IMG/VR virus record: IMGVR_UViG_3300036987_000137
Location: 1 to 38,578 of that record
DNA length: 38,578 bases
From: a virus
Lineage: Duplodnaviria; Caudoviricetes
Direction: 5' to 3' (one strand)
Positions 1 to 38,578 of this stretch are shown here, in pieces. Each line of letters starts with the position of its first letter. Position 1 is the first letter of the stretch. Below the pieces are notes generated by a model. It saw only the letters and a program-made list of their open reading frames with translations. It was not told the origin of the DNA and made no database searches. A program made the position numbers and the translations under genes.

Positions 1-31
1 TCGCATGCTCTACCAACTGAGCTACCTGGGC
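1..31 (-). tRNA. Host tRNA, 5' half only, probably tRNA-Phe (anticodon lies outside the window)
   Basis: Reverse complement reads GCCCAGGTAGCTCAGTTGGTAGAGCATGCGA: acceptor 5' strand, D-arm GCTC/GAGC and start of the anticodon stem, as recalled for alphaproteobacterial tRNA-Phe. Confidence 0.85.
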
Positions 32-54
32 TCGCGCGGACGCGATGTGTCGGG

Positions 55-83
55 CTTATAGAAAGCGCGCAACGACTTGTCCA
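55..83 (-). promoter_or_regulatory. Sigma70 promoter of the host tRNA
   Basis: Minus strand TGGACA (83-78), 17 bp spacer, TATAAG (60-55), upstream of the tRNA 5' end at 31. Confidence 0.7.
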
Positions 84-105
84 GACCCGCTAGGGTGGCG
101 AATCC

Positions 106-264
106 TGTAACGCGACAGATCACATGTAACGCGACAGATCAGATGGCCCAGGCGGGTTTAGGTGGGATTGCGCGGGATTGAGTGGTCATAGGGCCCGGAA
201 AAGCGGGCGATGGCGCATTCCGCAGGGCTTTGATGCGGTATGCGCCGCGACAGATCAAATGGCC
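106..264 (+). repeat. Prophage left end: three putative transposase-binding direct repeats
   Basis: TGTAACGCGACAGATCA at 106-122 and 125-141, plus TGCGCCGCGACAGATCAAATGGCC at 241-264; consensus TGnnnCGCGACAGATCAnATG. The first copy starts with the TG typical of Mu-family ends. Confidence 0.8.
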
Positions 265-557
265 TAAAATCTTGCGCGGCGCGGCGCCTAGTAAATCAAA
301 AAAGCCCGAAAAAGCGGGAGTTAAAGCTTGGCCTGGCACGCGAACTCGGAAGTCAGCGCCGATCGAGAGTGCAAGGATCAAAGCAGCGGAAACGTCCAAA
401 CATCTAAGGAGAGCGCCCAGTCTGAAACAGTCTAGTATACTTGTAAACTAGGAATTGGAATGGGCTTCTAAGGGCGGTCCGGGCCGATCGGAATTCCGCA
501 AAGCGCCCGAAGTGGACTTTGGCAGTATGCACTTAACTTAGCAAGCCGCATAAAAAT

Positions 558-1013
558 CAGGCAGCGCGCCGGTTCCACAGGTGGCGCAGACGTAGACTCG
601 ACAAAAAATAGCGAATCGGCTCACCATCCTCGCGCCGATCTTCACAGGATCGAGAGCGCCTCTCTCGGCAACCTTGCGCCATCGGCAAGCCCACGATCAG
701 TTAGCTAAGCGCAGGCGAATCGCTGGCGCAAACGCAGGCGGATAAGGCACGTGGGGGCTACCGGAAGCGGTCTAGAACGCGGATGGTGGGCCGATAGAGA
801 CCTGCGAGCGACGGCTCATTCGCAACGCGTGACGTGAACGCTTCCCTTTAAGGGTCGAGCCGGCGTGATCCGAGGTCAACGAGCTATGCGCTCACAACCT
901 CGTAGCAAGGCGAAGTGAAGGTTGATCTAGCTGCCTGCCTATGGCCGGTTGTCTGGTTAATCAGCCTTTTCGTTTGAACCACGGCGGGAGCCTTCGGGCT
1001 CCCGTTTCTCTTT
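558..1013 (+). ncRNA. Putative large structured non-coding RNA of unknown family (5' end may extend to ~450)
   Basis: Nested helices 558-565/930-937, 615-629/781-795 (15 bp), 690-695/750-755, 799-803/873-877 and 895-900/919-924, plus many small hairpins. G-U wobbles favour the + strand. No credible ORF; ends at a terminator. Confidence 0.6.
984..1013 (+). terminator. Rho-independent terminator
   Basis: GCGGGAGCC-TTCG-GGCTCCCGT, a 9-bp stem with a C(UUCG)G tetraloop, followed by TTCTCTTT. Confidence 0.8.
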
Positions 1014-1147
1014 CACAGGTAGCCTGCGCTTCTTCAGACTCGCGCCTGCGTCCTTCTTTGGCTTAGGCTGAGGCGAGGTTGCAAGGTTACGTTTCGAAGC
1101 TGCATCCTCACGCTGCGCGATTTCAACCTTGGAAAGAGAGGGCTGTC

Positions 1148-1738
1148 GTGTCAAAGCGCGATCCATTGAAACGGCTTATCAAGAAGTACCCTCCGCCTGA
1201 AGACCTGGAGGGAATCATGGGGAGACTGTCCTCAGAATCTGATCGTAGCGCAGCGATTATAGCGGCTGGAATTTTAGAGGGGCTTCTCGAACGGATAATC
1301 ATATACCGTCTTGCGAATAAGGATCCAAATCTAATCGGAAAGCTCTTTAACAACCGCGGTCCTCTATCTGATTTCCACTCAAAAATACTTATAGCAAGCG
1401 CATTAGGGATAATCTCGCAGCTATGCGAGAATGACATGCACCGAGTTAAAGCTATTAGGAATGTTTTTGCTCACGCCGTAAACCAAGTAACATTTGACAC
1501 GCCTGAGATAGCTACGGAAATTGACGAGATAAATATCATAAACGTCATGTATAGAGCGAAGCCAGACGGCAGAGATGGAATGAAAAAACTAAACAATAAG
1601 AGCGCTTATATCCTTGCTGTCAACTTAATGTGTATTGCCTATGACGGCTTCCACCAAAAGGCTGGAGGGAGCCCAATCATAACTTATTATTCCGACTCTC
1701 AACCGCGCGAACGCGGCACATTTCATCAAAAATCGTAG
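1148..1738 (+). CDS. MtlR/DUF4145-like HEPN-domain protein, putative RNase
   Basis: SDRSAAIIAAGILEGLL helix, GPLSDFHSKI..A.ALGII, and IRNVFAH (RxxxxH). AT-rich. GTG at 1148 follows a purine-rich RBS; the ORF is open from 1079. Confidence 0.75.
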   Translation: MSKRDPLKRLIKKYPPPEDLEGIMGRLSSESDRSAAIIAAGILEGLLERIIIYRLANKDPNLIGKLFNNRGPLSDFHSKILIASALGIISQLCENDMHRVKAIRNVFAHAVNQVTFDTPEIATEIDEINIINVMYRAKPDGRDGMKKLNNKSAYILAVNLMCIAYDGFHQKAGGSPIITYYSDSQPRERGTFHQKS

Positions 1739-1761
1739 CTACAATTTCACACTCAATATTA

Positions 1762-2304
1762 CTAGCCTTCAATAATATTTCCCCATTTCTCTTTAACTTT
1801 AGCTTCAAAAGCATCGAAATTCGATAGTCTTGAAAGCGTGGATGTTAGTGAAATAGTACGGATAGCACCTAGAAATATGCAAATCTGCCCTAATGTTAGA
1901 CTAAATATTGATAAGTAACGCGGTAAAGAGCCTACCGAGATTATGCCTGCTATCTTTTCTTTTTCCAAATCAAATGCGCGCATCAGCGCAGATAACTTGC
2001 TTGCGGTGCTGATATCGATAAACGTACAAGACAGCTGTATGAGAACTATGCCCATCGAATAGTAAGCTATACTAAACATCATAACCCGAGCGGTTTTTGC
2101 TATTGTCATTATAACATCTTCTCTCATGCCCACGATGCTTTTATATTCCGCTATAGCCTTGTCTCTCCGTTTTAAGATAGATGCGTCGCGTCTTTTAGAG
2201 AACCAAAACTCAATACCTGTCTGATTTTTATTTATAAAATAGGTGGATATAACGCCGATTACGAGGCTAATGGGAACAGCTATGTAGTTGGGGATGTCCG
2301 ACAT
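1762..2304 (-). CDS. AT-rich membrane protein (about 3 hydrophobic segments), unknown function
   Basis: Hydrophobic stretches YIAVPISLVIGVISTYFI, VMMFSIAYYSMGIVLIQLSCTFI and YLSIFSLTLGQICIFLGAI. RBS AAGGGG precedes ATG 2304; the ORF is open to 2313. Confidence 0.75.
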   Translation of the reverse strand: MSDIPNYIAVPISLVIGVISTYFINKNQTGIEFWFSKRRDASILKRRDKAIAEYKSIVGMREDVIMTIAKTARVMMFSIAYYSMGIVLIQLSCTFIDISTASKLSALMRAFDLEKEKIAGIISVGSLPRYLSIFSLTLGQICIFLGAIRTISLTSTLSRLSNFDAFEAKVKEKWGNIIEG

Positions 2305-2691
2305 CACTTTCACCCCTTAAGAGTTGCACGCATCTGCGAATCACTCTCGTTCAGGCTTCACAACATATCCGGCGCAGGCTGGGTTTGCCAATTACGCTGC
2401 TTATGGACAAATAAACTCTCCGGAGACGTTATTCATTACAAATACACTTGCATAGGTCGGGACAATTCGCGCGATTAAGTTGCTCGATCTGAGAGACGCC
2501 GCTTCGGGTCACAATCGGAAATTCAAAATAACCCACCACCGCCGCGCCCTGTTGGCTTTGCCTATGCCAAGAAAATAGGTGTCGTTCTCGGTGTGCGCCT
2601 CACGGATAATCCGGTCGATACAAGACCAAGAGTCTCTATTCGACTCCATAAAAAGAAGGGCGGGGATCGATTCCGAACATCCTGGCCTGGA

Positions 2692-3405
2692 TCACAATCG
2701 ATTGTCCCACCATATCACGCGGCCGATGATCTTGAGGCGCTTGAGGTCGGGGCCGCGCATAATTTCGGGACTATATTTTCGATTGTCGCTGGTCGCGACA
2801 ATCTCCTTGCCGACACGGCTTAGGCGCTTCACGCGCAAATGGTCCTCCTGTAGGAAGACGAAAATATCGAGGTCGCCAGAGGCCTTCGGAGCCATCCTCG
2901 GCAGCTCCGCTTCACTCTCATTCACGAGGAGTAACGCCTTGTCGTCGAAGGTCGGCCACATGCTATCGCCAGACGCGCGCATGAAGCTCACCTTGGCGCC
3001 CGGCGCCGCGAGCTTATGCAGCATCCAGAGCGGGAACGGCAGTGTCGCTTTGGCCGCGTGTATTTGATTGACCGATCCGGCGCCGGCTGCGGCTCTTACG
3101 TCGAGCTTGGGAACGCTGGCCACATCGAGCGGTGCCGCCTTCTCGCGATGGCTGGGCTTTGCGAGTCGCGTCGGCGTCGGATCGTCGCTCGTTCCCGCCA
3201 AATAGCTCATTGAGACATTCAGCCTAGTCGCGAGCTTCAGCAGCGTATCCGACCCCGGATCATTCGCGCCGCGCGCGAGCCGCGCCAAGGTCGTCGCGGG
3301 TATGTCGAGGTCCGAGGCGGCGGCGGCGTAGGAAGGATATTTCGCCAATAGGCCTTTGAGCCGCGCGGGAAAATCAACCAAGTTCGGTTCATCTTGGCCG
3401 ATCAT
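2692..3405 (-). CDS. CI/LexA-like repressor (HTH + S24 peptidase)
   Basis: N-terminal XRE-type HTH, Ala-Gly cleavage site (RAAAGAG), catalytic Ser in GDSMWP and Lys in RVKRL, C-terminal IIGRVIW. Divergent from ner. Confidence 0.92.
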   Translation of the reverse strand: MIGQDEPNLVDFPARLKGLLAKYPSYAAAASDLDIPATTLARLARGANDPGSDTLLKLATRLNVSMSYLAGTSDDPTPTRLAKPSHREKAAPLDVASVPKLDVRAAAGAGSVNQIHAAKATLPFPLWMLHKLAAPGAKVSFMRASGDSMWPTFDDKALLLVNESEAELPRMAPKASGDLDIFVFLQEDHLRVKRLSRVGKEIVATSDNRKYSPEIMRGPDLKRLKIIGRVIWWDNRL

Positions 3406-3472
3406 GCGCTTGAGCCAACCAAACTTGATTGACAGCCGCCCAAAGCTCTGCAATCTTCGACCAACATTGGTC
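3376..3472. promoter_or_regulatory. Three 14-bp palindromic operators and the early rightward promoter
   Basis: AACCAA-GT-TCGGTT (3376-3389), AACCAA-AC-TTGATT (3417-3430), GACCAA-CA-TTGGTC (3459-3472). TTGACA at 3429-3434; possible -10 CAATCT at 3451-3456. Confidence 0.75.
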
Positions 3473-3492
3473 CAAGCGAACGGGGCGGGTCC

Positions 3493-3810
3493 TTGCAGGC
3501 AAGCGAAATAAAATGCGGGTGGGATCGATATGCGATCCGAGCCGAGATTAGCCGTCGCGGATCAAGTTTGGCTGAAATCGGCCGCGGCGTTGGCCTGCGT
3601 CGGACCACGATGGTGTGGGCGTTCATCCACCCGCATCTGCGAGCGAACCAGGCCATCGCCGAATTTCTCGGCGTGCCGCTCAACGAGCTTTGGCCGCAGT
3701 GGTTCGACTCGGACGGCAAGCTGATCTCCCGTGAGGCGACCCCTCGCCCGGAAATCAAGCGTATCCCGCGCCGTTCTAGTCCGTCCAGACCTCGCAAGAG
3801 GGCGGCTTAA
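3493..3810 (+). CDS. ner: Ner/Nlp-family HTH regulator
   Basis: WDRYAIRAEISRRGSSLAEI...ANQAIAEFLGVPLNELWPQWF is typical of Ner; first gene of the early operon. Confidence 0.88.
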   Translation: MQASEIKCGWDRYAIRAEISRRGSSLAEIGRGVGLRRTTMVWAFIHPHLRANQAIAEFLGVPLNELWPQWFDSDGKLISREATPRPEIKRIPRRSSPSRPRKRAA

Positions 3811-3940
3811 GACATGGTTAACCACCACATCGGGCGGTCTTTCCCCTTGCTCCCGCCCGATTGCGCGGCGGCCGTGTTCCCGGCCTCCCACAGGCTTCTC
3901 CGGCCGCCGCGCTTTTTCCTTCCCGATGGAGATTTCCACG

Positions 3941-4147
3941 ATGTCGCATAAGGAGCTGCTTAAGCAGGGTCTACGCCGTCAACTGGCGGATGGAAAAACA
4001 CTCGCCGACATCATCGTAGAGTTGTCGTTAGGGCTGCTCGTCGATGTCGACGCGGGCGAGCTCAGCACATCCGAAGCTCTGGCGATTTTCAACCTTTACC
4101 AAAAGGCGCTGCGGGATATGGCGAAGGATGAGGGTCGCGCACTATGA
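3941..4147 (+). CDS. Hypothetical protein, 68 aa
   Basis: GGAGA RBS before ATG 3941; ATGA overlap with the next gene. Confidence 0.65.
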   Translation: MSHKELLKQGLRRQLADGKTLADIIVELSLGLLVDVDAGELSTSEALAIFNLYQKALRDMAKDEGRAL

Positions 4148-4995
4148 CCTCCGCGCAGACCGTCAAAATCGCGCAAATCGACGCATCGGGACGAAAGCGT
4201 CCAGTCGATCCGATCCGCGTCGAATTTTATAGATCGATTGCGGACCAGCGGCTCGCCGAAGGCCTCTCGCCACTCGTGCAACCGATCGTCATCCGCTCCG
4301 TTGGCGATGGTTATAAGCTCACGACCGGCGGCCATCGGCTTGAGGTGCTCAGGGGCCTGGGAAGAGAGACGTTGGTCATCGGCGTCGACGTCGTCATTCG
4401 CGACGAAGACGAGGAGGGCGCTCGCGCTTCCGAGATTTTCGAGAACATCGGCAACGCCGGGCTGACGGCGCTCGATCGCGCGATTTTTATCGCCGAAGCG
4501 AAGGATATTTACAACAAAACACGTCTGAAAATCAGGCAGTCAAAACGGAAAGATATTCAAGTTCAATTCGATAAAGAGAGTCCGGAAACCGGACTCTTTC
4601 TGTCTGAGAGATTTACGGATCAGGTCGCGAAGAGGGTCAATCTCGGTCGGTCGCAGATTTTCGAAGCCCTCGCGATCGCCAAGGCACTCAATCCTGAGGT
4701 CATCCCGCAGCTGCGCGGAACGACGATCGAGGACAATCAGAACGAACTGAAACAACTCGCCGCACTCGATGGTGGACATCAGCGCAAGGCCGTCGCCTCG
4801 ATCTTACGCGGCGAGGTCAAGACAGTCGCTCAGGCGCGCGTCGCGATTGGCGTCGACAAGCCCAAGGCAGACGATCAGCAAGCGCGCATCTACGCCGACC
4901 TGCTCGATCGTTGGTCGAAGGCCAGCAACAAGACCAAGCGGCAATTCATGGCCGACGTCGGACTCGTCTACGCCGACAAGGACGAGAAGGCCTGA
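4144..4995 (+). CDS. ParB N-terminal-domain protein
   Basis: LVQPIVIR..GDGYKLTTGGHRLE and EIFEN are ParB/Srx motifs; a HTH-like region follows. Confidence 0.85.
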   Translation: MTSAQTVKIAQIDASGRKRPVDPIRVEFYRSIADQRLAEGLSPLVQPIVIRSVGDGYKLTTGGHRLEVLRGLGRETLVIGVDVVIRDEDEEGARASEIFENIGNAGLTALDRAIFIAEAKDIYNKTRLKIRQSKRKDIQVQFDKESPETGLFLSERFTDQVAKRVNLGRSQIFEALAIAKALNPEVIPQLRGTTIEDNQNELKQLAALDGGHQRKAVASILRGEVKTVAQARVAIGVDKPKADDQQARIYADLLDRWSKASNKTKRQFMADVGLVYADKDEKA

Positions 4996-4998
4996 TCG

Positions 4999-7116
4999 AT
5001 GCGCGACTGGCTCTCGGCACAAAATCTCGCATCGCTCGCGCTTCCGGGCCTTCCGGCCACGGAGCGCGGCTGGCGTGACTATGCCGAGCGCGAGGGCTGG
5101 CTTGCGCAAAAGGACAAGGTGCGGGCGCGCCGGGGTCGCGGCGGCGGACTGGAATTCCACATCGATCTTCTGCCGTCCGCGACTCTCGCCGCCTATGTCG
5201 CGAAACATGTCGGCGCCGTCGATCTCAAGGCGGAATGTTTTGCGCCACTCGAAACGTCGGAGGCGCAGGACGCGCAACTCACGCTTCCCGCGGCTGAATC
5301 CCGCGACGCCCGTCTCGCACTGCTCGCCGCCGCCGATCGGCTCGCGCGCGACGGCAATCTGTCGCGAACAACCGCCGACCGCCTATTTGTCGCACGCTAC
5401 AACCTCGCCAAGATCGACGTTGAAACATGGGTGCGCCAGGCGTGCCCGAAGATCTCGCCGCGCTCGCTGCGCCGCTGGCGGAGTCTCAAGTCATACCAAG
5501 GAATTTCACGGCTCGGCGTCGATAAGGGCGCCGCGCGTAGGGGTAAGGGTGCTCTCGAGTCCGGCGAGCAGGGAAAGATAAGAGCGTTCCTGCTCGCCGC
5601 CATCGCAAAACAGCCGCATCTGACGAGCGATCATCTCAAAGCGCTTTGCGAAGATAAATTTCCGTCGATCAAAGGCGTCTCGCTGCGATCGTTCCAGCGC
5701 CTGCGCGCCAAGATCGAGCGGGAGGACAAGGTTCTCCTCACCAAGGCGACGAATCCAGACGCCTTCAAGAGCAAATACAGGCTCACCGGCTCAAACTCGC
5801 ATCCCGTGTCGCGGCTCAACGAGCTTTGGCAGATCGACGCTTCGCCGGCAGACGTCATGTGCGTCGATGGTCGCCATTCGGTCTATCTCTGCGTCGACAT
5901 CTTCTCGCGTCGCCTTATCGTTTACGTCTCCAAGACGCCGCGCGCCGAGGCTGTGGCGCTGCTGATCCGCCGGGCGATCCTCGCCTGGGGCGTTCCCGAG
6001 CGCGTTCACACTGACAATGGCTCGGATTTCACCGCCAAGAGCACGCAACGCCTGTTCGCCGCGCTTGGCATAGAAGTCGAGCTGTCGCGGCCCTTCCAGC
6101 CGCAGGAAAAAGGCCATGTCGAACGCGCGGTGCGCACCTTTCAGCATGATCTTGCGCCGCTGATCGCAGGCTTTATCGGCCACAACGTCGCCGATCGAAA
6201 GGTGATCGAAGAGCGCCGGGCATTCTCGCAACGGCTCGGCCTCGACGACGCCGGCGCGATGAAGCCTCAATACGCCGGCGCGGAGCTACAGGCGATCTGT
6301 GACGAATGGGCCGGGGGGCGCTATGCCAATCGTCCGCACGGCGGCTTGAATGGAGCGACTCCATCCGAGATGGCCGCCGCGTTCGACGGCGTCGTGCGTC
6401 GCATCGACGATGTCCGCGCGCTCGATTTGCTGCTCGCGCCGATCGCCGGCGGCGACGGCACGCGCATCGTCACCAAGAAGGGCGTGCGCATCGATCACTC
6501 CTACTATCTGGCGCCGAACGTCATGCCTGAAACGCGCGTCTTCGTGCGTATGGACCCGGAGGACATGGGGCGCGCCTGGCTCTTCTCCGAGGACGGCGCG
6601 GAATTTTTGGGGGAAGCAATCTGCCCCGAGCTTGCCGGAATCGATCCCAAGGCGGCGGTCATGGAAGCGCGCACGCAGCAGAAACGTCTGCTCGAAGAAA
6701 GCGCCGCGCAGTTGCGGTCCGACATGCGGCAGATCAAGCCGCGCGACATGGTCGACGTGATTGTCCGCAAGGCCGCGAAGGACGCCGGCAAACTCGTCGA
6801 ATTTCCGAAGCGTCACGAGAGCTACACGACGCGGGGGCTTGAGGCCGCCGGCGAGGCGGCCGGAAGCGTCCAAGCGCCTCCGCTTCCGATTTCCGATCAA
6901 TTTGTCGACGCAAGATCGGAAGTCGCCCCCGTTCATCAGCTCCCTGAAACGCGCCAGCAGCGATTCCGCCGCGCGCGCGAGCTGGAAGCGCGTCTCGAAA
7001 ACAATGAGCGTCTCTCAAACAAAGAGGCGTTGTGGCTCGGCGGCTACCAAGCCGGCGCCGAATATCACGCGATGAAGGAGATGTTCGAGGAATTCGGCGA
7101 AGCCGCGTTGCGGTGA
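4999..7116 (+). CDS. MuA-like DDE transposase
   Basis: Mu-type N-terminal HTH (WLSAQNLASLALPGLP..RG), DDE triad in WQIDAS / HTDNGSDF / KGHVER, Mu transposase C-terminal region. Confidence 0.96.
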   Translation: MRDWLSAQNLASLALPGLPATERGWRDYAEREGWLAQKDKVRARRGRGGGLEFHIDLLPSATLAAYVAKHVGAVDLKAECFAPLETSEAQDAQLTLPAAESRDARLALLAAADRLARDGNLSRTTADRLFVARYNLAKIDVETWVRQACPKISPRSLRRWRSLKSYQGISRLGVDKGAARRGKGALESGEQGKIRAFLLAAIAKQPHLTSDHLKALCEDKFPSIKGVSLRSFQRLRAKIEREDKVLLTKATNPDAFKSKYRLTGSNSHPVSRLNELWQIDASPADVMCVDGRHSVYLCVDIFSRRLIVYVSKTPRAEAVALLIRRAILAWGVPERVHTDNGSDFTAKSTQRLFAALGIEVELSRPFQPQEKGHVERAVRTFQHDLAPLIAGFIGHNVADRKVIEERRAFSQRLGLDDAGAMKPQYAGAELQAICDEWAGGRYANRPHGGLNGATPSEMAAAFDGVVRRIDDVRALDLLLAPIAGGDGTRIVTKKGVRIDHSYYLAPNVMPETRVFVRMDPEDMGRAWLFSEDGAEFLGEAICPELAGIDPKAAVMEARTQQKRLLEESAAQLRSDMRQIKPRDMVDVIVRKAAKDAGKLVEFPKRHESYTTRGLEAAGEAAGSVQAPPLPISDQFVDARSEVAPVHQLPETRQQRFRRARELEARLENNERLSNKEALWLGGYQAGAEYHAMKEMFEEFGEAALR

Positions 7117-7164
7117 GTTCCGCCGCTCGACTGGGGCGAATGCGTTGAGTGCGTTCGAAAAAGC

Positions 7165-7197
7165 GAGAGGCGCGCCGCTGGTAACGGCGCGCCTCTC
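7165..7197. terminator. 13-bp perfect hairpin between the A and B genes
   Basis: GAGAGGCGCGCCG-CTGGTAA-CGGCGCGCCTCTC. The A-tract at 7158-7162 supplies a U-tail only on the minus strand. Confidence 0.6.
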
Positions 7198-7226
7198 AAG
7201 GACAGAAATAATCAGACGAGGACATA

Positions 7227-8033
7227 ATGTCAGACGCCATTCCGAAAATCAAACCGCCGCCGCCAAGAACGGGTTCAGCGAATTTCGCGGCGCTTAAAAA
7301 CGTCTCAGGCTTTCGGGAGCTGGTGGCGCGAGTCACCGATCGAGCGCCGAGCCTTCCTAACATCGGCGTGATGCATGGCCGCTCTGGCGACGGCAAGACC
7401 TATGCGTCGATCTACGCGCAGAACAAGACGCGCGCCATCCGCGTCGAGGTCGGCGACACCTGGACCCGCAAGACGCTGCTGACGGCGATCCTGCGCGAGG
7501 GCGGCGTCGCGCGCCCGCAGGGCTCAATTCCGGAACTTGCGGAACAGGCGATCGCCATGCTCGCCGAAGAGCCCAAGCGCCCGCTGTTCATCGACGAGGC
7601 CGACAAGGTCGTCGACAAGGGCTACGCGGAACTCATGCGCGAGATCGCGATGAGCAGCAACGTGCCTGTGCTGCTCATCGGCGAAGAGGCGCTGCCGCAG
7701 AAGCTCGCAAGGATCGAGCGTCTTCACAACCGCGTGCTCGCCTGGTTCGGGGCCGAGCCCTGCGATCTCGAAGACGCGCGCAAGCTCGCCGATCTGCTGC
7801 TGCCGGTCGCGATTGGCGACGATCTGTTGGAAGACATCCGCATCCAGGGCGACGGCCGCGCGCGGCGCATCGCCACTTCACTCGATGGCGTCTCGCAATG
7901 GGCGCGCAACGCCGGCGCGAAGGAGGTGACGCGCGCCAATTACGCGGGCCCGATCTACACCGGCGAGCCGCCAAAGGCCCGCGCTTCACGGCTCATCGTC
8001 GCGCGCAGCGCCAAGAGCGGGAGGGCGGCTTGA
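7227..8033 (+). CDS. MuB-like AAA+ transposition ATPase
   Basis: Walker A GRSGDGKT, Walker B LFIDEAD; directly follows the transposase. Confidence 0.92.
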   Translation: MSDAIPKIKPPPPRTGSANFAALKNVSGFRELVARVTDRAPSLPNIGVMHGRSGDGKTYASIYAQNKTRAIRVEVGDTWTRKTLLTAILREGGVARPQGSIPELAEQAIAMLAEEPKRPLFIDEADKVVDKGYAELMREIAMSSNVPVLLIGEEALPQKLARIERLHNRVLAWFGAEPCDLEDARKLADLLLPVAIGDDLLEDIRIQGDGRARRIATSLDGVSQWARNAGAKEVTRANYAGPIYTGEPPKARASRLIVARSAKSGRAA

Positions 8034-8290
8034 CTGATTTAGACAAAATGAACCGAGAAAGGCGTGCCCTTAAAGAGGCTCATCGAAAGGACGAAGACCG
8101 AGCCATGGCAAGCGCAATGCGCTACGCCCAAAAACTCGTGCTCACCCCCAGCGATTTGCTGATGAAGGAGACGGCAGAGGCGAAAGCGCAGCTCGAAGCG
8201 CTTCAGATTTTGGCCGACAGGGTTTCTGACTCCATCAATCGACTTGTCTTCCACATAACAGCGCTTCGCGCCGGGTGGAGTGACGAATGA
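8030..8290 (+). CDS. Hypothetical coiled-coil protein
   Basis: TTG start overlaps the MuB stop, with a GAGGG RBS; stop overlaps the next ATG. Confidence 0.6.
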   Translation: MTDLDKMNRERRALKEAHRKDEDRAMASAMRYAQKLVLTPSDLLMKETAEAKAQLEALQILADRVSDSINRLVFHITALRAGWSDE

Positions 8291-8925
8291 CCCGCAAGCC
8301 CATCCATATCGAAGTCGCCATGCCCTCCGGGCCGGCGCACTACTGGCGCGCGATGATTGCGCGGCCAAAGGGTTTCACCATTCGCGAGATCGCGCTCTGC
8401 GCTGAGGGCGTCGCCTATACGACGGTCAAGCGCTATGTCTGGTTTCTCACGCGCGAAGGCTATGTCGTGCGCGTCGGCGCAAAGCGCGACGGCTATGCGC
8501 TGCAGGCTGTCTATGCCGTCAAGAAGCGCCAGACGAAGACGCCGATCGAGCGCCCGAACCCGCAACGCGCGCCGCTGACCGCCCGCGAGGCGATGTGGAA
8601 CGCCATGCGCGCTCTTGAGCAATTCACCGCGCGGGAGCTTTGCGTCAGCGCCTCGACCGAGGAACGCCCGGTCTCGCAACGCTCGGCCAATCTCTACATT
8701 CAGAAACTCGTCGCGGTCGGCGTGCTGCAGGTCTTGGAACGGCCGCAAAAGGCGCTGGGCAAGGCCGGAGATACGCCTCTTGGCACGACCGCCGGCCGCT
8801 ATCGGCTGGTCAAATCCGCCAACACCGGCCCGCTGGCGCCCAAACTCTGCGTCGCGGGTTTCGTATTCGATCCCAACTGCAATCGCGTCCTCGGCGACGC
8901 CGTCGTTTCGGAGCTGCGCGCATGA
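8287..8925 (+). CDS. Early protein with two winged-helix-like repeats
   Basis: Two similar units (YWRAM..FTIREIA..YVWFL.REGY and MWNAM..FTARELC..YIQKLVAVGV); typical of Mu-like early regions. Confidence 0.75.
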   Translation: MTRKPIHIEVAMPSGPAHYWRAMIARPKGFTIREIALCAEGVAYTTVKRYVWFLTREGYVVRVGAKRDGYALQAVYAVKKRQTKTPIERPNPQRAPLTAREAMWNAMRALEQFTARELCVSASTEERPVSQRSANLYIQKLVAVGVLQVLERPQKALGKAGDTPLGTTAGRYRLVKSANTGPLAPKLCVAGFVFDPNCNRVLGDAVVSELRA

Positions 8926-9344
8926 GCACGGCCGTTAAGGTTAATTCTTTACCATCAAAATTAACCACTGACTTTCTCGCCAGCGCTCGCGAAGCATGGG
9001 GCGACGCGTTGCCAGATTGGGTCGAAGAGCTGGCGAAATTCGCGACGGCGACCTCGGGCGTTACAGCGGCGAAGCGGATCGGCATGTCCCGTTCGGTCGT
9101 CACCAGCGTCTGCAGGGCGCGCTATTCGGGCGTTCTCGCGGCCGTCGAGGCGCGTGTGCGTGGCGCCCTGATGAATGAAAACGTCGACTGTCCCGTGCTC
9201 GGCGAGATCGGCCGCGATTATTGCCTCGACGAGCAAAAGAAACGCCACGTCGGCTCGAGCGCTGTTCGCACTGCGCTCTTTCACGCCTGCCGAAGCGCTT
9301 GTCAGCACTCGCGCCTCAAAAGCAATGGAGGGCATGATGCGTGA
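8922..9344 (+). CDS. HTH regulator with Cys-rich C-terminus
   Basis: AREAWGDALPDWV, HTH AAKRIGMSRSVVTSV, CPVLG..C..C...C; ATGA coupling. Confidence 0.75.
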   Translation: MSTAVKVNSLPSKLTTDFLASAREAWGDALPDWVEELAKFATATSGVTAAKRIGMSRSVVTSVCRARYSGVLAAVEARVRGALMNENVDCPVLGEIGRDYCLDEQKKRHVGSSAVRTALFHACRSACQHSRLKSNGGHDA

Positions 9345-9741
9345 GCTTCATCTTTCCGCCGACATCGGGGCCATCGCCGAGATGATGCGCCGTTTCCAGC
9401 TGGGAGGCCTTCATATGAACCCGCAGAACTGTGGGTTCATCGCTGGCGCGCTCGACAAGCTCGCTTTCGAGGCGCGCACGCTGGAGGCCGATCTCGCGCG
9501 CGAGGAGAGTTGGCGCAAGGCCGCCGACGCTCGTATCGAGGCGCTGACGACTCCCGACCATGTCGCCAAAGCCCGGCGAGAGATCGCGATCCATGAGGGC
9601 CGCCGCGCCGGCGTTGTCGTCGATCTGCGTCCCTATCTCGACCGCGAATGGCCAGAACCCGCGAGCGGTGGCTCCGACCGCCTGCCGGAAGAGACCGTCG
9701 CCGCTGTTGCGAGCGACGGCGGAAATGGAGACGCGGCATGA
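9334..9741 (+). CDS. Hypothetical protein
   Basis: GGAGGG RBS; overlaps its neighbours in the operon. Confidence 0.65.
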   Translation: MMRELHLSADIGAIAEMMRRFQLGGLHMNPQNCGFIAGALDKLAFEARTLEADLAREESWRKAADARIEALTTPDHVAKARREIAIHEGRRAGVVVDLRPYLDREWPEPASGGSDRLPEETVAAVASDGGNGDAA

Positions 9742-10592
9742 GAGCGCAGGTCCAAATCGCCGACATCCTGGACGTCGTCTGCAGTCGTTACGGCGTTCGG
9801 CCCGAGGAGATCAAGAGTCCGCGGCGCAAGACGGAGCTGAAGACGCCGCGGCAGATCGCCATGTATCTTTCAGACAGGCTCGCGCAACGAAATCTGGTGC
9901 AGATCGGCGCGGCGCTTCTTCGCGATCGCACGACCGTGCTGCACGGCGTTCGCAAAATCGAGGCGATGCTCGAAGAAGACGCGGCGCTGCGCGCGACGGT
10001 CGGAGAGCTGGAGATTGAGGCGCTCGCGATCGCAGGTCTTCGTGCGCAGGGCGTGTTGCCGCAGCGCACGACCGTCGATGCGTTCCTGCTCGCTGAAAAG
10101 ATCGTTCGCTCCGGCGATCGCTTCGCCATTCAAGTTTCGGTCGAGGAGACGCGCGCGCTGGCCGAGGCGCTTTTGGCGCAGCGCGCGGCGCAGGAAGCGC
10201 CTTGCGACGAAGAACAGCCCTGCGAAGGGGATGACGACCGAGAACCAACAAGCGCTCCGACTGCACCAGCAATGCTCGATGCTCCGATTCCACTGCCGCC
10301 GACGCTCACCGAAATCGCTCATGATTTCCTCGCCGCTGAAGCGGCCTATCGGCGACGCCCATCACTCAACGTGAAGGCGGCGCGCGAGCGGGCGATCGCG
10401 CCACTGCGCATGCATGCCGACGAGTCCGCCGTCGCCGCGCTGCTCAACGCCTATGACGCGCTTGTCAGAGCCGAATATTCGCTCGGTGAGCGCGACGCGC
10501 AGGAACGCTTCCAAGCCGCCGTAAAAGCCCTTTCAAGACGCCTCTCAGAACTCGTTAAGGAGCCCGCCAGTGTCGAAATCGCCCAAGGTTAA
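9738..10592 (+). CDS. Protein with a DnaA C-terminal (domain IV-like) HTH
   Basis: IADILDVVCSRYGV..EEIKSPRR....PRQIAMYL........QIG..L.RDRTTVLHGVRKIE matches the DnaA domain IV signature. Confidence 0.85.
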   Translation: MRAQVQIADILDVVCSRYGVRPEEIKSPRRKTELKTPRQIAMYLSDRLAQRNLVQIGAALLRDRTTVLHGVRKIEAMLEEDAALRATVGELEIEALAIAGLRAQGVLPQRTTVDAFLLAEKIVRSGDRFAIQVSVEETRALAEALLAQRAAQEAPCDEEQPCEGDDDREPTSAPTAPAMLDAPIPLPPTLTEIAHDFLAAEAAYRRRPSLNVKAARERAIAPLRMHADESAVAALLNAYDALVRAEYSLGERDAQERFQAAVKALSRRLSELVKEPASVEIAQG

Positions 10593-11118
10593 AACGCGCG
10601 CCGCCAATGTGCCTGTGCCACAGTCGCGCGAAGAGCTGCGAGATTTCATTCACAGGATCGGCGTAGCTCAACGAAAGATAGACCGCATCAACTGCACTCT
10701 GTGCGATGCAATCGCAACGGCGAAAGTCGACGCCGAGCGCGAGGCGGATCCTTTCGTCGATGAGGTTGCGCAACTTACCGAGGGAGCGCGGGTCTATTGC
10801 GAGGCACATCGCGACGAGCTCACCAACGATCGGAAGGTCAAACACTTCGAGACGGGCGCCGGCCTCATCGAATGGCGCTTTCGCCCGCCGAGTGTCCGCC
10901 TCAAGCCCGGATGGACCGCAGAACGCGCGATTGATCTCCTGAAACGCCTCAAGCTTAAAAAATATGTGCGCGTCTCCGAGACGATCAACAAGGAGGCGCT
11001 ACGCGAAGCGCCAGTCAAGGACACGCACCGCGTCGTCGAAGCCTTTTCGATCGGCTCGGCCGGAGAGGAATTCATTGTCACGCCGCTCGACGCCGAGATC
11101 AAGGGAGCGGCTGAATGA
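10570..11118 (+). CDS. gam: Mu Gam-like host-nuclease inhibitor
   Basis: VPQSREE...YCEAHRDELT..RKVK......G.IEWRFRPPSV...INKEAL...GEEFIVTP. Confidence 0.9.
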   Translation: MSKSPKVKTRAANVPVPQSREELRDFIHRIGVAQRKIDRINCTLCDAIATAKVDAEREADPFVDEVAQLTEGARVYCEAHRDELTNDRKVKHFETGAGLIEWRFRPPSVRLKPGWTAERAIDLLKRLKLKKYVRVSETINKEALREAPVKDTHRVVEAFSIGSAGEEFIVTPLDAEIKGAAE

Positions 11119-11312
11119 ACACGCCCGCGAAAGGCTCGTCGATCGAGATCGTGGTCGCCGACAACGCAGGACGAGAAGAAGTCCTTCGTGGCGTGCTGCT
11201 TGGCCGATTCGACGGCGATCATGTCGAAGTAAAATTCGACGATCTGCCCTTCAAAGCCATCGTCGATCGGCGTCTCGTGCGCAAGCTGCAGGCGGAAGGA
11301 GAGGCGTCATGA
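11115..11312 (+). CDS. Hypothetical protein, 65 aa
   Basis: ATGA-coupled, with RBS. Confidence 0.65.
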   Translation: MNTPAKGSSIEIVVADNAGREEVLRGVLLGRFDGDHVEVKFDDLPFKAIVDRRLVRKLQAEGEAS

Positions 11313-11503
11313 AGATCAATCTGCGCAAGACGCAGCTGGCCGCCCGCTATGCGCTATGGCTGGCGCTGTTCCTCCTCATCAGCGTCCCGGCGCTGGCGTT
11401 CGACGCGATCGCCGCCGTCGCGCGGCGCATCGCCGATCGGCTTTGCGATGTGGCCGATTTCGCCGTCGTTCGCGGAAGGAAACTACGGGAGCAACTGCAA
11501 TGA
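11309..11503 (+). CDS. Small single-TM protein, 64 aa
   Basis: GGAGAGG RBS; hydrophobic YALWLALFLLISVPALAF; ATGA overlaps at both ends. Confidence 0.65.
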   Translation: MKINLRKTQLAARYALWLALFLLISVPALAFDAIAAVARRIADRLCDVADFAVVRGRKLREQLQ

Positions 11504-12201
11504 CCACGGCCGCGCAGACTCGCGCCATCCACGCCCTGCTGCGGCAGATCCCGCACTACACGGACGATGACTATCGCGCGCTGTTGAAGCGCGAGTTCCG
11601 CGGCGTCTCCTCGTCGTCGCACCTTTCCCAGGTCCAGGCCGCGAAGCTCATCGAGATCCTGAAAGTGCTTGCGGGCCAGCACCCGGAGGTGAAACGCGGG
11701 AGCGCGTCGTCGCGCCGCCCGGCCGAGACGGTCACCGGCCCCTATGGCGCGAAACTGCAGGCGTTGTGGATCTCGGCGTTCAATCTCGGCATCGTGGACA
11801 ATCGCGACGATCGCGCGCTGATCGCCTTTATCGAACGGCAGACGAAGATCGCGCATCCGCGCTGGCTCAACGAGCACAAGGACGCGAAGAAGGCGATCGA
11901 GGCCCTGAAGGATTGGATCGAGCGCGAAGCCAAAGTCGAATGGCCGAGCGAATCCCAGGCGCACAAGCGGGGGATGGATGTGAGCATCGCCTCCAAGCGG
12001 GCGGTGATCGCGGCGCAGGCGGCGCGGCTTGCCGACGTCGAGCCCTTCAATCTCGACGATTTCGTCAATGGCTACATCATTTCGAACAAGATCTCGGGAT
12101 TCAGCATCGGCGCGCTGAGCGACCGCCATCTCGACAGCCTGATCGGACTTCTTGGCGCGCGGCTGCGCAAGCGCGTCAAAGCCAAGAAGGAAGCGGCGTG
12201 A
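11500..12201 (+). CDS. gemA: GemA-like regulatory protein (Mu gp16/DUF1018)
   Basis: AIHAL.....DDDYRALL...GVSSS..LS; KLQALWIS..NLG.V....D.AL..FI.RQT; A.KAIEALK.W. Confidence 0.85.
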   Translation: MTTAAQTRAIHALLRQIPHYTDDDYRALLKREFRGVSSSSHLSQVQAAKLIEILKVLAGQHPEVKRGSASSRRPAETVTGPYGAKLQALWISAFNLGIVDNRDDRALIAFIERQTKIAHPRWLNEHKDAKKAIEALKDWIEREAKVEWPSESQAHKRGMDVSIASKRAVIAAQAARLADVEPFNLDDFVNGYIISNKISGFSIGALSDRHLDSLIGLLGARLRKRVKAKKEAA

Positions 12202-12291
12202 TGGCCCGTAAGCTGCACCGCCGCGCGGCCAGAAACTGCCGAAGCTCAACCCGCCGGCGCGCCGCGAAGGCGGGATCCTAAAGATTGCGGC

Positions 12292-12513
12292 ATGACCGAC
12301 GCCCTGCAGCTCGATTTCTTCAAGCGCGCAGCCGCCAAGCGGCCCGCGATGATGAGTTTCACCGATCGCGGCTGGAACGGGCGCGGCGAGCAGATCGCTC
12401 TGTTCAAATGTCCGCGGTGCGGAAGTCACAGCCCCTGGATCAGCGTCGCGTCGCACGAAGAGGAGCTGAGAGGCGTCCCCTGTCCGAAATGCAACAAGGA
12501 GCGCGCGCGATGA
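12292..12513 (+). CDS. Small zinc-ribbon protein
   Basis: CPRC...CPKC. Confidence 0.7.
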   Translation: MTDALQLDFFKRAAAKRPAMMSFTDRGWNGRGEQIALFKCPRCGSHSPWISVASHEEELRGVPCPKCNKERAR

Positions 12514-12558
12514 CCGCCGAGCACGACCGCATCGTCACGGTGATGACGGGAGACGAAC

Positions 12559-13362
12559 GTGACGCCGTCGGATAAGGAGCTGCGCCGTCTCGAACTCTTT
12601 CCGACGCCGCCCTGGGCGACGCGCGCGCTGTTTGAATTCGTGCTGCCCATGATCTACGGCGAGCGCGGCCCCATACGTATTGAGAGCTGCCGGGAGCCTG
12701 CCGCGGGCCTCGGCCACATGGCCGAGACCATCAAGGAATATTGCGCCCATGTGCTGATGAGCGACGTCGCAGATTATCCGCTCGAAGACGGCTCGCGAAT
12801 GAGTGAGCACGGACTCGTGGTTGAGGATTTCGTTGATGCGTCGGATGAAACGTCGGCGGAGGGATGCGAGTGGTATATCACCAATCCGCCTTTTAAAGAG
12901 ACTGAGGAATTTCTTCGACGCGCTTTGAAACTGGCTTCAAGGGGCGTGGCGCTGTTGCAAAAGCAGACCTTTCAGACGGGCGGCGAGCGCTACCGCGAGG
13001 TCTATGTCGAAAGTCCGCCCGATCTCGTGGCGCAATTTGCCGAGCGCGTGCCGATGTGCCTTGGCGGTTATGACCCGCGCGCCTCCAGTGACATGGACTA
13101 CGCCTGGTTTATCTGGCTTACGCCGGGCGAACGGCGTTTGTTCTGCAACTGGCTCAATCAACGTCGCGTCAATGCGCCAACCGGCTGGCTCGATGTGCTG
13201 CTCATCCCGCCCGGCCAGCGCGAAGCCTATTTTCGCGAGAGGGATCTCGAACTCGCCGAAAAGCGCCGGCTTCCCGGCTGGATTCCAAATCAGAAAATCA
13301 GAAAGCTGCGCCGCCTTATTCATGCCGAGCGTGACGCACGCATGATGGGAGGGAAGTCGTGA
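12559..13362 (+). CDS. Amino-DNA methyltransferase (m6A/m4C type), orphan
   Basis: FPTPPWATRAL, SAM-binding EPAAGLGHM, catalytic ITNPPF. Confidence 0.85.
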   Translation: MTPSDKELRRLELFPTPPWATRALFEFVLPMIYGERGPIRIESCREPAAGLGHMAETIKEYCAHVLMSDVADYPLEDGSRMSEHGLVVEDFVDASDETSAEGCEWYITNPPFKETEEFLRRALKLASRGVALLQKQTFQTGGERYREVYVESPPDLVAQFAERVPMCLGGYDPRASSDMDYAWFIWLTPGERRLFCNWLNQRRVNAPTGWLDVLLIPPGQREAYFRERDLELAEKRRLPGWIPNQKIRKLRRLIHAERDARMMGGKS

Positions 13363-13775
13363 AAGCCGACGTCTCTCATCTGCCGCCGCTCCTCGCCGAG
13401 ATCGCCGAAGTGGCGGGACCTGTGGCGGCGGTGCAATTGGCGAAGGCCAAGGGCGGAACCGAGTGCTACATACCCGCCCGCGCGCCGGATGATCACTGGC
13501 TCGTGCAATGCGTCGGACGCGAGGCGGCCGACAAGCTCTGCGCGCATTTCGTCGCGGCGATCGAAAGCGACTCGGGCAGATCCCGGCATGGCGTGAAGAT
13601 ACTGCTGCCGCTCGGCGATTCGGGAACGGCCGCCGACGCGCGCCGCCGCGCCCGCGAAGCGCTCGACAATGGCGCGAGTCTCAGTGAAGCTGCGCGGCGC
13701 TCCGGCCTGCACCAGCGCACGGTGCAAAACATTCGCGCCCGCATGAAGGACAGGCGGCAAGGCTCGCTGTTCTAA
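13359..13775 (+). CDS. Mor/C-family late transcription activator
   Basis: LPPLLAEIAEVAG..AA..LA...GG...YIP plus a C-terminal HTH; last gene before the lysis genes. Confidence 0.8.
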   Translation: MKADVSHLPPLLAEIAEVAGPVAAVQLAKAKGGTECYIPARAPDDHWLVQCVGREAADKLCAHFVAAIESDSGRSRHGVKILLPLGDSGTAADARRRAREALDNGASLSEAARRSGLHQRTVQNIRARMKDRRQGSLF

Positions 13776-13795
13776 ACAAAAAAGAGCGGCCGACA

Positions 13796-13838
13796 GAAAG
13801 TCTTCGGGGCCAATTCGGGACGCGCTCGCGCGTAGCGT
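13796..13838 (+). promoter_or_regulatory. Late promoter 1 (lysis operon)
   Basis: GAAAGTCTTCGGGGCCAA - 19 nt - TAGCGT; same layout as the sites at 22497 and 37658. Confidence 0.75.
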
Positions 13839-13845
13839 TCCGACC

Positions 13846-14346
13846 ATGAAATCCTATCTCGAAATCATCGGCGCGTTCATCGCCGTTAGTTCGCTCGCGG
13901 TCGCGGCGATGTGGTTCACGCCCGCCAAGGCCGATCCGCTATCGGATTTCCTCGAGGCGATCTTCGAACAGCAGGCCAGCCTGCCGCCCTTCAATGCACA
14001 CTGGCGACGGATCCATGTGCGGCCAATCGAAGGGCCCGCTGGCGCCGCTCCGGCCGGCTCCATGCTCGCGTCATACTATGGCGGCGGCGCGCATGAAGGC
14101 CTCAACGCCTACACCGCATGTGGCGCGCGCTTCAATCCATGGGGCCTGACGGCGGCGCATCGCTCGCTTCGTTGCGGCGTGAAGCTGCTCATTTCGCGCG
14201 GCGCGCGCGCCGTCGTCGTCACCGTCAATGATCGCGGTCCTGCCGCCTGGACCGGCCGCTCTCTCGACATCTCGCGCGGCGCGGCCATGCGCCTGGCCAT
14301 GCTTGAGGTCGGCGTCGCGCGCGTCAATGTGCAGGTGCTGCAATGA
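13846..14346 (+). CDS. RlpA-family (DPBB) lytic transglycosylase with signal peptide
   Basis: ASYYG..TACG.RFNPWGLTAAHRSL..G...VVVTVNDRGP...GRSLDIS; hydrophobic N-terminus ending AKA. Confidence 0.88.
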   Translation: MKSYLEIIGAFIAVSSLAVAAMWFTPAKADPLSDFLEAIFEQQASLPPFNAHWRRIHVRPIEGPAGAAPAGSMLASYYGGGAHEGLNAYTACGARFNPWGLTAAHRSLRCGVKLLISRGARAVVVTVNDRGPAAWTGRSLDISRGAAMRLAMLEVGVARVNVQVLQ

Positions 14347-15413
14347 CCTTTTCAATTCGCAATCACGTCTTGCATCACGGCAGCGCGCCGGTCGCGCAGG
14401 CGCGCACGCCGAATGCTGGCGCCGCTGGCTCGTTAAGATCGCCGACCCTGCTGGTGATGCACTATACGGCCGGTTTCACCGGCGCGTCGGCGATCGTGAC
14501 GCTCACCAGCAGAGCGAGAAAGGCCTCGGCGCATCTCGTGATTGATCGCGACGGGACGGTGACGCAGCTCGCGCCGTTTAACGTCGTGACGTGGCACGCC
14601 GGCGCTTCGAAATGGAAGGGCCGCAGCGGCTGCAACAGTTTCTCGATCGGCATCGAGCTTGTGAACTGTGGGCCCGTCAAGCTACGCGCGGACAAGAAGC
14701 TCTTCCCAGAAGTCGCCCCATCCAAGACGATCGATCCGAAGGATTGCGCCGCAGCTCGCCATCCGAACGGAGAAGATACGCCCTTTTGGCAGATCTATCC
14801 CGAGCCGCAGATGGAGGCCGCGATCGCCGTCGCGCGCGCCATCTGCGAGACCTACGGCATTAAGGACATTGCTGGCCATTACGACATTGCCCCGACGCGC
14901 AAGCGCGATCCCGGACCAGCCTTCAACATGCTCTCCTTCAAATCGGCCGTCTTCGGGCGTGACGACGGTGAGCAGGAGACGGTGCGCATCGCGACGAAAA
15001 AGGGCGTCGTCGAGAAGCCGCGCGAGGAACTCACGGCGCGGGATCTGCTGGCCAACGGATCGCAGACGATTCAGGCGGCGACGGTCGTCAAGCGCGCCGC
15101 CGCCACGGTCCTAACCGCGGGCGGGTTGACGGCGGGCTCTGTCGCGTCGGACCCAAACGAAGCGCTGCAGCAGGCGCAAACGACGGCGCAGAGCATTTCC
15201 GACACCGCGACTGCGGTCTCCAATGCTCGGGACAGCGTGAGCGCGCTTTCCGATATTTGGCATTGGCTCGGGACGCACTGGATCGTGGCGCTCGCCGTCT
15301 TCTGCTTCGTCGTGATCCTGGTAGCCGCCTGCTATGCGCTGCGCGGCGGGAGCATCGTCATCGAGCGACGCGTGATCGACGGCCGCAGCGGCGCAAACGT
15401 CGGGCGGCTGTGA
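14343..15413 (+). CDS. N-acetylmuramoyl-L-alanine amidase endolysin with C-terminal membrane segment
   Basis: LVMHYTA, ASAHLVIDRDG, WHAG.S, N..SIGIEL, GHYDIAPTRKRDPGP; C-terminal TM WIVALAVFCFVVILVAACYAL. Confidence 0.92.
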   Translation: MTFSIRNHVLHHGSAPVAQARTPNAGAAGSLRSPTLLVMHYTAGFTGASAIVTLTSRARKASAHLVIDRDGTVTQLAPFNVVTWHAGASKWKGRSGCNSFSIGIELVNCGPVKLRADKKLFPEVAPSKTIDPKDCAAARHPNGEDTPFWQIYPEPQMEAAIAVARAICETYGIKDIAGHYDIAPTRKRDPGPAFNMLSFKSAVFGRDDGEQETVRIATKKGVVEKPREELTARDLLANGSQTIQAATVVKRAAATVLTAGGLTAGSVASDPNEALQQAQTTAQSISDTATAVSNARDSVSALSDIWHWLGTHWIVALAVFCFVVILVAACYALRGGSIVIERRVIDGRSGANVGRL

Positions 15414-15508
15414 TGTGCGGCGGCGTCGATCCACGGCCCTTGCTGCGCCGCGCCTTCTGGTGGGCGCTCGCCATTCTCGCGACCCTCTATCTCATTGGGA
15501 AATGGTGA
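15413..15508 (+). CDS. 31-aa membrane peptide
   Basis: MCGGVDPRPLLRRAFWWALAILATLYLIGKW; TGATG-coupled to the endolysin. Confidence 0.5.
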   Translation: MCGGVDPRPLLRRAFWWALAILATLYLIGKW

Positions 15509-15509
15509 C

Positions 15510-16151
15510 ATGCCGATCGCAGCCATTCTCGCTGGAGCAAAGACGCTTGCTGAGAAATTCTTCAGCTTCGCGGAGACGTGGGTTGGCGGCGCTCTCATCG
15601 CCTTCGCCGTCGCCTGGCTTTGGTCGGGCTGGCGCCACGACGCCGCGTGCAGCGCGCGTGAAGCGGCTGCCAAAGCCGCCGCGCAGGCGCAAATCAACCA
15701 ATGGAAGACCGCCGCCGAGGACGTCGCCAGAGACGCCACTGCGCGCGTCGAGGAGGATGTCAGGGCGGCGCAAGCGCAAAAGGATTTCATCTCCAGCCTG
15801 CCGACAAAGGACAGACCACATGCTCCAAACGCGAAGGATGATCTCGCGACCGATTTTAGCGATCGGCCTCTGTTTCTCGATCCCGATTACATTGCCGTCG
15901 TGCGCGCGTTCGACGCAGCCGGAGATCGCGGCTCCGACCCTACCCGATCCGCCAAAGAACTTCGGCAAGCCGGTGCCCTTGCCAAGTCCGACCGCTGCGC
16001 AGCTCTGAAGGTCTGGGGCCTTCGAAACCGAGCCGTCGCCTCGGAAGCCAACCGCCGCCTCGTGAGCGATGGGCTCTTCTATAACGACGTTCTGCGCAAA
16101 TTCAGCGCAGGAAGCCGCCGCCGCGTCGCCCCTTCATCCCATGAAGAATAG
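15510..16151 (+). CDS. Rz-like i-spanin
   Basis: N-terminal TM, then an Ala-rich coiled coil; hosts an embedded lipoprotein ORF. Confidence 0.7.
   Translation: MPIAAILAGAKTLAEKFFSFAETWVGGALIAFAVAWLWSGWRHDAACSAREAAAKAAAQAQINQWKTAAEDVARDATARVEEDVRAAQAQKDFISSLPTKDRPHAPNAKDDLATDFSDRPLFLDPDYIAVVRAFDAAGDRGSDPTRSAKELRQAGALAKSDRCAALKVWGLRNRAVASEANRRLVSDGLFYNDVLRKFSAGSRRRVAPSSHEE
15820..16008 (+). CDS. Rz1-like o-spanin lipoprotein nested in the +1 frame
   Basis: AAGGA RBS; MLQTRRMISRPILAIGLCFSIPITLPS-C lipobox-like site; Pro-rich mature part. Confidence 0.7.
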   Translation: MLQTRRMISRPILAIGLCFSIPITLPSCARSTQPEIAAPTLPDPPKNFGKPVPLPSPTAAQL

Positions 16152-16163
16152 GGGCGCGGCGCC

Positions 16164-16292
16164 GTGAAGGAATTCTTCGTCTCCGGCCAGCCGGACGTCA
16201 ACGGCGTCCATGCGCTTGTTCGCTTCGCCCTGCTGCTCATCGTCTTCGTGGCGACCGTTTGGAAGCTGAGGAGGCAACGCGATGCGACATGA
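16164..16292 (+). CDS. 42-aa membrane peptide
   Basis: MKEFFVSGQPDVNGVHALVRFALLLIVFVATVWKLRRQRDAT, translated by hand. Confidence 0.5.
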   Translation: MKEFFVSGQPDVNGVHALVRFALLLIVFVATVWKLRRQRDAT

Positions 16293-16392
16293 AACGCGCG
16301 ACGCGCTCGGCATGGCGCTCGTCGCCGCCATTGGCCTCTCGCCGGTCTGGATCACTTTCTTGGCGTTTCTGTTCTCTGGGAGGTTTTGGTGA
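16282..16392 (+). CDS. 36-aa membrane peptide
   Basis: GAGGAGG RBS; MRHETRDALGMALVAAIGLSPVWITFLAFLFSGRFW; stop overlaps the next start. Confidence 0.6.
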   Translation: MRHETRDALGMALVAAIGLSPVWITFLAFLFSGRFW

Positions 16393-16790
16393 CGTTCGAA
16401 TGGGGCACGGCGGGCCAATGGGCGGGAACGGCGGCGGCGATCGTCATCGCAGTCTGGGGAGCGCTGACAAGGCGCGATCAAAAGGCGTTCGACGAATTGA
16501 AGCTGAGCGTCAATGAAGCTGTCCGCGATCTACGCGACGACGACGCGCGGCAGTTTGAACGGATCGACAAGCTCGAATCGGATGTGTCCGCCGTGCAGGT
16601 GGAGATCAAGCATCTGCCGACGCGCATCGAGTTCCACGCGGTCGACGTGAAGATCACCGAGATCGGCTCCGTGATCAAGGCGCGTTTCGAGGCGCTGGCC
16701 GACAAGATCGACACCGTCATCCAGCAGAACGAACGCGCCCAGGACCGCCTTGCCGAGCGTGAAGACCGCGAGCGGGAGATGCGCCGATGA
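16389..16790 (+). CDS. DUF2730-like TM/coiled-coil protein
   Basis: N-terminal TM, then RIDKLE..V.....KHLP; usual position before gp26/gp27. Confidence 0.7.
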   Translation: MTFEWGTAGQWAGTAAAIVIAVWGALTRRDQKAFDELKLSVNEAVRDLRDDDARQFERIDKLESDVSAVQVEIKHLPTRIEFHAVDVKITEIGSVIKARFEALADKIDTVIQQNERAQDRLAEREDREREMRR

Positions 16791-17086
16791 GTATGAGCGA
16801 CGTCATTCGCGAACATGCGCGCCTGATTATGCTGCGCGATCTCGCCGAACAGCCGGACGGCCGCTGGAACAGCGAGGCGCTGCGCGAGGATTTGGAGGTC
16901 CGCTGGGCGATCAACCGGCCGCGCGCATTCGTCCACGACGAGCTGCGCTACCTGGAAATGGTGGGGGCTGTGACGCTCGCCGAATCCGGCAGCGTGCTGA
17001 TTGCCTCCATCACCCAGAAGGGCCTCGACCATGTCGAGCGCCGCATCCGCGTTGAAGGCGTGAAGCGGCCGAGCCCGGAGGCCTGA
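16787..17086 (+). CDS. Mu gp26-like winged-helix protein
   Basis: RLIMLRDL.EQPDG..N...L ... ASIT.KGLDHV......GVKRPS. Confidence 0.75.
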   Translation: MSMSDVIREHARLIMLRDLAEQPDGRWNSEALREDLEVRWAINRPRAFVHDELRYLEMVGAVTLAESGSVLIASITQKGLDHVERRIRVEGVKRPSPEA

Positions 17087-17087
17087 C

Positions 17088-17666
17088 ATGGCCTCCGCTC
17101 GCGGTCGGCTTTCTTCTCTCGATCTCGTTCCCGAAGAGGGACAGGAAGACATCCGCTGGGCCTTCTCGGAGCTGAACAAGCGCGAGCGGTCCCAAAAAGA
17201 AATCCTTGACGAACTGAACGGCCGCCTCGTCGACAAGGGGCTCGCTGATTACATCATCAGCAAGAGCGCTTTCAATCGCGCGAGCGTCGCCGCTCATCGC
17301 GCTAGCCAGCGCCTGCAGATGCAACGCGACATTTTTTCAGGCCTCGCGCCGCATCTGACTCCAGAGAAGATCGACGAAGGCAATATCGCGCTGGCCGAGT
17401 TCATCAAGGCGCTCATCGGCGAGATCATCAGCGAGGCCGAGGGCGCTGGACTGTCGGCCGACGAGGCGATGAAGCTCTCTCGCGGCTTCCTCGCCGTCGT
17501 CACCGCGCAGAAGCTCTCGCACGACCGGAAGACGAAGGCCGAAAAGGATCTGGCGACGAAGACCGAAAAGGCGGCCGACGCCGTCGCCGAGGTCGCGCGC
17601 GAAGCGGGTCTCTCGGCCGACCAGGTCGCGAAGATCCGTCGGGACGTGCTGGGCGTGCGCACATGA
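17088..17666 (+). CDS. Mu gp27-like (DUF3486) small terminase subunit
   Basis: GRLSSLDLVP..., ISKSAFNR, C-terminal GLSADQVAKIRRDVLG; precedes the large terminase. Confidence 0.85.
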   Translation: MASARGRLSSLDLVPEEGQEDIRWAFSELNKRERSQKEILDELNGRLVDKGLADYIISKSAFNRASVAAHRASQRLQMQRDIFSGLAPHLTPEKIDEGNIALAEFIKALIGEIISEAEGAGLSADEAMKLSRGFLAVVTAQKLSHDRKTKAEKDLATKTEKAADAVAEVAREAGLSADQVAKIRRDVLGVRT

Positions 17667-19288
17667 GTGATGGAACGGGCATGGCGCCCATTCTCCCTCG
17701 CGATCCGGCGAGCCTCCCGGAGGAACTCCCGCGCGGCGCGGAGATCCCTGAAGATCACGATCCGCTCGCTGCTGGCGTGCTGATGGCGCACCAGCTCGAC
17801 TGGATCGAAGACGAGAGCGACCTGAAGGCCGCCGAGAAGGGGCGTCGCACCGGCGTCACTTACGCCGAGGCGCTCGACGACACCCTGATCGCCGCGAAAA
17901 AGAAAAGCGAAGGCGGCCAGAACGTCTTCTACATCGGCGACACCAAGGACAAGGGTCGCGAATTCATCGGCTATGTGGCGCATTTCGCCAGGATCGTCGC
18001 CGGCGAGCTGGCGCGGATCGAAGACTTCATGTTCGAAGACGAGCGCGAGGACGGCTCTTCAAAATTCATTTCGGCCTATCGCATCCGCTTTTCCTCGGGC
18101 TGCCGCGTCGAAGCGCTGTCGTCGCGTCCCGAAAACATTCGCGGGCTGCAGGGCGTCGTCGTTATCGATGAGGCTGCCTTTCACAAGGACGTGCGCGCCG
18201 TGCTCGACGCGGTGAACGCCCTCCTGATCTGGGGAGGCAAGATCAGGGTCATCAGCACCCATAATGGCGTGCTCAATCCCTTCAACGAGCTGATCCGCGA
18301 AGCGAAGGCCGGAAAGACTCCGTTCAAGGTCCATTTTATCCCCTTCAAAAAGGCCGTCGAGAACGGCCTTTTCAGACGGGTCTGCCTCATCACGGGCAAG
18401 ACCTGGTCGGCCGAAGCTGAAGTCGAGTGGGAAGAAAAAATCCGCAGCTCCTATGGACCGCGCACGAGCGCCATGGAGCAGGAACTCGACGCCATTCCGT
18501 CGGAGGCGGAAGGCGCGGCGCTCACGCGCGTGCAGATCGAAGCCTGCATGGAGGGCGGGATTCCGATCGTGCGCTGGTCGTTGCCCGACGCCTTCAAGAA
18601 TTATCCCGAACATGTCCGTAAGGCCGAGTGCAAGGCGTTTTGCGAGCGCGAGCTGAAACCGCTCCTCGGCGCCCTCGATCCGCGCCGGCCGCATTATCTC
18701 GGCCAGGACTTCGCGCGCAAAGGCGACGCATCCGACATTCTCGTCGCTGCGACGGACGCCATGCTCACGCGGCGGACGCAATTCATCGTCGAGATGCGCA
18801 ATGTCCCCTTCGATCAGCAGCGCGACGTGCTCTACTATGTCGGCGACGGCCTGCCGCGCTTTTCCGGCGCGGCGCTCGACGCCACCGGCAATGGCGCCTA
18901 TCTCGCCGAAAAAGCCGTTCAGCGCTGGGGTGAGCGCGCGCTCGAAGTGAAATTCACGGTCGAATGGTATCGCGTGAACTCGCCGCCCTATATCGAGGCC
19001 TTCGCCGATCGCACGATGGTGTTGCCGCGCCATGAGGACGTGCTGCGCGACCATCAGTCGCTCGCCTATGTCAAGGGGATCATCAAGGTGCCCGACGACA
19101 TGCGTTACAAAGGCGCGGACGGCTTCGAGCGTCACGGCGACACGGCGATCGCCGGCGTGCTGATGTGGCACGCTTCAACGCTCGGTCCTGTCGAATATGG
19201 CTATACGCCGGCGCCGCGGGTCGGCAGCGAGCAGCCCGGCGATTGGCTGTTTCCTGAAAACCAAAGCGCGGAGCGATCGATATGGTAG
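17663..19288 (+). CDS. Terminase large subunit (Mu gp28-like)
   Basis: EKGRRTGVT, VVVIDEAAFH, ISTHNG..N.F, nuclease motifs GQDFAR and HGD. Confidence 0.95.
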   Translation: MSDGTGMAPILPRDPASLPEELPRGAEIPEDHDPLAAGVLMAHQLDWIEDESDLKAAEKGRRTGVTYAEALDDTLIAAKKKSEGGQNVFYIGDTKDKGREFIGYVAHFARIVAGELARIEDFMFEDEREDGSSKFISAYRIRFSSGCRVEALSSRPENIRGLQGVVVIDEAAFHKDVRAVLDAVNALLIWGGKIRVISTHNGVLNPFNELIREAKAGKTPFKVHFIPFKKAVENGLFRRVCLITGKTWSAEAEVEWEEKIRSSYGPRTSAMEQELDAIPSEAEGAALTRVQIEACMEGGIPIVRWSLPDAFKNYPEHVRKAECKAFCERELKPLLGALDPRRPHYLGQDFARKGDASDILVAATDAMLTRRTQFIVEMRNVPFDQQRDVLYYVGDGLPRFSGAALDATGNGAYLAEKAVQRWGERALEVKFTVEWYRVNSPPYIEAFADRTMVLPRHEDVLRDHQSLAYVKGIIKVPDDMRYKGADGFERHGDTAIAGVLMWHASTLGPVEYGYTPAPRVGSEQPGDWLFPENQSAERSIW

Positions 19289-20970
19289 AGACCCGCCGCT
19301 CGTCCATTATCGGGCCGGACGGCCAACCTATTATGGTTCCGCTGCTCAAAGGCGAGACGGCCGCGCCCGGGCGCTATGGCGCGCGCGCCCTCATCCATTA
19401 TTCGGAAGCCTCGGGACTAACGCCGGCGAGGCTCGGCGAAATCATGAAGGGCGCGAATATGGGCCTCGCAAAGCCCTATCTGACGCTCGCGATCGACATG
19501 GAGGAGCGCTACCTCCATTACGCCTCGCAGCTGCAGACGCGTCGCCTGGCGCTCGACGGCGTGACGATCTCCGTCTCGGCGCCCAAGGGCGTCAATCCGA
19601 AGGCTGTGGATTTCGTCGAGAGCCTGATCGCCGATCCGATGTTCCCCGACATGGTCGCTTCGCTCCAGGATGGCGTCGGCAAGGGCTATTCGGTCGTCGA
19701 GCCGATCTGGGAATATGAAGGAGGCGCGCTGCGGCCGGTCGTCTATCAGCATCGCGACCCGCGCTATTTCCGCTACGACGAAGTGGGCTTGCGCGATCTC
19801 TGCCTCCTCGAGGACACAGGACTGCCCGGCCCCAGGATCGAGGCGCCCTATTTCATCAAGCATGAGCCCTATCTGCGCGCCGGATCGCCGGTGCGGCGCG
19901 GCGTCGCGCGCTCGGCCGCCTGGGCTTTCGTCATGCAGACCTTCGCCCTGCAGGATTGGGCGGCCTTCTGCGAGATCTACGGCATTCCCTTCCGCATCGG
20001 CAAATTTCATTCGAGCGCGACCAACGAGGACAAGGCGACGCTGCTGCGCGCCGTTCGCGCCATCGCCAATGACGCCGCCGCCATCATTCCGCAGGGCATG
20101 GAGATCGACTTTCAGGAGACCAACGGCAATCGCGGCGAGGCCGTCTTCGGCAATTTCATCAGCTATCTCGACGGGAAAGTCTCTCTGATCATTCTCGGTC
20201 AGACGATGACCGCCGAAGTCTCCAAGAGCGGCGGCTCGCTGGCGCAGGCGAAGGTGCAGGAGAATGTCCGCATGGACATCGTGCGCTTCGACGCGCGGCA
20301 AAACGCGGCGACGGTGAATCGTGATCTGATCCGCCCGGCCGTCGCCATGAATTTCGGCCCGCAGGATATTTATCCGACGGTCCAGATGGAACTCGCCGAG
20401 AACGAGGACCTCGCAGCGCTCGGCGCGTTTCTCGGGCAAGCCGTGCCACTCGGCCTCAAAGTGAGCCAGAGCTATGTGCGCAAGCGCGCCTCCATTCCTG
20501 AACCGGACGAGGACGAGGAGCTGCTCGGCGCGCCTTCCGCGCAAGCCGACGCGGGCCAGGAGGAAGCTGAGAAGCGGCAATCGGCAGTCGGCGATCGGCA
20601 GTCGGAAAAGAGCGCCAAAAAGAAGGACGCTACAGGCCAGAAGGTCTCGGCCGAGCAGCTCGCGGCGCTCGGGGCGCGCTGTCCGAGCTGCGGCGAGGTT
20701 CACGGCGCCGCGCGCTTCGCCGCTGACGATCCAACTCAGGCGATCACGGCTCTCGACGACACTGACACGCTCGTCGACGAGGCGCTTACCGACTGGCGTG
20801 AGATCCGCGATCCGCTGCTCGCCGGTCTGCTCGCCGCTGTCGGCAGGGCCGAGAACTATGAAGAGGCGCTCGCCAATATCGAAAAGGCGGGAATCGACTC
20901 CGCGCCGCTCCAAGAGGCGCTGGCGCGCGCAACCGCCAAGTCGCGCGGCCTGGGCGACGTGAGGGATTGA
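19282..20970 (+). CDS. Portal protein (Mu gp29/DUF935)
   Basis: DMEER..HY.S.LQTR, W..FCEIYG.P.RIGK, ILGQTMT. Confidence 0.93.
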   Translation: MVETRRSSIIGPDGQPIMVPLLKGETAAPGRYGARALIHYSEASGLTPARLGEIMKGANMGLAKPYLTLAIDMEERYLHYASQLQTRRLALDGVTISVSAPKGVNPKAVDFVESLIADPMFPDMVASLQDGVGKGYSVVEPIWEYEGGALRPVVYQHRDPRYFRYDEVGLRDLCLLEDTGLPGPRIEAPYFIKHEPYLRAGSPVRRGVARSAAWAFVMQTFALQDWAAFCEIYGIPFRIGKFHSSATNEDKATLLRAVRAIANDAAAIIPQGMEIDFQETNGNRGEAVFGNFISYLDGKVSLIILGQTMTAEVSKSGGSLAQAKVQENVRMDIVRFDARQNAATVNRDLIRPAVAMNFGPQDIYPTVQMELAENEDLAALGAFLGQAVPLGLKVSQSYVRKRASIPEPDEDEELLGAPSAQADAGQEEAEKRQSAVGDRQSEKSAKKKDATGQKVSAEQLAALGARCPSCGEVHGAARFAADDPTQAITALDDTDTLVDEALTDWREIRDPLLAGLLAAVGRAENYEEALANIEKAGIDSAPLQEALARATAKSRGLGDVRD

Positions 20971-22181
20971 TGAAGCCGGCGACGCGCGGGTTCCAGACGC
21001 CGCCCGAAATCACCCGCTATTTCGAAGAGAAGAGCCTCAAGCCGGCGTTCTCCTGGCAGGATGTCTGGGGCCAGGAGCATGCCTATGCGTTCACCGTCGC
21101 GAAGGCGGTCGATCTCGAATTGCTGACGCTCTTCAAGACCAGCATTCAGCGCGCGATCGACAAGGGCGAGGGGTTCGAGAGCTGGCGCGGAAAGCTCATT
21201 CCAGAGCTGCAGGCGCTCGGCTGGTATGGCAAGCGCAAGGTCGACGATCCGACCGGCAAATGGAAGAGCAAGATCGTCGACTTCTCACGGCCGGCGCGGC
21301 TCGAAAATATTTTCTGGTCGAACGTGCGCACGGCCCGCGCCGCCGGCCAGTGGGAACGCATTCAGCGCACGAAGGCGGGTCTCCCCTATCTCCTTTATGT
21401 GAGGACTGCGAGCGCCAATCCGCGCGAGCAGCATCTCGCTTTCGTCGGAATCATGCTGCTGGTCGACGATCCCTTCTGGTCGACCCATTTCCCGCCCAAC
21501 GGCTGGGGCTGCAAATGCAGCGTCCGCCAAATCACCCGCTTTGAATACGAGCGGCTGGCGGCGACGGGAGACTATCTGTTAGAGCCGCTCACGATCGAGA
21601 CGAGGCCTTTCATCAACCGCCGCACTGGCGAGGTCACATATGTGCCCGTCGGCATCGATCCCGGCTGGGGAACCAATCCCGGATTGTCGTGCGCCAAGAC
21701 GCTCGTCGACAATGTCGCCGCGCGGCTGGAGGCCGCCGGCGAGGACGCAGCGCGCAAGCGCATCGCCGAGATCGTCAATTCGCCCGCGCCGAAACTCCTC
21801 ATGGGAATCGGAGAGCCATTAGCCTTGCCCGTTGCGACGGCTGGACGCTTTCTTGAGGACATGCGCGCGAAGTCGCGCCTCATTGTCGCGTTCAACGCCA
21901 CGATGTCTCGCAAGGTCAAAAAGCACGAGCATGTCGATCCTGACAGCTTCCGGCTCGTGCAGCAGATAGTCGACGGTGGCGAAATCATCGACGAGGATCG
22001 GGGAGAGGATTTTCGCACTCTCGTCGCTGAGATCGAGGGCGCGTGGTGGAAGCTCGTCCTCAAACGATCGGCGCAGCGCTTCTTGCGCGTGCAAACGTTC
22101 CTGCGAACCAACTCGCACGAAATTGGGCGGCTCCGCCGCAAACAGGAGCGGATTGGCAAAACGAAGGCGGGAGAAGCGTGA
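20970..22181 (+). CDS. MuF (gp30) minor head protein with C-terminal PBECR-like nuclease extension
   Basis: AFTVAK, RL..IF..N...A.AAGQW, R..H, DDPFW..HFPPNGWGCKC; extension with KKHEHV...WWKLVLKRS..RFLRVQTFLR. Confidence 0.85.
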   Translation: MKPATRGFQTPPEITRYFEEKSLKPAFSWQDVWGQEHAYAFTVAKAVDLELLTLFKTSIQRAIDKGEGFESWRGKLIPELQALGWYGKRKVDDPTGKWKSKIVDFSRPARLENIFWSNVRTARAAGQWERIQRTKAGLPYLLYVRTASANPREQHLAFVGIMLLVDDPFWSTHFPPNGWGCKCSVRQITRFEYERLAATGDYLLEPLTIETRPFINRRTGEVTYVPVGIDPGWGTNPGLSCAKTLVDNVAARLEAAGEDAARKRIAEIVNSPAPKLLMGIGEPLALPVATAGRFLEDMRAKSRLIVAFNATMSRKVKKHEHVDPDSFRLVQQIVDGGEIIDEDRGEDFRTLVAEIEGAWWKLVLKRSAQRFLRVQTFLRTNSHEIGRLRRKQERIGKTKAGEA

Positions 22182-22496
22182 CGGGGAGGACGACACCCCT
22201 CCGCGGCCTAGAGGCGGCCGGCTGCTCGGATTTTGCGCCGTCACGACCTCCGATATAGGCCGATCGCCGCGCTCCTTCAACGGCCCGAATGAGAACCCCC
22301 AGAAACGGCCCCCCGGCGCCCGAGTCCAAAAATCCGCTGCGTTGCTCCGCGCGGCTTCGAAAAACGCGCCCACGGCGTTCAATGGGCCTTTAACGCCGAT
22401 TTTAGGGGGAAGGGATTGGGCCCGGCGGGCCTCGGCGTTCTTTTCACGCCGCTGAGGGCAAAAATCGCTTCGCGGGTTCGGCGCGTCGCGTGACCA

Positions 22497-22539
22497 GAAA
22501 ATCTTCGTAGCCAAGCGGCCCGACGCGCAAGCGCAGTGT
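22497..22539 (+). promoter_or_regulatory. Late promoter 2 (head operon)
   Basis: GAAAATCTTCGTAGCCAA - 19 nt - CAGTGT, then ATG 6 nt later. Confidence 0.75.
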
Positions 22540-22545
22540 GCGCGC

Positions 22546-23499
22546 ATGCAGAACGCTCCGCAAGCCGATTTCGCAATCCACGCGCTCGCCGCCGCTCTTC
22601 CCACCGGGGAAGCGCCGCCGGAGTGGATCGCGATTTTTCCGCAGGTCGGCCGGATCGATACCCGCGATGGGAGAACCTACGATGTAGACGCTGCGGCGCT
22701 GATTGCGCGCTTCAAGGCGGATGGCGTCGCCGTGCCGATCGACGTCAATCATTCAACGCATCATGCGGCGAGGACCGGCGCGCGCGCCGACGCGGTCGGC
22801 TGGATCAATGAGCTGCGCGTCGAAGGCGGCGCGCTGCAGGGCAGAGTTGAATGGCTCGCCGAAGGCAAGTCGCTGCTCGCCGCCAAAGCCTATCGGTTCA
22901 TCTCGCCGGATTTCTTTCACACGTCTGAAGGCGTGACGACCTGGCTGCGCTCGGTGGCGCTCGTCACGGCGCCCGCCCTCGGCGGCCAGAAGGCGCTCGC
23001 CGCCGCATCTTCCCAGGAGTCAAAAATGGAAAAACTTGCCACCGCGCTCGGCGTGACCGCCGGCGCGAATGAAGCCGCGCTGCTTACCGCGCTCAACGCC
23101 GGCTTCGTGCCGAAGGCGGTCCATGACGAGGCTGTCTCCAAACTTTCCGCGTCCGAGACGAAGCTCAAGAACATCGAAGAGGCCAATTGCAAGGCGCGCG
23201 TCGACGCGCTGATCGAGGGCGCGTTGAAGGACAAGAAAATCCTCCCCGCCGAGAAGGATCATTACGTGCGGCTCTGCGCGACCGACTCCGGCTATGAGAG
23301 CGTCAAGGCGCTGCTCGCGGCGAAGTCTCCGGCGCTGACCAAGTCCGGGCTCGACGACAAGAAGGAGTCCGGCGACGGCGCGATGCCGGCGCCGGCGCTG
23401 CTCGCCGCCGAGGCGCAAAAGCTCGTCGCAGACGGTAAGGCGCTCAACATTTTCGACGCCGTCGCGGCGCTCGAAAAGAAATATTCCGCCGCCGCCTGA
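22546..23499 (+). CDS. Mu gpI-like prohead protease; probable in-frame scaffold (gpZ) from ATG 23026
   Basis: PEWI..FP.....RDGR, PID.NH, A.GWI..L, VEW..G......YRFISP.F, ALV..P. Internal AGGAG RBS at 23015-23019 precedes MEKLATALG. Confidence 0.9.
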   Translation: MQNAPQADFAIHALAAALPTGEAPPEWIAIFPQVGRIDTRDGRTYDVDAAALIARFKADGVAVPIDVNHSTHHAARTGARADAVGWINELRVEGGALQGRVEWLAEGKSLLAAKAYRFISPDFFHTSEGVTTWLRSVALVTAPALGGQKALAAASSQESKMEKLATALGVTAGANEAALLTALNAGFVPKAVHDEAVSKLSASETKLKNIEEANCKARVDALIEGALKDKKILPAEKDHYVRLCATDSGYESVKALLAAKSPALTKSGLDDKKESGDGAMPAPALLAAEAQKLVADGKALNIFDAVAALEKKYSAAA

Positions 23500-23529
23500 C
23501 GCGGCCCGCTCCATCTCGAAGAGGCGATC

Positions 23530-23910
23530 ATGAGCGCGAACTCAATCTCCCGCAGCTATGTGGCGGCCGGCGCGATCGGCGCGCGGCTGATCACGAAATA
23601 CACGAATAATCGCGGCGAGGTCGCGCAGGCGTCGGCGGCGACGGATCGTCTCGCCGGCGTCACCGAACTCGGCGCGGCGGCGGCTAAAGACATGATCGAC
23701 GTCGCGCGCGAGGGCATGGACAAGGTCACAGTCGGCGGGAACGTCGCCGCCGGCGACTACCTGACAAGCGACGCCAACGGCAAGGCCGTGAAGGCGGTCG
23801 GCATCGCCGGCCAGACGGTTTTCGTCATCGGCCAGGCCGAGGAGCCGGGCGTCGCCAACGACATCATTCATTACACGATCGCGCCGTCCGTCATCGTGCT
23901 GCCGGCGTAA
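23530..23910 (+). CDS. Capsid cement/decoration protein (DUF2190-like)
   Basis: GGNVAAGDYLTSDANGKAV; lies between protease and capsid genes. Confidence 0.75.
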   Translation: MSANSISRSYVAAGAIGARLITKYTNNRGEVAQASAATDRLAGVTELGAAAAKDMIDVAREGMDKVTVGGNVAAGDYLTSDANGKAVKAVGIAGQTVFVIGQAEEPGVANDIIHYTIAPSVIVLPA

Positions 23911-23933
23911 TCCCTTAACCGATCGAGGTCTCC

Positions 23934-24896
23934 ATGTCCGTCGCCCGCCCCTTCGTCCGCAACGCCGCGATGACCGCCATCGCGATTGGCTACAGCAATC
24001 CCGATGTCGCCTATATCGGCGACCGCCTCATGCCGCGGGTGCCGGTGCCGACCGAGCGGTTCAAATGGCTGGAATATCCGCTCGGCCAGGCGTTCACCGT
24101 TCCCGACACCAAGGTCGGCCGCAAGGGCAAGGTGAAGGAAGTCGAATTTTCGGCGACGGAGAAGGACGGATCGGTCGAGGCCTATGGTCTGCAGATCGTC
24201 GTGCCGCGCTCCGACATCGACGCCGCCAAGGCGCAGCGCGACCAAGGCCTCTCGAACTTTGATCCGCTGCACTATGCGACGGGGACGCTGACCAACATCA
24301 TGCAGCTCGACCGCGAGCTGCGCGTCGCCAAATTCGCGCAGGACCCCGCGAATTACGATCCGGCCAACGTCACCACGATCGCCAGCGCCGGAGATCGTTT
24401 CGACGACCCGGACTCCGATCCCGAGGATGCGATTCACACGGCGCTCGTCGGCGTGTTCATGACGCGGCCCAACACCTGCGCGATGAGCGACGAGGTCTGG
24501 CAAAAGCTGCGCCGCCAGCCGAAGTTGGTCAAAAAGATCAAGGGGACGAACTTTGCCGAGGGTCAACTCACCCAGCGCGAATTCGCCGAATATTTCGAGC
24601 TGCTCAATCTCCTGATCGGCACGAGCTGGGTCAACGCCGCGCGTCCCGGACAGGCGCTCAACATGAAGCGCGCCTGGGACAAGCACATCGCCTTCGCTTT
24701 CATCGACCGTTCGGCGCGGCCGGAGGGCGGCGTGACCTGGGGCTTCTCGCCGACATTCGGCACGCGCTTCGCCGGCAGCATGGTCGACCCGGACGTCGGC
24801 CTCGAAGGCGGCGAGGTCGTGCGCGTCGGCGAGCACATCAACGAGCTTGTCGTCGCCAAGGCCGCCGGCGCGCTCATCGTCAACGCAATCAGCTGA
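23934..24896 (+). CDS. Major capsid protein
   Basis: 320 aa, TAIAIGYSNP..YIGD..MPRVPV; gene position and strongly biased codon use. Confidence 0.85.
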   Translation: MSVARPFVRNAAMTAIAIGYSNPDVAYIGDRLMPRVPVPTERFKWLEYPLGQAFTVPDTKVGRKGKVKEVEFSATEKDGSVEAYGLQIVVPRSDIDAAKAQRDQGLSNFDPLHYATGTLTNIMQLDRELRVAKFAQDPANYDPANVTTIASAGDRFDDPDSDPEDAIHTALVGVFMTRPNTCAMSDEVWQKLRRQPKLVKKIKGTNFAEGQLTQREFAEYFELLNLLIGTSWVNAARPGQALNMKRAWDKHIAFAFIDRSARPEGGVTWGFSPTFGTRFAGSMVDPDVGLEGGEVVRVGEHINELVVAKAAGALIVNAIS

Positions 24897-24904
24897 GGCG
24901 CCTG

Positions 24905-25147
24905 ATGACCGCGAACAACGAACAGGACGCCGCCAAAGAAGCCGCCGCCAAAGAAGCCGCGGCCAAGAAGGCCGCCGCCAAGAAGGCCGCCGAAGAGGCG
25001 GCGGCGAATAAGAAGCAGACCTTCGTCGCGACATTCAGGTTGTTGCTCGACGGCTCTTATGCCGGGCCCGGCGCGACGGTGACGCTGACGCGAGAGCAGT
25101 TCGAAACGCTCAAACCGCTCGGCGCGATCGAGGGCGATTGGGACTGA
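24905..25147 (+). CDS. Small head-associated protein with AAK(E/K) repeats
   Basis: DAAKEAAAKEAAAKKAAAKKAAEE encoded by degenerate 15-nt repeats; directly follows the capsid gene. Confidence 0.7.
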   Translation: MTANNEQDAAKEAAAKEAAAKKAAAKKAAEEAAANKKQTFVATFRLLLDGSYAGPGATVTLTREQFETLKPLGAIEGDWD

Positions 25148-25157
25148 AGACAAGTTT

Positions 25158-25234
25158 TGCGGGGTAGAGCAGCCCGGTAGCTCGCTTGGCTCATAACCAA
25201 GAGGTCGCCAGTTCGAATCTGGCCTCCGCAACCA
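25158..25234 (+). tRNA. Phage-encoded tRNA-Met(CAT), initiator-like
   Basis: TGCGGGG/CTCCGCA acceptor stem, GAGC/GCTC D-stem, CTTGG-CTCATAA-CCAAG anticodon arm, GCCAG-TTCGAAT-CTGGC T-arm, encoded ACCA end. Confidence 0.93.
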
Positions 25235-25319
25235 AAATGCCGACGACCAAAAAAAGCCACGGCGGGGCGCGGCGTCCAAACCCGCGCCCCCGCGAACGAC
25301 AGCACGCAAAGGCAGGCGC

Positions 25320-25553
25320 ATGACCCCGACCGTCGGACGCATCGTTCACTACTTTATTGAGGACGCCCACAAGCAGACGGCCGGCATGGGTCAAGGCCCC
25401 TATGCCGCGATCATCACCCGCGTCCATAGCAACGTGATCGTCGATCTGATGGTGTTGCAGCCGGCCGACGTTCGCCACGCCGGCAGTGTGATCAAGCTCG
25501 AGGAAGCATCCGAAGATTCGGGGAGCTACTGGACCTGGCCGCCGAGGGCGTGA
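25320..25553 (+). CDS. Small conserved phage protein
   Basis: MTPTVGRIVHY...PYAAIITRV...W.WPPR, a recurrent small phage-protein pattern. Confidence 0.75.
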   Translation: MTPTVGRIVHYFIEDAHKQTAGMGQGPYAAIITRVHSNVIVDLMVLQPADVRHAGSVIKLEEASEDSGSYWTWPPRA

Positions 25554-26020
25554 TGGCTGAACCCTTCGCCACAAAGGATGACGTCCAGGCGCGCTATCCA
25601 AGCGACGCAGCGCTGCTTTGCGCAGATGAGACGACGCGCGAGCCGGACTGGGCGCGCTTCGACGCGGCGCTCGCCGACGTCTCGATGGAAATCCGCATCA
25701 TCCTGCAGGCCCGTTATACGAGGGCGCAGCTTAATGATCTCGACGCCGAGTCGCTTGGCGCATTGAAGCTTTTCGCCATTGACATGGCGATGTATCGCGT
25801 CGCCGTAACGTTTGCGCGCTCCACCGAAGAGATCAAGACGCGCTACGACATCGCGGTCACGCGGTTAGAGGGCGTCGCTTCCGGCAAGAAGGGCTCGCTC
25901 ACGTTCAACTCCTCGGGCAGCGGATCGGTCGACGGCGCGCCGACGACGGGCTCGCCTGGCGAAGCGATCGTCGTCGCTCCCGAGCGCCAGTTCTCGCGTG
26001 CCTCCATGAGGAACTGGTGA
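25553..26020 (+). CDS. Mu gp36-like (DUF1320) head-tail connector
   Basis: FAT..D...RY, AL.D.S.EI...L..RY, D.A.YR, RY..A...L..VA.GK. Confidence 0.8.
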   Translation: MAEPFATKDDVQARYPSDAALLCADETTREPDWARFDAALADVSMEIRIILQARYTRAQLNDLDAESLGALKLFAIDMAMYRVAVTFARSTEEIKTRYDIAVTRLEGVASGKKGSLTFNSSGSGSVDGAPTTGSPGEAIVVAPERQFSRASMRNW

Positions 26021-26505
26021 TGAACTTCGGCGTCAAGATCGAAGTCGACACGCATGATCTCGCCGCGATCAACGCTCTGGTGACGGGTCTTTCCGACTTC
26101 GACGCCGCCCCGCTCGTCGAAGAGATCGTGCAGCTCGGCGAAAATCAGACGCGCAAGCGCATCGAGAGCGGCGGCCCAGGTCCTGACGGCACGAAATGGC
26201 CGCCGAATAAGGAAGGCACGCCGATCCTTTTTCGCACCGGCCGCCATCTGCATGACAGCATCGCTTCCTCGTCATCGGGAACGAGCGGCGAATGGGGCGC
26301 GGCCTGGGAATTTGCGCATGTCCATCAGGAAGGCGCGGTCATTACGCCAAAAAGCGCCGGCCGCCTCGTCTTCATGCTCGGCGACAAGCGCGTCTTCGCC
26401 AAGATGGTGACGATCCCGGCGCGTCCCTTCGTGGGCGTCTCGGGCGAGGACGCCGAAGAGATCAAGGAGCTTGTCACTGATTATTTCGGGAGGCTCCTGC
26501 CGTGA
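26020..26505 (+). CDS. Virion morphogenesis protein (Mu gpG-like)
   Basis: PDG.KW.P, L..TG.L..SI, A.VHQ.G, IPARPF.G.S. Confidence 0.85.
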   Translation: MNFGVKIEVDTHDLAAINALVTGLSDFDAAPLVEEIVQLGENQTRKRIESGGPGPDGTKWPPNKEGTPILFRTGRHLHDSIASSSSGTSGEWGAAWEFAHVHQEGAVITPKSAGRLVFMLGDKRVFAKMVTIPARPFVGVSGEDAEEIKELVTDYFGRLLP

Positions 26506-27023
26506 TGACGCTCACCCGCGCCGAGCTCCTGGCCAATGCCCGCGTAAAGTCTTTGCGCGACGCCATTGTCGCGAGGCTGAAGTCCCGCTTCGTCGATCTC
26601 GACGTGAGGTCGCATCTCGGCAAGCTCGACATCAGCGACGTGCTCGAAAAGGGAATCTTCAATCCGCCCTCGATCGCCGTCGCGGCGACGCGCACGAAGC
26701 CGGAGGGGCGGCTCTCCGGGGCTGACGATTTCGTCGTCGACCTCACCGCCTATGTCGTCACCGAAGATCTGCTCGTCGGCGGCCGGCGCGTCGAGCGCGA
26801 CGAAATGGCGCTCGCGATCTGCGAAGGCCTGTTGCTCTCGCTCACCGACGACGATTTCACGCGTTGGAACGTCGAGGACGTCGGGCCGCCCGAAGACGCC
26901 GAAGCGAAGCCGCTCTTCACCATCAAGGCCGTCGCGCAGGGCGTCGTCTATTACGCCGTGACCTGGAAGCAGACGCTCTTCCATGTCGCGCCGGCGAACT
27001 TCTTCACCGGAGGCGACGCGTGA
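26502..27023 (+). CDS. Mu gp37-like tail terminator/neck protein
   Basis: Position, size and YAVTW.Q C-terminal motif. Confidence 0.65.
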   Translation: MMTLTRAELLANARVKSLRDAIVARLKSRFVDLDVRSHLGKLDISDVLEKGIFNPPSIAVAATRTKPEGRLSGADDFVVDLTAYVVTEDLLVGGRRVERDEMALAICEGLLLSLTDDDFTRWNVEDVGPPEDAEAKPLFTIKAVAQGVVYYAVTWKQTLFHVAPANFFTGGDA

Positions 27024-27676
27024 GCCTTTACGCCTCCGAGCTTCGCCGCCTGCGCCGCGAGTCGGTGCGCGTCAATCGTCGTCTGGCGCTCGCTCATGTC
27101 GAGGGACATGTCGCCGAGCGCGACGAACAGAAATGGAAAGTGCGGCTCGAACTCGGGACCGACGAGGACGGCAAGAAGATCCTATCGCCCTGGGTCAAGC
27201 CGCATTCCAACTCTTCGGGCGCCTATAAGAATTCTCCGGCGTTGCCGGCCGTCGGCGACCGTATGCGGCTGCATTCGCCTTCCGGCATCATCGGCGCGGC
27301 CTCTTATGCGATCCCTTCGGCCTTCGACGACGAGCTGAAGCGGCCGGACGGCCAGGGCAAGGACGAAGCCGTGCGCGAATTCGGCAAGACCCGCGTGTCG
27401 CAGACGCAAGAAAATCTCACGCGTAAGACCGAGAAAACGAGCGTCGCGCAGACGAAGGAAAAGATCACGTCAACGACCGAGAAGACGAGCGTCGAGCAAA
27501 AGAAGGACGAGATCATCGTCAAGGGCGATAAGAAATTCGAAGCTGAGGCCGACGAAGCGCGGATTAAGGGCAAAACCACCCGCATCCACGGCGAGAGCAT
27601 CCAGAAGATCAAATTCGTCGCCGGTGACAAGACTTTTTACATCAACCCGCTCGCGCTCATCGAGACCAGCGCGTGA
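27020..27676 (+). CDS. Baseplate spike (gpV-like)
   Basis: OB-fold region (G.V.E.D...KVRL...SPWV...PAVG......SPSG) followed by beta-helix-like repeats. Confidence 0.8.
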   Translation: MSLYASELRRLRRESVRVNRRLALAHVEGHVAERDEQKWKVRLELGTDEDGKKILSPWVKPHSNSSGAYKNSPALPAVGDRMRLHSPSGIIGAASYAIPSAFDDELKRPDGQGKDEAVREFGKTRVSQTQENLTRKTEKTSVAQTKEKITSTTEKTSVEQKKDEIIVKGDKKFEAEADEARIKGKTTRIHGESIQKIKFVAGDKTFYINPLALIETSA

Positions 27677-27687
27677 AGGAGGAGAGG

Positions 27688-27921
27688 ATGAAAAATCCGC
27701 AAGCGCCCGAAGAGCCGAAGACCTATGTCACCACCGAACGCGCCGGCTTCGTCGTCGCCGGCCGCCGCGTTCCGCCTGTCTACGAGCAAGGCACGCCCGC
27801 GCGGCCGACGGTCGGCTTTGAGCTGAAGCTTCTAGACGCCGAGGCCGAATATGAGCTGGCGCAGAGAACGATCGCGCTCAAGAAAGAACCAAAAAACCCG
27901 AAGGCTGAAAAGGCCTCTTAA
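27688..27921 (+). CDS. Small hypothetical tail protein
   Basis: GGAGGAGAGG RBS; YVTTERAG..VAGRR...L...EAEYEL. Confidence 0.7.
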   Translation: MKNPQAPEEPKTYVTTERAGFVVAGRRVPPVYEQGTPARPTVGFELKLLDAEAEYELAQRTIALKKEPKNPKAEKAS

Positions 27922-27932
27922 AAGGCGTTCGC

Positions 27933-28331
27933 ATGGTTCGCTATCGGAACGGGATCGACGCGAGAACAGGCAGGCCGCTTTCCGGTCGCGCCCATCTCGA
28001 GCAATCGATTATCAAGATCGTGATGACGATCCCGACCGAGCGCGTCATGTTGCTCGACTTCGGCATGAATCCGACGCGCCATATCGGCCGCAATATCTCC
28101 GCGGCGCTGGCGGCGCGCTTCTACCGCGACGTCATCGTCGCCGTTCACGCCTACGAGCCGGAATATCGCATCCGCCGCCTGCAGCTCGTCGTGCTCGACC
28201 GCGTCGGCGCTCTCGGCGTGCTGTTCGAGGGGTCCTATTACCCAGAGGGCCGTTTCGGCAATTACGCGATCGTCGAAGGCGTCGATCTCAACCTGCCGCT
28301 GTCCGTCGCCGAATTGCGAGGGGTGGCCTAA
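27933..28331 (+). CDS. Baseplate wedge gpW/gp25-family
   Basis: GIDARTG..L....HL.QSI..I..T...ERV...DFG, YEP. Confidence 0.88.
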   Translation: MVRYRNGIDARTGRPLSGRAHLEQSIIKIVMTIPTERVMLLDFGMNPTRHIGRNISAALAARFYRDVIVAVHAYEPEYRIRRLQLVVLDRVGALGVLFEGSYYPEGRFGNYAIVEGVDLNLPLSVAELRGVA

Positions 28332-28401
28332 TGCGCATGGCCTCATCTCAAAACCGCTACGGCGGTCTTCTTCGCGCCGCTCGAAACATCGGCGGCGCGG
28401 C

Positions 28402-29328
28402 ATGATTGTCCTCTCCGCCGAGACGATCGACCTCTCCCGCCTTCCGGCGCCGGACGGCATAGAGCCGCTGGACTATGGAACGCTGCAATCGGCCTTCATG
28501 GAGCGTTTCATCGCGGTCTGGGCTGCCGCGCGCGCCATCGATCCGAGCCTGCCGCAATATGACGTCCACACGCTCGAAACAGATCCGGCCGTCATCACCA
28601 GCGAGGCGTGGTCATATCTGCGGCTGCTTGATCGCGCGCGCGTCAATGACGCGGTGCGGGCGGTGCTCGCGCCCCTCGCCAAAGACGACGATCTCGACAA
28701 TGTCGTGGCGCGCCTCAATATCGCGCGTCTCACCGTCATCCCGGCGACCGAGTCTACCCTCGCGGTGATGGAGTCCGACGAACGGCTCCTCCTGCGCTAT
28801 CTGCTCGCCTTTTCGCGCCCGGCGGCCGGCACGCGCGAGCGTTATCTTTTTGAAGCCTATACGGCGCTCCCGATCCTGCATCACGCCGCCGTCAATGGCC
28901 GCGCCGTTCACGGCCGCCGGGGCGACATCGACATCGTCCTCGCCGGACCCGAGGGTCGCGATCTTACCGACGAGGAAATGTTTACCGTTGGCGATCGCCT
29001 GCTCGCGGAGGACGTGAAGCCGGAGGCCGTCTCGGTCATTTGCCTGAGAGCCCAGCGCAGGCTCTATGATTTCGTGGGCGCCCTCGTCGTCGGCAAGGGG
29101 CCCGATCTGACCGCGGTCACGACCGAAGCCGAGGCGCGCATTCGCGCCAGCGCCAAGGAGCGGATGAGGATTGGCGATTTCGTGCCGGTCAATTCGCTCG
29201 CCGGCGCCGCCTATGGTCCCGGCGTGCTGCGCGCCAGCGCGACGGCGCCGGCCACTGACGTCTCCGCGAATCCCTACGCAATCCCAATTCTGCGCAATGT
29301 CGCTCTCGATGCGGAGGCGCAGACATGA
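28402..29328 (+). CDS. Baseplate J-like protein
   Basis: IDLSRLPAPD.IE.LDY, R.RVNDA.RA, DLDN, MESDE.L..R, AG....Y. Confidence 0.92.
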   Translation: MIVLSAETIDLSRLPAPDGIEPLDYGTLQSAFMERFIAVWAAARAIDPSLPQYDVHTLETDPAVITSEAWSYLRLLDRARVNDAVRAVLAPLAKDDDLDNVVARLNIARLTVIPATESTLAVMESDERLLLRYLLAFSRPAAGTRERYLFEAYTALPILHHAAVNGRAVHGRRGDIDIVLAGPEGRDLTDEEMFTVGDRLLAEDVKPEAVSVICLRAQRRLYDFVGALVVGKGPDLTAVTTEAEARIRASAKERMRIGDFVPVNSLAGAAYGPGVLRASATAPATDVSANPYAIPILRNVALDAEAQT

Positions 29329-29972
29329 GCCAAAGCATGAGTTCTGTCGGCGATCTTCTTCCCGGCGCGCGAGGAGCCTTTGAAGAGGCCGTCGCCGCCG
29401 GCATGTCCGACGTTCTGCCGGTTCCGATCGAAGAAATCGTCGAAGCGGCGCAGACGCCAGTCGCCTTCCTTCCCTGGCTCGCCGTCCATTATGGGGTGCG
29501 GCTGTGGTTTCCCGATTGGCCGGAAGCGCTCAAGCGATTCGTGGTCGACGAAGCGCCGGCGCTCAATTTCGCGGTCGGGACGCGCGCGGCTGTCCCTGCC
29601 TTGCTTGACTATGTTGACGCGACTCTCATCGACGCCAAGGCCTATCCGCAACGCTTCGTCTTCGGCAGCGCCGTGATCGGCCGCACGGCGGTTCGCCATC
29701 CGCCCTTCATGGCGCGCTACCTCGTCTACGTCGAAACGTCGACGCCGCGCATGGGCTTCGTTTATGGGCGCGCGGCGCTCGGCCGCCACGCCGGCCGCAC
29801 GCCCTCGCGTGAGAAATTCAAACGGGCGCGGGCGGCGCTGCGCGCGGCGAAGGCGCCCGAGACCGAATATCGCGTCAGTTTCCAGACCAATCGGCAAATC
29901 ACCATCGCCGACGGCGTCCCGCTCGACGGGACATTTACGCTCGGCCAGTGGATCTCGCGCACGAGGCTTTGA
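29325..29972 (+). CDS. P2 gpI-like tail/baseplate protein
   Basis: LLP......E.A, P..FLPWLA....V..W...WPE..KR, GT..A. Confidence 0.85.
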   Translation: MSQSMSSVGDLLPGARGAFEEAVAAGMSDVLPVPIEEIVEAAQTPVAFLPWLAVHYGVRLWFPDWPEALKRFVVDEAPALNFAVGTRAAVPALLDYVDATLIDAKAYPQRFVFGSAVIGRTAVRHPPFMARYLVYVETSTPRMGFVYGRAALGRHAGRTPSREKFKRARAALRAAKAPETEYRVSFQTNRQITIADGVPLDGTFTLGQWISRTRL

Positions 29973-29973
29973 C

Positions 29974-32241
29974 ATGGATGTCGTGAAATTCAACGAGGCG
30001 GAAGTCGCCGAACCGGACGATTGGACGAACATCGGCCTCAACGCTCGAGCGTCTGAAGACGCGCTCGTCGCCGGCGCGATCGACTATCCCACCCATTGGG
30101 CGGACTTCACCGTCTCCAATCCCAATGCGCTGGAACTGATCGTTTCACCAGGCACCCTCTTTTCCGAGGGCAAGCTCTATCGCAACGCCGCGCAGACGAC
30201 GATCAACATTCAGCAATATCTGCCGATCGTCGCCGGCGATAATCGCTTCCTCGCCCTCCTCGCGGACGGCGCCGTGGAAACGACGAATGAGGAGCGCCTG
30301 TTCGAGACGGATGCCGAGACGGAGGCGACCATCGCGCAGCAGGCGCCCAAAGTCGAAAAGCGCAAGATCGATTTCACAATCGCATTCGGCGCGACATCGC
30401 CGACGCCTCTGAAGCCGGCGATTCCGGCGAATCGCTGCTGCATCGCCTGGGTCGAGCTGTCAACGATCGGCGTCGTCGCGATCGAGCCCAATCACGCCGC
30501 GCGCGTCAAAACGCTCTACGAGCATGAGGGACGGCTTGTCAGCGTCGAGGGCGAGATCGGCCAAATCTCGGCGTCCGTTCGCACGATCAAGACCGACATC
30601 GCCAACATTCAGGCGCGCCTCGGCGATATCCCGTCGCCGGCGATCGTTCGGCAGATGAAGCGTTCGATAGCGCAGCTCCTGGTCGGATCCAGTGTGCCCC
30701 CCGAGGCGCTCGCCTATGATTATGATCCTGGCCTGGTCGGCGACAAATGGGACCATGTGCACGCCTCCTGGCTCGCGCGCGTGCACGAAGGCGTGCGATT
30801 CGCCTTCGCCGCGGAACGCGACATGCAACTCGCGCTCATCGACGACGAGGCGTCGAACATCAGGAAGAGCGGCAATCTGCTCCTGCCGGAATGGACTGAG
30901 GAAACGCGGCTTGAAGTCGCCGGCGACGGCGGCTCGGTCAATATTGCCGGCGCGGTCCATACGGTCGTCGACGCCATCCAGAAGACGCTGTCGCGCAGCG
31001 TCACCGAATATGGCCCGACGGTGACAACTTGCGAGAACGTCGCCGAATGGGCGAATTACTCGATCGGCAAGAACGTCGGAGCGATATTCAGCTACGGCGG
31101 AGAGGATTTTGAAATCGTCGCCGCGGCGCCGAGCGGCCATGGCATCTATCGATGGATTAGCGTCCGCAAGATCATCACGCGTCAGATCATCGAGACCTAT
31201 TGGGAATATGTGACCTCGACGGTCGGTCTCAACGGCTCGATCCATGGGCAGCAATGGCTCAATACCCAGCCATCCGTGCTCACCAGCGTCGATCTTAATT
31301 TCACGTTGAAGGCCGCGAGCGGCCCGGTGCATTTGCTCATCTGCGAGTGTTTCGAACATGGCGCCCCGAATTTCAGCGCGGTCATTGCGCGGGTCGAAAA
31401 GCAGCCTGAAGACCTCGTCCTCGGATGGAACAAGTTCGCTTTGGCGCCGACGCTGCTCGACGGCGGCAAGCGCTACGCCTGGGTGACGGTCACGACGGGC
31501 AATCATGCGCTGGCGACTGTTTCCGGCAACGCCTTCGCGCAAGGCTCACGTTTCATCTGTTCCGACGGCGTGTGGGCGCAGCCGTTGACGGACAGCGACT
31601 TCGCCTTCCGCCTCAATTGCGCGAAATTCGCCAGAACGCGCACGACCGTCGACTTCCAGCCGCTCACGCTCGACGGCGGCATGACCGAGATCCGATTGCT
31701 GCACGCCGGATGGGAGGCGGCGGGGACGAAGCTCGCCTGGGAGATCAAGGTTCCCTCGATCCCGAACGCGCAATGGCGACCGCTCACGCTCGATAACGCC
31801 GACGGCGCCGATGATCTCAACGGCCTGCCGGCGCTCGTTCAGCTTCGCGCCGTCTTCATGGGCACGACGGACCTGCAGCCGGCGCTCGTGCTCGACGCCT
31901 ATGCGCGCGGCATGACCTTCCGCAATCGTGGAGATTTCGTCGCGATTAGCGCGGTCATCAATTTCGGCGTCGCGACGACGACGGTGCAGACCGATTCCGT
32001 GATCGACGCTTTCGATCCGGTGAAGCATACGGCGGCGCCGAAGCTCGTTATCGGCGGGACGGTCTACACGCCGAGCGTGACCACGATCACCGACGAAGAC
32101 TCCGATAATGGCCTGCGCCGGCGCATCCTTGCGACCTTCACCGTGCCCTCGACAATGACGGCGCGCTATCGGCTCGACATGACGACGACCGAAGTGACGG
32201 ACGTTCCCTTCCTGCAGAACCGCGCGGTCTACGCGCTTTAA
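29974..32241 (+). CDS. Large tail/baseplate-distal structural protein, 755 aa
   Basis: Long beta-rich ORF between gpI and the fibre genes, with a central coiled coil. Confidence 0.7.
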   Translation: MDVVKFNEAEVAEPDDWTNIGLNARASEDALVAGAIDYPTHWADFTVSNPNALELIVSPGTLFSEGKLYRNAAQTTINIQQYLPIVAGDNRFLALLADGAVETTNEERLFETDAETEATIAQQAPKVEKRKIDFTIAFGATSPTPLKPAIPANRCCIAWVELSTIGVVAIEPNHAARVKTLYEHEGRLVSVEGEIGQISASVRTIKTDIANIQARLGDIPSPAIVRQMKRSIAQLLVGSSVPPEALAYDYDPGLVGDKWDHVHASWLARVHEGVRFAFAAERDMQLALIDDEASNIRKSGNLLLPEWTEETRLEVAGDGGSVNIAGAVHTVVDAIQKTLSRSVTEYGPTVTTCENVAEWANYSIGKNVGAIFSYGGEDFEIVAAAPSGHGIYRWISVRKIITRQIIETYWEYVTSTVGLNGSIHGQQWLNTQPSVLTSVDLNFTLKAASGPVHLLICECFEHGAPNFSAVIARVEKQPEDLVLGWNKFALAPTLLDGGKRYAWVTVTTGNHALATVSGNAFAQGSRFICSDGVWAQPLTDSDFAFRLNCAKFARTRTTVDFQPLTLDGGMTEIRLLHAGWEAAGTKLAWEIKVPSIPNAQWRPLTLDNADGADDLNGLPALVQLRAVFMGTTDLQPALVLDAYARGMTFRNRGDFVAISAVINFGVATTTVQTDSVIDAFDPVKHTAAPKLVIGGTVYTPSVTTITDEDSDNGLRRRILATFTVPSTMTARYRLDMTTTEVTDVPFLQNRAVYAL

Positions 32242-32251
32242 GGAGGCTTCA

Positions 32252-32443
32252 ATGGCGCAGCAACCGCATGGCGGCACGACGTATGACCCGGAGACGATCT
32301 ACGACGTGCGGCTCAGCCGCACGGTGATGGTTGGCCGCGCCCGCATCAAACCGCTCGGCGAGCATCAGATCACCGGTGCGACGCTCAACGCCATCGTCGA
32401 TGAAGAAGGGGCCGACGCCATTGTCTCTGCCAACCCCCGATAA
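32252..32443 (+). CDS. Small tail-associated protein, 63 aa
   Basis: AAGGAGG RBS; within the operon. Confidence 0.7.
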   Translation: MAQQPHGGTTYDPETIYDVRLSRTVMVGRARIKPLGEHQITGATLNAIVDEEGADAIVSANPR

Positions 32444-33653
32444 CGACTACGCCGCTCCGGCCAACATGACGTTGAACAAGGCGTCATGGGACGCTGCGAT
32501 GACGTCGATCGGCGAGCGGCTCCGCGCGCGGGAAGATCTGGAAGCAACGTTCCAGAACCTGATCAATCTTGGCGTCGGTCAGGCGATCGCGGCGGTCCAG
32601 AACGAAATCGCGCCGACCGCCGCCCAGGCGCAGGCCCATGCGCAGCAGATTGAGGCGTTCCTTGACGCTCTGCTGGCGACGTCCATTCCGGCGACGTTGA
32701 TCTCCGTCACGCCGTCGATGCGCTTTACGTCGGACGCTGAAGTCGCGTCCAAGGCGTCCGCCTCCGCTCTCGCCGATCTCGTCGCCGCTGTTGCGCTCCT
32801 GGCGCCACGCGCTTCGCCCAACTTTACTGGCTCCCCCACCGCGCCGACTCCGGCCGGCGGCGACAATTCGGCCAAACTGGCGACGACGGCCTTTGTGAAA
32901 ACGGCGATCGCCGCGCTGGTCGCTTCCGCGCCCGGCGTGCTCGACACTTTGGACGAGCTTGCCGCCGCGCTCGGCGACGACGCCAATTTCGCGTCGACCG
33001 TGACCAACGCGCTCGCCGCGCGCCTGCGCTTCGATGCAGCGCAAGCGCTGAGCGCCGGCGAAAAAACTCAGGCGCGGACAAATCTGGGGCTGGGGTCGCT
33101 CGCGACGCAGAGCGCGGTCAATCTCGCCGATCTGCCGGCCGGCGCGTGGGTGCATATCGCTACGTCTATTGCTAGCAACAGCGCTGCATTGGAGGTAGGG
33201 CCGCTCGACAACGTTTACGACGACTACGAGATTGTTCTTGAAAATATCCGATCGACGGTCGATGGAGTCAGCCTTCTTGCGCAGGTTTTTGCGAGCGGCG
33301 TTTATCAAACATCGGGCTATTCGAGCATTTTCTATACCGTTAACTCGATTGGCGGGGCCTCTTACCACAACACCTCCACGATCGACATTAGCGCCAGCGG
33401 CGGGCGCATGGACACCGCCGCAGGGGCGGGGTTGAGCGGATTCCTGCGGCTCGTGAACCCCAGCCAAGCAGCGTATTTCAAGCAGATCATTGGGCAATGT
33501 GGCTTCATGGATAACAGCTCCGGCGGCACCGGGGTCGTCTTTTTGTCGGCGGCATGGCGCGGCGGCGTCGATGCAATCACCAAAATGCAATTTTTCATGT
33601 CGAGCGGAAATATCGACACCGGCAAAATCCATCTTTTTGGGCGGAAGAAATGA
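32421..33653 (+). CDS. Tail fibre protein 1
   Basis: P2 gpH-like shaft SPNFTGSPTAPT..GDNS.KLATTAFV...AP..LDTL.ELAAALGDD.NFA.T; C-terminal tip domain. The TTG start is inferred. Confidence 0.85.
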   Translation: MSLPTPDNDYAAPANMTLNKASWDAAMTSIGERLRAREDLEATFQNLINLGVGQAIAAVQNEIAPTAAQAQAHAQQIEAFLDALLATSIPATLISVTPSMRFTSDAEVASKASASALADLVAAVALLAPRASPNFTGSPTAPTPAGGDNSAKLATTAFVKTAIAALVASAPGVLDTLDELAAALGDDANFASTVTNALAARLRFDAAQALSAGEKTQARTNLGLGSLATQSAVNLADLPAGAWVHIATSIASNSAALEVGPLDNVYDDYEIVLENIRSTVDGVSLLAQVFASGVYQTSGYSSIFYTVNSIGGASYHNTSTIDISASGGRMDTAAGAGLSGFLRLVNPSQAAYFKQIIGQCGFMDNSSGGTGVVFLSAAWRGGVDAITKMQFFMSSGNIDTGKIHLFGRKK

Positions 33654-34147
33654 CCTACACAGCGCGACCTCTCAGCGACGCCGTCGTGCGCGACTCTGAC
33701 GGCATGATCATCGGCCCGGAAATGGAGGCCGAATGGGTCGAATATCAGGCCTGGGCCGCGCTCGGAAACACGCCCGCTCCCGCAAACACGTTATCGAAGC
33801 TCAAAGAAGCGGCTCTGCAGGCGCTTGCCGATCGCCGTTGGCGCGCGGAGACACGCGGAATCAGCGTCAATGGTTCGCCTGTCGCGACGGATGACAAATC
33901 TCAGGCGAAACTCGTTGGCGCATGTCTCGCGGCGACGCTCGACGCCAGCTGTTCGGTCCAGTGGAAGGTCGCCGACCGCGGCTTCGTGACGCTCGATCGC
34001 GATCAGATCATCGCGATCGCGCAGGCCGTCCGCACACATGTGCAGGCGTGCTTCGATCGCGAGGCGGCGCTCGCCGAAGAGATCCAGTCGGCGTCAGACG
34101 AACAGGCGCTCGCGACGATCGATATCGATGGGGGCTGGCCGTCGTGA
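33650..34147 (+). CDS. DUF4376-like tail fibre assembly protein
   Basis: EY.AW...GNTP.P, RW..ET.GI, TD..SQ, WK.AD..FV.L, HVQACF.RE. Confidence 0.82.
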
Positions 34148-35469
34148 GCATCAGACGCATCTACCTTTCCAACAATGAGGCGATTTCCCGAAGCTTAGTG
34201 GTGCGCATGCCTGGCTACGCCATGCCGCCAGCTGGCGCATGGAAGATGGAGCTGCGGCGCAGGTCGATCGCGACGGGCGGGCCGGCGTTCGCGTTTTCGA
34301 GCGAGACGGGCAATCTACGCGTCATCGCCTATGACGCGCCGGCCAGGAAGGCGGTTCTCGCCCTGCTTGCGCCGCAGCAGCTCATCGCCGATCTGACCGA
34401 TAGCTATTTCGCCGATCTCATTTATGTCGAGGACGGCCTTCCCAAGAATCTCGGACAGTTCGTCTTCAACTTCAGGCGCGGCGTTTCGCAGGGGCTGCCG
34501 GGGCCGGCGCCGGCTTATGAGGATCTCGCCTCATGGGAGCCGATCGTGGACATTTCCGGCAATGACGCCGCGACCATTCTCAGCATGGTCGAGCGCGGAC
34601 TGCCAGGTCCCCCAAACGGTCCGCCGGGGCCGCAGGGGCCGCAAGGCGCAGTCGGTCCTGCCGGGCCGGAAGGTCCGCGAGGTCTCGTCGGTCCTTCTGG
34701 CCCACAAGGCCTGCAGGGTCCGCAAGGCCAGCTCGGTCCCTCTGGTCCGCAAGGACCGCAAGGTCCACAAGGCGGTGTCGGGCCTTCTGGCCTGGAAGGT
34801 CCGCAAGGTCCGCACGGCGAGATCGGTCCTGCTGGTCCTCAGGGGCCACAAGGCGACGTCGGTCCTGTTGGCCCGCAGGGAGCGCAAGGCGATGTCGGCC
34901 CTGCCGGACCGCAGGGGCCGGCCGGCGAAGCCGCAACTCTGCCCGCGGGACCATGGATCCATCTTGCGACATTGACCGCGGCGGACGTCGCGCAGCTCGC
35001 CGATACGACTCACTTCACTTCCGACTTCGACGACTATGAGATCGTCCTCGAAAATCTCGTTCCGGCGAACGATGGCGCCAACTTGAAGTTGGAGCTGCAG
35101 ATCGGCGGCTATTGGATGATCGACGGCTATTCCAGCCTGGCGCGCTTGACGAATGCGGCCGGCTCGATCGCCTCGCATCAGACGGCGTATATCGACCTCT
35201 CCGGCGCGACGAGTCCGCGGTTGAAAAACAGTGGGGGCGTAGGGCTAAGCGGCTTTCTTCGCTTCTTCAATCCTGCCGAAACGGCGAATGTGAAGCGCAT
35301 CGTTGGACAGACGGGCTTTGGCGATTATTCCGACAGCGGGCAAAGCGCGATTGTCGATATATCGGCGTCGAGAAACACGACGACGGACCCCGTCACCGGC
35401 ATGAAGTTCTTTGTCGACAACGGCAATCTGGCGACGGGCAAAATCCACATTTTCGGCCGGAAGAAATGA
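34144..35469 (+). CDS. Collagen-like fibre protein 2
   Basis: Uninterrupted Gly-X-Y (GPQ/GPA/GPS) tract at about 34600-34930; C-terminal domain paralogous to fibre 1. Confidence 0.85.
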
Positions 35470-35948
35470 CGGCGAAATCGATTGCGCAAATAAAGGCGGA
35501 CATCGACGCGCATCTGCTTGCGCATGGCGCGTCGATCGATCCCTCGCCGATCCTGCGCGAGACGCTCTTCGACATCCTCGACTCGCTAAAGGCCTATAAT
35601 ACCCCGGATCCGCATTTGATCCGGCTGACCTACCCTGGCATCCCGTCGCCGAATGCGCTGGTGCTGGGGGAAGTCTTTGTCGTCGGCGTGGCGTTCCCCG
35701 CAAATTTTGCGGGATCGCAGTTTCGCTGCCTCGTCGCCCCGCACGAGGCTTACATGCTCCGCATCCTCAAAAATGGCGACGAGGTTGGCGCAATCGAGTT
35801 CGCCGCCAGTGAAAAAATCGCAACGATCTCGACCAGCGACGGCGAGCGTCTGCAGTTCGAAACAGGAGACATTCTGCAGCTCGTCACGCAGGCGAGCCTC
35901 GACGTGATCTCAGGCCTCTTCGGCGCGCTCGCCGGAACCCGCGTCTGA
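35466..35948 (+). CDS. Hypothetical tail-associated protein, 160 aa
   Basis: ATGA-coupled to fibre 2; FPANFAGS...NG..VG.I.FAA. Confidence 0.7.
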
Positions 35949-35949
35949 C

Positions 35950-37638
35950 GTGCGTCGCTTTCAGCCAGAATATTGGACCGTTAATTCCAACGTGGAGGCG
36001 TCGGCGGCGCTGACGACGCCGGCGCAGGATGCGCTGACGGTCGCTCTGATCTTTCGCTCCACCAATGATCTCGTGGGACTGATCTGGGAATGCGACGATG
36101 CGATCTCGCATCCGCTGTGCCGCTATGAGAGCGCCCACGATTTCAGCGTCGCCGCTCTCGAGTTCGATTTCGAGATGGTCGGCGTCGCCTCCATGCTCTC
36201 CGAACGCCCGCCGACCTTCACGGTCGAGCACCTCGACGAATCGTTAAGCTATGTGCGGCCGGCGGCCTATGCGACGGACATGGCCGACGACGGCATGTCC
36301 GGACATATCCGGTTGGAGTTCTCGCAGGTCGGCGGCGGCTGGGAAGGGACGGAGCCTGTCGACTGGACAAGCGTCAAGCGGATGTTTCTCTCGCTCATCC
36401 CAGAGGATTACGAACTCCCGGCCGATCCGCCGGCTCTCACGCCGCTCGCCGAAGAGGTCGTCGCCCATTTTTCCATGAGCAACATTAGCGTCGAAGGTCC
36501 TGATCTCTTCAAATGGCGCGCCGGGGTCGCGCCGCATAGGCTCGGCATGACAGACGGCTACGACGACTCCTATCACCTTGCGCCAAAGCGCATCGTCGAC
36601 GCCGCCTATGATCTCGGCTACTGCGGCTGGTATAACGTCTATATTGGGCTCTCGCACCATCACGCGGTTGCTTGGTCGGAGAGCGAAGAGCGCTTCATCG
36701 TCGATATCGGCAAGCCGGTCATCAATTCGGCGGCCCGCGCCTGGTGGGACGATCTCGTCGTCAATCTCGTCGCCAAAGGGTTCGAGAAGATCGTGGTCTC
36801 GATCTCCTATGAGATCATCCATTATCGGATGCCGCTCGCCTGGCGGCAGCTCGATCATTTGGGCAATCCCGGCCGCTCCGGCTGGAATCCTCCGTCAGAG
36901 TTCATCTCGCCGTGCAACACGCAGGCGCTCGATTACCTCACGGCCTGCGCCGACTATCTGCTCGGGCGAGTCGTCGCGCTCGGCGGCGAGGCGTATTTTC
37001 AGATCGGTGAGCCCTGGTGGTGGGACAATTCCTACGTCGTCTCTGGAGGACCCTGCTTCTACGATCCGGCGACGCTCGCCGCCTATACGGCCGAGACCGG
37101 CTTGTCAGTTCCAGCGCCCTTTCTGGCTAGCACCTCTTCAGACTTCAGCGCGCCGGCGCAGAGCGCTTTCGTTCATTGGCTCGGCGGCAAGCTCGGAGAG
37201 TCGACGCTCTACATCCGCGACGCCGTCAGGGCGCTTCAGCCTTCGGTCAAGACGATGATTCTCGTCTTCACGCCGCAGGTGTTTTCGCGACCCATGCTAA
37301 AGATCGTCAATCTGCCCGTCGCGCATTGGGCGCATCCAGCCTTCGACATCCTGCAGATCGAGGATTACGACTGGGTCATCGCCGCCGATTGGGCGAAGCA
37401 TGAGACCACTTACGAGACAGGCTTCGCGACGCTCGGCTACCCACCAGCCCAGACCCAATATTTCAGCGGCTTCGTTCTGAACGCCGGGGACGCGGAGTGG
37501 GTGTGGCCGCGCATCTTCCTTTGCATTCGCGAGGGCTATGCACGCGTTTCTCAAACTTGGGTTTGGGCGCGCCCACAAATCTGGCGAGAAGGGATCATTT
37601 GGCAAGACGCCGAGATGATCACCGTCCAGGGCGACTAG
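35950..37638 (+). CDS. 'Non-contractile tail sheath'-like / glycoside-hydrolase-fold protein
   Basis: RFQP.YWTV, DLVGLIWE..D...HPL..YE, GYDDSY...P.R, Y.G.SH, FQIGEPWWW, FDILQIEDYDWV; recalled from phiCbK-like and GTA-cluster proteins. Confidence 0.65.
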   Translation: MRRFQPEYWTVNSNVEASAALTTPAQDALTVALIFRSTNDLVGLIWECDDAISHPLCRYESAHDFSVAALEFDFEMVGVASMLSERPPTFTVEHLDESLSYVRPAAYATDMADDGMSGHIRLEFSQVGGGWEGTEPVDWTSVKRMFLSLIPEDYELPADPPALTPLAEEVVAHFSMSNISVEGPDLFKWRAGVAPHRLGMTDGYDDSYHLAPKRIVDAAYDLGYCGWYNVYIGLSHHHAVAWSESEERFIVDIGKPVINSAARAWWDDLVVNLVAKGFEKIVVSISYEIIHYRMPLAWRQLDHLGNPGRSGWNPPSEFISPCNTQALDYLTACADYLLGRVVALGGEAYFQIGEPWWWDNSYVVSGGPCFYDPATLAAYTAETGLSVPAPFLASTSSDFSAPAQSAFVHWLGGKLGESTLYIRDAVRALQPSVKTMILVFTPQVFSRPMLKIVNLPVAHWAHPAFDILQIEDYDWVIAADWAKHETTYETGFATLGYPPAQTQYFSGFVLNAGDAEWVWPRIFLCIREGYARVSQTWVWARPQIWREGIIWQDAEMITVQGD

Positions 37639-37657
37639 CTGACACCTTTCTCCTCAT

Positions 37658-37700
37658 GAAAAATTTCGTGGCCAAATACGACGGCGAGCCCTCGTAGGGT
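37658..37700 (+). promoter_or_regulatory. Late promoter 3 (sheath/tube operon)
   Basis: GAAAAATTTCGTGGCCAA - 19 nt - TAGGGT. Confidence 0.7.
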
Positions 37701-37750
37701 GCGGCGCGTTTGATCGGGCGTCAAGCGAGGTTTTGCAAGCGAGGTTTTGA

Positions 37751-38578
37751 ATGCCTGCGACCACTCCCAATGTCGGCGTGAGGACGTTCCTCGACCGGAC
37801 CGACAAGGTTCCTTTTCTCATCGCCGACATGTCGACGATCGGCGGCGTGTTCACGCCGGGAACGGGCATTGACCGCTCGAAATTCCCCGTCGATACGCCT
37901 GTCCATTTCACGACGAGCGATACGGAGATGGTCACCGCGGCCGGCACCGGCACGCTCAAGCAACTTATCGAGGCCTGCAACTACTCCGGCATCGTCGCGT
38001 CGATCGTCGCCTGTGTGCCCGACATTCTGGTCGCCGACACCGCCGATCAGAAGATGACGAAGATGGTTGGCGACTCCGTCGCCAAGACCGGCGCCTGGGC
38101 GATGATGGCGGCGCACGGTGAAACCGGCGTCGTGCCCGATCTCTTGATCGCGCCCGACTTTGCGCATCTGCGGCCGGGTAGCGCCGCCAATCCGATCATC
38201 ACGGCCTTCGACGCCATCTGCGAGCGCCTGATCACGCCGCTGGCGATCGCCGACACGCCTTCGGCCGACAAAACCGTGGCGGCCGAATGGGCGGCCGACT
38301 GGGCCGATACGCTCAACGTCATCTGCTGCGGCCAGGGCGCGCGCGTCTCGGAAGCCGGCCTGCCGGTCACCCGCGCGAGCGCCCCCTATATCGCCGCGCT
38401 GATGGCGAAGACCGACAAGCAGATGGGCGGTCCCTACTACAACCCCGGCAATCAGCCGCTCGGCATTCTCGGGCCTTCGCGCGCCGTCGAGTGCAATTAC
38501 ACCGACCCGGACAGCGAGCATAACTGGCTCCTGCAGCGCGGCGTCAACACGATCGTGCAGCTGGAAAAAAACCGCACC
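37751..38578 (+). CDS. Contractile tail sheath protein, 3'-truncated by the window end
   Basis: MPATTPNVGV..., FPVDTPV, KTG.WA......G..P.LLIAP.F, A.AD.P, AAL.A..D...G.PY.NP.NQ, N.L...GVNTIV. Confidence 0.85.
   Translation, partial: MPATTPNVGVRTFLDRTDKVPFLIADMSTIGGVFTPGTGIDRSKFPVDTPVHFTTSDTEMVTAAGTGTLKQLIEACNYSGIVASIVACVPDILVADTADQKMTKMVGDSVAKTGAWAMMAAHGETGVVPDLLIAPDFAHLRPGSAANPIITAFDAICERLITPLAIADTPSADKTVAAEWAADWADTLNVICCGQGARVSEAGLPVTRASAPYIAALMAKTDKQMGGPYYNPGNQPLGILGPSRAVECNYTDPDSEHNWLLQRGVNTIVQLEKNRT

Follow-up and report, generated by a model that had tools for sequence, protein, structure and literature searches.

The question raised by this locus is whether positions 450 to 1013, near the left end of a prophage, give rise to a large noncoding RNA, as a first-pass annotation had proposed, or to something else. 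The window, by which we mean the whole 38,578-nt stretch of DNA that was analyzed, is a Mu-like transposable prophage in which repressor, transposase, Gam, and Mu-type head and tail genes were identified. The closest relative sharing its left end (L003, with a transposase 89% identical) matches window positions 1 to 458 only and then diverges, and we therefore regard the region as accessory cargo. None of 28 transposase-anchored Mu-like phage loci carries it. As set out below, the region represents an uncatalogued family of small-peptide mRNAs whose leaders have two self-complementary loops and a predicted switch backed by covariation (Table 1).

Table 1. Features in and next to the region, in window coordinates
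Feature	Position	Strand	Remarks
Possible degenerate IS1595-family terminal inverted repeat	521-542	+	16/22 nt match in L369
Basic-frame relic, QAARRFHRWRRRRLDKK then stop	558-611	+	No start codon; frame that follows IS1595 transposases
Candidate sigma70 promoter, TCGAC(T/A)-N17/18-CAnnnT	598-627	+	Spacing fits 11 of 15 loci, all chosen for having TCGAC
Structured leader (5' UTR)	615-885	+	RNAalifold, 11 homologs
Hairpin 1	758-789 (758-763/784-789, 767-769/778-780)	+	Loop TCTAGA, 771-776
Alternative hairpin, state A	834-858	+	z ≤ −1.5 in 17/24 loci
Hairpin 2, state B	844-875	+	Anti-SD CCCT 844-847 and SD GAGG 872-875 at base
Hydrophobic-peptide ORF	886-977	+	Frameshifted near 910-911
Convergent small basic ORF, 69 aa, ..LATSPQPKPKK..	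958-1166	−	Overlaps terminator and ORF 3' end
Intrinsic terminator	983-1013	+	Kept in homologs
MtlR/DUF4145-like passenger ORF, RNVFAH motif	1157-1738	+	Pfam MtlR, E = 2e-7; start uncertain

Several other features of the phage were seen in passing. In both the window (1 to 31, minus strand) and L003 (about 4000 to 4065), about 75 to 95 nt separate the prophage left end from the 5' portion of a tRNA gene, read in L003 as having a GAA anticodon; a left-end site common to the two phages is odd for a Mu-like transposable phage. The repeats TGTAACGCGACAGATCA at 106 to 122 and 125 to 141 (a tandem pair, single in L003), with a partial third copy at 246 to 257, are likely transposase-binding sites marking the left end. 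Far downstream, a tRNA-Met(CAT) gene (25158 to 25234, plus strand) lies inside the late operon, 3' of the major capsid gene, and PHROGs matches indicate several tail-fiber-like genes in series between 29764 and 37638.

A small hydrophobic-peptide ORF

The region had been described as free of ORFs, which proved wrong on both strands: positions 886 to 977 contain a small ORF whose frame is interrupted by a 1-nt shift, which had hidden it from the first reading, and the minus-strand ORF running from 1166 to 958 enters the region as well. In the window, the frame opened by the ATG at 886 reads MRSQPRSKAK and stops at 918, and the remainder continues in the next frame to the TGA at 977 (EVKVDLAACLWPVVWLISLFV, 912 to 977), with 19 of 23 residues identical to the intact peptide P0104. 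Near 910-911, one extra base is present in contigs of two other studies (runs X3 and X7). Run X2, which comes from a third study, matches the window letter for letter from 769 to 1021, frameshift included; since the window version recurs unchanged in this separate study, we consider the frameshift natural. The GTGA overlap at 915 to 918 might permit a 20-aa re-start product. One further copy (L372) has a frameshift of its own, bringing the independently frameshifted copies to 2 of 24, as would suit a costly product.

In homologs, the ORF was recognized between a GAGG-type Shine-Dalgarno (SD) site and the terminator, and it encodes 27 to 34 aa with a basic start, an alternating V/I stretch, and a hydrophobic helix. 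Over 22 intact ORFs, divergence at the three codon positions was 0.53/0.35/0.66, GRAVY ranged from 0.66 to 2.29 (mean, 1.22), and net charge ranged from +1 to +5. AlphaFold predicts an extended N-terminal half and a helix at 15 to 29 (pLDDT, 86). Thirteen homologous loci found by DNA comprise nine with an intact adjacent ORF, one with a frameshift (L372), one in which an insertion sequence (IS) separates leader and intact ORF (L336/L393), and two fragments, whereas the ORFs of 13 of the 24 analyzed loci are intact by selection because those loci were found through the peptide. The insertion in L336/L393 (genome G381) places about 1.6 kb of IS sequence between leader and ORF.

The peptide has no named relatives among the collections searched. 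Five seed peptides matched no family in Pfam or NCBIfam, none of the 68 peptide relatives scanned (out of 109) matched a toxin family, and the known type I toxin models (Hok, Ldr, Fst, Ibs, TisB, ShoB, TxpA, AapA, and others in Pfam/NCBIfam) gave no sequence match. The ESM Atlas returned only unnamed clusters (score, 0.82), which we treat as leads only. A lipoprotein reading, suggested by a LAAC lipobox, was rejected, as the cysteine occurs in only 70 of 109 relatives and no hydrophobic region precedes it. The region is almost certainly a coding mRNA with a structured leader.

Homologs and their distribution

Homologous loci share one anatomy, namely, a structured leader of about 250 to 300 nt, an SD site, an ORF of 27 to 34 codons, and an intrinsic terminator, and they are carried by phages, IS1595 elements, plasmids, and chromosomes of alphaproteobacteria. 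Pattern scans of 120 + 6 + 28 viral, 98 genome, and 52 metagenome loci yielded one homolog (L051 and its duplicates), which lies beside a terminase gene in an unrelated phage locus (E = 6e-18), and a further viral pattern recovered L374 (= L370). Searching sampled alphaproteobacterial genomes with DNA brought in L333, L336, L369 to L372, L375 to L377, and L379 to L381. In one such search, 24 of 401 genomes matched at E ≤ 0.01 and a profile check kept only L333 and L336; a further 11 genome matches all failed that check, and L373 was dropped as a chance match. BLASTN of positions 430 to 1030 against phages and plasmids gave only short chance or terminator matches, and further DNA and peptide searches of phages and plasmids gave nothing or chance matches, except for three matches in a plasmid collection.

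A five-sequence peptide profile recovered 109 representatives of clusters defined at 50% identity (E ≤ 0.001) among 1.84 billion proteins. Of these, 54 are 27 to 34 aa long, and most of the longer ones are upstream start calls with the same peptide end. A 55-sequence profile matched 4 of 251 genomes in a class-level and 6 of 251 in an order-level alphaproteobacterial sample, always with one copy per genome; in a gammaproteobacterial sample, 1 of 181 genomes matched and was judged a chance match on inspection. Named carriers include R. leguminosarum WSM1325, S. meliloti Ak57, and A. rubi W2/73, in which the ORF is not given as a CDS among the gene-table rows listed. These results define an unnamed, widespread small-protein family, together with its mRNA, in alphaproteobacteria, with cultured carriers that can be named.

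After removal of duplicates (L149, L259, L287, L368, L374, L378, and L389 to L392), 24 loci were analyzed: the window, 10 found by DNA, and 13 found by protein. L383, L393, and L398, being diverged or split, were excluded from the leader alignments. Mobile contexts include prophages (L051, L370/L374, and L387) and plasmids (L386 and L388). In the plasmid database, the small ORF at 2998 to 3090 of L387 (S. meliloti Ak57) is called "PDC-198 beta-lactamase" by RGI, evidently a false call on this 30-codon frame.

Leader structure and a predicted switch at the SD site

All five long-range pairings of the first-pass annotation are present in the window, namely, an outer helix (558-565/930-937, 8 bp), a long helix (615-629/781-795, 15 bp with one G-U), a shorter helix (799-803/873-877), and the two pairings of a pseudoknot (947-951/962-966 and 954-958/977-981), and every hairpin that it listed folds locally. 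Nevertheless, the stretch as a whole folds no better than shuffled sequences (z = −1.18 on the plus strand and −1.27 on the minus strand); 615 to 795 taken alone folds better than they do (z = −3.4). The absence of a recognizable RNA class was borne out, since the region has no Rfam match and no tmRNA was found by ARAGORN or Rfam. Across 20 homologous loci, Rfam covariance models matched only tRNAs and an unrelated ar35, and the GOLLD covariance model gave no match.

Comparison with homologs separates the parts of this fold that are conserved from those that are not. The base helix of hairpin 690-755, the outer 4 bp of the long helix, and the terminator are kept, whereas other conserved folds take the place of hairpin 760-771 and helix 799-803/873-877. 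The outer helix, which pairs a relic of an IS1595 tail with coding sequence, is supported in only 1 of 13 homologs. The proposed pseudoknot lies within the coding frame, and run X9 carries three synonymous changes there, two of which break its pairs, a comparison resting on three listed changes among 8 differences. A suggested 5' extension at 465 to 512 is not conserved, and 465 to 540 folds no better than shuffles (z = +0.5). The proposed novel large phage noncoding RNA thus stands as a conserved, uncatalogued, plus-strand structured RNA ending at the terminator near 1010, but its 3' third is a protein-coding frame, and it also occurs in IS1595 elements, plasmids, and chromosomes.

The leader itself shows the compensatory changes expected of a structured RNA. 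In an RNAalifold alignment of 11 homologs, 18 of 27 consensus pairs have a compensatory change, and 92.5% of alignment cells are paired versus 32 to 41% in slid controls, a generous comparison because the consensus structure came from the same alignment. In the consensus fold, 784-789 pairs with 758-763 rather than as the inner part of the 15-bp helix. The full long helix may be an alternative state, since it beats shuffles in 5 of 22 loci (3' arm misanchored in L371 and L376) and 12 to 15 of its 15 positions can pair in 9 of 12 loci (5' arm misanchored in L051 and L371). As a separate observation, in L369 a repeat element of about 118 nt (approximately 950 to 1062) interrupts hairpin 1 at its TCTAGA palindrome and duplicates this palindrome.

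The 60 nt ahead of the start codon are predicted to adopt two mutually exclusive folds. In state A, the left arm of hairpin 2 is drawn into an alternative hairpin and the SD site is free, whereas in state B hairpin 2, which contains a near-perfect palindrome (852 to 871, core GCCGGC 859 to 864), sequesters it. With palindrome centers set by eye, state B is predicted to be more stable than state A in 22 of 24 loci, and at least three of the four SD core positions are predicted to be paired in 22 of 24 loci (an ensemble check covered 10 loci). In the window, state A reaches a z of only −0.8, and state B is weak (−10.8 versus about −20 kcal/mol in most loci), in part because of a mismatch at 858, a position that is paired in runs X3, X5, and X7. 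With a frameshift, one palindrome mismatch, and a weakened state B, the window copy has probably been inactivated.

Two palindromic loops

Both hairpins present self-complementary sequences in their loops. At the apex of hairpin 2 (site 2), a zero-loop palindrome of at least 6 nt occurs in 23 of 24 loci versus 87 of 312 control windows, with shuffles giving 9.0 ± 2.4 loci (maximum, 16). At site 1 (loop 771-776), a palindrome of at least 6 nt occurs in 19 of 23 loci, with 10 different hexamers, versus 50 of 437 controls and at most 10 loci in shuffles; it precedes the end of the long-helix arm by 22 nt and falls in a loop of the consensus fold. With palindrome centers set by eye, the central tetramer of site 2 is self-complementary in 23 of 24 loci, with six different tetramers (terminator loops, 0/24), and the predicted gain from self-dimerization is −10.6 to −20.7 kcal/mol versus −1.8 to −16.1 kcal/mol for terminators. 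Loci found by protein alone show the palindrome at site 2 in 12 of 13 cases and at site 1 in 7 of 10. Because the loci are related, such counts overstate independent events, and counting distinct palindromes gives a better guide. Pairs flanking the palindromes are often G-U. L336/L393 is the sole copy with a nonpalindromic apex on the SD hairpin.

Since adjacent bases cannot pair within one strand, pairing between molecules is the simplest reading, and the sequence comparisons make it probable that loops 771-776 and 859-864 pair between RNA molecules. Kretsch et al. argued in the same way from covariation for the kissing loops that cryo-EM revealed in OLE and GOLLD (PMC12286853). The leader offers unusually clean covariation evidence for self-pairing of a bacterial mRNA through two loops.

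Candidate promoter, terminator, and IS1595 relics

A terminator hairpin of −15 kcal/mol or stronger lies straight after the stop codon in all 24 loci, with at least four T in 8 nt in 23 of them. A simple scan for sigma70 sites gave no promoter for this region. The candidate in Table 1 would set the transcript start near 634, and it overlaps the 5' arm of the long helix (615-629). L370 carries a 35-nt direct repeat ending CTCGACTC (approximately 875 to 910 and 1280 to 1315, copies 405 nt apart); its upstream copy is followed 17 nt later by CAnnnT, which supports the promoter reading.

Traces of an IS1595-family element lie upstream. The repeat at 521 to 542, which we tentatively take to be an IS1595 end, has its counterpart 370 nt downstream of the ORF in the IS1595-linked locus L369, and no partner end or target duplication for it was found in the window. 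The basic frame at 558 to 611 recurs in L371, L375, L376, L380, L394, and L396, and two contigs of run X3 match 558 to 604 with unrelated flanks. The conserved sequence (K/Q-A-R/K-R-F-L-R-W-R-K) comes after IS1595 transposases, out of frame with them, and is possibly a frameshift extension of the transposase. An intact IS1595 element is absent from the window locus, which has no transposase in the first 6 kb, no right end, and no duplication. Among 27 oriented loci, a transposase or its remnant lies upstream in 7, a lower bound because the flanks are mostly 1.5 kb.

Convergent ORF and passenger genes

An ORF related to the convergent one occurs in 9 of 24 loci, mostly IS1595 linked, with two further motif matches judged to be due to chance; it has no Pfam match. 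This basic family (..RRDEVLRRMLNTPPKPHK..) is present in the window, L369, L371, L376, L380, L384, L393, L394, and L396, and in several loci its start codon overlaps the start of a passenger gene head to head. The convergent ORF (958 to 1166) is a candidate source of cis-antisense RNA. A search of the 24 loci for a separate antisense gene, by exact complements of at least 13 nt nearby, gave nothing convincing.

The passenger genes downstream differ between loci. MtlR or HEPN-like matches were obtained for three, in two cases below cutoff, and PADLOC matched none of 11 neighbors. The MtlR/DUF4145-like ORF of the window has 42 homologs, no viral relatives found, and no link to the RNA in other loci. 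We considered this ORF as a toxin with the RNA as its type III antitoxin and rejected the idea as a general rule because relatives of the RNA lack the MtlR ORF. GC content in this cargo is low (45% for 1157 to 1738, plus strand, and 39% for 1762 to 2313, minus strand, versus 63%); the first ORF has an RxxxxH motif (possible HEPN nuclease), and the second is a convergent membrane-type ORF. Positions 1157 to 2313 are possibly defense cargo.

What the module may do

Arguing by analogy, we give roughly even odds to a type I toxin-like module whose self-pairing mRNA keeps its ribosome-binding site (RBS) shut, because its anatomy matches the type I toxin mRNA as described in the accessible part of PMC8594479. 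Leader, SD site, 27- to 34-aa ORF, and terminator travel together among phages, IS1595 elements, and plasmids, as their conservation shows. Ahead of the SD site, predictions backed by covariation suggest that state A would free the site and that the stabler state B would pair it and display a palindromic loop. Loops 771-776 and 859-864, judging from their palindrome-preserving changes, would pair between RNA molecules, and loop 2 could extend to an intermolecular duplex of about 20 bp beside the SD site, which would lock the off state and which RNase III might cut. By analogy, the peptide would insert in the inner membrane via its C-terminal helix and harm the host when made, and such harm would favor retention of the mobile element or abort infection. 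In IS1595-linked copies, antisense RNA from the convergent ORF may add control. Several observations speak against a toxin: no antitoxin was found, and the convergent ORF is present in only 9 of 24 loci; copies are single, whereas type I loci are often tandem; the SD-freeing fold, lying 5', would form first in transcription; and the peptide is unrelated in sequence to any Pfam/NCBIfam toxin.

Some room, albeit well below even odds, goes to a nontoxic small membrane protein, acting, e.g., in superinfection exclusion or in the regulation of another membrane protein, whose signal-responsive leader possibly also gates read-through into the passenger. The failure to find an antitoxin and the early SD-freeing fold suit it, as do same-strand passengers starting 120 to 190 nt past the stop in several IS-linked loci, three of them with weak or clear MtlR/HEPN-like matches; against it stand the strong terminator directly after the stop in 24/24 loci, the many loci whose downstream genes are unrelated, missing, or oppositely oriented, and the lack of a PADLOC match among 11 neighbors.

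More speculatively, the toxin-like mRNA could be its own antitoxin. Above a threshold concentration, mRNAs would lock each other's RBS in the duplex of about 20 bp, or build a higher-order assembly, and be silenced or cut; dilution when transcription stops or the element is lost would free monomers, and peptide would be made. If true, this would amount to concentration sensing by mRNA self-association in bacteria.

We are doubtful that the RNA is instead a dual-function, multimeric structural RNA like OLE, ROOL, and GOLLD, assembled via two homotypic kissing loops, its peptide acting not as a toxin but as a partner or an anchor in the membrane. The two palindromic loops covary independently and could form chains or rings beyond dimers, covariation reaches well beyond the SD site, the location in phages and mobile elements fits, and OLE and GOLLD use palindromic loops likewise in the accessible text of PMC12286853. 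The leader, however, is only about 270 nt long with a variable middle and tolerates a 118-nt insertion (L369) and 5' truncation (L333 and L377), and its best-conserved folds sit at the SD site and switch it.

It is improbable that the palindromes act as DNA elements (operators or cruciforms) and that the RNA does not dimerize. Palindromes are typical of protein-binding sites, and in several copies site 1 looks like a −10 box, but here the sequence varies freely while complementarity is kept (10 hexamers and 6 tetramers), flanking pairs are often G-U, and both palindromes lie in loops of covarying RNA hairpins. The purely noncoding phage RNA first proposed would suit the broken ORF of the window copy, the lack of an Rfam match, and the persistence of an identical frameshifted copy in another study, but is very unlikely given the coding signature, the conserved start, SD site, and stop, the 109 protein relatives, and the nonconserved outer helix and pseudoknot.

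Comparison with known systems

Type I toxin-antitoxin systems with structured toxin mRNAs are among the closest comparators. Like type I toxin-antitoxin systems (AapA/IsoA, Hok/Sok, TisB/IstR, DinQ/AgrB, and Fst/RNAII), the module combines a hydrophobic peptide of 20 to 60 aa with an mRNA of roughly 350 to 450 nt, an anti-SD hairpin just upstream of the SD site, a 3' terminator, and alternative folds (predicted here), and it resides on mobile elements and goes unannotated in genome records (here, L386 to L388). Size, SD/anti-SD arrangement, and terminator of type I toxin mRNAs are described in the accessible part of PMC8594479. The module differs in its extended, alternating V/I N-terminal half before the helix, its alphaproteobacterial hosts, its two palindromic loops, the lack of a dedicated antisense RNA among our searches, and the 5' position of the SD-freeing fold; the long-distance 5'-3' pairing of some families has no conserved counterpart, as the outer helix appears in 1 of 13 homologs. 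In aapA, according to the accessible text of PMC6733600, transient hairpins block the SD site; here the order is reversed, in that the SD-freeing fold would form first.

Type I families are phylogenetically narrow, as stated in the accessible part of PMC5367252. Among literature listings and the opening lines of abstracts, we found no account of the peptide motifs, no type I family described in Alphaproteobacteria, and no toxin mRNA dimerizing through palindromes; T1TAdb, subscription papers, and small-protein catalogs may nonetheless include the peptides. The supplements of Fozo et al. 2010 (PMC2887945; file 3 excluded), whose rows are identifiers rather than sequences, contain none of four peptide motifs.

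In several loci the module lies directly behind a transposase (Pfam PF12762), with variable passengers after it, as in IS1595 elements with passenger genes. The tIS concept covers such IS1595-family elements; unlike them, most copies of the module, the window included, have no transposase within the fetched flanks. The HIV-1 dimerization initiation site, SL1, bears a 6-nt palindrome in its loop, for which several alternative palindromes exist in nature. Hairpin 1 resembles SL1 in having a lower stem, a purine-rich internal loop, a short stem, and a palindrome flanked by unpaired bases, but the module is a bacterial mRNA leader, and we draw an analogy only, implying no homology.

With OLE, ROOL, and GOLLD, the module shares loops that switch between palindromes, a signature of symmetric intermolecular kissing loops in the accessible text of PMC12286853; unlike them, it has no Rfam match, is much shorter, encodes a peptide, and is followed directly by a terminator. 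If self-pairing does control translation, it would be a regulatory principle for which the literature listings and abstract openings gave no paper, and it would link the ornate multimeric RNAs of phages to toxin mRNAs.
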